Source: a virus. Taken from it: a stretch of DNA of 64,000 nt. The notes below the pieces were generated by a model. It was not told the origin of the DNA. It worked only from the letters and a program-made list of their open reading frames with translations, and searched no databases. Positions 1 to 64,000 of this stretch are shown here, one piece after another (position 1 is the first letter of the stretch; the number at the start of each line of letters is the position of its first letter). The position numbers were made by a program, and so were the translations under genes. The stretch covers positions 1-64,000 of IMG/VR virus record IMGVR_UViG_3300010885_018971; one strand, given 5' to 3'.

Positions 1-7
1 CATTCTT

Positions 8-544
8 ATGGGCAATACCTCTCCTAGTATTGAACCTTATAGGGCTAACGCTTATCGCCAAGACACTCTATCGGGTTCTCACCTGAATAAGAATCGTTGG
101 TTGGATAAAGTTATTCAAGATCATTTGTCAGATGACAGTGGAGTCATTAGTCAAAATGAATACAATGATATTTGGTCTTCAATTATTGCCAATGATGGTA
201 GTGTTCAGCACTTGACGTGGATGGATGACTGGACTAAAGATGTATTCAAGACTTCAATGGAGATCGATCAGCGTTGGGTTATTCAACATGCTTCAGATCG
301 TCAAGAGTTTATTGATCAAGCGCAGTCACTGAATGTATTCTTCAGACCAGACAGTCATATTAAATACATCCATGCGGTTCACTTCCAAGCATGGAAACAG
401 GGATTGAAGACAATGTACTACTGCCGAAGTGACAAGATTGCCAAGGCAGATAAAGTATCAAAACGTATTGAGCGTGAAGTAATTAAAGAAATTGACCTAA
501 GAGCGATGGCTGAAGGTAATGAATGTTTAGCGTGCGAGGGATGA
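8..544 (+). CDS. nrdA: Ribonucleotide reductase class Ia alpha subunit, C-terminal part (5'-truncated by window)
   Basis: SPSIEP, IDQAQSLN, GLKTMYY motifs and C-terminal CLACEG; directly upstream of nrdB. Confidence 0.95.
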   Translation: MGNTSPSIEPYRANAYRQDTLSGSHLNKNRWLDKVIQDHLSDDSGVISQNEYNDIWSSIIANDGSVQHLTWMDDWTKDVFKTSMEIDQRWVIQHASDRQEFIDQAQSLNVFFRPDSHIKYIHAVHFQAWKQGLKTMYYCRSDKIAKADKVSKRIEREVIKEIDLRAMAEGNECLACEG

Positions 545-545
545 T

Positions 546-1538
546 ATGGTAAAGAAAAGTAATAGCAGATTAACAGATCAAAGAACATATTTTAAACCAT
601 TCAACTACCCATGGGCTTATGATGCATGGCTGAAGCATGAACAGGCTCACTGGCTTCATACAGAAGTTCCAATGGCTGAAGATGTAAAAGATTGGAAGAA
701 GAAACTTACTGCAGAAGAGAAACAATTCTTAACAAACATCTTTCGTTTCTTTACGCAAGGTGACATTGACGTTGCAGGTGGTTATGTAAATAACTATCTT
801 CCATACTTTCCTCAACCAGAAATCCGTATGATGTTAATGGGGTTTGCTGCACGTGAAGCACTTCACATTGCTGCATATTCTCATCTGATTGAAACTCTTG
901 GTATGCCTGAATCAACTTACAATGAGTTCCTTGAGTATCAAGAGATGAGAGACAAGCATGACTACGTTCTTGAATTATCCAGTAAGAACGGCACCTTAGA
1001 GTCAACTGCAACCCACATTGCCGTGTTCAGTGCATTCACTGAAGGGATGCAGTTGTTCTCTTCCTTTATCATGCTCTTGAATTTCCCTCGCCATGGGATG
1101 ATGAAGGGTATGGGTCAGATTGTTACTTGGTCTATCGTTGATGAAACGATGCATGCTGAGAACATGATTCGTTTATTTAAAGAGTTTATCAAAGAGAACA
1201 ATGAAATCTGGAATGATGATCTAAAGGGTAAAATCTATTCAATTGCTGAAAGGATGGTTGAACTTGAAGATAAGTTCATTGATCTATGTTATCAGGGTGC
1301 TGATATGCGTGAGTTATCATCTACAGATGTAAAACAATATATTCGCTACATTGCCGATCGTCGCCTAATTTCTTTGGGCATGAAAGGTATTTTTAAAGTT
1401 AAACGAAATCCTCTACCATGGGTTGAAGAAATGATCAATGCCCCAGTGCATGGCAATTTCTTTGAGAATCGTGTAACAGATTACGCTAAAGGTGCGTTGT
1501 CTGGAGATTGGGGAGATGTTTGGGCAAAGGCAGCATAA
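546..1538 (+). CDS. nrdB: Ribonucleotide reductase class Ia beta subunit
   Basis: FFTQGD, EALH..AY, EGMQLFSSF, DETMH di-iron motifs; NFFENRVTDY tail. Confidence 0.97.
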   Translation: MVKKSNSRLTDQRTYFKPFNYPWAYDAWLKHEQAHWLHTEVPMAEDVKDWKKKLTAEEKQFLTNIFRFFTQGDIDVAGGYVNNYLPYFPQPEIRMMLMGFAAREALHIAAYSHLIETLGMPESTYNEFLEYQEMRDKHDYVLELSSKNGTLESTATHIAVFSAFTEGMQLFSSFIMLLNFPRHGMMKGMGQIVTWSIVDETMHAENMIRLFKEFIKENNEIWNDDLKGKIYSIAERMVELEDKFIDLCYQGADMRELSSTDVKQYIRYIADRRLISLGMKGIFKVKRNPLPWVEEMINAPVHGNFFENRVTDYAKGALSGDWGDVWAKAA

Positions 1539-2086
1539 TGTTAAAAAATTATATTGTTCATGAGAATTATTGTAATCCAGTTGAATTCTCAATTATTAAA
1601 CAGAATTTTTTGAATGATAGAGATCTATCAATTACTGATAAAGCAGCTGCTACGATTAAAACTGCCAATGTAGATATAGCCCCATGGATGAAATGTAAAA
1701 GATATATGCATCCCATGATTGGAGTCATTTTTGCAACCAATACCAGAGAATTTGGCTTAGATTTATATCAGTTCACTGATTATGATACAGTTAATTTTAA
1801 TAAATACAGTTCAACAAATAATGGTGAATATGCATGGCATAAAGATTCTTCTGATGTTAGTGCTTTATATGATTTAAAATTAACAGCAGTTTTAAATATT
1901 TCATCTGAACCATATGAAGGTGGCGAATTTGAGATGTTCCTAGAAGAACCAACTAGAATTCCTGAAATTGACATACCAGGAAATCTTTTAATATTTCCAT
2001 CTTGGTTATATCATAGAGTTAAGCCAGTAACTAAAGGCACTAGAGAAACTATTTCATTCTGGATCAGTGGTCCAAAGATTAGGTAA
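1538..2086 (+). CDS. 2OG-Fe(II) oxygenase (P4H/PKHD type)
   Basis: WHKD, YEGGE, FPSWLYHRVKPVTKGTR; ATG overlaps nrdB stop (TAATG). Confidence 0.88.
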   Translation: MLKNYIVHENYCNPVEFSIIKQNFLNDRDLSITDKAAATIKTANVDIAPWMKCKRYMHPMIGVIFATNTREFGLDLYQFTDYDTVNFNKYSSTNNGEYAWHKDSSDVSALYDLKLTAVLNISSEPYEGGEFEMFLEEPTRIPEIDIPGNLLIFPSWLYHRVKPVTKGTRETISFWISGPKIR

Positions 2087-2090
2087 AAAT

Positions 2091-2240
2091 ATGGTAACAA
2101 AAGTATTTGAATGCGAACAATGCGGATCGCATGGGAAGATTGTGGTAAAGGGTGACGACCATCGCTACGAAGATATAGTCTACTGTCCTGTTTGTTCTGC
2201 TGATATCTACGAAGAAGAGGAGTTTGACGAGGACGAATAA
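2091..2240 (+). CDS. Small zinc-ribbon protein with acidic tail (49 aa)
   Basis: Read by hand: MVTKVFECEQCG...YCPVCSADIYEEEEFDEDE; two CxxC; fills intergenic gap. Confidence 0.75.
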   Translation: MVTKVFECEQCGSHGKIVVKGDDHRYEDIVYCPVCSADIYEEEEFDEDE

Positions 2241-2249
2241 ATAGTCCAT

Positions 2250-2675
2250 ATGTGGACTTTTAATGACAACATCGTTGACGAATTACCCGAAGACTGTGTT
2301 GGTTTTGTTTATTTGATTACGAACAAAACCAACCACAGGAAGTATGTAGGTAAAAAATTAGCCAAATTCTCAAAGACAACTTACAAGACAGTTACCTTAA
2401 AGAATGGCACCAAGAAGAAAAAGAAAATCAAGTCAAAGATTGACTCTGATTGGATGGAATATTATGGGTCGAGCATTGAATTGAACAAAGATGTTGAAGA
2501 CCTTGGTAAAGAAAACTTTACACGAGAAATACTATATTTTTGTAAATCAAAGGCTGAATGTAGCTACATTGAAGCCAGAGAACAATTCACAAGGAGAGTT
2601 TTGGAATCTACAGATTATTACAACGGACAAATTTCAGTTCGTGTGCATGGATCCCATATCATAAACAAACTATGA
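2250..2675 (+). CDS. GIY-YIG family nuclease
   Basis: GFVYLITN...KYVGKK, YYGSS, downstream E and YYN residues of the GIY-YIG fold. Confidence 0.75.
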   Translation: MWTFNDNIVDELPEDCVGFVYLITNKTNHRKYVGKKLAKFSKTTYKTVTLKNGTKKKKKIKSKIDSDWMEYYGSSIELNKDVEDLGKENFTREILYFCKSKAECSYIEAREQFTRRVLESTDYYNGQISVRVHGSHIINKL

Positions 2676-3733
2676 CATATCTATTATTTTTTACAGCACT
2701 CTCTTTATCGGGTGTGGCTGCTTATTATTCGATCATGGGTTTGGTTGCAATTTTTGCAGCTGCACCTATACCAATTCTTATCATGGGCTCATTGCTGGAA
2801 GCATCTAAATTAGTAGTTGCTTCTTGGTTATATCGCTCATGGAAAGAAATACCCATGCTAATGAAAAGTTACTTTACAGTGGCATTGGTAGTTTTGATGA
2901 TACTCACCTCAATGGGTATTTTTGGTTATCTATCAAAAGCGCATTTAGACCAGGCAATCCCGTCTGGAGATTTTGTTGCTAAATTATCACTCATTGACGA
3001 GAAAATTAAAACCGAAAAGGAGAACTTAAATGCAAGCCGTAAAGAACTTAATCAATTGGATGTTCAAGTCGACCAAACCATCAGTAGAACCACCGAAGCC
3101 AGTGGAGCAGAGCGAGCCATTGCCATCCGCAGAGGTCAGCAAAGAGATCGTGCCAGAATCCTTACCGAAATCGGCACCACGCAAACCAAGATCGCCAAAC
3201 TCAACGAAGAACGTGCGCCCATCGCCAGTGAAGTCCGTAAAGTCGAAGCCGAAGTCGGTCCAATAAAATACATTGCAGCATTGCTGTATGGAGATAACCC
3301 AGAGATCGATGTTTTAGAAAAAGCAGTTCGCTGGGTTATCATCATGATTGTTATCGTTTTTGACCCATTGGCAGTTTTAATGCTTATAGCGGCAAACTGG
3401 CAGTTACGTCAAAATAGGCTATTACCGAAACCAGAAGTGGTTGAAGAAGAGCCAAAAGAACCATTAACATGGCTCAAAATAACTGACAAAATCAATATTA
3501 AAGACATCTTTAATAAGAAGGTACAGCCACTCCCAGCTGAAGCCAAAGAAATTATAACTGAGTTTTTCCAGAAAGAAGAACCAGTGGGAGAAGTTAAAAA
3601 AACCAAAACTGTTAGGCATAACACAGAATATGACGCCAATGGAAGGGTCATGGGTTCAACTCACAAACATAAACTTGATGATACCATTGAAAAGAGCGTG
3701 GAAGATCTTCAGAAAGGTGATCTTCCTAAATAA
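2672..3733 (+). CDS. Membrane protein, several TM helices flanking a long coiled coil
   Basis: Three N-terminal hydrophobic segments, heptad-rich middle, TM with FDPLA. Confidence 0.75.
   Translation: MTYLLFFTALSLSGVAAYYSIMGLVAIFAAAPIPILIMGSLLEASKLVVASWLYRSWKEIPMLMKSYFTVALVVLMILTSMGIFGYLSKAHLDQAIPSGDFVAKLSLIDEKIKTEKENLNASRKELNQLDVQVDQTISRTTEASGAERAIAIRRGQQRDRARILTEIGTTQTKIAKLNEERAPIASEVRKVEAEVGPIKYIAALLYGDNPEIDVLEKAVRWVIIMIVIVFDPLAVLMLIAANWQLRQNRLLPKPEVVEEEPKEPLTWLKITDKINIKDIFNKKVQPLPAEAKEIITEFFQKEEPVGEVKKTKTVRHNTEYDANGRVMGSTHKHKLDDTIEKSVEDLQKGDLPK
3030..3266 (+). CDS. Possible overprinted Pro/Lys/Ser-rich protein nested in +1 frame
   Basis: AAGGAG 7 nt before ATG; compositional shift across the overlap. 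Confidence 0.4.
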   Translation: MQAVKNLINWMFKSTKPSVEPPKPVEQSEPLPSAEVSKEIVPESLPKSAPRKPRSPNSTKNVRPSPVKSVKSKPKSVQ

Positions 3734-3822
3734 ATAAGTGTCCAATTCTACGATTCTTTAATATTGGTAGTTAGTGTTTTTCGTGGGTGAATTTGTTATG
3801 TTTAAAATAACAGAAAGCAAAC

Positions 3823-4557
3823 ATGAAAACGCCAGTAAAAAAAGCACCAGTAAAAAGAGTTGCGGTGAAGAAACCGCCAGTCAAAAAAGTAGCGCCAACC
3901 AGACGCACTAAAACACCCCCAGCACCTATTGTCATTGACGTTAGTAGTACTACTAAATCAGCGTCATCGATGCTTGACAAGGCTATCGATTTAATCAAAT
4001 GGGTTGACAGCCCCTTTAAATTATTTGAAGTTATCCTGTTGGCCAGTGTGTTCTTCTTTGGTTATTTTGCCTGGGACAGTAGAACTGTTATTCTAGATGC
4101 AATAACACAAAGCAGCAAGGTGACCAATCTTAAAGAAGTAAATCATCTTATACCAGTTGCTGCTAGTCTACAAAAAGACCTAGAAGCAGTAACTGTGGTT
4201 GTACACAAAGCTGCTTTGGTAGTTAACACCCGAACAACCATGTTGTCCTTTGGTCCAAAAGGGAGAGACAACACATTAGACGGATTAGTTACCAGTTTGT
4301 TCAACAAAGATCCTGGACGTAATGCTGCAATTATTGGTATGCTCAATGGCGAGGTCACCTGCGATAAACTAGAAGGTACTAGCAAGTCTTCCGAGTGGGA
4401 AGCAAAACAAGGTGCTACATTTATCTGCCGTGGAGGTATTCCTCCGGAAGTCGGCGACTTTGATGGATATGTAGCAGTTGGATTTAAAACAGAACCAGCT
4501 GACCTAAGTGTGGTCAAGACTAGAATTAATCTAGCTACCGCTGACATGTCGCAATGA
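3823..4557 (+). CDS. Putative T4 gpT-like holin (basic N-terminus, single TM, GAF-like C-terminal domain)
   Basis: Topology and C-terminal C..IP....G.V.V.F pattern resemble T holin; no search run. Confidence 0.45.
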   Translation: MKTPVKKAPVKRVAVKKPPVKKVAPTRRTKTPPAPIVIDVSSTTKSASSMLDKAIDLIKWVDSPFKLFEVILLASVFFFGYFAWDSRTVILDAITQSSKVTNLKEVNHLIPVAASLQKDLEAVTVVVHKAALVVNTRTTMLSFGPKGRDNTLDGLVTSLFNKDPGRNAAIIGMLNGEVTCDKLEGTSKSSEWEAKQGATFICRGGIPPEVGDFDGYVAVGFKTEPADLSVVKTRINLATADMSQ

Positions 4558-4895
4558 AATGGATAATAGTATTTTTATTATCATTTCTGAGTATATCTAG
4601 TTTAAGTCAATCGTGTGATGATTGCATAGGTGGAGTTGTTGCTACAGATACTAATACTTGTTTGGTATCTAATTTTTATAACATTGCACATTCAATACAT
4701 GATCCTGGTTTACGCCACCAACAATTATCATTATGGTTAACAACAAATGGAAACAGGTGTGATAGTAAGCAACTTATCTTAATTTGGAATAGACTTGCTG
4801 AGTGGGGTGGGGCATCTGACTCAGCAGAATTGCGAGGGAAACTTCTTTATTATTTTTCTAGTGCTGAGGAGAGAGAACGTAAAGGAAAATCATAA
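4554..4895 (+). CDS. Exported Cys-containing protein
   Basis: Signal peptide MKWIIVFLLSFLSISSLS; four Cys; overlaps previous stop. Confidence 0.6.
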   Translation: MKWIIVFLLSFLSISSLSQSCDDCIGGVVATDTNTCLVSNFYNIAHSIHDPGLRHQQLSLWLTTNGNRCDSKQLILIWNRLAEWGGASDSAELRGKLLYYFSSAEERERKGKS

Positions 4896-5128
4896 TGGAT
4901 GGGATAACATGGTTCCCAATAGTTGCACCTAGTTACGCAAATGTAGATGGTATATTAGCTGATGTGCACGCTAAAAAAAATGAAGAACGCTGGGATGAAT
5001 ACAATAAACAGTTAATTGAAAAAATACATTTAAGAGATTATCTGTATGACATATATTTAAAAAGAGCACACGAAAAACAAATACGCATGGAAATTTTTAA
5101 TGTGAGTAGTATTGATTTGTATGTATAG
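4895..5128 (+). CDS. Hypothetical protein
   Basis: Translationally coupled ORF in operon. Confidence 0.6.
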   Translation: MDGITWFPIVAPSYANVDGILADVHAKKNEERWDEYNKQLIEKIHLRDYLYDIYLKRAHEKQIRMEIFNVSSIDLYV

Positions 5129-5902
5129 ATGGATCCATTAACATTATTTGCACTTGCTAATGCCGCAGTATCTGCTGTAAAAAAAGGATGTCAGTTATAT
5201 AAGGACATCAAAGGTGCTGCAGGCGACGTGAGGGCTGTTCTGAAAGATCTTGATGATCAGTTTGCCAACAATCACAAAGAGAAGCCAGCCACAGTAACGC
5301 AAAGAAATGCTTACGTAGAAGAAAAGAATCGTGTCATTGAGTTGAATAAACGAGATGGTGAGACTGCTGGAATTTATACTGAGATTGGTAATCATCTTGG
5401 CGAATATTATGATAACCTAAACAAATGTATGGCTATCTTTGCTGAAGAAGAACGTCGCAGCAAAACTGAAATTTATCAAGGTGATGATAGTTTGGGTAAA
5501 CGTGCTCTACAGCGTGTTTTATTGCGTAAACAGTTGGAACAGATGGGCACAGAATTGCGTGAATTGATGGTATACCAAAGCCCACCAGAACTTGGTGCTC
5601 TTTATACTGAAGTGGAAGAGATGATGCTAGTACTTGGTAAGGAACAGAAAATCCTTATTTCAATACAAATGCAAAAAGAAGCAATTCAGCAAAAAAGACG
5701 TGCATCTAGGATGAAACAATTACAGGAAGAATTTATAATTGGTATTTTTATTATGGTAATAATATTTTCTATGGGCGGTATGTTTATGTATGTAGCCTAT
5801 GATCGCCAGCAAAAGTATCCACAGTATGGTGATGGTTTGTTTCCTAAATCTGAAATGCAAAAGAAAAAAGAATCTGAAAAACAAATTTATGTAGGCAGAT
5901 AA
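5129..5902 (+). CDS. Helical protein with C-terminal TM anchor
   Basis: MDPLTL start, coiled-coil body, hydrophobic FIIGIFIMVIIFSMGGMFMYV. Confidence 0.7.
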   Translation: MDPLTLFALANAAVSAVKKGCQLYKDIKGAAGDVRAVLKDLDDQFANNHKEKPATVTQRNAYVEEKNRVIELNKRDGETAGIYTEIGNHLGEYYDNLNKCMAIFAEEERRSKTEIYQGDDSLGKRALQRVLLRKQLEQMGTELRELMVYQSPPELGALYTEVEEMMLVLGKEQKILISIQMQKEAIQQKRRASRMKQLQEEFIIGIFIMVIIFSMGGMFMYVAYDRQQKYPQYGDGLFPKSEMQKKKESEKQIYVGR

Positions 5903-5937
5903 ATATAGGGTGTATGATAAACACTAAAGGAAAATAA

Positions 5938-6663
5938 ATGCAAAAACCTGAATTATTGATATTTGCTAACATAGCTGCAATTACCTACGAAGAACCAAAA
6001 ACAGCTAAAACTAAATTCAAAGCCATTGGGTGCACTATTGTTGAATTTTTTGATATTGATAATGCGCAAGCATATCTTCTTAAAAACAATGATGGTATAC
6101 ACATATTAAGTTTTAGAGGTACAGAAGTTACTGAACCATCGGACATATTAGCTGATTTAAAAGCTGGTAAGAATATTGAAGCCATTGGTGGTAAAATCCA
6201 CGTAGGATTCAAAGGTGAGATCAACAAGTTATGGCCAGCCATAGAAAAAGCTGTTTCTGACATCAATAGCCTTTATGTTACAGGTCATAGTCTTGGTGCT
6301 GCAATGGCAACAATTGCTTCAGGCAGAATGCAGTCAAAGGTTCTGGCATTGGTAACATTTGGATCACCAAGAGTGGGTAACAAAGAATACGTTAATAGCC
6401 TAACAGTTAAACACTATAGAGTACAAAATAACTGTGATGATGTTACCAAAGTTCCTTTTCTGTTGATGGGGTTTAAACATCACGGAACTCATATGTATAT
6501 GAATTACTACGGTGCATTTAGAAACCTAACAGCTTGGCAACAAATAAAAGACATGGTTCGTAGCAGAGTAAAAGCGTATACAAAGGGACAAAAATTCCTT
6601 GGTGCATACGATCACATGATGGATAACTATATCGCCAAATTAGGAAAATTCGGCGAAGAATAA
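5938..6663 (+). CDS. Lipase class 3 (alpha/beta hydrolase)
   Basis: FRGT, H.GF, VTGHSLGAA nucleophile elbow, TFGSPRVG, D.VT.VP, C-terminal His. Confidence 0.92.
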   Translation: MQKPELLIFANIAAITYEEPKTAKTKFKAIGCTIVEFFDIDNAQAYLLKNNDGIHILSFRGTEVTEPSDILADLKAGKNIEAIGGKIHVGFKGEINKLWPAIEKAVSDINSLYVTGHSLGAAMATIASGRMQSKVLALVTFGSPRVGNKEYVNSLTVKHYRVQNNCDDVTKVPFLLMGFKHHGTHMYMNYYGAFRNLTAWQQIKDMVRSRVKAYTKGQKFLGAYDHMMDNYIAKLGKFGEE

Positions 6664-6671
6664 AATTAAAT

Positions 6672-7439
6672 ATGACAAAATATCGATCAATCTTCATAAG
6701 TGATGTGCACTTAGGTACTCGTGATTGTCAGGCGGATAAACTAAATAATTTTCTTAAGAATAATAAGTGCGATACTTTATATCTCGTTGGTGATATTATA
6801 GACGCATGGAGAATCCAACAAAACAAATGGCGTTGGAAACAATCACACACTAATGTAGTTCGTAGAGTTCTTGGTCATGCCAAGCGTGGAACTAGAGTGG
6901 TGTATATAGCAGGTAATCATGATGAGTTTTTAAGACCTATGATGCCTTATGGATTTAGTTTTGGGTTAGTGGAAATACACAATCAAATAGAACATATAGG
7001 TGCTGATGGCAATCACTACCTAGTGACACATGGTGACTTATTTGACGGTATTACGAGACTAGCTCCATGGATTAGTTTTTTGGGAGACAAAGCATATGAT
7101 TTCATTCTATCGATCAATAGTAAGTTCAATTGGATACGCCATCGTTTTGGTTTTGGGTATTTTAGTCTTAGCCAATATCTTAAGCACAGAGTAAAGAAAG
7201 CTGTAGATTTTATTTTCCAATTTGAAAAGAATCTAGCAGCATATTGCAATAAAAGAGGGTTTGATGGTGTCATCTGTGGACACATACATCACGCTGAAAT
7301 TAAAAATATTGATGGCATCATTTATATGAATGATGGTGATTGGGTTGAAAGCTGTACTGCACTCGTTGAACATTATGATGGTCGATGGGAAATTATCACT
7401 TGGACGAAAGATAAAGACGATGAACCCATCATTGAGTAA
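6672..7439 (+). CDS. plcP: PlcP-like phospholipase C / UDP-2,3-diacylglucosamine hydrolase-family metallophosphoesterase
   Basis: ISDVHLG, LVGDIIDAW, GNHDE, HGDLFD, GHIH, NDGDWVESCTALVE. Confidence 0.75.
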   Translation: MTKYRSIFISDVHLGTRDCQADKLNNFLKNNKCDTLYLVGDIIDAWRIQQNKWRWKQSHTNVVRRVLGHAKRGTRVVYIAGNHDEFLRPMMPYGFSFGLVEIHNQIEHIGADGNHYLVTHGDLFDGITRLAPWISFLGDKAYDFILSINSKFNWIRHRFGFGYFSLSQYLKHRVKKAVDFIFQFEKNLAAYCNKRGFDGVICGHIHHAEIKNIDGIIYMNDGDWVESCTALVEHYDGRWEIITWTKDKDDEPIIE

Positions 7440-8136
7440 CAAAATAACAATTGTTGTTCCATGTAAAAATGAAGAGAATTATATTTCTTATTTATTGGAA
7501 CACCTGAAAAATCAAAGTATTGGCGATACCAGAATAATTATTGCAGATTGTTCAACTGATAACACAAGAGAAGTTATCAATTCAAACAAAGGCGATTTGA
7601 ATGTTGAGATTATTGATGGTGGATTAGTTTCTATTGCTAAAAATAATGGTGCCAAATTAGTAACAACGCCATACGTATTATTCATAGACAGTGATGTCAG
7701 GTTTTTCTCTGACACAGTTATAAGTGATTCTGTTGTGGAAATGGAATCAAATAACTTAGATCTTATTGGACTTTATATTAAATGTTATGATAACAGTAAA
7801 CGAGCCAAAATAGGATTTATGATTTTTAATTTTATAAACAATATTATGAAATACAAAGTTCCATTTGCTGTTGGCGCATTCATGTTAACTCGTAAAGATA
7901 GATTTGATGAGTTTGGTGGATTTTCTGAATTATATGAAACAAGTGAAGATTTCTTTCTGTCAAAACAATATGATCCTAAAAAGTTTAAATTAGTAAAACA
8001 CTATTTCGGACAAGATAGTAGAAGATTTCAAAAAATGGGATACTTTGGCATGGCATGGTATTTGATCAAAAACTTTTGGAACAGAAACAACGAAAAGTAT
8101 TGGGACAAGATAGACTACTCCAAGTACTGGAAGTGA
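7420..8136 (+). CDS. Glycosyltransferase family 2
   Basis: IVVPCKNEE, DCSTDNT, FIDSD (DxD), SED. Confidence 0.9.
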   Translation: MNPSLSNKITIVVPCKNEENYISYLLEHLKNQSIGDTRIIIADCSTDNTREVINSNKGDLNVEIIDGGLVSIAKNNGAKLVTTPYVLFIDSDVRFFSDTVISDSVVEMESNNLDLIGLYIKCYDNSKRAKIGFMIFNFINNIMKYKVPFAVGAFMLTRKDRFDEFGGFSELYETSEDFFLSKQYDPKKFKLVKHYFGQDSRRFQKMGYFGMAWYLIKNFWNRNNEKYWDKIDYSKYWK

Positions 8137-8811
8137 ATGAAAACTCTTGCTTTGTTTGTGCGTCATCCTGAATGTTCTACGGATTGCGCATATGCAATGG
8201 TTCATGCTTTGTCCTCTGATTATCAGATAAGAATTTTTGAAGAAATGGAATTGGATGATGATGACTTCTTTAACCATCTTGATGTTATTGCTTTTCCTGG
8301 TGGGATCGGCGATAGCGACACATATCCTAATTTCTTCACTAGAAGGAGAGCGAATCGAATCGCCAGATTCTTGGATTGTGGTGGTCACTATCTTGGCATA
8401 TGCATGGGTGCTTATTGGGCTGGAAGTAGGTACTTCGATATACTTGATGGTGTCGATCCTGTTCAATATATAAAACAACCAAATGCTGATATAAAACGAA
8501 GCTACAGTACTGTAGCTTCAGTTACATGGAAAGATCAAAACGAAAAAATGTTCTTCTATGATGGATGCGCTCTTGTTGGAGATGATAGTACTTTTAAGAC
8601 AATTGCAAGATATGCAAATGGTGATCCCATGGCCATTATACAGGGAAGAATCGGTTTGATAGGATGCCATCCAGAGGCAGCGTTGTACTGGTACGAAAAA
8701 CCTCGGCAGTACCTAAATAAGCACTGGAACGATGGTCGGAACCATAAACTTTTGCTGGATTTTGTGAACGACCTCACTGACACTCCTGTAGTCGGGAAAA
8801 AACCCTTATAA
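8137..8811 (+). CDS. Class I glutamine amidotransferase-like (BPL_N type) protein
   Basis: FPGG, YLGICMGAY nucleophile Cys, HPE. Confidence 0.8.
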   Translation: MKTLALFVRHPECSTDCAYAMVHALSSDYQIRIFEEMELDDDDFFNHLDVIAFPGGIGDSDTYPNFFTRRRANRIARFLDCGGHYLGICMGAYWAGSRYFDILDGVDPVQYIKQPNADIKRSYSTVASVTWKDQNEKMFFYDGCALVGDDSTFKTIARYANGDPMAIIQGRIGLIGCHPEAALYWYEKPRQYLNKHWNDGRNHKLLLDFVNDLTDTPVVGKKPL

Positions 8812-8830
8812 ATCAACAACTTACGCAATC

Positions 8831-8889
8831 CCCTCAGAAGTTGAGGGGATCAAATATCGCTTGCCTTTAATTGCAGGGTGGGGTATAAT
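8831..8889 (+). promoter_or_regulatory. Phage early sigma70-type promoter with upstream CCCT-N9-AGGG dyad
   Basis: TTGCCT 8861, 17 bp spacer, TATAAT 8884; motif family repeated many times in window. Confidence 0.85.
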
Positions 8890-8919
8890 TATTGTATGAT
8901 GAATGAAAAAGGAATCGTT

Positions 8920-9177
8920 ATGAAACAGTTGAATGCCTATATCGCCAAAATGAACCAGTGGAACGCCATCTTCAAAGGTGAGCAGTTCGAGATCCAAACT
9001 GCAAAGGGTCGCCAGCGTCTGGCTGACCGCATCGATGCTGACCTCAGTCCTGAAAACCTTACTTGCGATGGTGAACTTCCACGCAGTGTGGTGCAAGCGA
9101 AGTATCGGGAACTGACTGCTGTTGCTCGCCAACTTAAACAGTTGGATCCCTCAGTGAAATTTTATGAATTTGAATAA
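8920..9177 (+). CDS. Early hypothetical protein
   Basis: First ORF after promoter; AAAGGA RBS; C-ending codon bias. Confidence 0.75.
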   Translation: MKQLNAYIAKMNQWNAIFKGEQFEIQTAKGRQRLADRIDADLSPENLTCDGELPRSVVQAKYRELTAVARQLKQLDPSVKFYEFE

Positions 9178-9348
9178 GGAGTTAGTTGGTGATTTTAGAT
9201 AATACTATCGCTGTGCTTAGGAAAACAATAACTGGTAAACCTAGTTATACCAAAAAATTATTAAAAGAAATGACACGTTGTGGGTGGAAGATTGCAAAAT
9301 CTCATGCTCATCCTGATGGAACTTTCACTTATGTTTTGGAGTTGTGAT

Positions 9349-9588
9349 ATGACAGAAACTACTAATTTCAACGGTAAAGTTTATAATTCTCGCCATGGCG
9401 GTCCATTTGATCGTGGATCTGCTGATAGTTACTATCATCGTGAACGTCGCCCACATTTCTTTAGTGGAGCAACTTACATGGATGATGAGATTGAAGAACG
9501 ATTCATGACCAAAGTGCAGATTCAAGAATATCTTGCTGGCTATGAATACAATGAGCAATTCGGTGATAAAAAAGATTGGGGTTATTAA
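9349..9588 (+). CDS. Hypothetical phage protein (HGGPFDRGSADSYY motif)
   Basis: ORF with GGAG RBS. Confidence 0.7.
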   Translation: MTETTNFNGKVYNSRHGGPFDRGSADSYYHRERRPHFFSGATYMDDEIEERFMTKVQIQEYLAGYEYNEQFGDKKDWGY

Positions 9589-9589
9589 A

Positions 9590-9820
9590 ATGACAGATCA
9601 TATAAGCAGTGAAATTGTTTTTGTTTTAACAGAGAGCACCGATAATGGGGATGGTGTTCTTGGTGTTTATCGTGACTATGATAGAGCATTCAAAGAGAAG
9701 TGCGCTTTCATTCGTGACTACTATGATATTTCCGAGGATGATATAGCAGATGAAGATCTTGATGATGAGATTGAGCCAATGGGTGCATATTATGATATTG
9801 TTAAAAGGCATCTGTTATGA
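9590..9820 (+). CDS. Acidic hypothetical protein
   Basis: Coupled ORF. Confidence 0.6.
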   Translation: MTDHISSEIVFVLTESTDNGDGVLGVYRDYDRAFKEKCAFIRDYYDISEDDIADEDLDDEIEPMGAYYDIVKRHLL

Positions 9821-9840
9821 ATAAATTCACGAAAGGTAAA

Positions 9841-10116
9841 ATGGAAAATAAACAGAATGAAGAAATCCTGCTGATTACGCAGGAAGAATGTGCCGAGGTA
9901 ACTCAGGCAATTAGTAAAGTGTTTCGTTTCGGTATGGAAGCTGAACATAATGGTGCAACTAATCGTGAGCGACTTGAAGAAGAAGTTGGTGATTTGATGT
10001 GCATGATTGATCTCATGATTGATAGTGGGATGATTAGCGAATCCGCAGTCATGACTGCCAAACATGAGAAACTGAATAAACTCATGACATGGTCTAACAT
10101 TAGGAGTGTTGCATGA
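9841..10116 (+). CDS. MazG-like nucleotide pyrophosphohydrolase
   Basis: EECAEV...EEEVGDL motif. Confidence 0.8.
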   Translation: MENKQNEEILLITQEECAEVTQAISKVFRFGMEAEHNGATNRERLEEEVGDLMCMIDLMIDSGMISESAVMTAKHEKLNKLMTWSNIRSVA

Positions 10117-10334
10117 ACGATATAACGATCCATGGAGTTAGTAAGCGTCAGAAACGCATGTTGAACATCATGTGGAATCTAGAGAGTGAAGAAGATTACT
10201 TTGAATGGTATAATTCTTTAGACGAAGAATTGCAGAAAGAAGCCGAGTTATTGCAACGTATGATTGTAATGGCTTCTTTGGATAATAAAGAGATGGACTT
10301 GACAGAAGCAAAGGAATTGTTGTCAAAATTTTAG
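10113..10334 (+). CDS. Hypothetical protein
   Basis: Coupled ORF with AGGAG RBS. Confidence 0.65.
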   Translation: MNDITIHGVSKRQKRMLNIMWNLESEEDYFEWYNSLDEELQKEAELLQRMIVMASLDNKEMDLTEAKELLSKF

Positions 10335-10363
10335 TTGACTTGCAAGAGGGAATGATGTATAAT
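10335..10363 (+). promoter_or_regulatory. sigma70-type promoter (leaderless transcript)
   Basis: TTGACT-17-TATAAT, ATG 6 nt downstream. Confidence 0.85.
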
Positions 10364-10369
10364 AAACCT

Positions 10370-10492
10370 ATGAAACCTAGAAATCTTGTCGCAAAAGATT
10401 TACGCACTCCAAAGTACCGCATGCGTGTCGTGGAGTCGAAGGTTCAGTACGTTCGTCAACCTAAACATAGGAAACCTAATCATGTTGAATAA
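10370..10492 (+). CDS. Small basic ArfA-like peptide (40 aa)
   Basis: MKPRNLVAKDLRTPKYRMRVVESKVQYVRQPKHRKPNHVE read by hand; pattern N....L..P.(F/Y)R.RV...K..Y.R..KH as in ArfA. Confidence 0.55.
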   Translation: MKPRNLVAKDLRTPKYRMRVVESKVQYVRQPKHRKPNHVE

Positions 10493-10724
10493 AGAGTATG
10501 AGTTCTTTCGTCAGGGGTTACTCAAAACCGTAACGATTAAAGAACATGCGTATGATGTAATCGAATTCTCGATCACTCAGAAAGTAACTAATGAATCTGG
10601 CAAGGTATTGATTGATAGTGGCCACACATCATTCTTCACTCCAGATGAATTCAAACAGTTTTTCGCACCAATTGTAAATGATATGAAGGAGTATATTGAA
10701 AATGACCTCAACCAAACTGAATGA
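10482..10724 (+). CDS. Hypothetical protein
   Basis: ATG overlapping previous ORF. Confidence 0.65.
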   Translation: MLNKEYEFFRQGLLKTVTIKEHAYDVIEFSITQKVTNESGKVLIDSGHTSFFTPDEFKQFFAPIVNDMKEYIENDLNQTE

Positions 10725-10974
10725 AAATGAAATCCTTGAAAACCTGCGCACTAACAACGAAGGCATCCGAGTTCTATTCACCAAAAAAGATGGAACAGAA
10801 CGAGAAATGCTCTGCACCCTTGCTGAGTCAGCTATTCCCATGGACAAGCAACCGAAAGGTGAAGGTAGCAGCACTGTTGGATCCGCAGTTCGCGTATTCG
10901 ATCTCGACAAAAGCGAATGGCGTTCATTCCGATGGGACTCAGTGAAATCTGTTAATGGAGTTGTTTATGAATAA
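10702..10974 (+). CDS. WYL_2/SH3-like beta-barrel phage protein
   Basis: FTKKDGTEREM.CTL...VFDLDK.EWRSFR. Confidence 0.75.
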   Translation: MTSTKLNENEILENLRTNNEGIRVLFTKKDGTEREMLCTLAESAIPMDKQPKGEGSSTVGSAVRVFDLDKSEWRSFRWDSVKSVNGVVYE

Positions 10975-11176
10975 ATTATTCAGTGGTATTAGTGGAATTG
11001 GTTTGGTATTTTTCGTGCTTTTAATTATTGCACTGGTAATAATTGCTCCATTTCTAGTAATCTGGGCATTGAATACTTTGTTTCCAGTTCTAGCAATCCC
11101 CACTACGTTTGATACTTGGTCTGCAATTGTCTTGATTCATGCGTTTTTGCACTCGACTATTTCATTTAAAAAGTAA
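10967..11176 (+). CDS. Small membrane protein
   Basis: Two hydrophobic segments. Confidence 0.65.
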   Translation: MNKLFSGISGIGLVFFVLLIIALVIIAPFLVIWALNTLFPVLAIPTTFDTWSAIVLIHAFLHSTISFKK

Positions 11177-11229
11177 CCCTACTGGGTGAAGGGTTATCGC
11201 TTGACTTTTATTCCGTTTTCAGGTATAAT
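11177..11229 (+). promoter_or_regulatory. Early promoter with CCCT-N9-AGGG dyad
   Basis: TTGACT 11201, 17 bp, TATAAT 11224. Confidence 0.85.
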
Positions 11230-11254
11230 AAATTATATTATGGAGGTTTAACCT

Positions 11255-12385
11255 ATGGCTATGAATACTGCAAAACGTAAACAAGTGATCGCTCGAGCCC
11301 AGCAAAGTGCGCTTGGTTCAGAGTTTACACTATCACAAGAAAACTACACACGAGATCTTATCCACGCATTAAACTATTACAATGCGAACAATGACGACAA
11401 AGATAAGAAGAAGTGGTTCATCACACACATAGCGAAGGTCGACAAGAAATTGGCAGTCTCGCTACTGAAGGTAGATGAAAATCATTTCCGTCATGCTGGA
11501 ATTCTTGCTCGCTTGATTGATAGTGGCTCTGAACTGCAAGAGAAAGAAATCAATTACCTCAATCAGCGTATTGAGTTTTTGAAGTCTCAAATTGACAAGC
11601 GTCAAAAGTCCGAAGATAAACAAGCAAAGAAAGATGCCGTAACTGCGGCACTGGTCGCTGCACAACCATCTATCCAACAACGCATGGAAGAGAAAGCCCA
11701 TGATCTTGCTGGCGAGATTGAAGGTGCAATCGATGACTTTGTTCTTGGTGGTTGCAAAAGTGATTTCTCAGCAAAGAACTATCTGTTGACTAATCAAGTG
11801 GCTGGACCGATTGCTAAACGTATCGGTGATTTGTTTATTCCATTATCTAAAGAACTAAACGAAGTTCTGGTGGGCGAAGACGAACAGCTGGTAGAAGGTT
11901 ACTCAAACTTCAACAAACGTGAGATGAAACGATACGTCGAGTTCATCGATACGATTATTGCTGATTGTCAACAGATGGTTCAAACTGCCAAGGCTAATCG
12001 TGCACCACGTAAGCGTAAACCAGTTTCTCCAACCAAGTTGGTATCACGTATGAAGTTCTTGCGTGAGTTTGCTGAATTGAATCTCAAGTCAATCAAGCCA
12101 GATACAATTATTGGTTCTAGCGAGTTGTGGTTCTACAATACCAAATACCGTAGAATCGGTGTTTACAAAGCAATCGGTGACACTCTGTCCGTAAAAGGTA
12201 CATCGATTATTGGATTTGATGTCAAAGAATCGAAAGCATTTACGCTACGTAAGCCAGAAGAATTCTTCAAGGGACTTGCGCTGGGTAAGCGTGCATTGAA
12301 TGCCGCAATGAAGACTTTGACAACTAAACCATCTGCTCCAAATGGTCGTATTAATGAAGAAACAATTTTGATTGGAGCATTTTAA
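11255..12385 (+). CDS. Hypothetical protein upstream of rnh (376 aa)
   Basis: Long ORF, GGAGG RBS. Confidence 0.8.
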   Translation: MAMNTAKRKQVIARAQQSALGSEFTLSQENYTRDLIHALNYYNANNDDKDKKKWFITHIAKVDKKLAVSLLKVDENHFRHAGILARLIDSGSELQEKEINYLNQRIEFLKSQIDKRQKSEDKQAKKDAVTAALVAAQPSIQQRMEEKAHDLAGEIEGAIDDFVLGGCKSDFSAKNYLLTNQVAGPIAKRIGDLFIPLSKELNEVLVGEDEQLVEGYSNFNKREMKRYVEFIDTIIADCQQMVQTAKANRAPRKRKPVSPTKLVSRMKFLREFAELNLKSIKPDTIIGSSELWFYNTKYRRIGVYKAIGDTLSVKGTSIIGFDVKESKAFTLRKPEEFFKGLALGKRALNAAMKTLTTKPSAPNGRINEETILIGAF

Positions 12386-12594
12386 TGAATAAACAATTTT
12401 CAATACCTTGGGAAGTTGCCGAAGGTATTACACTGGCTAGTTTGGAAGATCATCTGAAGATGTTGAGACAAGAAGTTAAAGATCATTTAGAGAATGGAAG
12501 TTATATGCATCCCGAGGACTATGCGGATTCAATGACTCGGCTAATTCCTTCTCTTGAAGTATTGATTCAGTACTACGGAGGTAGTATAAAATGA
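12385..12594 (+). CDS. Hypothetical protein
   Basis: Coupled ORF. Confidence 0.6.
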   Translation: MNKQFSIPWEVAEGITLASLEDHLKMLRQEVKDHLENGSYMHPEDYADSMTRLIPSLEVLIQYYGGSIK

Positions 12595-13484
12595 TTTTAG
12601 TAGACTACTCACAAGTGGCTCTATCTGCTATCTTGACTTTTCAACGTGAGTTGAAGGGTACTGAATCAGAGGTAAAGAATTTGATTCGCCATGTAACACT
12701 CTCCACAATCAAGTCATACAAGAAAAAGTATGGCAAAGAATATGGACAGGTTGTAATCTGCTGTGATGGACGCAAGTACTGGCGTAGAGATTTCTTTCAA
12801 CAATACAAAGCAAGTCGTAAGAAAGCACGTGAAGCGTCTGATTTGAACTGGACTTTGATCTTTGATACACTGTCAGAAATGCGTGACGACTTGTCTAAAC
12901 ACTTTCCATATAAAGTGATGCATTTGGAAAGATGCGAAGCCGATGATGTTATTGCAGCACTGACAAAGTGGGCACAAGAAAACGAATTGGTTACTGAGGG
13001 ACTGGTTGAGGAATCCCAGAAGATTCTTATCCTATCGTCAGACAAAGACTTCAAACAACTTCAGCTGTATCCCAACGTGAAGCAGTGGTCACCCATGCAG
13101 AAGAAGTATGTTACAGCAACTCAACGAGAAATCATAGAGTATAAAATCGAGCACATCGTGAAGGGTGATGCTGGTGATGGTATTCCAAACATTCTTAGTA
13201 AGGACGATGTATTTGTTACTGGTGAACGCCAGAAACCTATGAGCGCAAAACGTCTTCAGGAATTTATTGACAATGGTTTCATTGCATGTAAGAATGACGA
13301 TGAGCGTCGTAACTGGCAGCGCAATACAGTTCTGGTTGACTTCGATCACATCCCTGATGATGTTCGTTCAGAGATTGTCAATACATACATAAATACAAAA
13401 CCGACTGGCGATAAGATGGCTATCATGAACTATCTTATCGCCAATAAATGTCGTTTGTTATTGGATGAACTAGAGGATTTTTAA
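12591..13484 (+). CDS. rnh: T4-type RNase H (5'-3' exonuclease)
   Basis: ILVDYSQ, YWRR..F..YKA.R, EADD, SSDKDF.QL, GD.GDGIPN. Confidence 0.93.
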   Translation: MILVDYSQVALSAILTFQRELKGTESEVKNLIRHVTLSTIKSYKKKYGKEYGQVVICCDGRKYWRRDFFQQYKASRKKAREASDLNWTLIFDTLSEMRDDLSKHFPYKVMHLERCEADDVIAALTKWAQENELVTEGLVEESQKILILSSDKDFKQLQLYPNVKQWSPMQKKYVTATQREIIEYKIEHIVKGDAGDGIPNILSKDDVFVTGERQKPMSAKRLQEFIDNGFIACKNDDERRNWQRNTVLVDFDHIPDDVRSEIVNTYINTKPTGDKMAIMNYLIANKCRLLLDELEDF

Positions 13485-13933
13485 TGAGAAAATATGTTAC
13501 ACAAATGTTGGAAGACATTAATAATGATCCAGCAAATATTACCAACTACAAAGGTGATGGTGCATTGCGTTTGATTCTTGAGTATGCATTTGATCCAGAG
13601 AAGAAAATGATTCTTCCTGAGGGAGAGCCACCTTTTAAACATGCAGCAGAACCATTGGGTATGACACCAACTAATTTGTTTGGAGAGTTGCGTCGTCTTT
13701 ATATTTTCTGTCGTGCAGATTTGACAATTGTAAAGCGAGAAAGTTTATTCATCTCGTTGCTTGAAGGTGTGCACCCAACAGAAGCTAAAATGTTATGCGC
13801 TGTCAAAGATCAGACCTTACACAAGATGTATCCTAAGATTACTCGAAAAGTAGTAGAAGAGGCAGGGTTTGTATCCCCAGTTGCAAAAAAGGTAGTAGCA
13901 AAAAAATCAAAGGCTGGTGCGACCCAGCCCTGA
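13484..13933 (+). CDS. Hypothetical protein downstream of rnh
   Basis: LPEGEPPF, RE.LFI.LLEG.HP.EA pattern. Confidence 0.75.
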   Translation: MRKYVTQMLEDINNDPANITNYKGDGALRLILEYAFDPEKKMILPEGEPPFKHAAEPLGMTPTNLFGELRRLYIFCRADLTIVKRESLFISLLEGVHPTEAKMLCAVKDQTLHKMYPKITRKVVEEAGFVSPVAKKVVAKKSKAGATQP

Positions 13934-14006
13934 AGTTGAGGGTTGCCCAGCCTTGGTGGAGAAGGGTCATAAATCGCTTTACTTTAATTCATAAATAGTG
14001 TATAAT
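13928..14006 (+). promoter_or_regulatory. Early promoter with tandem dyad-like elements
   Basis: TTTACT 13978, 17 bp, TATAAT 14001; two AGGG half-sites upstream. Confidence 0.8.
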
Positions 14007-14036
14007 TATACTATGGAAACAAGAAAAGGAAAGAAA

Positions 14037-14372
14037 ATGAAGAAACTTATTGCAAGTATTATCATTGCTGGATCCGCTGTTGCAATCCCTGCACAAGCCC
14101 AACATTATGGTCATGGTGGTTACCATCGATCAGGTGGTGGTAATGGATGGGTTGCGCCATTGATTGGTGGAGTTATCATTGGTGGTGTTTTAAGCCAGCC
14201 AAGATATGTTTACCCAGCCCCACCTCCAGTGTATGTTTACCCACAACCACAGGTAGTTTACGGAGCACCAACCACAATGCCTGTAATTCCAGCACCTGGA
14301 CAAGTATGTGAATTGAGATCAGAAATGATCAATGGTCAAGTAGTAACAGGAAACTTCTGCTACTCAAGATAA
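14037..14372 (+). CDS. Secreted Gly/Pro-rich protein
   Basis: Signal peptide ending AQA, YVYP repeats. Confidence 0.7.
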   Translation: MKKLIASIIIAGSAVAIPAQAQHYGHGGYHRSGGGNGWVAPLIGGVIIGGVLSQPRYVYPAPPPVYVYPQPQVVYGAPTTMPVIPAPGQVCELRSEMINGQVVTGNFCYSR

Positions 14373-14402
14373 TGTTTTTGTAATGGTTAAAGGAAGATCC
14401 TG

Positions 14403-15164
14403 ATGTTTTGGTTTAAGAGAAAAGATATTGTTATTGATTGTTTCATAGCCGATGAATTGATATACAATAATTTTAAACTGGATAAAGCGAATAAATTTAT
14501 TCCACAAGAATGGAAAAATCTTCCGCCCCATCATGAGTTTAAATCAAACTCAGATCCAGAATCAACTTTAACTGTTGAGATAGGCACTCTAAAGAAATGT
14601 AAAGGGTTTATTGATTTATTCTCAAGAGGATTTATTCTACCATACTGGGCAGATACGCAAGTACAGGCTTTTACGGATAGGTATGTTTTCGCAGGGCAGT
14701 ATAAATCAGAACCAAATTCTAATTTTAGTGGACATGCTCCAGCACAATATGGTGAAATTTACACAGACTGTGCACAGATTAAATTGGAATGCCCATGGTT
14801 TCTGCAAGAGAAGACTGGAGTTAAATTTGCTTGGAATGAATGCACTTGGCATAATACTCATCGCGCAGGGATTTTTCACATACCTTCTGCTGTTATAGAT
14901 TTTAAATATCAATTTTTGGTTAATGTAAATATCTTTGTTAAGAAAGACACAAGTTTAAAATTAAATGCTGGTGATCCCTTGGTGCATATTCTACCGCTAT
15001 CAGAAAATAATGTTGTACTAAAACATCATTTGGTGAGTCAAACTGAGTATGATAGATTTCAAAATAACTACATTGAATCTATCGGATATAAAAATGCAAG
15101 AGAAATCAGAAAAGATTTAAAATTTAACACTAAAGGTAAATGTCCTTTTGGATTTGGAAAATGA
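14403..15164 (+). CDS. Hypothetical beta-rich protein ending GKCPFGFGK
   Basis: T.K.C.GF.D....GF, G.PLVH.LP; family not securely recognised. Confidence 0.7.
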   Translation: MFWFKRKDIVIDCFIADELIYNNFKLDKANKFIPQEWKNLPPHHEFKSNSDPESTLTVEIGTLKKCKGFIDLFSRGFILPYWADTQVQAFTDRYVFAGQYKSEPNSNFSGHAPAQYGEIYTDCAQIKLECPWFLQEKTGVKFAWNECTWHNTHRAGIFHIPSAVIDFKYQFLVNVNIFVKKDTSLKLNAGDPLVHILPLSENNVVLKHHLVSQTEYDRFQNNYIESIGYKNAREIRKDLKFNTKGKCPFGFGK

Positions 15165-15616
15165 AACAAGAATGGATTGATGCATTCATGGACACTGCGG
15201 AGAGATTCGCAGATTTGTCTAGTGCAATTCGTTTGAAGGTAGGTGCAGTAGTTGTAAAAGACAATCGCATCATCTCAATTGGATATAATGGAACACCTGC
15301 TGGATGGGATAACTGTTGTGAAGAAGTGGTTGATGTTAGTCCCAATGATCCAAGATATGACTACAATCATTTCACTAAAGAATTGAAAACAAAAGATGAG
15401 GTTATTCATGCTGAAGCAAATGCTATTCTCAAACTTGCACGTGATGGTGAATCAGGCAATGGTGCCAGTTTATTCTGTACTCATGCTCCTTGTTTGCATT
15501 GCGCTAAGTTGATCTATGGTGCAGGTATCTCGAGTGTTTACTATCGTAATGCATATCGTAACAATGATGGAATTGATTTTTTAAATAAGTGTAATATTAA
15601 TGTTCTCGCAGGATAA
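15161..15616 (+). CDS. cd: dCMP deaminase
   Basis: KVGAV, GYNG, HAEANA, PCLHC zinc motifs. Confidence 0.93.
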   Translation: MKQEWIDAFMDTAERFADLSSAIRLKVGAVVVKDNRIISIGYNGTPAGWDNCCEEVVDVSPNDPRYDYNHFTKELKTKDEVIHAEANAILKLARDGESGNGASLFCTHAPCLHCAKLIYGAGISSVYYRNAYRNNDGIDFLNKCNINVLAG

Positions 15617-16157
15617 AATTATTTCATACCAGTTAGATAGTAATGAATTTACTGATGTTCAACGGGAACTTGATGCCTTCTATGAACTTGATATTCCATA
15701 TGGAAACCCGCACGATAAAAGTGCATTGGAAAGAGGACTGAACATCCATATTCCAAAGCTACATATTAGTTATGTGTCATTCGGGGAGAACGTAATAGAT
15801 ATGCATAACTTAAAATACTTGAAAAAAATTATTTTAAAATATGCACCAACAGATAATTGCTACATTGGTCAGAGTTGGGCAACTGACATGAAGGTTGGAA
15901 CAATGGCAGCATTGCACAATCATGTTTTTTTGGAGAATGATTTGTTTTTATGTGGGGTTTACTACCATGATGTAGATCCATCTGATACGCAAATACACTT
16001 TGCATCAGATGAGATGCAAACACAATTTGTAGCATTCGAAATGAAACCTGGAAAACTAATGTTTTGGCCAACTGAGTACGTGCATGGTATACCATTGAAA
16101 TCAAATCCCACAAAAAGAAGATCAGTTTCTTTCAATTTATACAAAAATGAAGACTGA
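15600..16157 (+). CDS. Putative 2OG-Fe(II) oxygenase
   Basis: SW, HNH, GVYY, PG.L.FWP...H, RRSVSFN. Confidence 0.75.
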   Translation: MFSQDKIISYQLDSNEFTDVQRELDAFYELDIPYGNPHDKSALERGLNIHIPKLHISYVSFGENVIDMHNLKYLKKIILKYAPTDNCYIGQSWATDMKVGTMAALHNHVFLENDLFLCGVYYHDVDPSDTQIHFASDEMQTQFVAFEMKPGKLMFWPTEYVHGIPLKSNPTKRRSVSFNLYKNED

Positions 16158-16176
16158 CGTGTCCTAAATAGAATTA

Positions 16177-16237
16177 CCCTACTGCAAAAAGGGTAATTAA
16201 AATTTAACTTTACTTTTATTCAAAAAGGCTGTATAAT
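16177..16237 (+). promoter_or_regulatory. Promoter of tRNA operon 1 (dyad, -35 TTTACT, -10 TATAAT)
   Basis: CCCT-N9-AGGG 16177-16193; TTTACT 16209; 17 bp; TATAAT 16232. Confidence 0.88.
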
Positions 16238-16244
16238 TTCTACT

Positions 16245-16358
16245 ATGAAATCGATATCCTGTTTAGCGTCAAGAAAACACCTACCACTCAATAGTGGCTG
16301 GTCGTATGCACGCCCACAGTTTGAGATTACAATGGATCTTGGGGGTTTTGGAAAGTAA
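16245..16358 (+). CDS. Leaderless attenuator leader peptide, 37 aa (MKSISCLASRKHLPLNSGWSYARPQFEITMDLGGFGK)
   Basis: ATG 7 nt after -10 box, no SD; 32 distinct codons; stop lies inside antiterminator 5' arm. Confidence 0.75.
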   Translation: MKSISCLASRKHLPLNSGWSYARPQFEITMDLGGFGK

Positions 16359-16391
16359 AGTGTAACAGATAGTTTACTTCCCAAAGCCCTC
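16341..16391 (+). promoter_or_regulatory. Antiterminator hairpin
   Basis: GGGGGTTTTGGAAAGTAAA (16341-16359) pairs with TTTACTTCCCAAAGCCCTC (16373-16391): 18 of 19 positions incl. 2 G-U. Confidence 0.8.
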
Positions 16392-16422
16392 TGAGATGAA
16401 AGTCCAGAGGGTTTTTTGTTTT
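16383..16422 (+). terminator. Intrinsic terminator, mutually exclusive with the antiterminator
   Basis: CCCTCTG-a-GAT-GAAA-GTC-CAGAGGG followed by TTTTTTGTTTT. Confidence 0.88.
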
Positions 16423-16439
16423 AGGGCATCGTCCCAAAT

Positions 16440-16455
16440 TGTTCTTTAAAAATTT
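16440..16455 (+). promoter_or_regulatory. rrn-type boxA antitermination site
   Basis: TGTTCTTTAAAAATTT vs rrn boxA TGCTCTTTAACAATTT; identical copy at 17755. Confidence 0.75.
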
Positions 16456-16469
16456 GCGTACCAAATTGT

Positions 16470-16545
16470 AGGGGATTCGCCAAGTCGGTAAGGCACTGGA
16501 TTTTGATTCCAGCATGCGGTGGTTCGAGCCCATCATCCCCTGCCA
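16470..16545 (+). tRNA. tRNA-Gln(TTG)
   Basis: Cloverleaf, CTGGA-TTTTGAT-TCCAG, CCA. Confidence 0.93.
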
Positions 16546-16549
16546 AATT

Positions 16550-16625
16550 GCGTCCTTAGCTCAGCTGGTAGAGCAGTAGACTTTTAATCTATTGGTCGTG
16601 GGTTCGAATCCCGCAGGACGCACCA
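16550..16625 (+). tRNA. tRNA-Lys(TTT)
   Basis: Cloverleaf, CTTTTAA loop, CCA. Confidence 0.95.
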
Positions 16626-16658
16626 TATAAAAATGTATTACACAGTATGTTTTTATAT

Positions 16659-16734
16659 GGTGATTGTAGCTCAATGGTAGAGTCCAGGATTGTGATTCCT
16701 GTTGTTGTGAGTTCGAATCTCATCAGTCACCCCA
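16659..16734 (+). tRNA. tRNA-His(GTG)
   Basis: Encoded G-1 and C73, TTGTGAT loop, CCA. Confidence 0.93.
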
Positions 16735-16736
16735 AT

Positions 16737-16812
16737 GCCAAGGTAGCTCATCAGGTAGAGCACCAGACTGAAAATCTGGGTGTGGTTGGTTCGAGTCCAA
16801 CTCTTGGTACCA
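16737..16812 (+). tRNA. tRNA-Phe(GAA)
   Basis: CTGAAAA loop, CCA. Confidence 0.93.
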
Positions 16813-16817
16813 GTTAT

Positions 16818-16892
16818 AGCCAATTAGCTCAGTGGTAGAGCAATCGCTTGATAAGCGATAGGTCAGTGGATCGTAACCACTATTGGCTACCA
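16818..16892 (+). tRNA. tRNA-Ile(GAT)
   Basis: TTGATAA loop; atypical T-loop ATCGTAA; CCA. Confidence 0.9.
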
Positions 16893-16898
16893 AGTTAT

Positions 16899-16990
16899 GG
16901 AAAGTAATGCAGGTGCGTTGGTGCGCCGACCAGCCTTGAAAACTGGGTTCTCAGAAATGGGATGGGGTTCGACTCCTCTGCTTTCCGCCA
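16899..16990 (+). tRNA. tRNA-Ser(TGA)
   Basis: CTTGAAA loop, long variable arm, G73, CCA. Confidence 0.88.
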
Positions 16991-16995
16991 GTTAT

Positions 16996-17070
16996 ACCCT
17001 CTTAGTAAAATGAATATTACACATCGCTACGAACGATGAAGTGGTGGTTTGATTCCATCAGAGGGTACCA
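16996..17070 (+). tRNA. tRNA-Arg(ACG)
   Basis: CATCG-CTACGAA-CGATG; atypical D and T loops; CCA. Confidence 0.85.
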
Positions 17071-17075
17071 AGTTA

Positions 17076-17165
17076 GGAAGATGGGCAGGACGGTAATGCA
17101 GCAGATTGCTAATCTGTAGGGTGTAGTAATACGCTCACAGGGTTCGATTCCCTGATCTTCCACCA
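17076..17165 (+). tRNA. tRNA-Ser(GCT)
   Basis: TTGCTAA loop, long variable arm, CCA. Confidence 0.9.
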
Positions 17166-17171
17166 GAGTTT

Positions 17172-17256
17172 GCGAGTATGGTGAAATAGGTAGACACAAG
17201 AGACTTAAAATCTCTCGACGCAAGTCGTGCTGGTTCGATTCCTGCTACTCGCACCA
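17172..17256 (+). tRNA. tRNA-Leu(TAA)
   Basis: CTTAAAA loop, variable arm, CCA. Confidence 0.93.
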
Positions 17257-17257
17257 T

Positions 17258-17334
17258 GTCACTTTAGCTCAGTAGGATAGAGCAACAACCTTCTAAGTTG
17301 TGGGTCAGTGGTTCGAATCCACTAAGTGACGCCA
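17258..17334 (+). tRNA. tRNA-Arg(TCT)
   Basis: CTTCTAA loop, CCA. Confidence 0.93.
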
Positions 17335-17340
17335 GATATT

Positions 17341-17415
17341 GGGCTGATAGCTTAATGGTAAAGCAGTCGACTCATAATCGATTGAGTCTAGGTTCAATTC
17401 CTAGTCAGCCCACCA
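17341..17415 (+). tRNA. tRNA(CAT), probably Ile2 (lysidine-modified, reads ATA)
   Basis: GTCGA-CTCATAA-TCGAT resembles bacterial Ile2; separate fMet and Met genes are present. Confidence 0.8.
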
Positions 17416-17420
17416 GATAT

Positions 17421-17495
17421 GCACGTGTGACTGAATGGTAAGGTAGCGGTTTGCAAGTCCGATGTTCACAGGTTCGATTCCTGTCACGTGCTCCA
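17421..17495 (+). tRNA. tRNA-Cys(GCA)
   Basis: GCA anticodon, U73, weak anticodon stem, CCA. Confidence 0.82.
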
Positions 17496-17497
17496 GA

Positions 17498-17644
17498 TTA
17501 TTTTTTATTGTAAAGTTCGAAAAGAGTTTTTACTTTTTCTTCTAACACAGAAAGACGATTGTCAGCTTTTGCAAGTACAATCACCAATGTGATGAATCCA
17601 AGAAAGACTGGCCACAACTTCATGATGTTATCGATTAGATCCAT
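17498..17644 (-). CDS. Small single-TM/coiled-coil protein (48 aa), late, antisense within the tRNA array
   Basis: MDLIDNIMKLWPVFLGFITLVIVLAKADNRLSVLEEKVKTLFELYNKK; GGAGGA RBS; TATAAATA upstream. Confidence 0.8.
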   Translation of the reverse strand: MDLIDNIMKLWPVFLGFITLVIVLAKADNRLSVLEEKVKTLFELYNKK

Positions 17645-17662
17645 GGTTCCTCCATTTTGCTC

Positions 17663-17670
17663 TATTTATA
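17663..17670 (-). promoter_or_regulatory. T4-type late promoter TATAAATA
   Basis: Exact consensus on minus strand 18 nt before ATG. Confidence 0.75.
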
Positions 17671-17673
17671 ATA

Positions 17674-17770
17674 CCACTTTGCAAAAAGGGTCATTAAAAT
17701 ATCGCTTGCCTTTTATTGATAGTTGAGGTATAATAACTGTAAGTTAGTTGAAATTGTTCTTTAAAAATTT
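17674..17770 (+). promoter_or_regulatory. Promoter of tRNA operon 2 plus boxA
   Basis: TTGCCT 17706, 17 bp, TATAAT 17729; boxA 17755-17770; no leader ORF or terminator. Confidence 0.85.
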
Positions 17771-17846
17771 GCTCGGTTCGTCTATCGGCTAGGACACTGC
17801 CCTTTCACGGCAGGAAGGAGGGGTTCGATTCCCCCACCGAGTACCA
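17771..17846 (+). tRNA. tRNA-Glu(TTC)
   Basis: CTTTCAC loop, CCA. Confidence 0.92.
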
Positions 17847-17847
17847 G

Positions 17848-18057
17848 ATTTAATTGCATTGGGTTGCCAACCCCAGTAGGCAATGTGATTGTGAATGTTA
17901 TGCGACGGCATGGCCACGATTGTATTGCACGAAACCTTGAGATCGTATCAGGAGGACGCTGGACAAAGTTGGATCGTAATGTGGTAACAACCAATCGTCA
18001 GACGATGACGTGGTAAACCCTGAGTGGGTGTTGTCTATCATCCCAGTGTAATTAAAT
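17848..18057 (+). ncRNA. Putative structured RNA A (~210 nt)
   Basis: Ends pair over 16 bp (ATTTAATTGCATTGGG / CCCAGTGTAATTAAAT); lies between tRNAs. Confidence 0.55.
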
Positions 18058-18059
18058 GT

Positions 18060-18184
18060 GGTATTAGTTTTGCTGATGTAAGCCATGGGTAATCGTAACA
18101 CCTGAGTAACTCTGTCAATAAACGGTAGTGTGGCCACCAATTCCGTTGAGGCTTAGCAAATAGTGCGTCAGCAAAACTAATATC
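18060..18184 (+). ncRNA. Putative structured RNA B (~125 nt)
   Basis: About 20 bp closing stem GTATTAGTTTTGCTGATGTA / TGCGTCAGCAAAACTAATAT. Confidence 0.55.
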
Positions 18185-18186
18185 AT

Positions 18187-18271
18187 GGAGACACGGCAAA
18201 GTTGGAGAGTTGCGGCAGACTGTAAATCTGTTCTTTCGGGTGAGTAAGTTCGAATCTTACTGTCTCCACCA
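18187..18271 (+). tRNA. tRNA-Tyr(GTA)
   Basis: CTGTAAA loop, variable arm, CCA. Confidence 0.9.
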
Positions 18272-18341
18272 AAACAAATGATCGTAACAGATCCAATGTT
18301 TGTTAGTTTCAATGGGTGTTATAGAAACTATCTGGAATTTA

Positions 18342-18416
18342 GGTCTCAAAGTGTTCATGGACGCACACAACACTGTCACTGTTGAAGAAGGGGATCGTTA
18401 CCCCTTGAGACCGCCA
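18342..18416 (+). tRNA. tRNA-Asp(GTC)
   Basis: CTGTCAC loop, G73; atypical T-loop ATCGTTA. Confidence 0.87.
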
Positions 18417-18421
18417 GTTAT

Positions 18422-18496
18422 CGCAGAGTAGAGAAGTAGTATCTCATCAGGTTCATACCCTGAAGGTCGGTGGTGCGATTCCATCCTCTGCAACCA
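18422..18496 (+). tRNA. Initiator tRNA-fMet(CAT)
   Basis: C1-A72 mismatch; TCAGG-TTCATAC-CCTGA. Confidence 0.85.
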
Positions 18497-18754
18497 AAAC
18501 ACGTGGCTTTGTTCGCCACTACTGTGACCCGCAGGATAGAAGTGCCGTGACTGGCAAGGGTGGTTCTGAAAGAAAACGTAGCCATGCGAGTGGAGCGAAG
18601 TCCTTTCACTGATGTAAAAGTCAGCAGTCTTACCGAACTGGCGTTGGCAATACGATAGTCCTATGTGTGGCAAGTTGGTGGAAGGTACGTGTGATGGGTG
18701 CGATAGCGTCGTATCTTGATGTGCTATAATTACAACGACATATAGGAAGCACCT
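18497..18754 (+). ncRNA. Putative structured RNA C (~255 nt)
   Basis: GC-richer spacer with helices GGCTTTGTTC/GAGCGAAGTC, CTGAT/GTCAG, CCTATGTGT/ACATATAGG. Confidence 0.45.
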
Positions 18755-18837
18755 GCCCCGATGGTGGAATTGGTAGACACGCTGGTCTTAGAAGCCAGTA
18801 CTTCGGTGTGCGAGTTCGAGTCTCGCTTGGGGCACCA
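18755..18837 (+). tRNA. tRNA-Leu(TAG)
   Basis: CTTAGAA loop, variable arm, CCA. Confidence 0.93.
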
Positions 18838-18845
18838 AGAATTTT

Positions 18846-18920
18846 GCCTTGTTAGCTCAGTGGTAGAGCGTCTCGTTTACACCGAGAGGGTCGGCAGTTC
18901 GAAACTGTCACAAGGTACCA
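18846..18920 (+). tRNA. tRNA-Val(TAC)
   Basis: TTTACAC loop, CCA. Confidence 0.93.
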
Positions 18921-18922
18921 AT

Positions 18923-18997
18923 GGTGATGTAGCACAGTGGTAGTGCAATTGCTTCATACGCAATTGGTCGTTGGTTCAAATCCAACCATCACCACCA
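18923..18997 (+). tRNA. tRNA-Met(CAT), elongator
   Basis: ATTGC-TTCATAC-GCAAT, paired 1-72, CCA. Confidence 0.85.
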
Positions 18998-19013
18998 TTA
19001 TAAGTAGAATTAT

Positions 19014-19090
<77 letters not shown>

Positions 19091-19095
19091 AGTTT

Positions 19096-19170
19096 GCCGA
19101 ATTAGCACAGTGGTAGTGCAATCGCCTTGTAAGCGATAGGTCGTCAGTTCGAATCCGACATTCGGCACCA
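19096..19170 (+). tRNA. tRNA-Thr(TGT)
   Basis: CTTGTAA loop, CCA. Confidence 0.93.
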
Positions 19171-19176
19171 AGTTAT

Positions 19177-19251
19177 TCCAGAGTAGCACAGCGGTAGTGC
19201 AGTTGACTGTTAATCAATTGGTCGTAGGTTCGATCCCTGCCTCTGGAGCCA
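19177..19251 (+). tRNA. tRNA-Asn(GTT)
   Basis: CTGTTAA loop, CCA. Confidence 0.94.
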
Positions 19252-19256
19252 ATATT

Positions 19257-19330
19257 GGGGGATTAGTATAATGGGATTACGGCAGCTTTGCAAGCTGTTT
19301 ATGAGAGTTCGATTCTCTCATCCTCCACCA
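19257..19330 (+). tRNA. tRNA-Ala(TGC)
   Basis: G3-U70, TTTGCAA loop, CCA. Confidence 0.92.
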
Positions 19331-19364
19331 GTTTTTGTTAGATAAGTAAATAAAGGAAAATAGT

Positions 19365-19550
19365 ATGACTAATCATGAAACATTAAAGGCGCAGTTCGAA
19401 GTGTATTTGGCAGAGAACGAGAAATTTACAACCAAAGGTGTGAAGGCATCTGCGGCACGTGCACGTAAAGCATTGCAGGAAATTAGCAAAGCAATTCGTG
19501 AGCGTCGCAAAGAAATCACAGCTGAGAAAGAGGCATTGGCAGCAAAATGA
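19365..19550 (+). CDS. Histone H1-like (Hc1-type) small basic protein
   Basis: KF..KGVKASAARARKAL.E..K.....RKEI. Confidence 0.75.
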   Translation: MTNHETLKAQFEVYLAENEKFTTKGVKASAARARKALQEISKAIRERRKEITAEKEALAAK

Positions 19551-19756
19551 ACGGTAAAGGTAGCAAGGCAAGACCATTCAGTGTAACTCAACAAGAATAT
19601 GAATCTCGTTGGGATGCAATCTTTGGACGGGACATAAAAGAAGATAACACAGGCACTAGTAAGAATGAGTTTCAGGATGTATTGTCAACAGAAGATTGTA
19701 TGACAATGGAAATGCCAGGAACAATTGGTGGTGCTAAAATTGTTTTTAAAGAGTAA
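19547..19756 (+). CDS. Hypothetical protein (GKGSK.RP...WD.IFG)
   Basis: Coupled ORF. Confidence 0.65.
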   Translation: MNGKGSKARPFSVTQQEYESRWDAIFGRDIKEDNTGTSKNEFQDVLSTEDCMTMEMPGTIGGAKIVFKE

Positions 19757-19759
19757 AGT

Positions 19760-19833
19760 ATCTCGCTGGTGTAATGGCAGCACGTGGGTCTCCAAAACCC
19801 TTGGTCGGAGTTCGAGTCTCTGGCGGGATGCCA
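19760..19833 (+). tRNA. tRNA-Trp(CCA)
   Basis: CTCCAAA loop, G73, CCA. Confidence 0.9.
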
Positions 19834-19836
19834 ATT

Positions 19837-19910
19837 GCGGGTATGATGTAAAGGTAACCTGAATCCTTGCCAAGGATTACATCCGAGTTCGATTCTCGGT
19901 ACCCGCTCCA
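19837..19910 (+). tRNA. tRNA-Gly(GCC)
   Basis: TTGCCAA loop, U73, CCA. Confidence 0.9.
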
Positions 19911-19918
19911 GGAATTTT

Positions 19919-20599
19919 ATGAAATCACTAATTATAATTTTATTTCTATTGGCGATTGGTGTGCATGCTAAACCAGTTGAGTCATATGTTTTATATGATG
20001 CTGATAATCATTCTGTGGTTACTGGTACAAACATACACGAGATAAAACCTGTGGCCAGTTTAACAAAGATAATGACCGCAATGGTCGCTATTGATAGTGG
20101 CAACTACAACAGAGAATTACTTGAACGATTACTCATTCGTTCAGACAATACAGCAGCAGATCTGCTCGCAACACAATATCCAAACGGCAAACTAAATTTT
20201 ATTCGTGCAATGAATAATAAAGCACTGCAACTTGGATTACAAGAAACCAGTTTCCATGACCCAAGTGGGCTAAGCATATTCAATCGAAGCACTGCCAGAG
20301 AATACGTTGAGGTTGTGATTGCGGCAAATACGTATCCACTCATTAGAGAGATATCATCCACTCCCGAAAAGAAAATCAGTAGTAATAAAAAGTTTCAGAT
20401 ATTACATAATACGAATACATTATTAAAAGAGTATGACGAAATTGTATTAAGTAAAACTGGATTCACCAGCCATGCTGGTAGATGTTTAGCACTCTCAGTA
20501 GAGAATCAAAGTAAGAAACATATCATTGTTATACTTGGTGAACCAACTCCACAAAAGAGAAGCGAGATCGCTAGAAATTTAATTAAAATGACACAGTAA
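19919..20599 (+). CDS. Serine D-Ala-D-Ala peptidase (peptidase S11, PBP7/PbpG-like)
   Basis: Signal peptide; ASLTK (SxxK), SDN, KTGFT. Confidence 0.9.
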   Translation: MKSLIIILFLLAIGVHAKPVESYVLYDADNHSVVTGTNIHEIKPVASLTKIMTAMVAIDSGNYNRELLERLLIRSDNTAADLLATQYPNGKLNFIRAMNNKALQLGLQETSFHDPSGLSIFNRSTAREYVEVVIAANTYPLIREISSTPEKKISSNKKFQILHNTNTLLKEYDEIVLSKTGFTSHAGRCLALSVENQSKKHIIVILGEPTPQKRSEIARNLIKMTQ

Positions 20600-20610
20600 G
20601 GGGTATTATC

Positions 20611-21093
20611 ATGCGTAGAATCGACATCGATGAAGTAAAAGCATTCATCGAAGCGCAAAGTCCAACTACTAAAATTTACATTGGTGGTGACTCTGAACGA
20701 TTAATCATAGGAAACGAATGGTACGCAGATTATACTTTGGCAGTTGTTGTTCACATCAATGGTAACAGTGGCTGTAAAATTTTTGGTGAGTCAGTTAGAG
20801 AAAGAGATTACGATCAGAAGAAGAGCAGACCACGTATGCGTCTAATGAATGAGGTATACAAGATTGCAGAATTGTATTTGAAGTTACAAGATGTTTTGGA
20901 AGATAGAGAAGTAGAAGTGCACTTGGATATCAACCCAAACGAAATGTATGGTTCTTCATGCGTGATCAATGAAGCAGTGGGCTATATAAAAGGTATGTGT
21001 AATGTGGTACCATTTGTTAAACCAAATGCTTTTGCGGCATCATATTGCGCAGACAGAATGAAAGATATTCTTTCACATAAGATAGCAGCTTAA
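20611..21093 (+). CDS. YkuK-type RNase H-like protein
   Basis: IYIGGDS, RL..EV, EVHLDIN, FAAS..AD. Confidence 0.8.
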   Translation: MRRIDIDEVKAFIEAQSPTTKIYIGGDSERLIIGNEWYADYTLAVVVHINGNSGCKIFGESVRERDYDQKKSRPRMRLMNEVYKIAELYLKLQDVLEDREVEVHLDINPNEMYGSSCVINEAVGYIKGMCNVVPFVKPNAFAASYCADRMKDILSHKIAA

Positions 21094-21094
21094 T

Positions 21095-21168
21095 GCGGGA
21101 TTCGTAAAATGGTATTACCTTAGCCTTCCAAGCTAAAGTCGGGAGTTCGATTCTCCCATCCCGCTCCA
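21095..21168 (+). tRNA. tRNA-Gly(TCC)
   Basis: CTTCCAA loop, U73, CCA. Confidence 0.93.
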
Positions 21169-21181
21169 ACCAAGGATTATT

Positions 21182-21394
21182 ATGACAGATGAAGTTGAAC
21201 AACTAAAGCCCATGACCTTCTCAGAGAAGTGGCATGCGGAGAAGCTACTAAAGAAATCCAAAAAGAAAGCCAAGAAAGCACTGATTGAGAAAGGCTATGA
21301 TCCAACATCAGCCTCATCAATGGTCAAGAAGGCACTCAAGAAAATTGTCAACGACAATAGACCTGTGAAGAAAGCAGCTGGACGTGGCGGATAA
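21182..21394 (+). CDS. Lys-rich hypothetical protein
   Basis: AAGGA RBS. Confidence 0.65.
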   Translation: MTDEVEQLKPMTFSEKWHAEKLLKKSKKKAKKALIEKGYDPTSASSMVKKALKKIVNDNRPVKKAAGRGG

Positions 21395-21827
21395 AAGATA
21401 TTTCCTTTTGACGACTGAGTGGAAGCATGGGTTCAAGCATCATAATGCAATTGCTGATCATGGCTTGAAGTCAATGGTTAATTTCAGTCGATCAATAGAC
21501 TATATAAAAGATGTCACGTATAAAGAAATTAGTCCCGAGAAGTACGAACAACTGATGTATGGAGATGACGATGGACGAGATAACCAAAGAGAAACACAGC
21601 AAGAGAATCCACCAAAAAGAAGTCGTGCAAAAGCGAAAAGCAAAGATAGCAAAAGCATACGGAATCCCAGTGGAAAATCCACACGAACTACTGGATCACA
21701 GCCCAGTAAGTTGCTCAAGTCCACTGTGCGTAATGTGTCGAAATCCAAGAAAGACATTCAAAGAACTGACGATACAGGAGCAAAGAAATTATCAAAACCT
21801 AGACGAACCAAGGGATCGTCACAGTAA
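21384..21827 (+). CDS. Hypothetical protein; basic C-terminal half overlaps next gene
   Basis: GTG start overlapping previous stop; globular-looking N-terminal 60 aa. Confidence 0.5.
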   Translation: MADKRYFLLTTEWKHGFKHHNAIADHGLKSMVNFSRSIDYIKDVTYKEISPEKYEQLMYGDDDGRDNQRETQQENPPKRSRAKAKSKDSKSIRNPSGKSTRTTGSQPSKLLKSTVRNVSKSKKDIQRTDDTGAKKLSKPRRTKGSSQ

Positions 21828-21846
21828 TGGATTACCAGTAGAATGA
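21571..21846 (+). CDS. Small Cys-cluster protein (C-x4-C-x2-C)
   Basis: GGAGA RBS; H...SCSSPLCVMCRNPRK. Confidence 0.65.
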   Translation: MDEITKEKHSKRIHQKEVVQKRKAKIAKAYGIPVENPHELLDHSPVSCSSPLCVMCRNPRKTFKELTIQEQRNYQNLDEPRDRHSNGLPVE

Positions 21847-22103
21847 TACCACTATTTGTCAGCGTAGATAAGGCGAAGGAAAGATCTGCCATATGTAAGA
21901 CCTGCGATCAGTTCAAAGCAGGATTTTGTATGGAGTGTGGTTGTTTATTAAAGTTCAAGGTGCTGTTTGCAGCAGGTGATTGTCCAGTTGGTAAGTGGAA
22001 CATGGAACGAGCAACAGACATAATGGTACATACAATCGCGGATGATCTTTCCACAATCGAAGAGAGCACCACATCATGGGATAACTGGAAAGCAATAGAA
22101 TGA
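21843..22103 (+). CDS. Cys-rich metal-binding protein
   Basis: CKTC, CMECGC, CPVGKW. Confidence 0.7.
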   Translation: MIPLFVSVDKAKERSAICKTCDQFKAGFCMECGCLLKFKVLFAAGDCPVGKWNMERATDIMVHTIADDLSTIEESTTSWDNWKAIE

Positions 22104-22294
22104 AAATAGACCCAAGCCGTAGCATGCAGGCATATAATGACATGCAACAACGAATCCGCATTCAAAGAAAAGTTGAAGATTTGACATTGGAGAAGAAACT
22201 AACTGCACAGAGGTTAGAAGAAATCGAACTGAAACGAATCCGCCTCAATCGTGAGTTGGATCAGGCTGGACAGAACGTGGATAAGTACGCATGA
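22100..22294 (+). CDS. Hypothetical coiled-coil protein
   Basis: Coupled ORF. Confidence 0.6.
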   Translation: MKIDPSRSMQAYNDMQQRIRIQRKVEDLTLEKKLTAQRLEEIELKRIRLNRELDQAGQNVDKYA

Positions 22295-22422
22295 AAACAT
22301 TGACACAACAAGAAACTGAAGCGATCCTGGCAATGGCAGAGAAGATCAGTGCCCTAGAGATCGAAGTCGAACGGCTCAAGGTCATCATTTGGAAGCTAGA
22401 GGAACTTCTCAGACACAAGTGA
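22291..22422 (+). CDS. Small coiled-coil protein (43 aa)
   Basis: Read by hand; ATGA overlap. Confidence 0.5.
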   Translation: MKTLTQQETEAILAMAEKISALEIEVERLKVIIWKLEELLRHK

Positions 22423-22459
22423 AATCGTAAACTTTGGTTTACGATCCTGGAAGACCGAA

Positions 22460-22525
22460 AAGACCCTACTTTCAGTAGGGTTTTGTCATTTATCGCTTTA
22501 CTTTAATTCAGTCCAGACGTATAAT
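22460..22525 (+). promoter_or_regulatory. Dyad/terminator-like hairpin plus early promoter
   Basis: ACCCTACT-ttc-AGTAGGGT-TTT; TTTACT 22497, 17 bp, TATAAT 22520. Confidence 0.85.
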
Positions 22526-22555
22526 TATACTATGATGATCGAAAAGGAACTAAAA

Positions 22556-22927
22556 ATGACCGAACTGACTAGCTGGGAAGAGATGACTACCCTCGAGCAG
22601 TATGCTTGCACTTTCTGGGATATGTACAAGGACGCCCATGGTTTCCGTCCTCGCCATGTTGACACCACCAGCTGGACCGAAGCTGATTTCGAACGTGAGT
22701 TCAAAGAGTTGGGTGAGATCATGGATCGCGAAGAGATCCTCCGCAAGGAAAACGAAGCGACCGCAATCCATGCGTTCGAAATGCGCATGGCTGATCTCCT
22801 GCGCTCTGGTGCAAAGGATCGTGAGATGGCAATGCGTTGGGTCCACGAAGCCGAAGGTAGCAATGGTGACGATGAGTACCTTTGCTTCTTGGTTGGTTTG
22901 CCTTATCGTTATTTTAAAAATGTTTGA
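22556..22927 (+). CDS. Early hypothetical protein (D.YKDAHGFRPR motif)
   Basis: AAGGA RBS; GC3-rich; may start leaderless at 22532. Confidence 0.8.
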   Translation: MTELTSWEEMTTLEQYACTFWDMYKDAHGFRPRHVDTTSWTEADFEREFKELGEIMDREEILRKENEATAIHAFEMRMADLLRSGAKDREMAMRWVHEAEGSNGDDEYLCFLVGLPYRYFKNV

Positions 22928-22941
22928 GAAGGAAATATATA

Positions 22942-23133
22942 ATGTCTAAATTTAATTTCATGGGTTTCTTGTTTTTCATCACTGGAATCATTGCCCTCAT
23001 GTCAGTGGTTGGTGGAATCGATACCAACCCCGATCTTTCGATCTTCCAGATGATCCAACTATTTGCAGTGTCACTGGTTGGATTTGGTTGTATGTCTCTC
23101 GGTGTTTCATTCATGAAGGATAAAGAAGTATGA
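22942..23133 (+). CDS. Two-TM small membrane protein
   Basis: Hydrophobic hairpin; AAGGA RBS. Confidence 0.65.
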   Translation: MSKFNFMGFLFFITGIIALMSVVGGIDTNPDLSIFQMIQLFAVSLVGFGCMSLGVSFMKDKEV

Positions 23134-23354
23134 TAGATCTCGCTGCATATCGGTCTCCCGTCCAAGAGGAATCGTTCTACAAAAACATTCCGATCCAACA
23201 TCTCAAGGAAGTTCAGGATCACTTTCGTGGTAAGGTCAACAAGATTCGCTACATCTTTCGTGGTCCACGCTACGATCCCATGCGAGTTTCCACTCGTAAG
23301 GCAGATGCCACTGGATTCTCAATTTACGTCAGCAACTGGGTATCAAGCAAATGA
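23130..23354 (+). CDS. Hypothetical protein
   Basis: Coupled ORF. Confidence 0.65.
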   Translation: MIDLAAYRSPVQEESFYKNIPIQHLKEVQDHFRGKVNKIRYIFRGPRYDPMRVSTRKADATGFSIYVSNWVSSK

Positions 23355-23623
23355 GAACTAAGACTATCATCGATGGCTTTAAGAATAGCCAAAAATTCCG
23401 AATCATCTTCAAGGGTGATGGATCAGAAAACGATATCGGTATGTACCTGACAATCCAGCAAATGACCAACACATTTGCAACGATAAATGCTCGTGCCATC
23501 TGCTGGGATGCAATGATTCACTTGGCTTATCTACGCTATGATGCTAAGCGGATCGGTAAAGAAATCCCAACTGGTCTGGGCACTACGATACGAAATAAAC
23601 AAGTACAGGTGGATTTGCTATGA
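23351..23623 (+). CDS. Hypothetical protein
   Basis: Coupled ORF. Confidence 0.65.
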   Translation: MRTKTIIDGFKNSQKFRIIFKGDGSENDIGMYLTIQQMTNTFATINARAICWDAMIHLAYLRYDAKRIGKEIPTGLGTTIRNKQVQVDLL

Positions 23624-23841
23624 ACGAAATAACATTACATAGAGACGATCTGGAAACCATCCTGCGTCTGGTTGATCAACTAAACCCTTCCGATACGCTA
23701 AGACTATCCGCTGGATATGTCACAATCTACTCGGATCAGTCATCGGGCATTGGTCAACTGATAGATGCAGAGGTAGACGTAGATCTCAATGGGTTGCAAG
23801 GTAAGTTCAAACAAAGAATAGTGGATGAGGAAAGCTGGTGA
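23620..23841 (+). CDS. Hypothetical protein
   Basis: Coupled ORF. Confidence 0.65.
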   Translation: MNEITLHRDDLETILRLVDQLNPSDTLRLSAGYVTIYSDQSSGIGQLIDAEVDVDLNGLQGKFKQRIVDEESW

Positions 23842-24056
23842 GTATATACAACTGGATAGATGATAAGGGATATGAAGAAGGCACTCAAGAAGACTATGAG
23901 GCATTTGCAAGAAAGCGTAGTGCAATCCTAATCAAGTACAGAGACGCTGATCTATCCACTTACATCTACTTCTGGACTATTAAAAACATCCGCATTAGTC
24001 CAATATACTCTAGCCCAGAGGAAGCGAAGTCCTGGAATGGAAAGGTAATAGAATGA
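23838..24056 (+). CDS. Hypothetical protein
   Basis: Coupled ORF. Confidence 0.6.
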   Translation: MSIYNWIDDKGYEEGTQEDYEAFARKRSAILIKYRDADLSTYIYFWTIKNIRISPIYSSPEEAKSWNGKVIE

Positions 24057-24208
24057 CTTGGATACTATACATAATACTGGGAACAACAATGCCCACATTA
24101 CATCAGGTAAATCGATATTCAGAAGAAGCTGGATGTCGTGCAGCTATTACAGAATTGCTTGGTCAAGGAGTAAGGGCTGTTTGTTTATATAAACAGGAAG
24201 CGAAATGA
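24053..24208 (+). CDS. Small exported two-Cys protein (51 aa)
   Basis: Read by hand: MTWILYIILG...GC...VC; ATGA overlaps on both sides. Confidence 0.55.
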   Translation: MTWILYIILGTTMPTLHQVNRYSEEAGCRAAITELLGQGVRAVCLYKQEAK

Positions 24209-24465
24209 ACGAAAAGATTAAACAGTTTGCAGAACTATCCAAAGCGTATAAGACAATATTGGTTGATGGGAAAATGCAATCAGTTCTACTAATAGATCCA
24301 GAGAGATTCGCTGGTATGATTGTTAAAGAATGTGCTAATATTGCAACAATGAATCAATTTCAGTGGGATTCTGCTGGTGGATATGTGTTAAAGCATTTTG
24401 GGATTGAACCTGATGTAAATGAGAATCTACGGAATCGTGGCACTTACTTTGGTAATGATGTATGA
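24205..24465 (+). CDS. Hypothetical protein
   Basis: MNEKIK..A, FA..IVKECA, KHFG pattern. Confidence 0.65.
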   Translation: MNEKIKQFAELSKAYKTILVDGKMQSVLLIDPERFAGMIVKECANIATMNQFQWDSAGGYVLKHFGIEPDVNENLRNRGTYFGNDV

Positions 24466-24872
24466 AACTAACCTTCTGTGCACTCTGTGGATCAACTGAA
24501 GCGATAGAACATCATCATATTCTACCAAAGGCAATGGGAGGAACAGATGCAAAGGATAATCTACTAACACTATGTGCAATACACCATGTGGCAATACATA
24601 AACTAAATGATAAAAGAATCCACTCTGCAAGCCTAATCAAAGAAGCCAAGAGAAAGCAAAAAGAAAATGGTGAATTTCTGGGTGGTCATATTCCCTTTGG
24701 ATATCGCCTAAAGGATAACAAACTAGTAAGGCATAGAGACGAGCAACGGATACTAAAGGATATAACACATCAGAGAGTATTGGGATTATCTTTGAGAGAG
24801 ATAAAGAAATACCTAGAGAAAGAACATGGCGTTGTGCGAAGTATCGTATGGATAGGAGATATTGTTAGATGA
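24462..24872 (+). CDS. HNH endonuclease with recombinase-like C-terminal DNA-binding segment
   Basis: CALCG, HHILP...GG....NL..LC..HH; GG.IPFGY. Confidence 0.8.
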   Translation: MKLTFCALCGSTEAIEHHHILPKAMGGTDAKDNLLTLCAIHHVAIHKLNDKRIHSASLIKEAKRKQKENGEFLGGHIPFGYRLKDNKLVRHRDEQRILKDITHQRVLGLSLREIKKYLEKEHGVVRSIVWIGDIVR

Positions 24873-24923
24873 GTAAAGGTCGCACCATATCTAAATTTAT
24901 GATTGTTCTTTATACTGCCGCAA

Positions 24924-25265
24924 ATGGGTTCATATAAAGAAAAAAACTGCCCAACTTGTGGCACTGCTCACAGAAAGCAAGGGCTATACTGCTCTCGCTC
25001 GTGTGGTAATTCACGTGTTCACACGCACAGATCGCGCAAAAATCTGTCTGAGAAGATCACTCAGCACTGGCAGACTGCAGAATCCAGTGAGCAACGTGAC
25101 AAAGTGTCTTCTCAGGGCAAACTACAGCTGAAAAAGATACACAACAAGGACGACGAAGACCTTCAGCAGATGACCTTGGATGACTTCATGGTGGAACCAG
25201 TGGTGGATGACCTGAAAAATGGTCAATTTAGGGCTGGTGGTGACCTGTGGACAGAGGTGGACTGA
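24924..25265 (+). CDS. Zinc-finger hypothetical protein
   Basis: CPTCG...YCSRSC. Confidence 0.65.
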   Translation: MGSYKEKNCPTCGTAHRKQGLYCSRSCGNSRVHTHRSRKNLSEKITQHWQTAESSEQRDKVSSQGKLQLKKIHNKDDEDLQQMTLDDFMVEPVVDDLKNGQFRAGGDLWTEVD

Positions 25266-25326
25266 TAGAAAACGAAGGTATACGTTTTTGAAATCGTTGT
25301 TTGCACGCTACGATCGTCAAAAATAC

Positions 25327-25446
25327 TTGCTTTTTACTTGACTTTGGGCTAGAATAGCTGTGTAGAGGGTTGATGATGACTAATCCCTACTGAAGTTGAG
25401 GGTTTTACAGAAATACCTTTACTTTAATTCGGTTTACAGCGATAAT
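25327..25446 (+). promoter_or_regulatory. Tandem early promoters with dyad
   Basis: TTGCTT-17-TAGAAT (25327) and TTTACT-17-GATAAT (25418); CCCT..AGGG at 25385. Confidence 0.75.
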
Positions 25447-25452
25447 TATACT

Positions 25453-26379
25453 ATGATGAATGAAAACGTGAAGGAAAACTCTGTGAAATCTCTTATCTCT
25501 TTTGACTCTGCCTCTGGTAAATTTGTTGGATCTCTGAACGGTAAGGTCGTGGTTCGTAGCAAGTACGAAGATGCCGTTAAGGCTCGTCTGGCTGAGATGT
25601 CTGGCACTGTGGCTGAGGCTGCTAAAGCGATTGATGCAAAGAACGAAAAGTACGGTATCAATGAGCGATTCTCTTTCGTGGAAAAGCTGGTGACCATGGT
25701 CGCTACTGGTGTCCAACCCTCTGCCGTGATCACTGGCGAAGGTGGTCTCGGTAAGACCTTCACTGTTACTAAGACCTTGGAAGCCAATGGTCTGCGTGAC
25801 ATCAGTGATTTGGCTGAGTTCCAAGTCGGTACTGTGTTAAATGCACGTAAGTGCTTTACCTTTGTTAAGGGTTACTCTACTCCCAAGGGTCTCTATCGTA
25901 CTCTGTTCGAGAACAACAAGGGTACTATCGTGTTTGATGACTGCGACGCTGTTCTTAAGGATCCCGTTGCACTTAACCTGCTCAAGTCCGCTCTTGACTC
26001 ATACGGTAAGCGTATCATCTCTTGGAATGCAGACATGAAGGATGAAGATCTGCCACGTAGCTTCAACTTCGAAGGTCGTGTTATCTTTATCTCTAACATG
26101 AGCCAAGACAAGATCGACCAAGCGATCCGTTCACGTTCTATGATGATCGACTTGTCCATGACACTGAACCAAAAGATCGATCGTATGGAGCACATCGCTC
26201 TGTCTCCTGAGTTCTTGCCTGAGTATAGTGCTGAGTGCAAGAAAGATGCGCTGGCGCTTATCCGTGAGATCAAAGATGACTGCAAAGAAATCTCTCTGCG
26301 TACTCTTATCTCTGTTACCAAGGTTCGCGCCAGTAACAAAGAGTGGAAAGACCTCGCTACTTACATGTTGACTGCTTAA
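25453..26379 (+). CDS. AAA+ ATPase
   Basis: GEGGLGKT Walker A, IVFDDCD Walker B, FISN sensor 1, AIRSR arginine finger. Confidence 0.88.
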   Translation: MMNENVKENSVKSLISFDSASGKFVGSLNGKVVVRSKYEDAVKARLAEMSGTVAEAAKAIDAKNEKYGINERFSFVEKLVTMVATGVQPSAVITGEGGLGKTFTVTKTLEANGLRDISDLAEFQVGTVLNARKCFTFVKGYSTPKGLYRTLFENNKGTIVFDDCDAVLKDPVALNLLKSALDSYGKRIISWNADMKDEDLPRSFNFEGRVIFISNMSQDKIDQAIRSRSMMIDLSMTLNQKIDRMEHIALSPEFLPEYSAECKKDALALIREIKDDCKEISLRTLISVTKVRASNKEWKDLATYMLTA

Positions 26380-26388
26380 GGAATAATT

Positions 26389-26583
26389 ATGAGTAAGATG
26401 GCTGAAATTGATATGGAAATTCGTGACCTTCTGGACACCACTAGGTGGTCTATAGATGAGATCGCCAACTACTGCCAATGCCCTGTAGCATGGGTTGAGG
26501 CAATAGTGGAGGAACGCTGGGTGGCTAGGCTTAATAGGAAGATGGATGAGGTCATGTCGCCTTATCAGACTTGCAACTCATGA
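26389..26583 (+). CDS. Small HTH-like protein
   Basis: SIDEIANYCQCPVAWV; AAGGA RBS. Confidence 0.55.
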   Translation: MSKMAEIDMEIRDLLDTTRWSIDEIANYCQCPVAWVEAIVEERWVARLNRKMDEVMSPYQTCNS

Positions 26584-26862
26584 GATAATATACTCAATTT
26601 CATCTTAGGGAAGTATATTCAGTGGGCGGGACTCCTACCCATAGATCCTATAGACGAAGTTAACCCATACCATCTTTTTTCTAAGGAACTCTAATCATGT
26701 ACCAAACCCTGCTGTGCTATCTAGAGGATATGTCATGGGAAGACGTCTTGATTGTATCTTTCTTCATGCTATTGGAAACAGGATTTATCTTAAGTGTTTC
26801 ATTTTCACTGCTCGCCTAAAATGTCCCGCAGTATTTTTTTACTTCAAAAAGGTTGCTAAGGT

Positions 26863-27084
26863 ATGAATTCCATTGAGATTACCATTTCCCGAGGTTTGGA
26901 CATTAATCTTATCCTACAGCAGATTGTTGATTGGGGTTTAACCCTAGATAATCTTACCATTTGTCGTAGGGACTCCTACATGATTGATCTTGGTATTTCT
27001 TCCAAGTATAACTTTGATCTTTGTTTGTTTGAGGAATTTCTTCAAGAGTTGGAATATGAGCATGATATGAAAGAATTAGCATGA
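26863..27084 (+). CDS. Hypothetical protein
   Basis: ORF track. Confidence 0.55.
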   Translation: MNSIEITISRGLDINLILQQIVDWGLTLDNLTICRRDSYMIDLGISSKYNFDLCLFEEFLQELEYEHDMKELA

Positions 27085-27186
27085 GTCTAGATAGAATTGC
27101 TGGTTTTGCATTTGTAGTGGCATTGGCTGTGTTTGTACACTGGTTCTTTGCGCTATGCTTTTTTATAATCTTTCTATGGTGATACT

Positions 27187-27528
27187 ATGAGTTTAGATGT
27201 TGATTTAATGGTGGTTCAGCCTGTATCGATTTACTCTGGGAATATTACTCACAATCTGGGTAAGATGGCTTCCGAGGTTAAGTTGAGTAATGGTAAGACT
27301 TTATATGATGTTCTTTGGCGACCTGATGAGCATGGGTTTAAGACTGGTGAGGATATTGCTGAACTTCTAGATGAAGGGTTTAATATTCTGCTCGCTTCTC
27401 CCGAAGAGTATAAGAAATATAACCCAGAGAATGGGTGGGGTTCCTATGATGGATTGGTGGATTTTGTTTATAAGTATCGTAACGCATGCTGGGATAGTCC
27501 AGAGGCAGAATTAAGGGTGAGTCGATGA
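27187..27528 (+). CDS. Hypothetical phage protein (NITHNL...NP.NGWGSY)
   Basis: Recurrent phage motif pattern. Confidence 0.75.
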   Translation: MSLDVDLMVVQPVSIYSGNITHNLGKMASEVKLSNGKTLYDVLWRPDEHGFKTGEDIAELLDEGFNILLASPEEYKKYNPENGWGSYDGLVDFVYKYRNACWDSPEAELRVSR

Positions 27529-27833
27529 GTTATGCACGATGGTCGAATAGTAGTTGGTATGCCTTCTACAATGTAAATGGTAGATTATCGCTTTGGTATG
27601 ACATGGATCATACCATTGATTGGGAGTATTCGGAACTGCAGGATATCATGTCCAAGGACTCCGAGAAGATTCCGCTATTCTTCATGGCGGTGTATAAGTG
27701 TACTGAGGAAGATGCTCAAGAAGCCATGGGCTATATTCGTTATTACCTGGAGGAATATGATCCCAAGGATAGTGGAGAGTATAACAAAGAAGTGGCTGAA
27801 TTCATAAAGAAATGGGAGAGTGAAGGTGAATAA
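27525..27833 (+). CDS. Hypothetical protein
   Basis: Coupled ORF. Confidence 0.65.
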   Translation: MSYARWSNSSWYAFYNVNGRLSLWYDMDHTIDWEYSELQDIMSKDSEKIPLFFMAVYKCTEEDAQEAMGYIRYYLEEYDPKDSGEYNKEVAEFIKKWESEGE

Positions 27834-28071
27834 GATCTGGAAACTAAAGTATGAGAATGGAACTTGGATAGTTCTGTTCCATCCGAACAATGGTGAGTTT
27901 ACTAACCTGTCCCCCGAGGATATGGCATCAGTCTTTAGGACCAAACCCTCTGTTGAGGATCTTAGGACTCAGGTATGGGCAGATGACCTTATTGAGCGAT
28001 ATCTTGATACCAAGGACTTCTCCGATGCAAAATCCCTGTTACAAAAATATCGCTTGCCTTGCAAGGAATAA
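27820..28071 (+). CDS. Hypothetical protein
   Basis: Coupled ORF. Confidence 0.55.
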   Translation: MKVNKIWKLKYENGTWIVLFHPNNGEFTNLSPEDMASVFRTKPSVEDLRTQVWADDLIERYLDTKDFSDAKSLLQKYRLPCKE

Positions 28072-28083
28072 TGGAGTATAATT

Positions 28084-28305
28084 ATGAATGATAAAGAAAT
28101 TATTGAAGTGGCACAAAAAGTTGATGATACAATGTATAAACTCATTGAGGAATACGAGATCTCTCCGCTGATCGTTGGAAGCATTGTTCTTGCACGATTG
28201 ATGGTTCTGACTGACATGACTGAAGAAAATAATGATTTTAGAAAGATTCTAAGATCTGCACTGGCCACGCCCAGTAAACCCTTAACTGAAAGGACTATAC
28301 AATGA
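28084..28305 (+). CDS. Hypothetical protein
   Basis: GGAG RBS; TTGCCT-17-TATAAT at 28054-28082. Confidence 0.65.
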   Translation: MNDKEIIEVAQKVDDTMYKLIEEYEISPLIVGSIVLARLMVLTDMTEENNDFRKILRSALATPSKPLTERTIQ

Positions 28306-29210
28306 AGATCGCTACCTGCTCTGACATTCACTTGGAATTCGGTGAAATCGAATTAAAGAATCCCAGTGATGTTGAAGTATTGATTTTGTCTGGTGACATC
28401 TGCGTTGCAGCGGATATCTTACCACTCAATGAAAAAGAATTACCAGGTTTTGCCAATGCAAAGTCTGAAATGATCCATGAGTTCTTTCAGAATTGCTGCA
28501 GAGAATTCAAACATGTGATTTATATTGCTGGTAATCATGAGCACTATCATGGTGACTACATCAAGACCATTCCCAAGTTAAAAGAACTTCTGGGATATAA
28601 CGTCAATCTTCATATTCTTGACAAAGAACGTGTTGAGTTCAATAACGTAGTGTTTCTTGGTGGTACTCTCTGGACCGACATGAACAAAGAAGATCCTAAA
28701 ACATTAGCTCAGATTCGTGGTATGATGAATGATTTTAGAACTGTTGAAAAGAGTGATGAAGTGGTTCACTACAAGACTCCGATCTATGCCGTTAAGGAAG
28801 ACGGTAGCTATGATTATGATAATGTAGTGAGCATGGAATTTCATACTCGCACAGCAAAGTTTTCCCCGCAGGATGCTGTGGTGGATCACAAAGCCATGCT
28901 TGAGTTTATTGATTCACAATACAAAGATATTCCTCCATGGAAAACGATTGTAGTTGTTGGTCACCATTCTCCCAGCAAAACATCTACACACCCTCGTTAT
29001 AGGAAAGAAGAGTTGATGAATGGTGGATACAGTTCTGATCTTGATAATTTTATCCTAGATCGTCCAGGTATCAAACTTTGGACTCATGGACATACTCATG
29101 AGGATTTTGACTACATGATTGGTAATTGTCGTATTGTTTGTAATCCTCGTGGTTACATTCACTACGAAGATCGTGCTGATCGTTTTGAATTAAAGGTGGT
29201 TGAAGTATGA
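28302..29210 (+). CDS. Calcineurin-like metallophosphoesterase
   Basis: SDIHLE, GDI, GNHE, HH.P, HGHTH, NPRGY. Confidence 0.9.
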   Translation: MKIATCSDIHLEFGEIELKNPSDVEVLILSGDICVAADILPLNEKELPGFANAKSEMIHEFFQNCCREFKHVIYIAGNHEHYHGDYIKTIPKLKELLGYNVNLHILDKERVEFNNVVFLGGTLWTDMNKEDPKTLAQIRGMMNDFRTVEKSDEVVHYKTPIYAVKEDGSYDYDNVVSMEFHTRTAKFSPQDAVVDHKAMLEFIDSQYKDIPPWKTIVVVGHHSPSKTSTHPRYRKEELMNGGYSSDLDNFILDRPGIKLWTHGHTHEDFDYMIGNCRIVCNPRGYIHYEDRADRFELKVVEV

Positions 29211-29383
29211 GTACATATGTAATTACAGTTGAGGAAGATCCAGAGACTGGAGAATTAGTTCTTCCTTTCTCTGACGAAATGCTTGCTGAAGTTGGTTGGG
29301 CAGCTGGCGATATACTTAATTGGGAAATACAAGATGATGGTTCATGGACATTAAGGAAAAAAGATGGAAACGAACCAGTGTGA
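29207..29383 (+). CDS. AbrB/MazE-like small protein (58 aa)
   Basis: Read by hand: GELVLPF..EML.EVGW..GD.L.W. Confidence 0.65.
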   Translation: MSTYVITVEEDPETGELVLPFSDEMLAEVGWAAGDILNWEIQDDGSWTLRKKDGNEPV

Positions 29384-29500
29384 GTACGCAGACTCTGCAC
29401 TTGAGCATTACATGAAGAAGTGCATGCGTTTAGAAGAAGAAAATCGTGAATTGAAAAAACAAATTGAAAAATTACTTTGGATGATAGAGGAGAAAGATTA

Positions 29501-29797
29501 ATGAGCAAATTTACTTTTATGTGTGAAGACGAACCGATGCCTTTTGCAGATGCAGTAACAACCAAAAGAACATTTGAATTCAGTGCAGTATCGTTGAATG
29601 ATATTATTCAAGAATTTGAATACTTCTTGAAGGGTGCTGGCTTCTATATTAATGGAACTCTTGATGTTGTTCCTGAAGAAGAATGCGATTATAACCCAGA
29701 TGCAAATTTAGAATTATATGATGCAATGGACTTACCGCAAACAATCCACAGTCATCATTATTATGATACAGAACGTAACAAACCAATAAAGGCTTAA
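29501..29797 (+). CDS. Hypothetical protein
   Basis: GAGGAG RBS; FE.FLKG.GF. Confidence 0.7.
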   Translation: MSKFTFMCEDEPMPFADAVTTKRTFEFSAVSLNDIIQEFEYFLKGAGFYINGTLDVVPEEECDYNPDANLELYDAMDLPQTIHSHHYYDTERNKPIKA

Positions 29798-29798
29798 A

Positions 29799-30173
29799 AT
29801 GACAAAAGTATTTACAGACGTAAGCGTATTTCTGAGTGCGTGTGGTCAAGAGGTTCCCTCTAAACCATCTGCACCATCTGAACTATCAACCCTATACATG
29901 AAGTTAATTCAAGAAGAGTTTATTGAACTCTTCACTGCAATTAAGAATGATAACAACACTGAACAACTAGATGGATGTTTTGATCTAATTTGGGTGGTTG
30001 TTGGGTACATGAAGGCACGTGGCTGGGATTGCGAAGCTGCATGGGATGAAGGCGCAAGATCTAATCTTGCAAAAATTGACCCTGTTACTGGTAATGTTAT
30101 ACGTCGCGAAGATGGTAAGATTCTTAAACCAGAGGGCTGGACACCACCTAACTTTGCGAAATTTGTCGCTTGA
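29799..30173 (+). CDS. MazG/PRA-PH-like NTP pyrophosphohydrolase
   Basis: LIQEEF.EL, D...DL, SN.AK, RREDGKILKP. Confidence 0.85.
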   Translation: MTKVFTDVSVFLSACGQEVPSKPSAPSELSTLYMKLIQEEFIELFTAIKNDNNTEQLDGCFDLIWVVVGYMKARGWDCEAAWDEGARSNLAKIDPVTGNVIRREDGKILKPEGWTPPNFAKFVA

Positions 30174-30198
30174 CTTTAATTGATATTTCAGGTATAAT
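30170..30198 (+). promoter_or_regulatory. sigma70-type promoter (leaderless transcript)
   Basis: TTGACT-17-TATAAT; ATG at 30205. Confidence 0.85.
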
Positions 30199-30204
30199 TA
30201 TATT

Positions 30205-30711
30205 ATGATTATTACACTATTTTTAGATATGGATGGCGTGCTTTGCAACTTTGACAAAGCATACAGTAAACTCACAGAGATTCGTGAGAAAGATCATAAG
30301 CAATTTCGTAATGCCGTAATGAACTATAAGATTTTTGAAGATCTTGAGTTCATGCCTGATGCGCAAGAATTGCTGAATCACGTCTCCAAACTAAATGGTG
30401 TTCAAGTTGAAATTCTAACATCCATGGGTACTTTTGAAACTGATATGGGTAATCAAGCAAAACAACAAAAGATGCGTTGGTTGGATTCTAAAAACATTCC
30501 ATACAAAGCAAACTTTGTTCGTTCAAAACAAGAGAAGGCTATGTACGCTAATCCGTATACAATATTGATTGATGACTCAACTGGTTGCGTTAAGCCATTT
30601 GAAGTTGCTGGTGGTCATGCAATCCTTCATACAAGTTCCAAACAATCCATTAAAGATTTAAACTCAATTATTCCTCAGATCGGTGCTTTGTCTGCCGTGA
30701 GGTTTATATGA
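30205..30711 (+). CDS. HAD-family 5'(3')-deoxyribonucleotidase-like
   Basis: LDMDGVL, ILTS, ILIDD. Confidence 0.85.
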   Translation: MIITLFLDMDGVLCNFDKAYSKLTEIREKDHKQFRNAVMNYKIFEDLEFMPDAQELLNHVSKLNGVQVEILTSMGTFETDMGNQAKQQKMRWLDSKNIPYKANFVRSKQEKAMYANPYTILIDDSTGCVKPFEVAGGHAILHTSSKQSIKDLNSIIPQIGALSAVRFI

Positions 30712-30998
30712 ATGATTTATTAAAACCAACATTTGATTGGATACGTGATGACTTTAAATCTAACCGAGTTCGCTTTGTTATTGAGTTGCTTGCTTGGGCT
30801 ATCAGTGTGGGTTGCTCGATTACTATGGCAGTCACAGTCCCCAACCCTCCGCTTCTTGCTCTTTATCCCATTTGGATCACTGGTTGTGCTTTGTATGCTT
30901 GGGCTAGTTGGACTAGGAAATCTTTTGGCATGCTCGCTAACTATCTACTGTTAACTACTATTGATACTGTTGGTTTACTTCGAATGCTATGGATATAA
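30708..30998 (+). CDS. Three-TM membrane protein
   Basis: Hydrophobic profile. Confidence 0.7.
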   Translation: MNDLLKPTFDWIRDDFKSNRVRFVIELLAWAISVGCSITMAVTVPNPPLLALYPIWITGCALYAWASWTRKSFGMLANYLLLTTIDTVGLLRMLWI

Positions 30999-31462
30999 AA
31001 TTAGTTGAAATAACTTTGCCAGAAACTTTTGTTAATAGTGTTTTAGCATTACGTGGCGTAGCCAAATCTGTTAAAAGAAGTAACAAAGGTGGCTGGCATA
31101 GTCATCGTTGCAATCGTGAAACCTACTCATGGGCATCAGAAGTTGTAGATGATGTACAAAACTCAGTTGGTATTGACGGAGAAATAACTTACTGGTATAA
31201 TATTAATACTGGTAGCGATTACAATGAGTGGCATGATCACGATAGGGGTGATACTGATCAGGTGTGTGGTGTCCTCTATCTTCAAGTTCCTGAAAATGCT
31301 GGCGACTTTGAATATAAAATTAGAAAAGAAACTTTTCGGATTAAACCATATGCTGGATTATTGTTGTCATTTCCTGATGATTTAAAGCATCGTGTTTTGC
31401 CAAACGATGGTAATGGTGAAAGAGTCTCAATGGCTTTTAATTTTTGGAAAATGTTAAAGTGA
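30989..31462 (+). CDS. Putative 2OG-Fe(II) oxygenase
   Basis: GGWHS, W.NIN, HDH, GVLYL, FP..L.H.V, R.SMAFN. Confidence 0.8.
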   Translation: MDIKLVEITLPETFVNSVLALRGVAKSVKRSNKGGWHSHRCNRETYSWASEVVDDVQNSVGIDGEITYWYNINTGSDYNEWHDHDRGDTDQVCGVLYLQVPENAGDFEYKIRKETFRIKPYAGLLLSFPDDLKHRVLPNDGNGERVSMAFNFWKMLK

Positions 31463-32070
31463 ATATATTTTATCTACACGAAGATACTACAGAATGCGCA
31501 AAACAGCATCTTGACAAACATGTCGTTAAGATGATTCTAGAATATGCACAACTTCTTTCTACTGCTCATCGTTTACTAGATGGATATGAGTATGAAGGTA
31601 AGTCTATTTCTGGACGTAAAGCCATGAGATGGAAACTAGATGATTCTCGTGAAGATAATTTATACATGGCATCACACATGAAACACCCATCTGGGATTTG
31701 GTGTCGTGAAACTTCTGCAAACTATACATGGTTATACTCTTTGTGGAGAGATCTTATGAAAGAATATACATTTCGTTACGGTAAACACCATGTTGCAGAA
31801 AGATTAATTCCTTTCCTTGATAATTTACCAACAAACATAAAATTTGGTGATATCACTCCAATGCCGCAATGTATGCCTGAAGACTACAAAGTCCCAACAG
31901 ATTCTATCCAAGCATATCATAACTATTACATCAATGACAAACAACCATTTGCTGTTTGGACGAATAGACCAATTCCAAACTGGTTTGTATCTGCTTGGCG
32001 TATTAAAAACCACAAGGCTATTGCTTTAATTACTGAAAATAAAGTAAAGTTCAAAATGATTCCAGCATAA
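31459..32070 (+). CDS. DenV-related pyrimidine dimer DNA glycosylase family protein
   Basis: NIFYL, DKHVVKMILE.AQLLSTAH, HP..IW, PQCMP. Confidence 0.75.
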   Translation: MNIFYLHEDTTECAKQHLDKHVVKMILEYAQLLSTAHRLLDGYEYEGKSISGRKAMRWKLDDSREDNLYMASHMKHPSGIWCRETSANYTWLYSLWRDLMKEYTFRYGKHHVAERLIPFLDNLPTNIKFGDITPMPQCMPEDYKVPTDSIQAYHNYYINDKQPFAVWTNRPIPNWFVSAWRIKNHKAIALITENKVKFKMIPA

Positions 32071-32102
32071 TGATCTAGCTAAATAGAAAAGAAGGAGTTA
32101 TT

Positions 32103-32348
32103 ATGCCAACATATTTGTTTAAGAATACCGAAACAGGTGAAGTCTTTGAAAAGGTTATGAAAATAGCCGAATTTGATTCATACAAAGAACAAAACCCCAC
32201 CCACGAAAGATACTATGATGGTTTCGCGCCAGCATTTGCGGGAGACCATGTTTCAATTAAAAAGGACACAGGATTTAAGGAGGTGCTACAAAGGGTACAC
32301 GAAAAAACACCAGGAAGTCAATTAAATACTTTATCGTCTCAAATCTAA
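32103..32348 (+). CDS. FmdB-like small protein (Cys lost)
   Basis: MPTY.F.N..TGE.FE; upstream of phoH. Confidence 0.65.
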   Translation: MPTYLFKNTETGEVFEKVMKIAEFDSYKEQNPTHERYYDGFAPAFAGDHVSIKKDTGFKEVLQRVHEKTPGSQLNTLSSQI

Positions 32349-32359
32349 GGAAACTCTTA

Positions 32360-33127
32360 ATGGCTCGAACAGCAGCAAAACCAAAACCAATAGATAATGT
32401 ACAAGGTGAGCCAAGATTAAAAGCAGTAAACAATACGCTAAAAATAAGAATTGATGATTTAAAAACTTTTGATCCATTGACGGGAAATCAAAAGTTATTT
32501 TTTGATGCGTATAAACGTGGAGATTACTTTGTTGCACTACATGGTGTTGCTGGAACTGGTAAAACATTTTGTGCTTTGTATAAAGCCATTGAAGAAGTAT
32601 TGGAGAAATCAAATCCATTCAACAAGATTATCGTAGTTCGATCTGCGGTTCAATCTCGTGAGATCGGTCATCTTCCAGGTGATGTAAATGAGAAGATGGA
32701 AATTTATGAACAACCATATCGTCAAATCTGTCAGACACTGTTTGATCGTAAAGACGCCTGGGATAGATTAGAAGAACAAGGTCATATTACTTTTATTTCT
32801 ACATCATTCATTCGTGGTATGTCCTTTGACGATGCTATCATTATTGTTGATGAGATGCAGAATTTGACTTATGAGGAGATTGATACCGTTATGACTCGTG
32901 TCGGTTATCGATCAAAGATTATTTGGTGTGGTGATTATCGCCAGACTGACTTGAATAAAAGAAAGAACGATGTTACTGGAATTTTAAAATTCTTTGACAT
33001 TGCTCAACACATGAGCGCATTCACTCGTATTGAGTTTACTGTTGATGATATTGTTAGATCATCTCTTGTGAAAGATTATATCTTGGCAAAACTCAGATAT
33101 GAAGACTTCGAGGATAAAAAGAAATGA
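32360..33127 (+). CDS. phoH: PhoH-like ATPase
   Basis: GVAGTGKT, IGHLPG, RGMSF, DEMQN, GD.RQ.D, DIVRS. Confidence 0.95.
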   Translation: MARTAAKPKPIDNVQGEPRLKAVNNTLKIRIDDLKTFDPLTGNQKLFFDAYKRGDYFVALHGVAGTGKTFCALYKAIEEVLEKSNPFNKIIVVRSAVQSREIGHLPGDVNEKMEIYEQPYRQICQTLFDRKDAWDRLEEQGHITFISTSFIRGMSFDDAIIIVDEMQNLTYEEIDTVMTRVGYRSKIIWCGDYRQTDLNKRKNDVTGILKFFDIAQHMSAFTRIEFTVDDIVRSSLVKDYILAKLRYEDFEDKKK

Positions 33128-33744
33128 TAACTGGCGAACAATTCAATCACCTATTCCCACGCAACCCTGATCCAGAGTTGTGGGCAAATTCCATGGCTGA
33201 AGTATTTCCAACTTATGAAATCAATACCCCACGTAGAGTTGCTGCATTCCTTGCTCAGTGTGGCCATGAGTCTGGTGGGTGGACAATATTCCAAGAAAAT
33301 CTAAACTACTCTGCGCAGGGTTTGAATAGCATTTTCAAGAAGTACTTTCCAACTATTGAATCGGCACAGCCATATGCTCGTAAACCAGAAATGATTGCCA
33401 ACAAGATCTATGCAAATCGCATGGGTAATGGTGCACCAGAAACTGGTGATGGATGGAAATATCGTGGACGTGGACCAATTCAATTAACTGGTTCTGCCAA
33501 CTACAAAGCATTTGCTCAAGAAATGTTTGACGACTGGGAAAATCTTTACAACAATCCAGATTGGGTTACTGAAGATAAGGACTTTGCTTTGATGTCAGCT
33601 ATTTGGTTCTGGAATAAAAACAAACTAAATGCTCTTGCTGACATTGAAGATATTAAGACAATGACTAAGCGCATTAATGGTGGTTACCTTGGACTCGAAG
33701 ACCGCATTAAACATTATAATGAATGTATCCACTTGTTAGGTTAA
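33124..33744 (+). CDS. Endolysin, glycoside hydrolase family 19
   Basis: AAFLAQCGHES, ENLNYS, YRGRGPIQLTG..NY, INGG..GL.DR. Confidence 0.92.
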   Translation: MITGEQFNHLFPRNPDPELWANSMAEVFPTYEINTPRRVAAFLAQCGHESGGWTIFQENLNYSAQGLNSIFKKYFPTIESAQPYARKPEMIANKIYANRMGNGAPETGDGWKYRGRGPIQLTGSANYKAFAQEMFDDWENLYNNPDWVTEDKDFALMSAIWFWNKNKLNALADIEDIKTMTKRINGGYLGLEDRIKHYNECIHLLG

Positions 33745-34398
33745 ATGAAAAACTTTATACACCATGAATTCGATAAACTCCAACGTGAAACCTCTCCCAA
33801 TGGTAAAAGAGTTTACAAAACTCCGTCAGGTAGAGCCTATCCTAGCGTCACAACAGTTACAGGACTCCACTCAGCAAAATCAATCGCACAGTGGCGAGCA
33901 AGAGTCGGAGAAGCAGAAGCCAACAGAATCTCAGGTCGCGCAAGTGCACGTGGCACAAGAATCCACAGTCTCTGCGAATCATTCCTCCGCAATGAAAGAT
34001 GTGAGCCTGATATCTTCGATAGAGAATTATTTGAAGGAATTTCACCCCACCTTGAAGAAATAGATAATATACATGCGCTTGAAGATCCTCTGTACTCAGA
34101 TCATCTTGAAGTTGCGGGAACTGTTGATTGTATTGCTGAGTTTAGAGGTAAGTTATCGGTTATAGATTTTAAGACTTCTAGTAAAGTAAAAACTCGTGAT
34201 AATATTCACAACTACTTTATGCAAACATCTGCATATGCTGTTGCGTTTGAAGAAAGAACTGGTATTCCTGTTGGTAAACTTGTAATTATAATGGGGATAG
34301 ATAATGAAGATCCGATAGTGTTTGTTGAGAAACGTGATGATTGGATTGATGGTTTTTGTAAGCTAAGATTAGACTACAAAAATAAATTTGCTTTGTAA
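33745..34398 (+). CDS. PD-(D/E)XK exonuclease
   Basis: YPSVTTV, RGT..H, AGTVD, IDFKTS, Q..AYA. Confidence 0.88.
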   Translation: MKNFIHHEFDKLQRETSPNGKRVYKTPSGRAYPSVTTVTGLHSAKSIAQWRARVGEAEANRISGRASARGTRIHSLCESFLRNERCEPDIFDRELFEGISPHLEEIDNIHALEDPLYSDHLEVAGTVDCIAEFRGKLSVIDFKTSSKVKTRDNIHNYFMQTSAYAVAFEERTGIPVGKLVIIMGIDNEDPIVFVEKRDDWIDGFCKLRLDYKNKFAL

Positions 34399-34417
34399 AT
34401 AAATAAGAGGTATAATT

Positions 34418-34585
34418 ATGTTATGTGATAAAGTTGAGATTGGACCCAGTATTATTATTCTAGACAAAGAGGTGACGTTAAGTTCGTTGCCTGGATGGGT
34501 AGAAGGTGATATGTTCAAATTGATTATTGGTGCAAATGGAAATGTTACATTTATCAAGGTTACCCAACCTGGAGGTGTAATGTAG
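34418..34585 (+). CDS. Small AbrB-like protein (55 aa)
   Basis: Read by hand; GW.EGD.F; TTGCTT-17-TATAAT at 34388-34416. Confidence 0.45.
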   Translation: MLCDKVEIGPSIIILDKEVTLSSLPGWVEGDMFKLIIGANGNVTFIKVTQPGGVM

Positions 34586-34848
34586 TATTGCTGTATGAAA
34601 TGATGTAAAAGGTGTTCTGGACGGGAGTTCGATTCTCCCCACCTCCACCAAAATTCATTATTGTGTAGTAGTGAGTTTTGGTGGGGGTGACTAGGTTTCG
34701 ACAGGGCAATAAGTAACTGAGTGGACAGCACGAGACAGATACTCGTAAAAAGTAAATAAAGTAAACGCAAACGACTCACAGTTCGCATTGGCAGCCTAAA
34801 CGCTGACTAGGGTTTCGGTAGGTTTCCTCGTAACAGAATAACCTACCA
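34586..34848 (+). ncRNA. ssrA: Circularly permuted (two-piece) tmRNA, tag ANDSQFALAA
   Basis: T-arm plus CACCTCC-A-CCA (ends 34650) precedes GGGGGTGA..TTCGAC (34683); G3-U70; hairpin spacer; tag frame 34767-34799. Confidence 0.9.
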
Positions 34849-34967
34849 CTGTTAGTTAGTCTATGCTTGATGCCAGCAACCGATACCTTAGTATCTCGTA
34901 CTGAACACATTGCGACGAATCTGACAAGTTGATAGTATTTTTTAAAACTTTTTCTAAGGAAATTCAA

Positions 34968-35150
34968 ATGAAAACATTGATCGCTACAATTTTGTCCGCA
35001 TTCGCATTAACATCTTTCGCTGCTGACGCACCTAAACCTGCTCCAGCTGCACCTGCTGCTGCACCTTCTGCTCCAGCTGCACCAGCAGCTAAAAAAGTAG
35101 AAGAGAAGAAAGTGGAAGCTAAGAAAGAAGAAAAGAAAGCATCTAAGTAA
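34968..35150 (+). CDS. Secreted Ala/Pro/Lys-rich small protein
   Basis: Signal peptide ending SFA, PAAPA repeats. Confidence 0.7.
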   Translation: MKTLIATILSAFALTSFAADAPKPAPAAPAAAPSAPAAPAAKKVEEKKVEAKKEEKKASK

Positions 35151-35666
35151 ATGAGATGTGCCGTACTCTGTAATGGACCAAGTCGTAGTCTTTACGTACC
35201 ATCTACAGAGTACGGATTTGTCATGGGTTGTAATATACCATGGACTACAGTTGATGCAACTATAGTTCTTGATGAAGAGGTAGTTAGGTTGTGGGCAAAG
35301 AAACCAGATCTAATTACAGTTCCAACATATTTTTCAGTTAAAGCATGGCAAGAAACTGATGCAATAAAGAAACGTGATTTCTTTAGACCATTTTTAGTTA
35401 AAACAATAACTCCAAAATATCCATATCATTCTAGTGGACATAATGCTGTTGAACAGGTTATTACCAAAGGTTATACGAACATAGATATATTTGGATGTGA
35501 TTCTTGGTTTAGTAAAGTAGGAAGATCTTATACAAGAACGCATATTAAAGAAGGTGGAATCGTTGATGGAGATATGAGACATATCGAAGGATGGCGCACC
35601 CGATGGAAAGAAATAATGGACAAACATTCAGAAGTAACATTAAATTTTATAGGGGAAACTAAATGA
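35151..35666 (+). CDS. Rossmann-like, Maf/sialyltransferase-like protein
   Basis: NGPS, GCN, SSG..A, G...I.IFG.D. Confidence 0.55.
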   Translation: MRCAVLCNGPSRSLYVPSTEYGFVMGCNIPWTTVDATIVLDEEVVRLWAKKPDLITVPTYFSVKAWQETDAIKKRDFFRPFLVKTITPKYPYHSSGHNAVEQVITKGYTNIDIFGCDSWFSKVGRSYTRTHIKEGGIVDGDMRHIEGWRTRWKEIMDKHSEVTLNFIGETK

Positions 35667-35851
35667 AACATTTACTAGCAATTATAGCAATGGCTGTTGC
35701 TTCTACTGCATTTGCAGCTGAGCCAGCGAAGAAAGAACCAGCGAAGAAAGTTGAGAAGTGCATTCCTAGCAAAGAAGTAGTTTGTCAGGATTCTTTGAAA
35801 GGCAAAGAGCGTCCTACACCAAAGAAGAAAAAAGAAGAAACTACTAAATAA
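35663..35851 (+). CDS. Secreted Lys-rich small protein
   Basis: Signal peptide ending AFA; two Cys. Confidence 0.65.
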   Translation: MKHLLAIIAMAVASTAFAAEPAKKEPAKKVEKCIPSKEVVCQDSLKGKERPTPKKKKEETTK

Positions 35852-35912
35852 TTCGTGGGTTGTAGGTACCCAATAAAACCTTCATTACACAACACACAAA
35901 AAGGAGTAAATT

Positions 35913-36188
35913 ATGTCAAATTTGACACCATTCGAGATTCGCCTTGAATTACTAAAAATGGCGAAAGACATGCTTAACGATGAGTATTACGGTAAGCGTG
36001 AAGTAATTAGCAACGACTGGCAAACTAAAGTCGAATCTGCTAAAATCAATGGAGGCACGATTCCTGATCATCCAGGATTCCCTGCTATCCCATCTGAACA
36101 CGATATCATTGCTAAGGCGCAAGTCTTAAATGGTTTCGTTTCAAACGTCCCCACAACAATAGAAAAGACTAGCAAGAAGTCTACCTAA
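35913..36188 (+). CDS. Hypothetical protein (PFEIRLELLKMA)
   Basis: AAGGAG RBS. Confidence 0.75.
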   Translation: MSNLTPFEIRLELLKMAKDMLNDEYYGKREVISNDWQTKVESAKINGGTIPDHPGFPAIPSEHDIIAKAQVLNGFVSNVPTTIEKTSKKST

Positions 36189-36245
36189 TACGGGATTGGG
36201 AGGACTTGCTCACGCAAGTTTTCCCTTAACTAATTAAGGAGAAAT

Positions 36246-36761
36246 ATGCGAGTATATTTAAAAATACTTCTAATAATTACAACGATGGTAGGTGCCACTG
36301 CATATGTGACATCCATACCTCAAGAACAAAAATTATTCAATGTCAGATATAAAGAACTAACATCTGATGTAAGAAAACAAATTGATTGTCTTGCAGATAA
36401 CATTTACTTCGAAGCAGGACATGAACCAGAAGAAGGCAAAATTGCAGTTGCCTTGGTTACACTTAATAGAACGCAAGATCCTAGGTTTCCAAAAGAAATT
36501 TGCTCTGTAGTCAAACAGAAGGTAAACTTAGTGTGTCAGTTCTCTTGGATCTGTGAACCCATGAAAGCAATAAAACATAATGATGTATACAGAAAGTCTC
36601 AAGATGTGGCTTTGCATGTATATGCTAATTATGAAATGATTGATGACATTACAAATGGTGCACTTTACTACCATGCAGACTACGTGAATCCAGGATGGAA
36701 GTTGAAAAAGACTAAAGTCATTGGCCGACATATTTTTTATAAAGAAGGCAGTAAAATCTAA
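36246..36761 (+). CDS. SleB-like cell wall hydrolase (Hydrolase_2)
   Basis: CLA.NIYFEA..E, V.LNR, CQFSW, GALYYHADYV.P.W, IGRHIFY. Confidence 0.9.
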   Translation: MRVYLKILLIITTMVGATAYVTSIPQEQKLFNVRYKELTSDVRKQIDCLADNIYFEAGHEPEEGKIAVALVTLNRTQDPRFPKEICSVVKQKVNLVCQFSWICEPMKAIKHNDVYRKSQDVALHVYANYEMIDDITNGALYYHADYVNPGWKLKKTKVIGRHIFYKEGSKI

Positions 36762-37321
36762 TGATGAACAAATTAAACCTCCAGCTGAATGAATCTTCTG
36801 ATTCTAGGCATTCGTTTTTTCTATTGATGGAGGAAATTACTCTTGCTACATGTAAGCAAGCAGTTGAGTGGATATTCGAAGCCAACTTTGCTGAAGAAAC
36901 ACCTGACCGATTAAATATGGTCATAACTTCTCCAGGTGGTGATTTGAATGCCGCATTTGCTTTGGTTGATACCATGCGTGGATCTTCCATTCCAATTCGA
37001 ACAATTGGACTTGGACAGATTGCTTCAGCTGGACTTATGATTTTCATTGCTGGTGAAGCAGGACAGCGTATTCTTACACCGAATACTTCTATCTTGTCAC
37101 ATCAGTACTCATGGGGTGCTTTTGGTAAGGAGCATGAGTTGTTTGCACAAATTAAAGAATTTGACTTGACAACCAAACGTATGATTGCTCATTACAAAAA
37201 ATGCACTGGATTAAAAGAAGATCAGATTCGTGAATACTTATTGCCACCACAAGATGTTTGGCTGAGTGCTCAAGAAGCTAAAAAATTAGGACTATGCGAT
37301 GACGTTAAAGAACTTAAGTAA
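36761..37321 (+). CDS. clpP: ClpP-like protease proteolytic subunit
   Basis: SPGG, G..ASAG (Ser), SHQ (His), D.WLSA.EA...GL.D. Confidence 0.88.
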   Translation: MMNKLNLQLNESSDSRHSFFLLMEEITLATCKQAVEWIFEANFAEETPDRLNMVITSPGGDLNAAFALVDTMRGSSIPIRTIGLGQIASAGLMIFIAGEAGQRILTPNTSILSHQYSWGAFGKEHELFAQIKEFDLTTKRMIAHYKKCTGLKEDQIREYLLPPQDVWLSAQEAKKLGLCDDVKELK

Positions 37322-37490
37322 ATTTGTTCGTTATTCTGGAATTTGGGTTAGTTTCGTACTTAACCCTTATCATTGGAGACTTGAATTTAAATTCATGCAT
37401 CCAGATGAGTTGAATCCAAACATGCGTGGATTCTTTGTTTCACTTTTACCCTTAACAGTAAGAGTGGTTGTTGATGATGGAACTTGGTAA
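37299..37490 (+). CDS. Hypothetical protein
   Basis: Coupled ORF. Confidence 0.55.
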   Translation: MTLKNLSKFVRYSGIWVSFVLNPYHWRLEFKFMHPDELNPNMRGFFVSLLPLTVRVVVDDGTW

Positions 37491-37493
37491 ATT

Positions 37494-37715
37494 ATGGAGA
37501 ACTCTTTGAATAAAAATCTGTTAACTCTAGTTATTGGGATAGTTATGATTGCAACGACTTTAATCGGTTGTTTGACGTACTATCATTTGAATCAGTTGCA
37601 AGCGATGAAATCCAACATAGAATCTGCAATCGTCAAGGGAATCGACCCAGTTGCAGTTAGGTGTTCGTACGACTCGAATACTACGGTCTGTGCCCTCTAC
37701 GCGAGTCGAAAATAA
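37494..37715 (+). CDS. Single-TM small protein
   Basis: TM then GIDP..VRC. Confidence 0.65.
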   Translation: MENSLNKNLLTLVIGIVMIATTLIGCLTYYHLNQLQAMKSNIESAIVKGIDPVAVRCSYDSNTTVCALYASRK

Positions 37716-37716
37716 T

Positions 37717-37777
37717 CCCCCCAGATCCGTAGGGCATCAAAATATCCCTTTACTTTAATTCAAAAATAGGGTATAAT
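37717..37777 (+). promoter_or_regulatory. Early promoter with dyad
   Basis: CCCC-N9-AGGG; TTTACT 37749, 17 bp, TATAAT 37772. Confidence 0.82.
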
Positions 37778-37805
37778 TATATTATGGGAGTGAACTGGAA
37801 ACACT

Positions 37806-38147
37806 ATGCAAATGATACGTACCTCGTTTAAGAAGCTGAAGCCACGCAAGCCGAATGCAAAGCAACGTGACCTCGATAAGTCTTGGGAAGACCTGCTTAA
37901 GAAATATGAGCCCAAGAAGCCGATGACGAAATCGTCGGATGAGTTCTCATATTCACTTGGAAAATCTGCTCGTCGTGAGACGCCTAAGATTCCAAGTCTT
38001 CCATTCACTGGTGGACCATGCACAAAAGCACCAGACAAAGTTTATACTGGAACTATGATGAAGGGTATTGGTACGATGCATAAGTCAAATGCTGTTCCAA
38101 TTTTTAGTGATGAAGAAGCAGTTGCTATTGCAACAATGAGGAGATGA
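37806..38147 (+). CDS. Basic hypothetical protein (GIGTMHKSNAVP)
   Basis: ORF after promoter. Confidence 0.75.
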   Translation: MQMIRTSFKKLKPRKPNAKQRDLDKSWEDLLKKYEPKKPMTKSSDEFSYSLGKSARRETPKIPSLPFTGGPCTKAPDKVYTGTMMKGIGTMHKSNAVPIFSDEEAVAIATMRR

Positions 38148-38338
38148 TTATGAAAGAGTTTTGCGTTAACTGTGCTGAGAAAGAAGCCCAACTTGAAATA
38201 CTTAACCAAAAGTATGAAAGAGAAATGCAGTGTATGCGTGAACAACTGAACAAAGCAAAAAGTGAAAATGAAGCACTTTCGCTTGATGTTGCTTTTTATG
38301 GTGGCAACATCACAAACTTGTCTTGCAATGGAAAATAA
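38144..38338 (+). CDS. Coiled-coil hypothetical protein
   Basis: GAGGAG RBS. Confidence 0.6.
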   Translation: MIMKEFCVNCAEKEAQLEILNQKYEREMQCMREQLNKAKSENEALSLDVAFYGGNITNLSCNGK

Positions 38339-38352
38339 GGTATAATTATATT

Positions 38353-38619
38353 ATGAATCCGAACTACACCAAAATCGTATCCTGTGCCTCTGACCGTAAT
38401 CCAGTTGGCATTCAAAACATCTACGTTGAACTCCTCACTGATCGCATGAAGTTAGATAAATTCTTCTCCATGTATCTTGATAAGTTTGAACGTAAGATGG
38501 ATCCCGACAAAACTAATACACCTATCTGGGCTCTTTACAAAAAGAAACTCAAAGAATATGGTGACCTACAACAAGCCATTAAAGTGGCTGAATACTATCT
38601 AAAGAAAAGTTATGTTTAA
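38353..38619 (+). CDS. Hypothetical protein (leaderless)
   Basis: TTGTCT-17-TATAAT then ATG 6 nt later. Confidence 0.65.
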   Translation: MNPNYTKIVSCASDRNPVGIQNIYVELLTDRMKLDKFFSMYLDKFERKMDPDKTNTPIWALYKKKLKEYGDLQQAIKVAEYYLKKSYV

Positions 38620-38827
38620 AAATTCAAACGAATTTTCACTTCACATTGAACAGTTAGTCAAAGAGAAACGAATCAATCACATGGACGCTGTACTTGAATA
38701 CTGTAAAGATAATTTCCTTGAACCAGGAGATGTTTCAAAACTTATCAATAAGTCTCTTAAGGATAAAATTGAGATGAACTTTCGTGAATTGAATTACTTA
38801 CCCAAACAGGCTCAATTGGATGTTTAA
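38612..38827 (+). CDS. 33: gp33 late transcription coactivator
   Basis: F...IE, DAVL.YC, LI...LK.KI, LNYL; 33-59-32 synteny. Confidence 0.88.
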   Translation: MFKNSNEFSLHIEQLVKEKRINHMDAVLEYCKDNFLEPGDVSKLINKSLKDKIEMNFRELNYLPKQAQLDV

Positions 38828-39441
38828 TGGACGGATTTAAGGCATATAAGTATTACATTGCAATTAAACTACACTTCACAAAAGATTCCTTTGATGTTTT
38901 CAAAAATCGTGGAACAGTCAAAGGTACTCGTGAAGCATTTAACGCAAGAAACGATAGATACATGTTTGAGAAGTTAGCTCGTAAATACCCAGTCGATAAA
39001 GATCTGATTCAGTTCTATGTTGCAAACTACGCTTATGGTAATGAAAATGTTATATATGCAATTGAAGAAGCTGACTCATACCTTATGGAATGGAATAAAC
39101 GTAAACAATCTATCACCAAGATCTTTGCAGATGATCTAAATAAGATCTTGATGGATGCATACAAACGCAAACTTAAAGAACCATCTATTTTAAATTTTAC
39201 TTTAAATCAATATCCAAGTATACTTAACCTATACCTTGGAAAACAAATTGGGATTGAAACTCTTAGGATCTTAGATGACGTAGCTACTTTAATTCAACCA
39301 TGGAAAGAAAATGCTTCCATGACTCTGCTTTGGGAAAATGAAATACGCAGAGTTGAAAAAGCAAAAGGGTTTGTTAAATATGATAAAGAAAAAACTGAAA
39401 ATCTTTATCAAGAGTTCTTGAAAGAAATCAAAGAGTTGTAA
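38827..39441 (+). CDS. 59: gp59 helicase loader
   Basis: Y..YIAIKLHF....D; synteny. Confidence 0.88.
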   Translation: MDGFKAYKYYIAIKLHFTKDSFDVFKNRGTVKGTREAFNARNDRYMFEKLARKYPVDKDLIQFYVANYAYGNENVIYAIEEADSYLMEWNKRKQSITKIFADDLNKILMDAYKRKLKEPSILNFTLNQYPSILNLYLGKQIGIETLRILDDVATLIQPWKENASMTLLWENEIRRVEKAKGFVKYDKEKTENLYQEFLKEIKEL

Positions 39442-39442
39442 A

Positions 39443-39661
39443 ATGGGTAAGACATTTTTAAAGAATCCGAAGCGATTCGATGACGAGATTCCTGGCCAGC
39501 GTTCTGGGAAAAACAGTAAGCATTCCAATGGGAAGAAAACTGGTGGTATGAAAACGCTAAATAGTTATGTTGAAGATTATGATGATCCTTTCGAGGATGA
39601 ATTTGAAATTAAAGATGAGATTTTCATAAAACATACTAAACAAAACGACGATACTAATTAA
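39443..39661 (+). CDS. Hypothetical protein between 59 and 32
   Basis: ORF track. Confidence 0.6.
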   Translation: MGKTFLKNPKRFDDEIPGQRSGKNSKHSNGKKTGGMKTLNSYVEDYDDPFEDEFEIKDEIFIKHTKQNDDTN

Positions 39662-39685
39662 TACTTTTATACAAAGGAAATACAA

Positions 39686-40600
39686 ATGGATATTCAAACA
39701 CTCCGCAAAATGCGTTCTTCTGACTTCGGCAAAATCGCTGGAGAATTCGAGAAAATCGCAAATCCCCAAACCCAATCTAAGTCATATGCTGACGATCGCT
39801 TCTGGAAACTTGAAGGCGACAAAGCAGGTAATGGTACAGCCACCATTCGTTTTCTACCACGTGTAGAAGGTGATGAGTTGCCATGGGTTCGTATCTTTTC
39901 TCATGGTTTCCAAGGACCAACTGGTAAGTGGTACATTGAGAACTCACTAACTACTCTTGGTGAGAATGATCCTGTTGGTGAATTGAACACCAAACTTTGG
40001 AATTCAGGTTCTGACGCAAACAAGAAAATTGCTCAGGCTCAGAAACGTCGCCTATCTTTCATTGCCAATGTTTTGATCGTATCTGATCCAAAGCATCCTG
40101 AGAATGAAGGTCAGGTTAAGTTGTTTAAGTTCGGTAAGAAAATCTTTGACAAGATCATGGATAAGGCTCGCCCAACTTATGAAGACGAGACACCTGTAAA
40201 TGTGTTTGACTTGTGGGAAGGTGCTAACTTCAAACTGCGCATGCGCAAGAAAGATGGTTACACTAATTATGATGAGTCTTCATTCCAAGATCCTTCAGCT
40301 ATCACTGAGGATGAAGAAAAGATGTTGGCTATTGTAAATGCTCAAACTAAATTGTCTGAGTTTACAGATCGCAAGAACTTTAAATCTTATGATGAGTTGA
40401 AGAAAAAACTTGAAGAAGTTCTTTCTGGTGATGCGTTCTCTTCAAAATCTGCTGCTGAGATTGCTGAAGAAGAAGATCGTCCAGTGGCTGCTGCACCACA
40501 GATTAAATCTGTTCCAGCACCAAAGTCAAAGGAAGTCTCTTTGACTGATGACGATGAAGACGTAATGTCTTACTTTAAGAAAATCGCTCAAGAAAATTGA
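39686..40600 (+). CDS. 32: gp32 single-stranded DNA-binding protein
   Basis: DDRFWK, GNG.A.IRFLP, HGF, WYIEN, GKKIFDKI, GANFKL, acidic tail. Confidence 0.96.
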   Translation: MDIQTLRKMRSSDFGKIAGEFEKIANPQTQSKSYADDRFWKLEGDKAGNGTATIRFLPRVEGDELPWVRIFSHGFQGPTGKWYIENSLTTLGENDPVGELNTKLWNSGSDANKKIAQAQKRRLSFIANVLIVSDPKHPENEGQVKLFKFGKKIFDKIMDKARPTYEDETPVNVFDLWEGANFKLRMRKKDGYTNYDESSFQDPSAITEDEEKMLAIVNAQTKLSEFTDRKNFKSYDELKKKLEEVLSGDAFSSKSAAEIAEEEDRPVAAAPQIKSVPAPKSKEVSLTDDDEDVMSYFKKIAQEN

Positions 40601-40616
40601 TTGATTGATGCTTAGC

Positions 40617-40643
40617 AAAAAGCCACCGAAAGGTGGCTTTTTT
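40617..40643. terminator. Bidirectional intrinsic terminator
   Basis: AAAAAGCCACC-GAAA-GGTGGCTTTTTT between convergent genes. Confidence 0.93.
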
Positions 40644-40646
40644 CAT

Positions 40647-43172
40647 TTAGTAGGCTCCGTACCTACTTCCAATATATTTGTTATAAGATCCCTCTTCATT
40701 TCTATATGGAGATTTTATAATATTTGATTGATTGGTTGTATTATTAACCGTAGTTGGTGCATTAACAACAGCAGTTCCACCACCACCTCTGGTTGTTAAA
40801 TCTTCTTTAGCTCCACTAACTTCATTTGATTTACCAGCAACAATATTACCAGATGATACTGTTGGAGTTATCGCATTTGCCTTTGTATTAGTTTTCTGTG
40901 CAATAGCCATATCAATCGTGCGAAGTTTCTCTTCATACGATTCAATAGATTGTTGATTCTGAGTTCTTGGTCCAGCAGCAACAGTTTTTTGTCTTAAATC
41001 TTTTAACTGCTCAAGAGTCATGGTGTTTGTAGAACCAGTATCAACCTTTATTGGAGATGCTGCACCTTGTCGTAATGTTCCAGATCCATTACCATCTGGT
41101 GCAACAGTAGCTGCCTTTTCTTGGGCTCTAGCAATGTCTCGTTGTGCTAACATCTGCTGAGGAGATTGTTGACCGCCTGCGCCTTGCGCTTTTCTTGCGA
41201 GAAATTGTTCTCTGGTCAATGTTGTAGTAGGATTTGCAGTTATGAAGTTATCATAGCTATAATCCATAGTTTCTGCTGCAGTTTTTATTGGAGATGTTTT
41301 ATTATCAACACGTCTAGGATCAGTTGCAGCTGCCTCAGCCGAACCTCTTCCTGCCCCAGCAGTACTATTTCCAGCAGGGATTTGTTTAGTTTCAGCTTTA
41401 CCGAATGGATAGAATGGACCAACAGAAACCTTCTGATTAACTACTGGTATTGTAAACCCAATTTCTGGTATGCTAATACTTTGAAGCATACCAATAATAC
41501 TAGCACCCATACCTTTAAAGAAATCAGTAACTGGTTTAAATACTTCACCAATCTTACCAAACGCATCAGTTACAAGACTCCCCAATTGTTTAAGACTATC
41601 AATTGGATGCATTATTAAATCTTGTATCTTCTGTGGAATAAACAATACCATATCCACAAAATCGCTGAATAGTTTCTCGAACGAGAATGAGTCTAACATT
41701 TTTTCAATATTTTTAAACCCAAGTGCTCCAGCTACCCAAGACACAGCATCTTTAATTAGATCAGCAAGGCCAAAGATTAAAGAATTAAATAATCCCTTAA
41801 TGGCTCCACCAATTGCACCAATTAATCCACCTTTCTCAAAACCTTCGAACGCACCCTTAACTGTATCCCAAACTGTCATGATAACAAACAGTGGGAAGAA
41901 TAGTTTCTCAGCAATGACTGCAACCTTACCTATGTATTTACCAAACTTTGATATGTACTCAGAAATGCTACTAAAAATTTTACTTAGGAATTCTGAACCA
42001 CCAATCAATCCTTTTACTGCATCATAGGCTGCAACAAATGGTTTGGTTAACTTAGATAAACCATCTTTGAAACCTTCAATGAACTTTCCGAGTTTAGATT
42101 CTTCACCAAAAGAGAATAGACTCTTTACTTTACCACCCATCTCTTCAAAGAACTTTCCAATACCTTGAAATTTTTCACTTATGAATTTCTTCAATGACTC
42201 TGGAACTAATGTTTCAAAGAATAGTTTAATTGTCTTCACCCATGCGCGAGCAAACCCAATAAGTCCACCAACCAAACCACCGATAAGTAATCCAAGTGTA
42301 CCCAGTCCACCTTCTTCTTCTCCAGGTTTGCCAATATCTTTAGCGTCTTTAGGTTTAGTATTATTGGCAATTATTCTTAGTAATTCTGTTTGAGTTTCTT
42401 CTCGTTTAATTGACTCTAGTTCCAATTCATCAGTTTTGATTGCTGGGTTACCACTCTTAATAACAGACATTGGTGTGTTGCCCATGGGCAATTTCTTTTT
42501 AGAATCAACACCCATCTCCTCAACACGATAATCCATCTTTGCTAGTTTTTGCGTACTAGTCTCTCTAGTCTCAAGAAGTTTCTTGCCTTTAGTAGTATTA
42601 CGTAGCTGTTCTTCAGAGATACCTAACTTAGTAAAATTCTGAATTTCTTTTTCATTTTTAGATATATGTTTCTGTTGCTCTTTGATATCAACAAGTTTAT
42701 TTCTGGCTTCTTGTTCAGTGGTTCCATTTAACTTCATGTCACCTTTAACAAAATTCTTATCAGATTCTCTTCTATTAAGAGCACTATCGATAAAACCACC
42801 ACTACCCTTTTTAACCATGCCCATGGTATCTAGTGTACTTCTTAGACTACCGAATTTATTGGCAAATCCTTCTTTGATTTTTTCAGCAGCAGTCTTTGGT
42901 GTTTTCTCATCAACCATCTTAGCAATGTTCTTAGAAGATTCTTTTGTTAAATCAATTAAATCTTTAATGTTATCGCTAACTTCTTGAGTTGCCTTCAACT
43001 GGTCGTCATTTACAACTTCATCTTCTTTAACTCTATCATCAGCAAGTGCCTTTGATAATTCTGTCAATGCTTTAATTGCAGATAATTGTGTAAGAGATTG
43101 TTGTTGTAGTTCCAGAAGTTTTTTAAACTCACTGGAACTTACGTTAACGACATAGTTTGTGTTTTTTGCCAT
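40647..43172 (-). CDS. Tape-measure-like / baseplate hub (gp29-like) protein
   Basis: 841 aa helical, amphipathic Gly/Phe repeats; follows genes 26 and 51. Confidence 0.65.
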   Translation of the reverse strand: MAKNTNYVVNVSSSEFKKLLELQQQSLTQLSAIKALTELSKALADDRVKEDEVVNDDQLKATQEVSDNIKDLIDLTKESSKNIAKMVDEKTPKTAAEKIKEGFANKFGSLRSTLDTMGMVKKGSGGFIDSALNRRESDKNFVKGDMKLNGTTEQEARNKLVDIKEQQKHISKNEKEIQNFTKLGISEEQLRNTTKGKKLLETRETSTQKLAKMDYRVEEMGVDSKKKLPMGNTPMSVIKSGNPAIKTDELELESIKREETQTELLRIIANNTKPKDAKDIGKPGEEEGGLGTLGLLIGGLVGGLIGFARAWVKTIKLFFETLVPESLKKFISEKFQGIGKFFEEMGGKVKSLFSFGEESKLGKFIEGFKDGLSKLTKPFVAAYDAVKGLIGGSEFLSKIFSSISEYISKFGKYIGKVAVIAEKLFFPLFVIMTVWDTVKGAFEGFEKGGLIGAIGGAIKGLFNSLIFGLADLIKDAVSWVAGALGFKNIEKMLDSFSFEKLFSDFVDMVLFIPQKIQDLIMHPIDSLKQLGSLVTDAFGKIGEVFKPVTDFFKGMGASIIGMLQSISIPEIGFTIPVVNQKVSVGPFYPFGKAETKQIPAGNSTAGAGRGSAEAAATDPRRVDNKTSPIKTAAETMDYSYDNFITANPTTTLTREQFLARKAQGAGGQQSPQQMLAQRDIARAQEKAATVAPDGNGSGTLRQGAASPIKVDTGSTNTMTLEQLKDLRQKTVAAGPRTQNQQSIESYEEKLRTIDMAIAQKTNTKANAITPTVSSGNIVAGKSNEVSGAKEDLTTRGGGGTAVVNAPTTVNNTTNQSNIIKSPYRNEEGSYNKYIGSRYGAY

Positions 43173-43173
43173 T

Positions 43174-43317
43174 TTAATTCTTCTTAGATTCTAAGCGTTG
43201 TTTTTCTTCTTCTAGATGTTGAATCAGCATAGTTACATATATCTCTCTCTCAAATGGTATCATTCCTTCTAATTCTGCCAGTGAGTATTTGTGATACTGC
43301 ATTAAAGCAAAATTCAT
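43174..43317 (-). CDS. 51: gp51-like baseplate hub assembly protein (probably reached by -1 frameshift from gene 26)
   Basis: MNFALMQYHKYSLAELEGMIPFEREIYVTML read by hand. Confidence 0.82.
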   Translation of the reverse strand: MNFALMQYHKYSLAELEGMIPFEREIYVTMLIQHLEEEKQRLESKKN

Positions 43318-43355
43318 TTTATAATGATTAAACAAAGACTCATGTGAGAGATTTA

Positions 43356-44069
43356 TTAAAAAAAACTATCTAGACCCTCCAGAACTTTGTTATGTTGCAG
43401 AGCGCAAACAGGACAGGTATATTTAACCTCTTGTTGCAATCTAGGCATCGTTTCAAAGAACTTCTGAATCTTCGCGAATTGTTGAGATGTTAGATTCTCA
43501 AGGAATTCAATAATGTCAGCTTTGGTTTGTTCTTTTGTATAAAAGAGTTCACTACCATTATAGATTGCTTCAATCGATGCGGAGATAACATTAAATACCG
43601 AATCAATATCAGTTGTATCTACTTTTTCAAGTTGTTTGATAATATTGATTGAAGGATACTTCATGATAACACCAACGTCATCAAAAAGTTCAATTGTTTT
43701 GTTATGACCTTCTGGGAAGGTTACATTAACTTTAGTTAAATCGAATGTAATTTTAACTCTGGCTTTTTCATCTGTGCAAACATCACATGGAAAAACTAGA
43801 TCGACATTTTCTCCAACTGACTTTGCTCTAATTTGAGTGAAGAGATATTCAAGATCAAACGTGGCCAAAGTATCTGCGTTAACTTTGCCATTGGTACAAG
43901 ACTTAACGATTTCTTTTAAGGTATTGACCATGGTCTCAGCATTTTCGCTATGTTGAGCGATTAGAAGTGCCTTTTCTTCTTTGACCAAGAATGGTCTGTA
44001 CTTAATGGATTCCTTTGTTGAAGGAATCACTGTAGTATACATTGGTGAGGTATTAATTGGTAAAGCCAT
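43356..44069 (-). CDS. 26: gp26 baseplate hub assembly chaperone
   Basis: YRPFLVKEEK.LL.A, FDLEYLF..IRAKSVGE, MKYPS, FF.TMP.L, LEGL.SFF. Confidence 0.92.
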   Translation of the reverse strand: MALPINTSPMYTTVIPSTKESIKYRPFLVKEEKALLIAQHSENAETMVNTLKEIVKSCTNGKVNADTLATFDLEYLFTQIRAKSVGENVDLVFPCDVCTDEKARVKITFDLTKVNVTFPEGHNKTIELFDDVGVIMKYPSINIIKQLEKVDTTDIDSVFNVISASIEAIYNGSELFYTKEQTKADIIEFLENLTSQQFAKIQKFFETMPRLQQEVKYTCPVCALQHNKVLEGLDSFF

Positions 44070-44070
44070 T

Positions 44071-44502
44071 TTATGTTTCTCCTTTATTCATATTTTGGAT
44101 CATTTTCGCCAGTTCAGAAGTGCTACCAACAAAGATAGCATTATTCGTAACTGACTTCGCTGCCTCTAATTTCTTTGGGGCATCTAATTTTTGTTTCTGT
44201 TGGTGTATATCCAACAGCTGTTGATTCACGTCAGCAAGTTGTTTCATAAGGTTACCCACAACCTCAAAGGCACGTGGGTGTTCAGATTGTTTAGCTACTT
44301 CCAGAGCATGCATTAAAGCATTCTGGCCAGTAGTTAATAATTCACGAAGATTATTACGAGAGATATCGTAATCGTTTTCAATTTTTGATTCACTGGATTC
44401 AATTATTTCTCCAGTAGAAGCGTCAATCGTTTCACCTTCAGCAGAAGTCTTAGTGATCGTCGGAAGATCAAATACTTCTGATAATCTATCATCAATTTTC
44501 AT
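44071..44502 (-). CDS. 16: gp16 terminase small subunit
   Basis: DY...R.NL, EHPRAFEV, FVGSTSEL. Confidence 0.85.
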   Translation of the reverse strand: MKIDDRLSEVFDLPTITKTSAEGETIDASTGEIIESSESKIENDYDISRNNLRELLTTGQNALMHALEVAKQSEHPRAFEVVGNLMKQLADVNQQLLDIHQQKQKLDAPKKLEAAKSVTNNAIFVGSTSELAKMIQNMNKGET

Positions 44503-44921
44503 TAAAGTTCACCACGTTCCATTAAAATTTTCTTGTTTGCTTGGTGCTCTGTTTGTGTTAAATCTTTGTTTTCACCTTTATATGGAACTGCATAATTATT
44601 TTTTATTAGCCAGTCATTTACTTGTGTTCCATCTTCCAGAATAAAAACACCAAGGATCCTACCAAACTTATCATCATTATTATCTGACCTTTGGGTTTCA
44701 ATAATTTGCCAAGAACCGACAGGAAGTTTTTCTCCCAGTTTCTTTTTAGATAAAAGACCTCTTGGTTTTTCTTCTTTATTCGTAGTTCTAGATTCAGGTG
44801 TATCAATCCCAGCCATGCGAACACGTTGGTTTGCTAATACAATATTAAACCCTAAGTCTAAATCAATATCAACAGTATCACCATCAAGAACTTTATTAAT
44901 TTTACATTTATATTGGTACAT
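44502..44921 (-). CDS. SNase/thermonuclease-like protein
   Basis: DGDTVD, R.AGIDTPE, DKFGRILG. Confidence 0.88.
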   Translation of the reverse strand: MYQYKCKINKVLDGDTVDIDLDLGFNIVLANQRVRMAGIDTPESRTTNKEEKPRGLLSKKKLGEKLPVGSWQIIETQRSDNNDDKFGRILGVFILEDGTQVNDWLIKNNYAVPYKGENKDLTQTEHQANKKILMERGEL

Positions 44922-44928
44922 AATATCC

Positions 44929-45333
44929 TCAGTCGTTACGAGTATTTCTAGTTGGTGGATCAGCAGGATCTAAACCACCACTGAATTGTGTAAGAGTTGG
45001 CTTAACTGTTAGTGGTATGCCAGATAATGTAGGTAATGCGGTTTGTGCAACTGGTGCAGGTACATTACTTGCCGCCCCTGCTACCTTTTCTTGCGTACGA
45101 CCCCATGCTGCGATACCTAGAACAGCACCCATTGCCAAGTGAAATAAACCAGCACCTTGTAGTGTTAGTGGATTCCATTGAGTTACTGGCTGTTTTAGAG
45201 AGGCTTGCAGGATTGACCATGCGACAGGAAATATGATCATATCACAAAAACAAACAATCATGTACATCCAACCCATGGCTGGGCGCCATTTCTTTTGCAT
45301 CCAGTCTTCATCTTTTTTAACTTCTTCTGCCAT
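44929..45333 (-). CDS. Holin-like membrane protein (GTA 3TM type)
   Basis: WRPAMGW, LGI.A.GRT.EK. Confidence 0.65.
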   Translation of the reverse strand: MAEEVKKDEDWMQKKWRPAMGWMYMIVCFCDMIIFPVAWSILQASLKQPVTQWNPLTLQGAGLFHLAMGAVLGIAAWGRTQEKVAGAASNVPAPVAQTALPTLSGIPLTVKPTLTQFSGGLDPADPPTRNTRND

Positions 45334-45336
45334 TTA

Positions 45337-45678
45337 TTAATCCTTCATTGCGCCAATTTTCTTCGTCATGCCGATTCTATCTTCAAGAATCGCAATGTGT
45401 TGACGATTTTCCATGATAGCATCACGGTTCTTTTGAATTTCTTTTTCTAAGTCTTGACGTAGTTTTTCACGGGCTAATTCAGCACCACTGTTGCTGGCTT
45501 GCTTGTTGTCTGTGGTTACTACTAGACTTACCTTCTGATTGAGAATAGTTACATCGTGCGATATCGCTCCTAACGCACTGATCAAATATCCTGTTGAACC
45601 AATTAGTAGTGGCAATAGGGCAAACAATAGTTTCTCTATAAATGCACCCTTTTGACTTTCTTTGTTTTCATCTGCCAT
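45337..45678 (-). CDS. Single-TM coiled-coil protein
   Basis: AAGGAG RBS. Confidence 0.7.
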   Translation of the reverse strand: MADENKESQKGAFIEKLLFALLPLLIGSTGYLISALGAISHDVTILNQKVSLVVTTDNKQASNSGAELAREKLRQDLEKEIQKNRDAIMENRQHIAILEDRIGMTKKIGAMKD

Positions 45679-45706
45679 GTTATTCTCCTTATTGTTATTA
45701 TTGTTA

Positions 45707-46441
45707 TTACCAACCATCGCCAAAACCACCTATATCTCCCATAGGATTACCATTGGAAATAATAGTTGAGTCGTTAAAAATTCCATTAATTAAATTTACT
45801 GCTCGGTTTATTGTAGAACCAGTAGTAAAGTTCTGGGTATCTCCCTGAAGATTTAATTCAGATCTATTAACATAAGCACTCTGTGGAACTAAAGGTTTGC
45901 TAGTTACTTCAGCATCCCAATATTTGTACATCATACTTACAGTAACTTTCATAATATCTTTTTGATCATATCCAATTTGAACTGCACTAACAGTTTTAGG
46001 ATATGCTTCATACATTTTGACTATATACATAGCATCGTCATTCATGTTCTCAACCCAGATTGTCATTTCTGGACTAATGTAGTTTTTATAATAATTGAAG
46101 TTTCTTGTATTTCCCTGTTGAATACTTTTAATCCACTGGTCAAAAATACCTTTAACAATCATATCTCCATCAACATAAAAACTAAATTGAAGAGGATCAT
46201 AGTTAAACTCATAAGGCATTTCGCGAACTTCACCGAATGTTCTAATTTGAGTAGTATTAACATTCAATCCAGGAAGTGATGCTGAGTCACAAAACAAATG
46301 CATTCTCTGAAAATCATACTCGCTGTAAGTACCGATCGATCTAATTGTTTGCGGAAGAGCCATCTCAATGCTATATCGGTTGGCTTTCGCCATACCAGAA
46401 CTCTTGTGAATCTCTCCGATGAAATCTGCTATGTTGCTCAT
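45707..46441 (-). CDS. 54: gp54-like baseplate-tail tube initiator
   Basis: G.AK.NRY, C.S.SLPG, F.QW, EAYP..V tube-family motifs. Confidence 0.75.
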   Translation of the reverse strand: MSNIADFIGEIHKSSGMAKANRYSIEMALPQTIRSIGTYSEYDFQRMHLFCDSASLPGLNVNTTQIRTFGEVREMPYEFNYDPLQFSFYVDGDMIVKGIFDQWIKSIQQGNTRNFNYYKNYISPEMTIWVENMNDDAMYIVKMYEAYPKTVSAVQIGYDQKDIMKVTVSMMYKYWDAEVTSKPLVPQSAYVNRSELNLQGDTQNFTTGSTINRAVNLINGIFNDSTIISNGNPMGDIGGFGDGW

Positions 46442-47043
46442 GAAGTTGCCTGTGCGATAGAATCTTTCCAAACACGTTCTTTATTAGATTTAACAAAGCG
46501 TTCAACAGGAAGCAACATTGCAGTTGCCCAATCAGCCGAATCGACTTTCTTAAATGGAGACTTCACGTGGTCGGTCAAGTAATGTTTGATACATGGTTCA
46601 GCTGCTTTGTATTTTGATACACCAGAGATGAGTGACCATGAGTATTTTAATCGTGTAGTTCCATCCATCTTATCATTGTTCTTGAATGTCATTAGACGAT
46701 CAAGCAGTTGGATTCTAAGTGGGTATGGAAGATAATGCATATTCAATCCCATAAAACCTCCAGGGATTGATGCGTACGGAAACACTAAAGGGAATCTATC
46801 ATAGTACGGTAAAGTTGCTTTCAACTTTGGATCGTAGAAGAACATGTATAAATTACCAGGAATAATTCTAGCCTTTAGGTTAGTAGTATCCCTCATTATT
46901 CGGTTTGGTGTTATCCCTTGCTTATTTAAAAGCAATACCTGTTGGGCATACCATGCGCGAGACTTCTTCACCGAAGTTTTGAGGTCGTATTTATTACGCT
47001 CAAAAACATCGAGCATGGATGGATTTTTAGATGTAGTAGCCAT
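46438..47043 (-). CDS. 2: gp2 DNA end protector
   Basis: YDPK.K.TLPYYD.FPL, GLN.HYL, K.YL. Confidence 0.92.
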   Translation of the reverse strand: MATTSKNPSMLDVFERNKYDLKTSVKKSRAWYAQQVLLLNKQGITPNRIMRDTTNLKARIIPGNLYMFFYDPKLKATLPYYDRFPLVFPYASIPGGFMGLNMHYLPYPLRIQLLDRLMTFKNNDKMDGTTRLKYSWSLISGVSKYKAAEPCIKHYLTDHVKSPFKKVDSADWATAMLLPVERFVKSNKERVWKDSIAQATS

Positions 47044-47057
47044 ATTACTTATTTAGG

Positions 47058-47495
47058 TCATTTAAGACCAAGTTCATGCTCAGTTATTATCTTAAATTCC
47101 CAGCCACGATCCTTTGAATACTCGGTGGCAGCCTTCCATTTTGCTTGATTCTTTATAAAGGCAAGAGACTCTGTCAGGTATCTCTGGGTTTGTTTTCCAG
47201 GATAGACTGGGGGTTGGGTTTGAGAAGCTGGTTTTACCTCGATCAAGAAGGTTTTAAGTAAACCATCTTTGTTCCTAATTTGTATTTGGAAGTCTACGAA
47301 ATAACGATGAATCTTATCATCAGTTGGGCAACGATACGGTATTATTGTTTCTTCTGATTTCCATTTAACGACTGATGGATTCTTGTCACACCATGAGGCA
47401 AACCTAGTCTCCCAGGAACTTCTCATAATTATACAAGTTGGATCCCCAGAGTATTTTTCTGGAAAAACAGGCACAAATCTTCTTTTATGGAACAT
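47058..47495 (-). CDS. 4: gp4 head completion nuclease
   Basis: KY.GDP..I..RSSWE, HRYFVDF, EVKP, NQAKW.AA. Confidence 0.93.
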   Translation of the reverse strand: MFHKRRFVPVFPEKYSGDPTCIIMRSSWETRFASWCDKNPSVVKWKSEETIIPYRCPTDDKIHRYFVDFQIQIRNKDGLLKTFLIEVKPASQTQPPVYPGKQTQRYLTESLAFIKNQAKWKAATEYSKDRGWEFKIITEHELGLK

Positions 47496-47556
47496 AAATA
47501 TTATAAGGAATAAATAACCACTTTTATTTAGACTACTGCTCGTAACCTAAATAATG
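47495..47556. promoter_or_regulatory. Divergent late promoters (TAAATA core)
   Basis: CTAAATA on minus 47525-47531 and plus 47547-47553; same core at 47050(-) and 55531(+). Confidence 0.6.
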
Positions 47557-47581
47557 ATATAGCCAACTAAAAGAGAAACCA

Positions 47582-48688
47582 ATGGCACTACAAAACCTTA
47601 CACCTGCAAATCGTTTATATGCAGCCACATCTTTTGAGGCTGGAAAATACGACATTCAAAGCACTCAGTACCCTGATGATCTTTATAGTAACACTCGTGA
47701 ATATGGTGGAAACTACGCTTTATTCTATATTAATATTGTTCAAGAATCTAAACTTAACACACAATATAGCCAAACTACTTTAGTTGACGACGTACCAGTG
47801 GGTTTACGAGGAGATCTCGTGGGTCTTAATTTAAGTAAGAATGAATCAATTAGCGCATCTGCATTAGCTGGATTTTTTGGTGGTGCTCTTGCTGGTGGAG
47901 CATTAAATGTTGGTTCTATTAAAACTGGAATTAAGGCTGGTGCTGCTGGCGCAGTTTATGGTTCTTTAGCAACCCAAGCAATACCACTATCAACTAATGC
48001 TGAGACGTTGTCTCGTAGTCAACAGAAACGAACAAAACATGCTATCGCTTTACACATCCCAAACCAGTTAAACATTAATTATAGCGTTGACTGGCAGACT
48101 GATGAAACTTTTGCCTTTCAGGCAGCTGCAGTTGCCAACAGAGAATTAGCAAAAGCTATTTCTACGGGAGCCAAGAAAAATTCCGATAAAGCAGATGAAG
48201 TCCAAACTGCTCAAATGGGTTCTATCGCACAAGCTATTGCTTTAAGAACAGCACCTGGGATTGGTGGTGCATTATCCGCTGCAACAGGAAACTCTGCTAA
48301 TCCAAAGAAAGAACAAATATTTAAGAGCGTAAATTTTCGAGAGTTTACTTTAGATTATACATTCTCTCCAAGAGATGCTGCAGAAGCACAGGCTGTACGA
48401 AATATCATTTATCTATTCAAATTACATATGCACCCAGAGTACAAAGATGAGAATGGATTCATATTCGTGTATCCTTCTGAATTTGATATTACATATTATC
48501 AGGGTGGCAAAGAAAACTTAAATTTACATAGACACCCTTCTTGCGTACTAAAAGGTATGTCGGTAAACTATACACCTAATGGCGCATTTAATACGTTTGA
48601 GGATGGCATGCCAACTCAAATTAACATACAATTACAATTCTTAGAATTGGCTATCCTTACTAAAGAAACTATTCAGGCTAACTACTAA
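47582..48688 (+). CDS. 48: gp48 baseplate tail-tube cap
   Basis: NP..EQ.F..V.FR.F...Y.F.PR...EA, YPSEF.I.Y. Confidence 0.88.
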   Translation: MALQNLTPANRLYAATSFEAGKYDIQSTQYPDDLYSNTREYGGNYALFYINIVQESKLNTQYSQTTLVDDVPVGLRGDLVGLNLSKNESISASALAGFFGGALAGGALNVGSIKTGIKAGAAGAVYGSLATQAIPLSTNAETLSRSQQKRTKHAIALHIPNQLNINYSVDWQTDETFAFQAAAVANRELAKAISTGAKKNSDKADEVQTAQMGSIAQAIALRTAPGIGGALSAATGNSANPKKEQIFKSVNFREFTLDYTFSPRDAAEAQAVRNIIYLFKLHMHPEYKDENGFIFVYPSEFDITYYQGGKENLNLHRHPSCVLKGMSVNYTPNGAFNTFEDGMPTQINIQLQFLELAILTKETIQANY

Positions 48689-49200
48689 TGGCTTACTTCA
48701 ATAAACTTCCAGAGATGCTCTACAATTTCCAAATTGGAGATAAAGAGAGAATGGTTATCGTACGAGATATTACTGCCAACGTAAGAATTGTCAAAGCAGT
48801 TTTAGATTCAATCACGTTATATGATGAGTATGATGTTGTTGATGGCGAAACACCAGAAATTGTTTCAGAGAAAATATACGGCTCTCCAGAATACCATTGG
48901 GCAATCATGATTGCAAATCTTCGTTTCGATTATCTAAATGATTGGGTAATGCCTTACGATAGATTAGTTCAATACTGTACGGATAAGTATGGTGAAGGTG
49001 AAACTGGTAGTATTCATCACTATGAAGATGAAAATGGATATGTTGTTAATGACGACTATCCTTTGGCAACACCAATCGATAATATAACTTATGAGAGTCG
49101 TATTAATGAATCAAAACGCAGAATTAAAATTGTTTCAAAACCAATTATTCAGCAAATGGTGAATGAATTTGATACATTAATGAACCCAAATGGCATCTAA
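48688..49200 (+). CDS. 53: gp53 baseplate wedge subunit
   Basis: GETPE.V..K.YG...YHW, HHYE, NE.KR.IK. Confidence 0.9.
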   Translation: MAYFNKLPEMLYNFQIGDKERMVIVRDITANVRIVKAVLDSITLYDEYDVVDGETPEIVSEKIYGSPEYHWAIMIANLRFDYLNDWVMPYDRLVQYCTDKYGEGETGSIHHYEDENGYVVNDDYPLATPIDNITYESRINESKRRIKIVSKPIIQQMVNEFDTLMNPNGI

Positions 49201-50521
49201 TACAAGTTCCAATGTTGTAAGATTTGCTGGCGATATAAACGTCAGTAAAATCACGATCAGTTCTTTAATTACAAATAAAAAATTTAATGTAAAGAACCAG
49301 CTTTTAACTATTCAAGTTTTTGAAGACATATTTTCACCATTTATTACAGGCAATTTAATCTTTAGAGAATCAGTAGATTTTGCCAGCAATTTTCCATTCG
49401 TTGGTGAAGAAGTTGTAGATATAGAATTATTTACACCATCATTAAATGAGTCCAATCCACAAGAAGGTGTTATTAAAGGTAGATTCTATATCTACAAAAT
49501 GGCAGATCGTGAAGAACTGGCAAATAGGAATACTGTTTATCAGTTACACTTTATTTCAATAGAAGCTATCACTGATCTTAATGTAAAAATCTCAAAGGGA
49601 TTTAGTGGTAAGATATCTGATATCGCAAAAGAACTTCTTGCGAATGAAGGCACACTGTCTACCAAGAAAAAACTTAATATTGAAGAAACGACCAATAAAA
49701 CAAAATATGTTTCTAACTTCTGGTCGCCAATTAAAAACATTAATTTTATTTTAAATACTGCGCAAAACATAAGTAAGTCGCCTACATACATTTTCTATGA
49801 AAGTAGATATGGATTTAATTTTGTTTCATTGGATACATTAAATGAGCAGTCATCGTTTCAAACATTCCAACAATATGATATTAAACAAATTCCAAATGCA
49901 TCTGGTGGATCGGATAGAGATTTAAATTTAGATTATAGAAAAATATCAGATTTAAGTATTCCAGTTAGCCATGACTACATGGATAAAGTCACTTCTGGTG
50001 TATATGGATCTACACTTCTGTTTGTTGATATTGCATCTAAACAATACTTTAATTTGAAAAACTCCATGTTTGATAACTGGGGTAAAGATACTGATGAATC
50101 GCGTTTAAATCAATATCCAATTTCTTCAAGAAAAATACTATCAACTTATCGATCAACGATGTATAATGATACCATTGAAGTAGGACTATTCAGTGATTAT
50201 GAAGATGTTTCAAATGCAAGAGTTCGTCAAAAACGTATCTCGAGATTAAAACAGGCTGAGGCGCATAAAATACATATTACAGTTCCTGGAAGAACTGATT
50301 ATACTTGCGGTCAAGTTGTGACAGTCATCAAGTATAAAGCAGAGCCAATAGCAAAAGACAAAAGTGACTCTAAAGAAATTTTAGATGGTATCATTAGCGG
50401 AAGATATTTAATAGCTTCGATTAACCATGTAATAGATATAGAAAAACATGAGTGCCACATGACATTAATTAAAGACTCAATGATCATTGATTTGAACAGA
50501 GGTACGACAACTTATGAATAA
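49190..50521 (+). CDS. Baseplate hub protein (gp27-like)
   Basis: Between 53 and 5; FEDIFSPF.TG, FYE...GF.F.S, SGRYLI. Confidence 0.7.
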   Translation: MASNTSSNVVRFAGDINVSKITISSLITNKKFNVKNQLLTIQVFEDIFSPFITGNLIFRESVDFASNFPFVGEEVVDIELFTPSLNESNPQEGVIKGRFYIYKMADREELANRNTVYQLHFISIEAITDLNVKISKGFSGKISDIAKELLANEGTLSTKKKLNIEETTNKTKYVSNFWSPIKNINFILNTAQNISKSPTYIFYESRYGFNFVSLDTLNEQSSFQTFQQYDIKQIPNASGGSDRDLNLDYRKISDLSIPVSHDYMDKVTSGVYGSTLLFVDIASKQYFNLKNSMFDNWGKDTDESRLNQYPISSRKILSTYRSTMYNDTIEVGLFSDYEDVSNARVRQKRISRLKQAEAHKIHITVPGRTDYTCGQVVTVIKYKAEPIAKDKSDSKEILDGIISGRYLIASINHVIDIEKHECHMTLIKDSMIIDLNRGTTTYE

Positions 50522-53500
50522 ATTTTACACAGGTTGCGTAGAAGATAGAAACGATCCATTAAAGTTGGGTCGTTGTCAAGTACGTATTGTTGGTTTACAC
50601 ACTGAAGACAAAACAGTACTACCAACTAAAGATTTGCCATGGGCATTTCCAGTAACACCTATTACTTCTGCTGGTATTTCAGGTATTGGAACAGCACCAC
50701 TTGGACCAGTGGAAGGTTCATGGGTTCTAATTATGTTCATGGATCCAGACGAGCAGATGCCAATTATGATGGGTACTCTCGGTGGGATCACACAGATTCC
50801 AAATGCTAAAGATGATCCAGCAAGACTTCAAATCGATAAAGTTGATGCTGATGGTTATATAAACCAATCTGCTGGAGATCCAACTGCAAGTGGCGGTAAT
50901 GCCGCAGAAAATCTTCAAGACGGTAAAGTATATACAGATCCAAATGATATTATTGGACCACTGGCTAAACTTATTGCTCAAGGAGAATCAGGGAATGCTG
51001 GTTATGACGCATTTAATCGTGGCAGTGGAGCACCGAAGGGCACTGGGTCAGTAGGTGGCCAGAAGTTATCAATCTCTGAGATGACAATCAAAGAGATTAT
51101 GGAAAGACAGGCACTCCAACCTGGAATGCCAGACAGATTATTTGCAGTTGGTAAATATCAGTGTATTCCTACGACACTTAAAGATGCTTGTCAGAAACTT
51201 AACATCGATGTAGAACAGACTTTCTCTCCAAACATTCAAGACATTATTTGTCAAGAATATTTGGTTGCACGTAAGCGTTCACGATTGATGGCGTATTATA
51301 GAAACCCTGATAAGAATAATGAGACTTTCTTAAAAGAAGCTGGTAGGTCTCTTGCTGCTGAATTTGCATCACTTGAAGATCCAAACTTTCCTGGGTTTCC
51401 ATATGGTGGCGAGCAGGGAACATATTATAAAAACAAAAATAAAGTAAAAACCAGTTGGTCAACTGTTAAAGAAACTTTAATTCAAGAATGGGAATTTAGG
51501 AATGACCCTAAAATTCCTTCACCAACTGTAACTGTAGCTGCTGGTGATAAAATTGAACAAGGTACAGACTACACTGGTGTTCAGAAATTAGTTCCCAAAG
51601 ATGATTCAAAGTTATCTCCTCCAACACCTTCTGCTGGTGATAGTTTTGTAGGTGGTCTTATTGGAGCAGCACTACCTGACATTGCTGGTGGTGGGTTTGG
51701 TGATTTATTGGGTGATTTTGGAGATTTAGGCGATTTCGGTCTTGGAGATTTAGCATCACTTGGTGATTTAGAATCTCTTGGTTTAGATTTTCAAGGAATT
51801 GCTGATCTTGGTCTTGGAAGTTTAGCTGATTTGGGATTAGGAGATCTTGGTAGTCTTGGAGATCTTGGTGGGTTACTTGGAGATATGGGTCTAGGTGGAC
51901 TGGCCAATCTTAATACAGATTTAATTAGTTCTGTAACTTCTTTAACAACACAGTTCTCTGAATTAACAAGTTCATTCAATTTAGATGGTCCACTTACCAA
52001 TATTTTAGCCAGCACAGGTAATGGTGGGTTCAATTTAAATTCATTAGTTGGAAATGCAACAGGTTTAAATGTTAATGGTGTAGACATAAATGGTTTAGTA
52101 TCAAAAGCCACTGGTATTAATGTTAATAATTTGGTAAGTCAAGCCACCAATGGTTTGAATGTTAATAATATTATCGGTCAAGCCACCAATGGTTTGAATG
52201 TTAACAATCTAATCAACCAAGCAACTAGTGGATTGAATGTTGGTGGATTTAATGTGGCCAATTTAGCCAATCAGGTAACTGGTGGCACTGGACTTAATCT
52301 TAATAATATAGTTGGAAACGTAACAAATGGTTTAACTGGCGGTACATTTAATCTCAATAATGTAGTTGGACAGTTTACTAATGGTTTGAATGTTAATAAC
52401 ATTATTAGTCAGTCGACTGGGTTAAATCCAAATACTCTACTTAATCAATTTGGCGGTTCAATAAATCAGATTGCATCAAACCTTGGTATTCCAAATATAT
52501 CTGGTTCTGTTACTGGTCTTATTGCAAAACTTGGGTTGGTGAATCCAAATGCAAATTCATTAGTTGCAGAACTTACTAGAATTGCTGGATCATCTACTGG
52601 TCAAGCGACTTCAATATTAACTAGGTTAGAACAAGAACCAACTATTCAGCTTCCAGAAGTTATTGGTGAGACTAAACCAGACGGCACTATTAGCACAGGA
52701 AGTAACGTAGATCCAAATCTTGGATTCCAAGATCCAAATGGTCAGTATCCAAGATATAAGAATGAGCAAGATACAAATCGTTTGGCTCATGGTAACAATC
52801 TTGGAAGAACAATTGTCATGGAGAAAGAAGCTGCGCAGAAATTAGATGTGCGCATTGCTAATGGTGGTACATGGGATCAATCACCAATTCCTTATAATGC
52901 GGTATATCCATACAATAAAGTTACTCAAACCGAATCTGGACATGTAGTTGAATTTGATGATACTCCAGGTTCAGAACGTATTCACTTCTATCATAGATCT
53001 GGTTCGTTTACAGAAACTGATGCTAATGGCACACGAGTTAATCGAATAGTTGGTGATGGATACGAAATTCTAGAACGTAATGGTTACGTTTACGTCAAAG
53101 GTGCATTGAATGTATCTGTTGATGGAGCATTAAATCTTCGTACAGATAACATTTTTAACTTAGAAGTCTCTGGTGCTGCAAACATTAATATTTACAACGA
53201 TGCTAATGTTAATGTTAGTGGTAACACTAATATGGCTGTTGGTGGAACATTCAATCTAAAAGCCAACAAAATTAATATGGAGTCAGAAGGTCAATTTAAT
53301 ATTAAAGCTGGAACTGGTTTAAATATGCAATCTGGTAAAGATATGAATATCTATTCTGAAGGATCTGTATTCGTTGAAGCCGACAGTGATATTCATAATA
53401 AAGCAACTGGTGGTATATTTACTGAAAGCGATGAAGATATAAATGTTAAGTCTGGTGGGTTGATTAACCTTGATAGCGATTCAAGTACTAATATTAGTTC

Positions 53501-54560
53501 TGGAATGAAGGTTAACGTACAAGCAACTACTAACTTGAACTTAAAAGCAAATGTATATGCTACATTGAGTTCATTGGCTGCTGTTGATATTAAAGCCACT
53601 GGTTTGGTTAATATTGATGGTACACTTATTAACTTGAATAATGGTATTGCTACTGGCGCTGGTTCAGCCACTGCAGGTAGAGGTGCTAAGCCAGCTGGAT
53701 ATGCTGGACAGGCAGATATTGAAATTCCAATTGAAACTCGTGGAACTTCTGGTGTTGTTTCATTACCACAATTAAGTGTTCCTACCCGTGGATCAGAAAC
53801 TGCATTCGAAACTAATGATAAGAGTGTTGGACGTGATGATCTTGCAACTTATCGTGCAAATAGAATAGCAAAGAATGAAACATCTGCAGTTGATATTACA
53901 TCAGATACTTTCGCTAAAGATGTTGCTAAACCATCTGGAACTTCTTCTGGTGCAGTAATTGTTAATGTTTCAACTATTAAGAATATGTCTCCAGATGCAT
54001 TTAATGCAGGTATGAGATTATCAAAGAATTGGACACTCGGTGAGTTGACTAAAGGTGGAACTAGAATTCCAAAGATGACTTATATTGTTCCTTCCTCTAA
54101 AGGTGGACCAAGAGATACTAGCCTTACTCCGCAAGATATTGTTGCTAACTTAAAAATCTTGTGTGATAATATTCTTGAACCAATTACTGAAGAGTATGGT
54201 AAGAATTCATTCACTATTACTAGTTGCTTCAGAAGATGTTCCAATGGACCAAATGATCCAGGAGATCTAGGATTGCGAGATTCAAGTGGGAACTTTATTC
54301 CAGAGCATGGTGATCATGTGAAGGGAAGTGCTGTTGATATTACGTTCAAAGAAGGTAAGGCTAAAACTTATTCTGTATGTAAAGAATTACCAACTGTATT
54401 GACAAGTTGGAATCAGTTGATCATGGAATATGACAGAGGTGGTTCAGCTTATTGGATCCATGCTTCTATCAAACAGAATGGAAATAATGGCCACTGCTTC
54501 AGTATGAATAATCATAAGATGTGTGTGGCTTCTGTCAACTCAGGATTTGTGTTAGTATAA
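50514..54560 (+). CDS. 5: gp5 tail spike: OB-fold, lysozyme-like domain, low-complexity linker, beta-helix, C-terminal peptidase M15
   Basis: VEDRNDPLKLGR..VR; ES...Y, AVGKYQ; YPYN....ESGH..E.DDTP; H..G.AVD and WIH. Confidence 0.92.
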   Translation: MNKFYTGCVEDRNDPLKLGRCQVRIVGLHTEDKTVLPTKDLPWAFPVTPITSAGISGIGTAPLGPVEGSWVLIMFMDPDEQMPIMMGTLGGITQIPNAKDDPARLQIDKVDADGYINQSAGDPTASGGNAAENLQDGKVYTDPNDIIGPLAKLIAQGESGNAGYDAFNRGSGAPKGTGSVGGQKLSISEMTIKEIMERQALQPGMPDRLFAVGKYQCIPTTLKDACQKLNIDVEQTFSPNIQDIICQEYLVARKRSRLMAYYRNPDKNNETFLKEAGRSLAAEFASLEDPNFPGFPYGGEQGTYYKNKNKVKTSWSTVKETLIQEWEFRNDPKIPSPTVTVAAGDKIEQGTDYTGVQKLVPKDDSKLSPPTPSAGDSFVGGLIGAALPDIAGGGFGDLLGDFGDLGDFGLGDLASLGDLESLGLDFQGIADLGLGSLADLGLGDLGSLGDLGGLLGDMGLGGLANLNTDLISSVTSLTTQFSELTSSFNLDGPLTNILASTGNGGFNLNSLVGNATGLNVNGVDINGLVSKATGINVNNLVSQATNGLNVNNIIGQATNGLNVNNLINQATSGLNVGGFNVANLANQVTGGTGLNLNNIVGNVTNGLTGGTFNLNNVVGQFTNGLNVNNIISQSTGLNPNTLLNQFGGSINQIASNLGIPNISGSVTGLIAKLGLVNPNANSLVAELTRIAGSSTGQATSILTRLEQEPTIQLPEVIGETKPDGTISTGSNVDPNLGFQDPNGQYPRYKNEQDTNRLAHGNNLGRTIVMEKEAAQKLDVRIANGGTWDQSPIPYNAVYPYNKVTQTESGHVVEFDDTPGSERIHFYHRSGSFTETDANGTRVNRIVGDGYEILERNGYVYVKGALNVSVDGALNLRTDNIFNLEVSGAANINIYNDANVNVSGNTNMAVGGTFNLKANKINMESEGQFNIKAGTGLNMQSGKDMNIYSEGSVFVEADSDIHNKATGGIFTESDEDINVKSGGLINLDSDSSTNISSGMKVNVQATTNLNLKANVYATLSSLAAVDIKATGLVNIDGTLINLNNGIATGAGSATAGRGAKPAGYAGQADIEIPIETRGTSGVVSLPQLSVPTRGSETAFETNDKSVGRDDLATYRANRIAKNETSAVDITSDTFAKDVAKPSGTSSGAVIVNVSTIKNMSPDAFNAGMRLSKNWTLGELTKGGTRIPKMTYIVPSSKGGPRDTSLTPQDIVANLKILCDNILEPITEEYGKNSFTITSCFRRCSNGPNDPGDLGLRDSSGNFIPEHGDHVKGSAVDITFKEGKAKTYSVCKELPTVLTSWNQLIMEYDRGGSAYWIHASIKQNGNNGHCFSMNNHKMCVASVNSGFVLV
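51690..52460 (+). repeat. Intragenic GDLG and GLNVNN(L/I)xxQAT repeats in gp5
   Basis: Protein-level repeats; TCAAGCCACCAATGGTTTGAATGTTAA duplicated at 39 nt spacing (52139, 52178). Confidence 0.85.
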
Positions 54561-54561
54561 A

Positions 54562-55191
54562 ATGGCACTAAAAATAACTCAGTCTAATCTTGTTGGGTTT
54601 GAGGTAATCCCAGGAGACGAACTAGATGTAATTAGAGCAGGAACTGGTGGAGAGGATGGCTCTGGTGGTACAATACCTCAGACTTATTTACCAACAGTTT
54701 ACGAATCAATGCCGTATTCTATTGATTTAACATTCGAGGGATTATATGCAACACCAACTGAACCACCAACTTATACAACTTTACCAGCAACTCTGGTAAC
54801 TACTACCTTTAATTGGGCTTCTGTTGGATTAATATACACACCATTAACTGTTAATAGTATTAGGATATCTGGTGCATCATCTTACGACTTCAATACTCAA
54901 TATTATAATTTTGTTAAACCAGATTACAATACTCAAACATTACCACCACCAACATCGCCTCCATTTAATTTGATATATGAATATAGTCTACCAACTAATA
55001 AATCACAAAAACTTACATATGCTAGTATTTTTGTTACAATTCCCCCAGATCCACTTGACTCAATTCCTATAGGTATTATAACAGTTGATATGGAACAATG
55101 GATTCATTGGTCATTCGCAAGTGCTAGAGCGAAAGTTTTATTCTTAAAAGCAAATGGTAGTATTCCAACTAACCTACCACCAAAAGTATAA
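54562..55191 (+). CDS. Hypothetical virion-associated protein
   Basis: Between 5 and PAAR; Pro/Thr-rich. Confidence 0.65.
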   Translation: MALKITQSNLVGFEVIPGDELDVIRAGTGGEDGSGGTIPQTYLPTVYESMPYSIDLTFEGLYATPTEPPTYTTLPATLVTTTFNWASVGLIYTPLTVNSIRISGASSYDFNTQYYNFVKPDYNTQTLPPPTSPPFNLIYEYSLPTNKSQKLTYASIFVTIPPDPLDSIPIGIITVDMEQWIHWSFASARAKVLFLKANGSIPTNLPPKV

Positions 55192-55203
55192 AGGATTTTA
55201 ATA

Positions 55204-55527
55204 ATGTTTGCAGTTTCAAGAGTTACGGATACAGTTGCTTCTCCGACTGGCACAGGTTGGAAATGCCTAATGCCAACTACAACATCAATTATTGGTCCAG
55301 GAGTTCCAACTGTATTGGTGAACTATTTGCCAATTTGTGTTTCAGGAGATGCAGTAATGCCTCATCTGGGTGCTTTTTGTAAACCAGACATATCATTTGT
55401 AATTGGCACTAGTCTTACAGTGCTTTCTGGAGGGTTTAGACCAGTTGCAAGTATTGGCGATGAGGCATTTGGATCGGATTTACCAAACTTTATAATTAGA
55501 GGTTCTTTCAATGTTCTTGTTGGTTAA
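55204..55527 (+). CDS. PAAR-like spike tip (gp5.4-like)
   Basis: R..D, TVLVN..P....GD....H, PVA.IGD, GS.NV.VG. Confidence 0.75.
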   Translation: MFAVSRVTDTVASPTGTGWKCLMPTTTSIIGPGVPTVLVNYLPICVSGDAVMPHLGAFCKPDISFVIGTSLTVLSGGFRPVASIGDEAFGSDLPNFIIRGSFNVLVG

Positions 55528-55542
55528 TTACTAAATAAGTAT

Positions 55543-55935
55543 ATGGCAAGAAATACAAGAACATTCACCGATCTAGATCTAAATTTTCTGGCTCATCCAG
55601 TCACTAAAGACGTGACTGCCAAAACAGATGAACAGGCAGTTAAGGCGTCAATACGTAATTTGATTTTAACATCAAACTACGAAAAACCATTTCACCCAGA
55701 GATTGGCTCTCCAATTAAGTCATTATTATTCGAACCAGCAACTCCTCTGTTGCCAGTTCTTATTAAAAAGGCTATCAGACAGACTATTGAGAACTTCGAG
55801 CCGAGAGCTAGATTGACTGACATAATTGCAAATTTAAGCGCAGACAATAATGATGTTTATGTAACCGTAGAATTCACCCTAATTAATACTACAACTCCAA
55901 TTAGTGTTAATTTGGTACTTAACAGAACGAGATAA
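55543..55935 (+). CDS. 25: gp25 baseplate wedge subunit
   Basis: DLDLNF..HP, E.PFHPEIG, LFE, FEPR. Confidence 0.93.
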   Translation: MARNTRTFTDLDLNFLAHPVTKDVTAKTDEQAVKASIRNLILTSNYEKPFHPEIGSPIKSLLFEPATPLLPVLIKKAIRQTIENFEPRARLTDIIANLSADNNDVYVTVEFTLINTTTPISVNLVLNRTR

Positions 55936-55938
55936 GAT

Positions 55939-57789
55939 ATGGCAATCGAAAGCAAAAGAATCCAAGTTAGTGAGCTAGACTTCGATCAGATTAAAACTAA
56001 CCTAAAGAATTTTCTTAAAGGTCAAAATCAGTTTTCTGACTATGATTTTGAAGGTTCTGGCCTTTCAGTTCTTCTTGATGTTTTAGCGTACAACACGCAT
56101 TATAATGCACTTTACACAAACTTGGCTGTCAATGAGATGTTTCTTGACTCAGCCAGTAAACGTGCCAGTGTAGTTTCGATTGCTAAGTCTTTGGGCTATA
56201 CCCCACAATCAGCTACATCAGCTAGAGCAATTGTTAATATGGAAGTTACCAATCCAGGATCTACTCCATATTCTTTAACGCTTCCACAATATTCTCCATT
56301 CACAACTGTTATTGATGGAAAATCTTATATCTTTTATAACACTTCTGAAGTAACAATTATTCCTCCAAATAATATCTATACGTTTGCTGATTTAGAATTA
56401 GTTGAAGGAACACCAATAACCTTTAAATATACAGTTGCTGATGGACAGCAATATATTATTCCAAATACTAATGCGGATATGTCTACTTTAAAAGTTCGTG
56501 TTCAAGAGTCTTCAAACTCAGACATGTTCACTACATTTTATCCAGCAACTTCTTTAGTGCAACTTGCATCAGACAGTAATGTATATTTCTCTAAAGAAAT
56601 CGATAATGGTTTATATGAAATTGTTTTTGGTGATGGTGTAGTATCCTCTGCTCTGACAAATGGTAATATAGTTCACTTAGATTATTTTATCACAAAAGGA
56701 TCTGTTGCTAATGGTGCACGACAATTCTTATATGCTGGAACAACCCTAATCGGTGGTGTTCCTGTAATTACAACTACAAGTCCAGCTTCTGGTGGAACTG
56801 AGTCTGAAAGTATTGACAGTATTAAATATAATGCACCAAGATTATATGCTGCGCAGAATCGTGCAGTTACGCCTGATGATTATAAAGCATTAATATATGG
56901 GGCATTTCCTTATATTAAATCTGTATCAGTTTGGGGTGGCGAGGACAATAATCCTCCAGTTTACGGTAGAACTTATATCTGCGCTAAACCAACCAATGCC
57001 ATCAAATTAACAAACCAACAAAAGTCTGATATCACAACTACGTTGCTTTCTTCTAGGAGTGTAGTTTCAATAACACCTGTTATTGTTGATCCAGAATATA
57101 TTAATATTTCTCTAGATGTTACAGTTTACTATAACGATAGAAAAACTACAAAAACTGTTTCTCAAATCTCTGCATTAGTTATTGATACTATTTTTGCTTA
57201 CGATGATACAAATCTACAGAAATTTGATGGAGTATTTAGATACTCTCAATTGAGCCGTTTGATTGATTTGGCTGAACCTTCTATTGTAAGTAATATCACA
57301 ACAGTTCTACTCCGTAGAAAAGTATCACCTCGTTATAATGTTTCTGCTGAATATACAATCAATTTAGTTAACCCAATTTTCTCAGCTGGTGTTCCTGAAG
57401 GTGCAGTAACTTCAACAGGTTTTTATATTAAAGGTAGTGAAGAAATTCACTATCTACAAGATGATGGTGTTGGTAATATTCAACTATATTATATTATTGC
57501 ATCAAACGCAGCCACGACTGGTACAACTAAACTTATCGTAAATCCAAAAATTGGAACTGTTGATTATGCTGGTGGTATTCTAAATATTAAGAATTTAAAT
57601 ATTACTGCATTGGGAGATATAGATTTTGAGATTTCATTTAAACCCCAATCAAACGATGTTGTTTCTGCTTATACACAAATTGCTGAAATTGCACGAGATC
57701 ATTTAACTGTTACTGCCATTGCCGATAAAACATCAAATGGTGATCTACGTGGCGGAAAGAATTATACATTTACTTCTAGCAGAAACTAA
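55939..57789 (+). CDS. 6: gp6 baseplate wedge subunit
   Basis: LDFDQIK, DYDFEGS, LAYNTHY, FGDGV, QNRAVT..DY. Confidence 0.95.
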   Translation: MAIESKRIQVSELDFDQIKTNLKNFLKGQNQFSDYDFEGSGLSVLLDVLAYNTHYNALYTNLAVNEMFLDSASKRASVVSIAKSLGYTPQSATSARAIVNMEVTNPGSTPYSLTLPQYSPFTTVIDGKSYIFYNTSEVTIIPPNNIYTFADLELVEGTPITFKYTVADGQQYIIPNTNADMSTLKVRVQESSNSDMFTTFYPATSLVQLASDSNVYFSKEIDNGLYEIVFGDGVVSSALTNGNIVHLDYFITKGSVANGARQFLYAGTTLIGGVPVITTTSPASGGTESESIDSIKYNAPRLYAAQNRAVTPDDYKALIYGAFPYIKSVSVWGGEDNNPPVYGRTYICAKPTNAIKLTNQQKSDITTTLLSSRSVVSITPVIVDPEYINISLDVTVYYNDRKTTKTVSQISALVIDTIFAYDDTNLQKFDGVFRYSQLSRLIDLAEPSIVSNITTVLLRRKVSPRYNVSAEYTINLVNPIFSAGVPEGAVTSTGFYIKGSEEIHYLQDDGVGNIQLYYIIASNAATTGTTKLIVNPKIGTVDYAGGILNIKNLNITALGDIDFEISFKPQSNDVVSAYTQIAEIARDHLTVTAIADKTSNGDLRGGKNYTFTSSRN

Positions 57790-60287
57790 TGATTACCAGA
57801 CCTAAAGTATCTTCCCTGTTACCATCACAGGTTCCTGAGTTTGTCAGGGAAGACTACACAACATTCGTTGAATTCCTAAAAGCGTATTATGAATTCTTAG
57901 ATCAAAATTATGATACGAATTTCACTACACTTAGAGATTTAGATAAAACTCTAGACTCATTTATTGATCAGTTTAAAAACGAACTTGCAATAAATTTACC
58001 ATATAGTGTTGTAAATGAAAGATTTTTATTAGAAAAAATTAAAGATCAGTACCTCGCTAAAGGTTCTGAGGCATCTTTTAAGTTATTATTTAAAATTTTA
58101 TTTGATAAAAAAGTAACTGTAGAATATCCATCAAAACAAATTCTTCGTGCATCTGATGGTAAGTGGAATCAAGACGTTGGTGTTTTTGCCAGAGTTAATG
58201 CTGGCAGTCCAGATGATATTGTTGGTAAGATTGTTGATGTAGTTACTCCAACTAAAATTCTAAGAGTTCAAGTTGATAAAAGGCAGTATGTTGAGGTTGA
58301 GGTTGATAATGTAACTCAGATTTCTGGTGATATCTATGAATTTTATATCGATCGTAGATTCTTTGGTAGTATCAATATTGGAGATTCTCTCCGCTATGCA
58401 GATACTTTTGAAGCAACCATAGTACCAACAACAGCAAAAATTGAAATACAAAAACCTGGAAAGAAGTTTAAAGTAGGTGATTTATATCCTATTAAAAATG
58501 GTAATGGTAATGGTAGTATATTAAAAATATCTAGAGTTAGTGCTACTGGTGGCATTGAAGCTGCTGAATTTGTTAGATATGGCATTGGTTATGAAACAGA
58601 TTTTACTGCAAACATAATTCCAATATCTGGGACATCTGCCAACTCAAATTTATCTAGTAGTTTAACAATCTCTGGTGTTAGTCCAAATTATAGCATTGGG
58701 TTCAATGAATCTACCGATGGATTTTTTGAACAGGGTATTATCAATATAACAGATTATACTGAAACTGGTGAATACTGGGATGGTACATATTCTGGGCAAA
58801 TTATTCGTGAGTTCTTTGTTGATAACAAATACTCAGTTCTAGATCCAGATGAACCTGCATATGTTAAGATTAATCTTGGTGCATTAGCAAAATATCCAGG
58901 ATACTATACTACTAATGATGGTTTCTTGGATGATGCTATTTTTATTCAAGATAGTCGTTATTATCAGGCATTCGCCTATGTTCTTAAGATTGATGAGAGA
59001 TTAGATACATATCGTTCTGCAGTTAAAACTTTAGTTCACCCAGCTGGTATGGCTTTGTTTGGTGAGTTTGATATCCGAAACGAATTTGATGCTGGAACAT
59101 CTTTAGAATTTGCATTAAGATACCTTTTTGTTGCATTTCAAGATGAGCAGTTTATTGCAGACAATATATCTACAAAATTCTTAAATAAGACTCTAATATC
59201 AGGGCATTTAATAAATGATAATGCAACACCAGAGCAAGAAGAAGCAATTCCTACTGATGTAAATTTCATTGAAACATCTAAGTTAATAAACAACACAACT
59301 AGTAATTATGATGATGATGTAGAACCGAATGAAGTCTTCCCAGTAGAATCTCAATATTTAAATGCAGATGGACTAACATATAGAGATGGTATTAGCATAA
59401 TTGATTTTAGTAAGCATGTTCAATCTGCTTACTTAAATGATGGAGTTACGTTAGATACCAATTTGGTAACAATGTTGGAAGATCCAGCAATAACTTTATC
59501 AAAACCTCTGCAGGATTCTTTCTCTATGGCGGAGACTATTTCGGCAATAGATATGTCGAAACTGCTATCATCTGGGCATTTAATAAATGATAATGCAACT
59601 ACAGATTCTGAATCAGTAACTCCAACAGAGAGTTACGTAAGTTTACTATCTAAGCCGTTGGGCTCTCAATTACTTTACGATGAAATTACCACAGAAGATA
59701 GTAATGTTTCTATGGATACTATTCCAGACGCTTCTACTATTCTATTCAGTAAACTAGTGAATGATACTTTACTTTATGATGGTGTTACACTAGATGACAA
59801 TACATTCACTGTAACTGAAGATGACTATTTAAATGCAGATGGATTAACTTACCGAAAAGGTATTAGCACATTCGCTATTACTAAGGTATTTAATTCGCCT
59901 ATTTACGACCACTATTTGTATGATGGTGCAGTTTTAGATACGGATACAGTTGCGCCATCTGAATCTATTTCAGCAATAGATATGTCTAAATCGCTATCTA
60001 CACATTATTTGTATGATGGTGTAACGAACGATAATAACGAAGTACCTATTTCAGACACTACTGGAACAGATTCAGCACGAACTGTTCCATATATTGTCCT
60101 AAATAAGTCTATTACTAACATAACCACGAATTACGATGGTGACTTAGATGATGAAACAATTACTGTGACTGGTGGAGGAGGAAATATATGGTTCAACCCA
60201 TATTCTGAACCTTATCCTGTTGCACAATCATACTTTTTAAACGATAGCGGAAACTATGTTGAAGGTGAATCCGCTTTTACTGGATAA
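57789..60287 (+). CDS. 7: gp7-like baseplate wedge initiator
   Basis: PEFVREDY, Y..KGSE.S, IQDS.YYQ.F.Y, HPAG; C-terminal acidic repeats. Confidence 0.8.
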   Translation: MITRPKVSSLLPSQVPEFVREDYTTFVEFLKAYYEFLDQNYDTNFTTLRDLDKTLDSFIDQFKNELAINLPYSVVNERFLLEKIKDQYLAKGSEASFKLLFKILFDKKVTVEYPSKQILRASDGKWNQDVGVFARVNAGSPDDIVGKIVDVVTPTKILRVQVDKRQYVEVEVDNVTQISGDIYEFYIDRRFFGSINIGDSLRYADTFEATIVPTTAKIEIQKPGKKFKVGDLYPIKNGNGNGSILKISRVSATGGIEAAEFVRYGIGYETDFTANIIPISGTSANSNLSSSLTISGVSPNYSIGFNESTDGFFEQGIINITDYTETGEYWDGTYSGQIIREFFVDNKYSVLDPDEPAYVKINLGALAKYPGYYTTNDGFLDDAIFIQDSRYYQAFAYVLKIDERLDTYRSAVKTLVHPAGMALFGEFDIRNEFDAGTSLEFALRYLFVAFQDEQFIADNISTKFLNKTLISGHLINDNATPEQEEAIPTDVNFIETSKLINNTTSNYDDDVEPNEVFPVESQYLNADGLTYRDGISIIDFSKHVQSAYLNDGVTLDTNLVTMLEDPAITLSKPLQDSFSMAETISAIDMSKLLSSGHLINDNATTDSESVTPTESYVSLLSKPLGSQLLYDEITTEDSNVSMDTIPDASTILFSKLVNDTLLYDGVTLDDNTFTVTEDDYLNADGLTYRKGISTFAITKVFNSPIYDHYLYDGAVLDTDTVAPSESISAIDMSKSLSTHYLYDGVTNDNNEVPISDTTGTDSARTVPYIVLNKSITNITTNYDGDLDDETITVTGGGGNIWFNPYSEPYPVAQSYFLNDSGNYVEGESAFTG

Positions 60288-60306
60288 TTACCACAAGGAG
60301 AATCTT

Positions 60307-60750
60307 ATGAACTTAAAAGAAAATTTAAAAGCTACTGGTGAACTTACAATTTCTGTTTTCACCCAAGACGGAAAATTAAAAGAATCCAAGAAAGTTCCAA
60401 ACTTAGTTGTTACCGTTGGTAAAAACTATATTGCTAGTCGTATGGCTGGGACTGCTTCTACTGTTATGTCTCACATGGCAATTGGAACTGGAACTGGAAC
60501 TCCAAGCGTAGGAAACACTACTCTAGGAACTGAAGCTGGTCGTGTTTCATTGGCATCATTTACTGCTTCCACAAATACTGTTACTGCAACAGCAACATTC
60601 CCAGCTGCCACTGCTACTGGTGCTATCACTGAAGCTGCAATCTTTAATGATGGATCATCTGGTACTATGCTTTGCCGCACAACATTCCCTGTTGTTAATA
60701 AAGCTGCAGGTGATTCTATCGCTATCACTTGGGTTGTTACTGTAAGTTAA
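60307..60750 (+). CDS. Virion structural protein (tail fibre/collar-type fold)
   Basis: NLVV..G, H.AIGTG, GAITEA, I.W; AAGGAG RBS. Confidence 0.7.
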   Translation: MNLKENLKATGELTISVFTQDGKLKESKKVPNLVVTVGKNYIASRMAGTASTVMSHMAIGTGTGTPSVGNTTLGTEAGRVSLASFTASTNTVTATATFPAATATGAITEAAIFNDGSSGTMLCRTTFPVVNKAAGDSIAITWVVTVS

Positions 60751-60766
60751 TTAAAAGAAAACACAA

Positions 60767-63694
60767 ATGGCTACATCTTCTTTAATGAAGACCTCTCTGC
60801 ATAATTCTATTGCAGATGGTTTATATACTGAGATTATAACAAACTATTCAAGATATTATTATTTCTTGGGGAGAACTCTCACGTGGGAAGATGAGCTAAC
60901 ACCTCCAGAGCCAGTAGATAGTTATGCTTATGATTTACAAACTCGTAATGAAATTATCACAATGAAAGCGATTAAAGCTACTGACGTAGCTTATGTTGTT
61001 AATCGTATTGATTGGACTAGTGGAACAGTTTATGATCATTTTGACGATCAGTATTCAACTGAAGTCCAAGGTGTTAATTTAACTGATGGTGGATTTAGTT
61101 ATGGTTCTGCGCCAAATGTTTACATTGGTTCAGAAGGTGCTGTACTTTGGGTTCCAAATACTGCATATGTTTATGGAGATATGATTAAAGTTTTAGCCAG
61201 TGGTAAAGTTTACATAGTTACTAATACAGGAATTACTGGATCTACTGCTCCAAGTCATACCACAGGATCTCAATTAAATGGAACGGCATCTTTAGATTAT
61301 GTAAATCATAATGATGCTGGTGGATCTGGTGCAACGGCAGAATCTACTGTTCTTGATGGTTCTGTTATTGACATTAGCTTAACCAATCGTGGTAGAGGAT
61401 ATATTTCCAATCCATCAATTACAATTATTGGTGGTGGCGGTGGTGGCGCAATTGCAACTGGTGTAGTTACAATTGCTGCTTCTGGAACGCAGAAAGTGGA
61501 AAATTCTCAATTTTATGTTGTCACTGATGAATTCAATGTGTATCAATGTATTGATAATAATGATGGAACTCCATCAGTGATAAAACCAACTGGAACTTCT
61601 ATTGATGTAGTCAAAACTAGCGATGACTATATTTGGAAATTTCTTTACAATATACCGATCGCTTTAAGAAATAAATTTTTTACAGATTCTTACATGCCAG
61701 TTCTAACTGCATTAAGAGATCAATTTTATTCTTCTGGAACTTTAAAAACTATCCGTATTAATCAAGCAGGAAGTGGATATAGTTATGGAACTATTACGAT
61801 ACAGGGGGATGGTAATTCTTCTGGAGAAGCATTATATTTAACTGATCATTCTTTCACTGCTGGTGGTTCTGGTTATTCAACACCAACTATTTCTATTGAT
61901 CCTCCATTCAATGGGGTATCTCCATGGCTTTCTCAACAATCTCCTATTGTTGGTCAGTATTTAAGTTATGGTAATAATATATACCTAGTTTCAGTTGGTG
62001 GAACTACATCAACAGTTGGTCCAATTCATCGTTTTGGTACAGTAGAAAATGGAACAACTGCATTAACATATGCTGGCACTACAGTTACAGCAGAAGCTGT
62101 TGTAGAAGATGGCGAGATTACTGATCTTATTGTATATGGTATGTTAAGAGACATACAAATTCTTAGTGGTGGCTCAGGATACACTCAAGCACCAACAGTT
62201 TATTTTGATGGTGGTGGCGGTTCAGCTGCCTCAGCAACAGCAGTATTACAAAATGGATCAATAATTCGTGTAATCATCACAGATCCAGGATATGATTATA
62301 TAACTGCTCCAGATATTACATTCGGTACTTCATGGGCACCATCAACAAGTGTTAGTATTGGTGATCAGATTTATTATTCAACTAGACTTTATACTGTTAC
62401 TGGTTCAGGAACTACTGGTGTTACTGCACCAGTACACTTGTCTGGATCAGCATCAAATGGTACTGCAACCCTAGATTATGCTGGAGCTCAGGCAACTGCA
62501 AGTACTTTGATTAAATATGGGGCTGGTTACTCAGATATTCCAACAATTACTATTACAGAAGAACTTGGTGAAGGCGCAGCATTTTATTTCACTGGCATAA
62601 AATCAGAAGCTAAATTAATACCAATTTTTGCAGCAGATACTTTGGGACAAGAGTGGCAAGATAGCACCACATATACCTTAGGGTTAAAAGTTTGGTATAG
62701 TAATAGATTATATACAGTAATAACTGGTGGTATCAGTGGGGTTGTTGAGCCAACTCATACAGCAGGTTCAATAACTAATGGTACTTGCACGTTTAGATTT
62801 GAAGGTTATTTTGGTCAATTGATTGGTGTGCAAGTTGATGATCCAGGAGTCGGATACACTTATGCCAATTTGAGTATCACTGGCGATGGCGAAGATGCAG
62901 AAGTTGTTGCAGACTTATCTCCAGGTGATGTTAATACTCTTCAAGCAAATATTGAATTACTAACTGTAGATGGTAAAATATTAAACTGTCCAATTATTTC
63001 AAGTGGTTATGGTTATGGCTTTGCCACAGTTACAATCACTGGAGACGGCACTGGTGCTGTAGCAGAAGCTATTATTAGTAATGGTGCAATTGAACGTATT
63101 AATATTACTAGCAGTGGATCTGGATATCGTAAGGCAACTGTTACCATTACTGGTACAGGATTTGGTGCACAGGCAAGAGCAATTATTGGTCCATATGGTG
63201 GATATGGAAAAGAAGCGCTAAATAATTTATACGCTCGCACATTAATGTTCTATAGTAATATTTCTCAAGATAGGAATCAGGGATTTAATGTAAATAATGA
63301 CTATCGTCAGATTGGTATTATTAAGGGACCAAGGCAATATTCAAACACTCAACCATTGACTCTTATTTTAGCGTCGGCATGCTGGGTTATTTCTGGTGTA
63401 GCAAACCCTACCCTCTTCCCAATAGATTCTATCATTTATAAAACTAGTGATTCTACTAGATTTAGAATTGTTACTAATACGGGATCATCATTGCTACTTC
63501 AATCCATGGACAACGCATTAATTACAACTGGAGATGCATTTACTAATGATAACTCAGATTTATTCGCATCAACTTCAGTGACTCCTCCAAACGTAGATAA
63601 ATATTCTGGAGACTTACTGTTTATCGACAATAAACAAGCGTTTACGCCTACAAATGATGAAGCAGTTACCCTTAGAACTGTTATTAGGTTCTAA
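60767..63694 (+). CDS. 8: gp8-like baseplate wedge protein with inserted repeats
   Basis: R.DW.SG..YD, VY.CIDN, D.Y.WKFLY, DYRQIG, SGDLLFIDN; GSGY and PTH..G...NG repeats. Confidence 0.82.
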   Translation: MATSSLMKTSLHNSIADGLYTEIITNYSRYYYFLGRTLTWEDELTPPEPVDSYAYDLQTRNEIITMKAIKATDVAYVVNRIDWTSGTVYDHFDDQYSTEVQGVNLTDGGFSYGSAPNVYIGSEGAVLWVPNTAYVYGDMIKVLASGKVYIVTNTGITGSTAPSHTTGSQLNGTASLDYVNHNDAGGSGATAESTVLDGSVIDISLTNRGRGYISNPSITIIGGGGGGAIATGVVTIAASGTQKVENSQFYVVTDEFNVYQCIDNNDGTPSVIKPTGTSIDVVKTSDDYIWKFLYNIPIALRNKFFTDSYMPVLTALRDQFYSSGTLKTIRINQAGSGYSYGTITIQGDGNSSGEALYLTDHSFTAGGSGYSTPTISIDPPFNGVSPWLSQQSPIVGQYLSYGNNIYLVSVGGTTSTVGPIHRFGTVENGTTALTYAGTTVTAEAVVEDGEITDLIVYGMLRDIQILSGGSGYTQAPTVYFDGGGGSAASATAVLQNGSIIRVIITDPGYDYITAPDITFGTSWAPSTSVSIGDQIYYSTRLYTVTGSGTTGVTAPVHLSGSASNGTATLDYAGAQATASTLIKYGAGYSDIPTITITEELGEGAAFYFTGIKSEAKLIPIFAADTLGQEWQDSTTYTLGLKVWYSNRLYTVITGGISGVVEPTHTAGSITNGTCTFRFEGYFGQLIGVQVDDPGVGYTYANLSITGDGEDAEVVADLSPGDVNTLQANIELLTVDGKILNCPIISSGYGYGFATVTITGDGTGAVAEAIISNGAIERINITSSGSGYRKATVTITGTGFGAQARAIIGPYGGYGKEALNNLYARTLMFYSNISQDRNQGFNVNNDYRQIGIIKGPRQYSNTQPLTLILASACWVISGVANPTLFPIDSIIYKTSDSTRFRIVTNTGSSLLLQSMDNALITTGDAFTNDNSDLFASTSVTPPNVDKYSGDLLFIDNKQAFTPTNDEAVTLRTVIRF

Positions 63695-63731
63695 TAAATA
63701 TAAAAGATTACTTACAGGATAGAGATCAACA

Positions 63732-64000
63732 ATGTTAGATTTTAACACCGAACCGTATAATGATGACTTTGATGAAAACAATAAATTCTACAGAATTTTG
63801 TTTCGTCCAAGTTTTGCTGTTCAAGCCAGAGAATTAACTCAGCTACAAACAATTCTACAAAATCAAATTTCCCGTCAGGGTGACCACCTCTTTAAAGAAG
63901 GTGCTATGGTCATTCCAGGACAGATCTCTCTTGACACAAAATATAATTATGTTAAATTGCAGGTATTTAACTCTGCTGGTGATGTAACTGAAACATTCGT
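63732..64000 (+). CDS. Large virion structural protein (VrlC-like), N-terminal part
   Basis: PY.DDFD...FYRILFRP..AVQARELTQLQ.ILQ.QI; truncated by window. Confidence 0.8.
   Translation, partial: MLDFNTEPYNDDFDENNKFYRILFRPSFAVQARELTQLQTILQNQISRQGDHLFKEGAMVIPGQISLDTKYNYVKLQVFNSAGDVTETF

Follow-up and report, generated by a model that had tools for sequence, protein, structure and literature searches.

A candidate ribosome-dependent transcription attenuator ahead of a tRNA operon in uncultured T4-like phages

The first tRNA operon of an uncultured T4-like phage is preceded by a compact module that, judging from its own sequence and from those of its relatives, is moderately likely to be a ribosome-dependent transcription attenuator, i.e., one that allows read-through by default and terminates transcription when a short leader is translated to its end. 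Such an arrangement would probably tie the phage's tRNA output to how well ribosomes work. The sequence and its comparison with relatives show that the leader open reading frame (ORF) is kept open, that an antiterminator hairpin (A) and an intrinsic terminator (T) exclude each other, that the leader's stop codon is fixed in place, that the structures covary and that the module is linked to the tRNA array; we further infer termination at T, a deciding role for the position of the ribosome, and the physiological signal. A preliminary description of this DNA had pointed to a promoter, an ORF, a hairpin, a terminator, a boxA and 12 tRNAs in this region, all of which were found again where it had placed them (Table 1).

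Table 1. The module, its flanks and a second cassette used for comparison, with positions in the 64-kb stretch analysed
Feature	Position	Strand	Basis
Stem-loop TTACCCT...AGGGTAA, immediately 5' of the promoter	16174..16196	+	Sequence; unit also at 17676-17734 and in relatives
Sigma70-type early promoter, TTTACT-17-TATAAT	16209..16237	+	10/12 matches
Leaderless 37-codon leader ORF, MKSISCLASRKHLPLNSGWSYARPQFEITMDLGGFGK*	16245..16358	+	Open frame conserved in relatives; start predicted
Hairpin H1 within the ORF (codons 12-19), CCACU-CAAU-AGUGG plus two outer pairs; candidate pause or synchronising hairpin	16280..16301	+	RNAalifold consensus, pair counts
Hairpin A, putative antiterminator; 5' arm formed by the last five codons and the stop, 3' arm ending in CCCTC	16341..16391	+	11+7+3 bp, about -25.5 kcal/mol
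Predicted intrinsic terminator T: A-tract, stem CCCTCTG/CAGAGGG, bulged A, GAU-GAAA-GUC top, TTTTTTGTTTT	16383..16422	+	Sequence, folding, covariation
BoxB-like hairpin GGG-CAUCGU-CCC, between T and boxA	16424..16435	+	Sequence
BoxA-like word AATTGTTCTTTAAAAATTTGC (core TGTTCTTTAAAAA)	16437..16457	+	Identical copy at 17752-17772 before the second tRNA operon; in most relatives
tRNA operon 1: Gln, Lys, His, Phe, Ile, Ser(UGA)-like, Arg, Ser, Leu, Arg, Met, Cys	16470..17492	+	ARAGORN 10, Rfam 2
Comparison cassette: same stem-loop, promoter TTGCCT-17-TATAAT and boxA word before tRNA-Glu; without the ~180-nt ORF/A/T module	17676..17772	+	Alignment with the first cassette

The stretch analysed (hereafter, the window) comprises the opening 64 kb of an IMG/VR virus contig 90.8 kb in length, whose completeness is estimated at 57%. 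It encodes T4-type replication genes, a tmRNA and an array of tRNAs (24 recognized by ARAGORN and 2 more by Rfam), and its RNase H shares 39-43% identity with the enzymes of cyanophages, of Pelagibacter phage HTVC008M and of Methylophilales phage Melnitz. An initial search for relatives with the upstream 185-aa protein found none. Relatives of the module were recovered from IMG/VR by exact-word scans (using the boxA word and the T stem) together with a peptide-pattern scan (HLPL[LN][SC]GW), which yielded ~90 loci; removal of duplicates left 57 distinct sequences, comprising 55 scored modules and two divergent variants, L091 and L099. The RNase H of the related contigs is 75-88% identical to that of the window, and four of these contigs, 160-174 kb in length and bearing terminal repeats, are complete genomes in which the module occurs just once. 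The carriers of the module are a clade of uncultured freshwater T4-like phages.

The module has no counterpart among Rfam, the cultured phages and the cellular genomes searched. Cultured phages gave no DNA or peptide match to it and left the region unmatched, their similarity being limited to tRNA-Gln, the surroundings of which in phages phiWae14 and S16 contain no such leader. A search of cellular genomes (one per prokaryote species) with a 21-base degenerate pattern returned one chance match, inside a GC-rich gene, and no covariance model of Rfam 15 matched positions 16238-16469 at E<=1, tRNAs being the only Rfam families found. Public runs containing the stretch were examined as contigs, two of them from RNA and two from DNA; the RNA contigs were placed mainly over the tRNAs, many of them coming from other organisms, and hardly any fell on the leader.

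The module is embedded in a repeated promoter cassette. Its sigma70-type promoter (TTTACT at 16209-16214, a 17-nt spacer and TATAAT at 16232-16237) is among the two best promoter-like sites within positions 14000-22000, and at the same position relatives carry TTGACA, TTGACT or TTTACT, followed at the same 17-nt spacing by TATAAT or TAGAAT. Together with the stem-loop on its 5' side, this promoter forms a cassette of the PeSL type, i.e., the promoter-early stem-loop cassettes of T4-type phages (PMC2839356, PMC4122927). The cassette is repeated within the window, with 16174-16237 aligning to 17676-17734, and the same unit occurs in the relatives. Since the second copy lacks the ORF/A/T insert, the module appears as a discrete addition to a plain promoter-boxA-tRNA cassette. 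Past T lies the boxB-like hairpin, whose loop, CAUCG(U/A), is constant among relatives, with stems that covary (GGC/GCC, UAGC/GCUA, GGAG/CUCC).

The leader ORF begins with an ATG at 16245, which sits 7 nt past the -10 element and has no Shine-Dalgarno sequence. In all 55 scored modules the ATG is found 6-7 nt past the -10, without a purine-rich tract; the two variants depart from this pattern, L099 by a spacing of 10 nt and L091 by what seems to be a short leader. The frame is open over 37-45 codons in 55/55 scored modules and in both variants, with all three stop codons in use, and the other two frames are closed in 55/55. At least nine changes of length were seen within the ORF, and all of them are multiples of three (30, 33 or 36 nt before a conserved peptide core, and 39, 42, 45, 48, 51, 54, 57 or 60 nt after it); an apparent 43-nt class (with a 17-nt arm offset) was an artefact of pattern anchoring and corresponds to 45 and 15. 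Between the stop and T, in contrast, the length of the untranslated spacer varies freely (27, 29, 30, 31, 32, 33, 34 or 35 nt). The leader ORF is thus predicted to be translated, and is at the least under clear selection to stay open across the 55 scored modules and the two variants, as befits the leaderless ORF that had been proposed.

The end of this ORF runs into the predicted switch. The 5' strand of hairpin A reads GGG GGT TTT GGA AAG TAA and holds the stop codon (16356-16358), which in every scored module begins 15-21 nt into this arm. The stem of T (16387-16411) consists of 7 bp, a bulged A, 3 bp and a GAAA loop, and is followed by TTTTTTGTTTT at 16412-16422, giving a U6GU4 tract; a simple terminator scan missed T because its bulged upper stem exceeds the loop limit of the scan. 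CCCTC (16387-16391; CCC(U/C)(C) in relatives) is common to both structures, and the fold of 16320-16425 as a whole has a z of -4.6 against shuffles. Energies are nearest-neighbour predictions for the RNA folded as it would be when the polymerase sits on the U-tract, i.e., with the U-tract excluded. Calculated in this way, A alone amounts to -19 to -28 kcal/mol and T alone to -11 to -14 kcal/mol across the 55 relatives, and the A state beats the T state in 55/55 scored modules, by 0.8-5.2 kcal/mol (mean 1.95). The RNAalifold consensus likewise picks A, and A is transcribed before T. When the bases under the footprint of a ribosome at the stop are masked, T is obtained in 55/55, a result that speaks to geometry and not to kinetics. 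We take A and T to be mutually exclusive helices on the strength of the shared CCCTC and of these folds. The preliminary description had made the same claim and had set the stop within the 5' arm of A, with a masked arm giving way to T; all three features recur in the relatives. The overlap, however, is confined to 4-5 stem bases plus the A-tract, which leaves the upper stem of T free to nucleate and to push aside the base of A; given the small margin, read-through in the absence of a ribosome is predicted, not certain.

It had also been claimed that no strong protector hairpin lies upstream, and no significant one was found: pairing of the upstream ORF with the 5' arm of A is no better than in shuffled controls (1/55 modules at p<=0.05). 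A trp-style 1:2 protector that some lineages appear to offer (TATCCAAACC/GGTTTGGATA) was rejected, as its pairing is not significant against shuffled upstream sequence. A leader that lacks the protector (1:2) hairpin should read through when it is not translated, and not super-attenuate.

The structures also covary. In T, three stem pairs have changed on both sides among the relatives (U-A/G-C, G-C/A-U, A-U/C-G), and 98% of the cells counted over T and H1 are paired, as against 31-52% in slid controls. The lower stem of A presents a U-A to G-C exchange in 7 sequences, along with G·U/A-U alternation, and its upper stem occurs in at least five different self-complementary versions. In one relative, L076, both arms of A have been replaced together (GGGUUUUGG/CCAAAACCC to GGGUGGGAU/AUCCUACCC), by which the peptide tail becomes ...GWDG. 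An arm-swap test gave -22.4 kcal/mol for cognate and -19.7 kcal/mol for chimeric hairpins, i.e., a mean cost of 2.7 kcal/mol, with the spread of energies doubled. L091 retains the bases of the arm in a reading frame shifted by one base from the usual one (...QGVLVSR*), with the stop still within the arm; the arm is thus conserved as RNA and not as peptide. A short ORF with its stop in the arm, accompanied by compensatory changes, as would be expected of related phages from the preliminary description, thus recurs in the 55 modules and the 2 variants, which goes beyond chance.

Hairpin H1, inside the ORF, is paired in 99.4% of cells, and two of its pairs have changed on both sides (A-U to G-C, C-G to U-A). 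In the 33 ORFs tallied, its Pro codon is exclusively CCA or CCG, the latter making up 5% of the Pro codons in the genes of this phage. At the Ser position 31 of them have AGU, the other two having Cys (UGU) and Asn (AAC), respectively; in L057, a synonymous AGC is paired with CCG. These patterns suggest H1 as a candidate pause or synchronising hairpin. A second helix within the ORF (CUCACGCA with UGCGAUUGAG) was rejected, being mismatched in many lineages and without convincing covariation.

The module is linked to the tRNA array as well. Among the 51 modules that have enough downstream sequence, T is followed by tRNA-Gln(UUG) as the nearest gene in 50. The gap between the two, 49-53 nt in most modules, contains just the small hairpin and the boxA word and no promoter-like site, and a promoter scan of the window found no such site from T to tRNA-Gln. 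As most modules have no promoter between T and the tRNAs, transcription of those tRNAs must pass T. An additional stem-loop and sigma70-type promoter stands between T and boxA in nine of the 57 sequences (L091, L099 and 7 of the 55 scored modules). This unit is sometimes missing in a near-identical sister (L055 versus L056), in keeping with the PeSL cassettes of T4-type phages, which are mobile promoter units (PMC2839356, PMC4122927). In about one relative in six, this extra promoter bypasses the switch, which is thus not always the sole route to the tRNAs, and bypass promoters that coexist with an intact module fit a function beyond, or other than, the gating of tRNAs. Neither the extra promoter, nor H1, nor the peptide core had figured in the preliminary description.

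Taken as an attenuator, the module would work as follows. The strong early promoter would start the transcript at or next to the A of the AUG, producing a leaderless mRNA. If no ribosome occupied the last ~10 codons while the polymerase transcribed T, A would form first and sequester CCCUC, and the polymerase would continue via the boxB/boxA-like leader into the tRNA genes. With a ribosome on the last codons or at the stop, the 5' arm of A would lie inside the ribosome and CCCUC would be free, in which case the fast-folding, GAAA-capped T would form and the transcript would end at the U-tract. Leader translation, in both initiation and elongation, that keeps pace with transcription would lower tRNA output, and translation that lags or fails would raise it. 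The A and T elements fit this logic, in which a ribosome at the end of the leader means termination and a late or absent one means read-through, as had been suggested at the outset.

As to the signal, any slowing of leader translation should induce the tRNAs, such that tRNAs that are depleted, uncharged or cleaved, e.g., by anticodon nucleases, the signal put forward in the preliminary description, are a possible one, although nothing in the sequence singles it out. Among the 47 distinct leader peptides, neither a repeated codon nor a regulatory codon run nor a set of conserved codons is seen; lacking both a regulatory codon run and a protector, the module is not a textbook amino-acid attenuator. 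The idea that the leader samples codons matched to the tRNAs it controls was rejected, since ~16 of its 37 codons are read by operon-1 tRNAs (12 of the 26 phage tRNAs), which is no enrichment; the phage tRNA set reads essentially all codons. Rare codons make up 8 of the 37 in the leader, as compared to 6.8% in the phage's long ORFs (P about 0.003), an excess that is compatible with tRNA sensing and equally with the GC demands of the helices. In T4-type phages, early promoters may be silenced within minutes, which would limit any feedback role.

The peptide itself counts against the attenuator model, its core being more conserved than a passive leader needs. This core, (K/R)HLPL(L/N)SGW...R...D, lies 17-29 residues before the stop; its L, P, L, G, W and R are invariant, its His and Asp near-invariant and A(I/F)E conserved, with a variable N-terminus on one side and a C-terminus that varies on the other (GFGK, GLDKK, GLASR, GWDG, GFGKKM). 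H1 accounts for part of the core (the Pro, Ser and Gly codons), but not for His, Trp, Arg, Asp and A(I/F)E. Such conservation, together with the nine sequences in which the module is intact despite a tRNA promoter after T, would suit a stand-alone early micro-gene, whose promoter, ORF and terminator make a trans-acting peptide of 37-45 residues or a dual-function small RNA, perhaps acting on translation or tRNA biology; its place before the tRNAs would then be inherited gene order, and A would shape mRNA stability or the context of translation termination. In Sinorhizobium meliloti, an attenuator RNA and its leader peptide indeed both act in trans (PMC6614838, PMC7968998). We regard this explanation as possible but rather improbable. 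Much of the conservation of the core is a requirement of H1 (Pro as CCA/CCG, Ser almost always AGY, compensatory pairs), and the C-terminus is variable; in L091 it even comes from a different frame, with the RNA arm preserved. AlphaFold2, run with 47 sequences, returned a pLDDT of 59 with no secondary structure and no confident fold; Pfam and PHROGs hold no family for the peptide, and the best match of a profile search against PDB chains, nascent chains included, was a tail fibre at E = 0.6. A set of 5.8 billion proteins contained a single near-identical predicted protein. A micro-gene would moreover leave unexplained why the stop always lies in the arm that competes with the terminator, and why the tRNAs of most genomes have no promoter after T. 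The same core, placed at that distance from the stop and behind a variable N-terminus, could conceivably act on the ribosome from inside its tunnel, with or without the help of a small molecule, and by pausing or arresting it at a defined codon fix the choice of A versus T, as in TnaC, SpeFL and SecM; by geometry, arrest of the ribosome near codons 20-25 would not stand in the way of A. Such a nascent-peptide sensor seems unlikely to us, given that the leader peptides of the relatives have no conserved C-terminal arrest motif and no similarity to nascent chains of the PDB, that the core coincides with the covarying hairpin H1, and that the context suggests no ligand.

A different kind of explanation would make translation of the ORF irrelevant and have A tune T to a constant leakiness, the result being a fixed, unregulated partial terminator or insulator. 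Its role would be to limit how much tRNA a very strong promoter yields and to keep transcription that arrives from upstream out of the array. In every relative the two states, A and T, come close to being isoenergetic, as in a rheostat, and T stands between a consensus promoter and untranslated genes, both of which would suit this reading; a passive rheostat, however, needs neither an ORF that is selected to stay open nor one that ends in the 5' arm of A, and we give the idea little weight. As a roughly 20-bp, nearly perfect helix with single mismatches, A could also be a processing site of the RNase III type, at which the leader is cut away from the tRNA precursor, and phage RNase III sites such as those of T7 early-transcript processing do resemble it. 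Yet RNase P cleavage at tRNA-Gln already parts leader and tRNA, and the overlap with T and the fixed position of the stop would go unexplained, which makes this the least probable explanation, and a very improbable one.

The attenuator model, to return to it, would assign the module to ribosome-mediated attenuation. It shares with the enterobacterial trpL, hisL, pheL, thrL, leuL and ilvL leaders a short leader ORF, a mutually exclusive pair of antiterminator and intrinsic terminator, and a stop codon that lets a finishing ribosome mask the antiterminator. It departs from trpL-type attenuators in having no run of codons for a cognate amino acid and no protector (1:2) hairpin, in its leaderless mRNA, in controlling tRNAs and not biosynthetic enzymes, and in residing in a phage. 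In the leader ORFs that precede bmrCD, vmlR, lmo0919 and ermK, a ribosome slowed by an antibiotic favours the antiterminator, thereby inducing genes that counter translation stress, in their case those of bacterial resistance proteins; these leaders come closest in functional logic, the output of the phage module being instead a tRNA array. In TnaC, SpeFL and SecM, too, downstream transcription or translation depends on how far a short, conserved leader peptide has been translated, yet these sensors work through Rho access or exposure of a Shine-Dalgarno sequence and through C-terminal arrest residues, whereas the phage module has a variable C-terminus and an intrinsic terminator. The flanks of the module match PeSL cassettes and rrn-type boxB/boxA leaders, neither of which has a translated leader or a competing pair of hairpins. 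A precedent for the leaderless start is the S. meliloti trpL attenuator, whose transcript, rnTrpL, starts at the start codon of the leader (PMC6614838). A released RNA and peptide with functions of their own, like rnTrpL and peTrpL, would account for the conserved leader of the phage (PMC6614838, PMC7968998); the S. meliloti element, in contrast, has Trp codons, controls trpE(G) and bears no sequence similarity to the phage module.

Phage tRNA arrays are usually viewed as constitutive cargo. If true, the switch would amount to feedback regulation by a phage of its own tRNA supply, and would give direct access to the question of when a phage needs its tRNAs and for what reason, be it a mismatch in codon usage, shut-off of the host or defences that target tRNAs. 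It would also represent an attenuator with default read-through and no codon run, nearer to antibiotic-sensing leaders than to those of amino-acid operons. Its parts are generic (a sigma70 promoter, an intrinsic terminator and a leaderless ORF), making the switch testable in E. coli or in a coupled in vitro system, the phages themselves being uncultured. In a broader and speculative version, which we think rather unlikely as it stands, the module would be a phage homeostat of translation capacity: the core and H1 would synchronise ribosome and polymerase and report working ribosomes and tRNAs, transcription of the near-complete tRNA set would be raised whenever host translation slows down, suffers starvation or comes under attack from defences that cleave tRNAs, and the released RNA or peptide might also act in trans.

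The proposed leaderless start of the ORF can be set against the other promoters of this phage. Eight of its 15 plus-strand consensus promoters have an ATG at +6 or +7 past the -10, and one of these promoter-proximal ATGs starts an NT5C/HAD nucleotidase, which must begin there because its DMDGV motif lies at residues 8-12. A leaderless start of the leader ORF is therefore plausible, the transcription start point itself being a prediction. The switch was rejected as a general design of small leaderless ORFs, a 40-codon ORF at 10371 being without such hairpins or a terminator switch. The leader ORF and the other genes with an ATG at the start of the transcript point to leaderless early mRNAs in this T4-like clade.

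At 8 of the 15 plus-strand consensus promoters in the window, including the one that starts at 16209, ahead of the leader ORF of the tRNA operon, an ATG lies exactly 6-7 nt past the -10 element, and the phage appears to make leaderless early transcripts as a rule. For one of the ORFs concerned (30205-30711), whose product is a nucleotidase of the NT5C/HAD type, the DMDGV motif occupies residues 8-12, and translation must therefore start at the ATG 6-7 nt past the -10. At three promoter sites (8861, 13978 and 22497) an AAAGGAA is also found further downstream, and a later start codon may be used there. A small basic ORF, also leaderless, overlaps with its 3' end the ATG of the following gene (ATGTTGAATAA), and no terminator switch was found at this ORF.

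Features of the window and of a related contig
Feature	Position	Remarks
Plus-strand promoters with ATG 6-7 nt past -10	starts 8861, 10335, 13978, 22497, 30170, 37749, 38318	besides 16209
Basic leaderless ORF	10371-10493	40 codons; begins MKPRNLVAKDLRTPKYRMRVV...
Class II tRNA-like gene	16897-16986	88 nt; anticodon loop CUUGAAA
tRNA-Cys(GCA)	17421-17492	54 bits, tRNA model
Second stem-loop/promoter/boxA cassette	17676-17772	ahead of tRNA-Glu
Phage-encoded tmRNA	34558-34890	tag peptide ANDSQFALAA
Divergent module	L091:2920-3200	

Between the intrinsic terminator and the boxA-like word lies a hairpin (16424-16435) whose loop, CAUCG(U/A), is constant in the window and in its counterparts in relatives (e.g., L008, L016 and L056), while its stems covary (GGG/CCC, GGC/GCC, UAGC/GCUA, GGAG/CUCC). 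Because the loop is constant and the stems change jointly, this pattern suggests a candidate boxB-like element, bound sequence-specifically by a protein. The boxA word itself recurs with 21-nt identity in the second cassette, which has neither leader ORF nor terminator. The divergent L091 module retains the leader-peptide core (HLPLNSGW), the antiterminator hairpin and the terminator; a promoter lies after the terminator, and the hairpin's 5' arm is read in a different frame. Its ORF may start farther upstream, giving 56 codons behind a short leader.

Two tRNAs in the window were not called by ARAGORN, namely tRNA-Cys and the class II gene. The latter, likely Ser-UGA, scores 34.9 bits with the Rfam tRNA-Sec model, under that family's cut-off. 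Two contigs from one RNA library (run X10), which give neither strand nor level, match 17376-17653 with zero differences, a segment covering tRNA-Met/Cys and a minus-strand 48-codon ORF (17498-17644). Together with the tmRNA, the near-complete tRNA set points to a phage that invests heavily in translation.

What the first reader, a model, noticed from the sequence alone, without database searches (positions are those of the whole stretch)
16245..16358. Leader peptide is a codon sampler matched to the tRNAs it controls
Counted by hand: the 37 sense codons use 32 different triplets and 19 of 20 amino acids (no Val), with four Ser, four Leu and all four Gly codons. Classical leaders repeat one amino acid; this one does the opposite. 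Each of the 12 tRNAs in operon 1 has a readable codon in it: AAA (Lys), TCA/TCG (Ser-TGA), ATA (Ile2), TGT (Cys), TTA (Leu-TAA), AGA (Arg-TCT), CAC (His), AGT (Ser-GCT), CGC (Arg-ACG), CAG (Gln-TTG by wobble), TTT (Phe), ATT (Ile-GAT). Codons 2-12 are almost entirely operon-1 codons, including the typically rare ATA, TTA and AGA. Inference: loss of nearly any tRNA species would stall the ribosome and trigger the switch, and phage tRNAs would then close a negative feedback loop.
Basis: partly seen in the sequence, partly recalled or inferred. Interest (0 to 1): 0.88.

Follow-up and report, generated by a model that had tools for sequence, protein, structure and literature searches.

The report
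All-amino-acid leader gating phage tRNAs

Summary
The counts are exact: 37 sense codons, 32 distinct, 19 amino acids, no Val.

Real genes of this phage almost never reach this diversity (1 of 21,752 windows). Composition-matched stop-free shuffles reach it 6.5% of the time.

The decisive evidence is comparative. About 90 viral contigs carry the same module: sigma-70 promoter, ATG at the transcription start, a 37-45 codon frame, a hairpin holding the stop codon, a terminator, a boxA-like element, then tRNA-Gln.

- All 54 distinct peptides have 19 or 20 amino-acid types.
- Outside one RNA hairpin the peptide drifts (pN/pS about 1).
- Single Tyr, Cys, Gln and His residues change position but are almost never lost.
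- Tree simulations never reproduce this (0 of 4,800), and the other five frames do not show it.

So the "sampler" idea holds at the amino-acid level.

- Synonymous-codon diversification is absent.
- There is no specific match to operon 1: 17 codons are read by operon 1 and 18 by operon 2, and Val in the leader is unrelated to tRNA-Val in the first block.
- Asp sits where a stalled ribosome could not signal.

Nothing here is experimental. This scan has already reported the same family on at least seven other genomes. I found no publication describing it.

The parts
16209..16237 (+). Sigma-70 / T4-early-type promoter: -35 TTTACT, 17-nt spacer, -10 TATAAT
   Evidence: 10 of 12 consensus matches. 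The same promoter at the same spacing is present in the homologous loci. A twin promoter lies at 17706-17734, in front of operon 2.
16245..16358 (+). Leader ORF, 37 sense codons plus TAA. The ATG lies 7 nt after the -10 hexamer, so there is no room for a Shine-Dalgarno sequence and the mRNA is inferred to be leaderless.
   Evidence: The frame is open in 60 of 60 distinct homologous DNAs, while frames +1 and +2 carry 3-4 stops each. The ATG sits 6-7 nt after the -10 hexamer in most family members.
16280..16302 (+). Hairpin 1 inside the ORF, over the codons for HLPLNSGW. Possibly an RNA polymerase pause hairpin (inferred).
   Evidence: RNAalifold consensus, with two compensatory pair changes in L036. 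The palindrome reads PLxSG on both strands, so this 'conserved peptide motif' is largely an RNA constraint.
16309..16312 (+). Invariant CACG about 10 nt after hairpin 1. Candidate pause site (speculative).
   Evidence: Invariant columns C65 A66 C67 G68 in alignment A1. The function is inferred only.
16342..16390 (+). Hairpin A, the predicted antiterminator. Its 5' arm contains the last codons and the TAA stop; its 3' arm overlaps the terminator's 5' arm.
   Evidence: Before the terminator's 3' arm is made, an upstream hairpin holds a median 9 of 13-14 nt of the terminator 5' arm in 64 of 65 distinct homologs. It starts 14-45 nt (median 18) before the stop codon. The upper-stem sequences differ between clades but the hairpin is kept.
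16387..16422 (+). Intrinsic terminator: stem CCCTCTG / CAGAGGG, an 11-nt loop, then TTTTTTGTTTT
   Evidence: dG about -18 kcal/mol when a ribosome is placed on the stop codon. Nine stem variants with compensatory changes occur across the family.
16424..16457 (+). Small covarying hairpin (GGGC ATCG TCCC type) followed by a boxA-like element. The element is repeated exactly at 17751-17772, before operon 2.
Evidence: Here I confirmed only the exact repeat and its conservation in relatives.
16470..17492 (+). tRNA operon 1: Gln, Lys, His, Phe, Ile, Ser-TGA, Arg-ACG, Ser-GCT, Leu-TAA, Arg-TCT, CAT (Ile2 or Met), Cys
   Evidence: tRNA-Gln(TTG) is the first gene after the leader in 77 of 79 homologous loci, a median of 110 nt after the stop codon.

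Best explanation
The ORF is the leader peptide of a ribosome-mediated transcription attenuator that heads the phage's tRNA array.

How it would work. Host RNA polymerase starts at, or one base before, the A of the ATG, and a ribosome translates the leaderless frame. If the ribosome keeps pace, it is sitting on the last codons and the stop, which form the 5' arm of hairpin A, when the polymerase makes the terminator. The terminator then folds and most transcripts end at about 16420. If the ribosome lags or is absent, hairpin A forms first and holds the terminator's 5' arm. Transcription then reads through the boxA-like element into the tRNA genes.

What it would sense. The frame carries nearly every amino acid about once, rather than a run of one. 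It would therefore report general decoding speed, or the shortage of most single aminoacyl-tRNAs. It would not report one amino acid, or the first operon's tRNAs in particular.

Shown here: the anatomy, its conservation, the frame-specific maintenance of the ORF and of its all-amino-acid composition, and the predicted two-state fold.

Inferred: the transcription start, translation, the pause, the polarity of the switch, and any response to tRNA shortage.
For: 1. Architecture is conserved in 87 usable viral loci, found through two independent sequence anchors. The order is promoter, ATG 6-7 nt after the -10 hexamer, ORF of 37-45 codons, stop codon inside a hairpin, terminator 20-27 nt after the stop, then tRNA-Gln first in 77 of 79 loci.

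2. Translation is supported by frame-specific openness. Frame 0 has no stop in 60 of 60 distinct DNAs, while frames +1 and +2 have 3.2 and 3.8 stops on average and are never open.

3. Composition. All 54 distinct peptides have 19 types (25 peptides) or 20 types (29 peptides). The phage's proteome gives 15.3 types per 40 residues, and even uniform random peptides reach 20 types only 3.6% of the time.
- Tree-based neutral simulations at the amino-acid level (3,600 runs) and the nucleotide level (1,200 runs) give 17.0-18.4 types and never reach the observed 19.55.
- The other five reading frames give 16.4-17.6 types.
- Rare residues move but are kept. Tyr is always present exactly once, at five or more different alignment positions.
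- Cys is either N-terminal (11 peptides) or after GW (42), and never both.
- Gln is N-terminal only in 33, C-terminal only in 17, in both in 3 and in neither segment in 1; that one, L036, supplies Gln at the motif position.
- In L036 the motif's His became Gln, and a His appears upstream.
- The window and its closest relative L001 swap Tyr and Phe between two sites.

4. The peptide sequence itself is nearly unconstrained (pN/pS 0.72, 1.22 and 1.11 outside hairpin 1), as expected for a leader and not for a working protein.

5. The switch. The terminator has dG about -18 kcal/mol and is bistable with hairpin A in the full fold. The leader's fold has z = -3.4. Terminator stems covary.

6. No Rfam, PHROG or phage-GenBank match offers another identity.
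Against:
- The transcription start and leaderless translation are inferred from promoter spacing only.
- Single codons per amino acid should give a much weaker response than the codon runs of classical leaders.
- Val is absent from 24 of 54 leaders although every complete array has tRNA-Val.
- With the last 8 codons excluded as lying under the ribosome that covers hairpin A, Asp is unsensed in 47 of 54 leaders and Tyr in 11. The sensed set falls to a mean of 18.3 types.
- Hairpin A and the terminator overlap only partly, and equilibrium folds favour either state.
- No anti-antiterminator was found, so an untranslated leader would read through. That makes this a different logic from trp.
- The family is one lineage, so the number of independent relocation events is small, and my neutral models are simple.
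Confidence: 0.55

Rival explanations
1. The leader is a codon-level sampler tuned to the 12 tRNAs of operon 1. Loss of nearly any tRNA species stalls the ribosome, and the phage's own operon-1 tRNAs close a negative feedback loop.
For: - 12 of 12 operon-1 tRNAs have a readable codon, and 9 of codons 2-12 are operon-1 codons.
- Leader codons are readable by the phage tRNA sets slightly more often than synonymous randomisation predicts: 394 of 469 against 369-376 expected.
- In four-fold boxes 76% of leader codons end in A or G, the codons read by the phage's U34 tRNAs, against 47% in the phage's genes.
Against: - Operon 2 is covered just as well: 12 of 13 tRNAs, and 18 codons against 17.
- The distinct-codon count given the peptide is as expected for uniform synonymous use.
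- No single leader is significantly enriched for phage-readable codons (P = 0.05-0.6).
- Val in the leader is unrelated to tRNA-Val in the first block (counts 13/10/13/3).
- Relatives with a different tRNA order, or with no tRNA-Lys detected in the fetched locus, keep Lys codons (L034 and L042).
- The operon-1 flavour of codons 2-12 goes along with a low-GC 5' end across the family: 66% against 38% operon-1-type codons, at GC 0.32 against 0.46.
Confidence: 0.15
2. The ORF is translated and the switch is real, but it is not a shortage sensor. It acts as a fixed attenuator or an infection timer. For example, it could set a basal read-through level, or respond to a phage or host factor, to RNA polymerase modification, or to global shut-off of host translation. 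On this view the even composition serves only to avoid any amino-acid-specific bias.
For: - Single codons give weak sensitivity.
- The default state without a ribosome is read-through.
- The terminator loop motif (UGAAA core) and the following hairpin loop (CAUCG) are conserved beyond what a plain terminator needs, which could mark a factor-binding site.
Against: - Selection that keeps each rare residue present, with residues relocating rather than disappearing, is hard to explain unless each amino acid matters.
- No candidate factor or binding-site repeat was identified.
Confidence: 0.15
3. The 37-residue product is the functional part. It is either a small trans-acting phage protein with its own promoter and terminator, or a nascent arrest peptide whose HLPLxSGW motif stalls the ribosome.
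For: - The motif (K/R)HLPL(L/N)SGW is nearly invariant, with synonymous variation, even in the 33 sequences ascertained only through the terminator.
- The ORF is kept in all relatives.
Against: - pN/pS is about 1 outside the motif.
- The C-terminus changes frame and sequence (GFGK, GLDKK, GLASR, RVRQVN) while the RNA stem it encodes is preserved.
- The motif is a palindromic hairpin that reads PLxSG on both strands, and it shows compensatory base changes with amino-acid replacement in L036.
- There is no PHROG family.
- An all-20 composition is not expected of a 40-residue functional peptide.
Confidence: 0.08
4. A non-coding small RNA of about 175 nt, comparable to the stable RNAs of T4 tRNA clusters, whose open frame is fortuitous. 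A variant of this rival is a gene on the opposite strand.
For: - The RNA is strongly structured (z = -3.4) and has its own promoter and terminator.
- There is no Shine-Dalgarno sequence.
- An antisense frame is partly open (54 codons in the window).
Against: - Frame 0 is open in 60 of 60 sequences, with a fixed ATG and a fixed stop position, while the other sense frames are never open.
- The all-amino-acid property is specific to frame 0.
- The antisense frame is stop-free in only 17 of 60 sequences and has no conserved start.
Confidence: 0.04

Closest known systems
Leader-peptide transcription attenuators of enterobacterial amino-acid operons (trpL, hisL, pheL, leuL; multivalent thrL and ilvL). 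Based on established knowledge.
   Same: A short ORF lies between the promoter and an intrinsic terminator. An upstream hairpin competes with the terminator. The ORF ends in that hairpin's 5' arm, so ribosome position decides the fold.
   Different: - There is no run of regulatory codons; instead nearly every amino acid occurs about once.
- The start is leaderless.
- No anti-antiterminator was detected, so an untranslated RNA would read through.
- The regulated genes are tRNAs, not biosynthetic enzymes.
- The element is encoded by a phage.
- No Rfam leader family matches.
Corynebacterium glutamicum ilvBNC attenuator (PMC11857589)
   Same: The paper discusses its leader peptide as translated from a leaderless mRNA. 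This shows that attenuation can work from a 5'-terminal start codon.
   Different: It is specific for branched-chain amino acids, has a three-hairpin model that includes an anti-antiterminator, and belongs to a bacterial biosynthetic operon.
Ribosome-mediated attenuators that respond to general translation inhibition, such as antibiotic-inducible leaders like bmrB-bmrCD and vmlR. Based on my own knowledge; not checked here.
   Same: They work in the same way: any slowing of the ribosome on a short leader shifts a terminator/antiterminator balance.
   Different: They control resistance genes and respond to drugs. Their leaders are not known to be kept compositionally complete.
Long tRNA array (trn operon) of Anabaena PCC 7120, silent until translational stress (PMC8421152; PMC10272220)
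   Same: An accessory tRNA array of 26 genes whose expression rises when translation is impaired.
   Different: Control is by a ribbon-helix-helix repressor, TrcR, and not by a translated leader.
T-box riboswitches
   Same: They sense tRNA charging and act through terminator/antiterminator choice.
   Different: They bind one uncharged tRNA directly and involve no translation. No T-box match was found here.
The same leader family on other genomes, noted earlier in this scan (e1-5727326, e1-5727336, e1-5766329, e1-5742719, e1-5358231, e1-5726991, e1-5725468)
   Same: The same module, and the same reading as an all-amino-acid leader before phage tRNAs. L003 and L007 share 92-99 of about 100 short words with those notes.
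   Different: Those are unreviewed AI notes on other contigs. This window's member is the shortest (37 codons) and lacks Val.

Membership tests
Ribosome-mediated (leader-peptide) transcription attenuator | A short ORF between the promoter and the regulated genes, on the same strand | tested here: met
   ORF 16245-16358 lies between the promoter (16209-16237) and tRNA-Gln (16470). The same holds in 87 loci.
Ribosome-mediated (leader-peptide) transcription attenuator | An intrinsic terminator between the leader ORF and the regulated genes | tested here: met
   GC-rich stem plus U-tract at 16387-16422. dG is about -18 kcal/mol. Nine covarying stem variants occur in relatives. This is prediction only.
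Ribosome-mediated (leader-peptide) transcription attenuator | An alternative upstream hairpin that sequesters part of the terminator (antiterminator) | tested here: met
   The hairpin holds a median 9 of 13-14 nt of the terminator's 5' arm in 64 of 65 distinct homologs. Full folds are bistable.
Ribosome-mediated (leader-peptide) transcription attenuator | The end of the ORF overlaps the antiterminator, so that a ribosome at the stop codon prevents it from forming | tested here: met
   The stop codon lies in the 5' arm of hairpin A in all members. The arm begins 14-45 nt (median 18) before the stop.
Ribosome-mediated (leader-peptide) transcription attenuator | A cluster of codons for the regulating amino acid(s) | tested here: not met
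   The opposite pattern is found: 19-20 amino-acid types, with Tyr, His, Trp and Cys at about one copy each.
Ribosome-mediated (leader-peptide) transcription attenuator | A pause hairpin or anti-antiterminator (the 1:2 pairing) that synchronises ribosome and polymerase | tested here: inconclusive
   Hairpin 1 (16280-16302) is conserved with compensatory changes and is followed by an invariant CACG. It does not pair with hairpin A, and pausing cannot be tested here.
Ribosome-mediated (leader-peptide) transcription attenuator | Termination depends on translation of the leader and on aminoacyl-tRNA supply | not testable with these tools
Curated RNA families (Rfam leaders, T-box, known phage sRNAs) | A covariance-model match | tested here: not met
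   No hit in 16150-16470 at E up to 1.
Known phage protein family | A profile match, or purifying selection along the peptide | tested here: not met
   No PHROG match at E up to 1. tblastn against 50,697 phage records gives only chance hits, E of 1 or more. pN/pS is about 1 outside hairpin 1.

The most novel reading that the evidence does not exclude
A lineage of freshwater T4-like phages controls its whole tRNA array with a 'pangram' attenuator. This is a leaderless leader peptide that selection keeps stocked with essentially every amino acid. A shortage of almost any aminoacyl-tRNA would then switch on the phage's replacement tRNAs. Such shortages include those caused by host tRNA-cleaving defence nucleases or by phage-induced decay of host tRNAs. 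This would be an inducible counter-defence and a general sensor of translation capacity, built from the classical attenuation parts.
Probability: 0.35. Interest if true: 0.9.

Novelty: new variant of a known kind. Interest (0 to 1): 0.78.

Why it matters
Leader-peptide attenuation is known as a device that reads one amino acid, or a few, to control that amino acid's own biosynthesis. A leader kept complete for all amino acids and placed before tRNA genes would turn the same parts into a gauge of overall decoding capacity.

It would also show that phage tRNA arrays are regulated rather than simply expressed. This bears on recent work showing that phage tRNAs rescue infection from tRNA-cleaving defences such as retron effectors and PARIS (PMC11555353, PMC11464382). 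It is also directly testable with a template of about 230 nt in a defined coupled transcription-translation system.

Searches of the held literature found no description of leader-peptide control of tRNA genes. The nearest case, the Anabaena trn operon, uses a repressor protein.

Tried and rejected
- blastn of the leader against 50,697 phage records: no match.
- Relatives sought through the upstream 185-aa protein in viral contigs: none.
- tblastn of the peptide against the phage records: only chance hits, so no cultured carrier was found.
- PHROGs scan of three family peptides: nothing.
- Rfam at E up to 1 over 15000-22000: only tRNAs and weak noise, nothing at the leader.
- The motif pattern in 185,579 bacterial and archaeal genomes gave 52 hits. 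That is about the number I estimated by hand for chance. None has the ORF-plus-terminator architecture, so this serves as a negative control.
- The antisense ORF (54 codons in the window) was rejected. It is stop-free in only 17 of 60 relatives and has no conserved start.
- In one search the column-profile model could not be calibrated to the tree, because it saturates. It is therefore equivalent to an independent column shuffle, and I treat it as such.
- MAFFT plus RNAalifold did not recover hairpin A in the consensus, because its upper stem differs in sequence and length between clades. I folded each sequence on its own instead.
- I considered treating the low pN/pS of the HLPLxSGW motif (0.17) as evidence for a functional peptide. 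I rejected this because my search pattern enforced those residues, and because the motif is an RNA palindrome.

Full report
**Context**

The window is the first 64 kb of a 90.8-kb contig. It comes from an uncultured T4-like phage. Its baseplate-hub protein is at most about 40% identical to those of Synechococcus, Methylophilales, Caulobacter and Vibrio T4-like phages.

Twenty-four tRNA genes are called by ARAGORN, and two more are seen with Rfam models: Cys at 17421-17492, and a Ser-TGA-type gene at 16899-16986. Together they cover all 20 amino acids.

The finding lies between the last upstream gene, which ends at 16157, and the first tRNA, Gln-TTG at 16470.

**The observation**

The counts are exact: 37 sense codons, 32 distinct, 19 amino-acid types, Val missing. 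Four Ser, four Leu and all four Gly codons are used. All 12 operon-1 tRNAs have a readable codon.

How unusual this is depends on the null:
- Among 21,752 windows of 37 codons from this phage's own genes, the mean is 23.5 distinct codons, and only one window reaches 32.
- Stop-free dinucleotide shuffles of the ORF average 28.6 and reach 32 in 6.5% of cases. They reach 19 amino-acid types in 13%, and 12/12 tRNA coverage in 3%.

On its own, then, the sequence shows only that the frame is not codon-biased like a gene.

The claimed specificity for operon 1 fails at once. Operon 2 is covered 12 of 13, and the leader has 17 operon-1 codons against 18 operon-2 codons.

**Anatomy**

- A promoter, TTTACT, 17-nt spacer, TATAAT, ends at 16237. 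The ATG follows 7 nt later. There is no room for a ribosome-binding site, so the mRNA would be leaderless; this is an inference from spacing.
- The stop codon sits in the 5' arm of a long hairpin at 16342-16390.
- The 3' arm of that hairpin shares its last bases with the 5' arm of a terminator, CCCTCTG...CAGAGGG plus TTTTTTGTTTT, at 16387-16422.
- A small hairpin and a 22-nt element follow.
- Operon 2 has the same promoter and element but no leader.

**Relatives**

The exact terminator hairpin occurs in 44 viral contigs. A degenerate pattern over the hairpin inside the ORF finds 92. Together they give 87 usable loci, 60 distinct leader DNAs and 54 distinct peptides of 37-45 residues.

All have the same order: promoter; ATG 6-7 nt after the -10 hexamer in most loci; ORF; stop inside a hairpin; terminator 20-27 nt after the stop. 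tRNA-Gln is then the first gene in 77 of 79 loci with downstream sequence.

Frame 0 has no stop in any of the 60 DNAs. Frames +1 and +2 have 3.2 and 3.8 stops on average and are never open. An antisense frame is only sporadically open and has no conserved start.

The same pattern in 185,579 bacterial and archaeal genomes gives 52 hits, about the number I estimated by hand for chance. None has this architecture.

No cultured phage, PHROG family or Rfam family matches.

**The switch**

I folded 65 distinct 3' parts one by one.
- With a ribosome placed on the stop codon, the terminator forms, with median dG -18 kcal/mol.
- Before the terminator's 3' arm exists, an upstream hairpin containing the stop codon holds a median 9 of the 13-14 nt of the terminator's 5' arm. 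This happens in 64 of 65 sequences.
- In the full folds, either state can win.

Terminator stems covary, with nine variants including CCCTCTA/TAGAGGG, CCCCGA/TCGGGG and CCCTAG/CTAGGG. The upper stem of the antiterminator differs in sequence between clades but is kept.

This is the geometry of a ribosome-mediated attenuator. It has one difference from trp: I found no pairing that would restore termination when the leader is not translated.

**Is it a sampler?**

Here the relatives decide.

Every one of the 54 distinct peptides has 19 types (25 peptides) or 20 types (29 peptides). Windows of 40 residues from the phage proteome have 15.3 types, and reach 19 in 2.1% and 20 in 0.3% of cases. Even peptides drawn uniformly from 20 amino acids reach 20 types only 3.6% of the time.

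The property is not simply inherited with a conserved sequence:
- Outside one eight-codon stretch, pN/pS is 0.72, 1.22 and 1.11.
- Mean peptide identity is 60%, and the minimum is 31%.
- Rare residues change place without being lost. Tyr is present exactly once in every peptide, at five or more different alignment positions.
- Cys is N-terminal in 11 peptides and follows GW in 42, and never both.
- Gln is N-terminal only in 33, C-terminal only in 17, in both in 3 and in neither segment in 1; that one, L036, supplies Gln at the motif position.
- In L036 the motif's His became Gln, while a His appears three residues upstream.
- The window and its nearest relative, L001, exchange Tyr and Phe between two sites.

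Simulations along the family tree keep invariant columns fixed and are calibrated to the observed divergence.
- At the amino-acid level (three replacement models, three roots, 400 runs each) they give 17.0-18.4 types.
- At the nucleotide level, with the frame kept open (four roots, 300 runs each), they give 17.4-17.9 types.
- None of the 4,800 runs reaches the observed mean of about 19.55, or has all tips at 19 or more.

The other five reading frames of the same DNA give 16.4-17.6 types. The breadth is therefore a frame-specific property that appears to be maintained.

**Amino acids, not codons**

Given each peptide, the number of distinct codons is what uniform synonymous choice gives (P = 0.135 for the window, 0.07-0.9 across homologs).

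Leader codons are readable by the phage's own tRNAs, under strict wobble, in 394 of 469 cases against 369-376 expected. No single leader is significant.

In four-fold boxes, 76% of leader codons end in A or G, the codons read by the phage's U34 tRNAs, against 47% in the phage's genes. The sequences are related and constrained by RNA structure, so I regard this as suggestive only.

There is no link between Val in the leader and tRNA-Val in the first block (counts 13, 10, 13, 3).

The operon-1 flavour of codons 2-12 holds across the family (66% against 38%). It goes along with a low-GC 5' end, 0.32 against 0.46, and operon-1 tRNAs mostly read A/U-rich codons (my reading of the anticodons; not tested separately).

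**The conserved motif**

(K/R)HLPL(L/N)SGW looks like a functional peptide, but it overlies a hairpin, CCRCU-N4-AGUGG. That hairpin shows two compensatory pair changes in L036, where the residues change to QLPLNNGW. As a palindrome it reads PLxSG on the opposite strand as well.

The C-terminus switches between GFGK, GLDKK, GLASR and other endings, while the RNA stem it encodes is preserved, including a compensated one-base length change.

The peptide as such therefore seems unimportant. This argues against a trans-acting protein or a sequence-specific arrest peptide. It fits a pause-type hairpin followed by an invariant CACG, but that last point is speculation.

**Weak points of the model**

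- A ribosome stalled within about the last eight codons would itself cover the antiterminator's 5' arm and so mimic completion. Asp lies only there in 47 of 54 leaders, including codon 31 of the window. Tyr lies only there in 11.
- Without the tail, the mean is 18.3 types. Val is missing in 24 of 54.
- One codon per amino acid should respond only to severe shortage.

**Comparison with what is known**

The element works like the classical leader-peptide attenuators, and it meets four of their structural criteria by prediction and covariation. It fails the criterion of clustered regulatory codons, so I classify it as a new variant rather than a member of any described leader family.

- Leaderless leader peptides are discussed for the C. 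glutamicum ilvBNC attenuator (PMC11857589).
- An accessory tRNA array induced by translational stress is known in Anabaena, but it is controlled by the repressor TrcR (PMC8421152, PMC10272220).
- Six literature searches found no report of leader-peptide control of tRNA genes.

Within this scan the same family has already been reported on at least seven other genomes, with the same reading, and analogous operon-specific leaders have been reported in other phages. Those are unreviewed notes. I reached the all-amino-acid result before reading them.

**Verdict**

The element is a sampler of amino acids at the head of the whole array. It is not a codon sampler matched to operon 1.
- The mechanism is plausible, and its anatomy is well supported. 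It is untested.

Noticed in passing
window 34558-34890 (+): A phage-encoded tmRNA gene with tag peptide ANDSQFALAA, called by ARAGORN. Together with the complete tRNA set and the attenuator, it suggests heavy investment in keeping translation running.
   Followed up: no
window 16436-16457 and 17751-17772 (+): An exact 22-nt repeat (AAATTGTTCTTTAAAAATTTGC) lies just before the first tRNA of both operons. Variants such as GTTCTTTAACAA occur at the same place in relatives. A covarying hairpin with a conserved CAUCG loop precedes it.
   Followed up: partly
window 16394-16404 (terminator loop) and homologs: The terminator loop keeps a UGAAA core (GAUGAAAGU, CUGAAAAG, AUGAAAAU) while the stem covaries. 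This is more conservation than a plain terminator needs, and it remains unexplained.
   Followed up: no
window 16899-16986 and 17421-17492 (+): ARAGORN misses two tRNA genes. One is a long-arm Ser-TGA type, which scores 34.9 bits under Rfam's tRNA-Sec model, below threshold. The other is tRNA-Cys, at 54.2 bits. ARAGORN also often misses the Ser-TGA gene in related loci.
   Followed up: partly
L087 (oriented coordinates 4403-4479) and L089 (12080-12153): Two related phage contigs carry tRNA genes with stop-codon anticodons in their arrays: CTA, which reads TAG, and TTA, which reads TAA. These are candidate suppressor tRNAs.
   Followed up: no
window 17850-18186 and 18497-18754 (+): Spacers of 250-340 nt inside the tRNA cluster have no credible ORF and no Rfam match at E up to 1.
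   Followed up: no
window 17498-17644 (-): A 48-aa ORF lies on the opposite strand, wedged between tRNA-Cys and the operon-2 promoter. It is the only minus-strand ORF of note near the tRNA genes.
   Followed up: no
L071 (IMGVR_UViG_3300008119_000039): A degenerate family member. Its start codon is GTG instead of ATG, its C-terminus is altered, it has no terminator, and a Shine-Dalgarno-led gene follows instead of tRNAs. It may be a decayed leader after a rearrangement.
   Followed up: no
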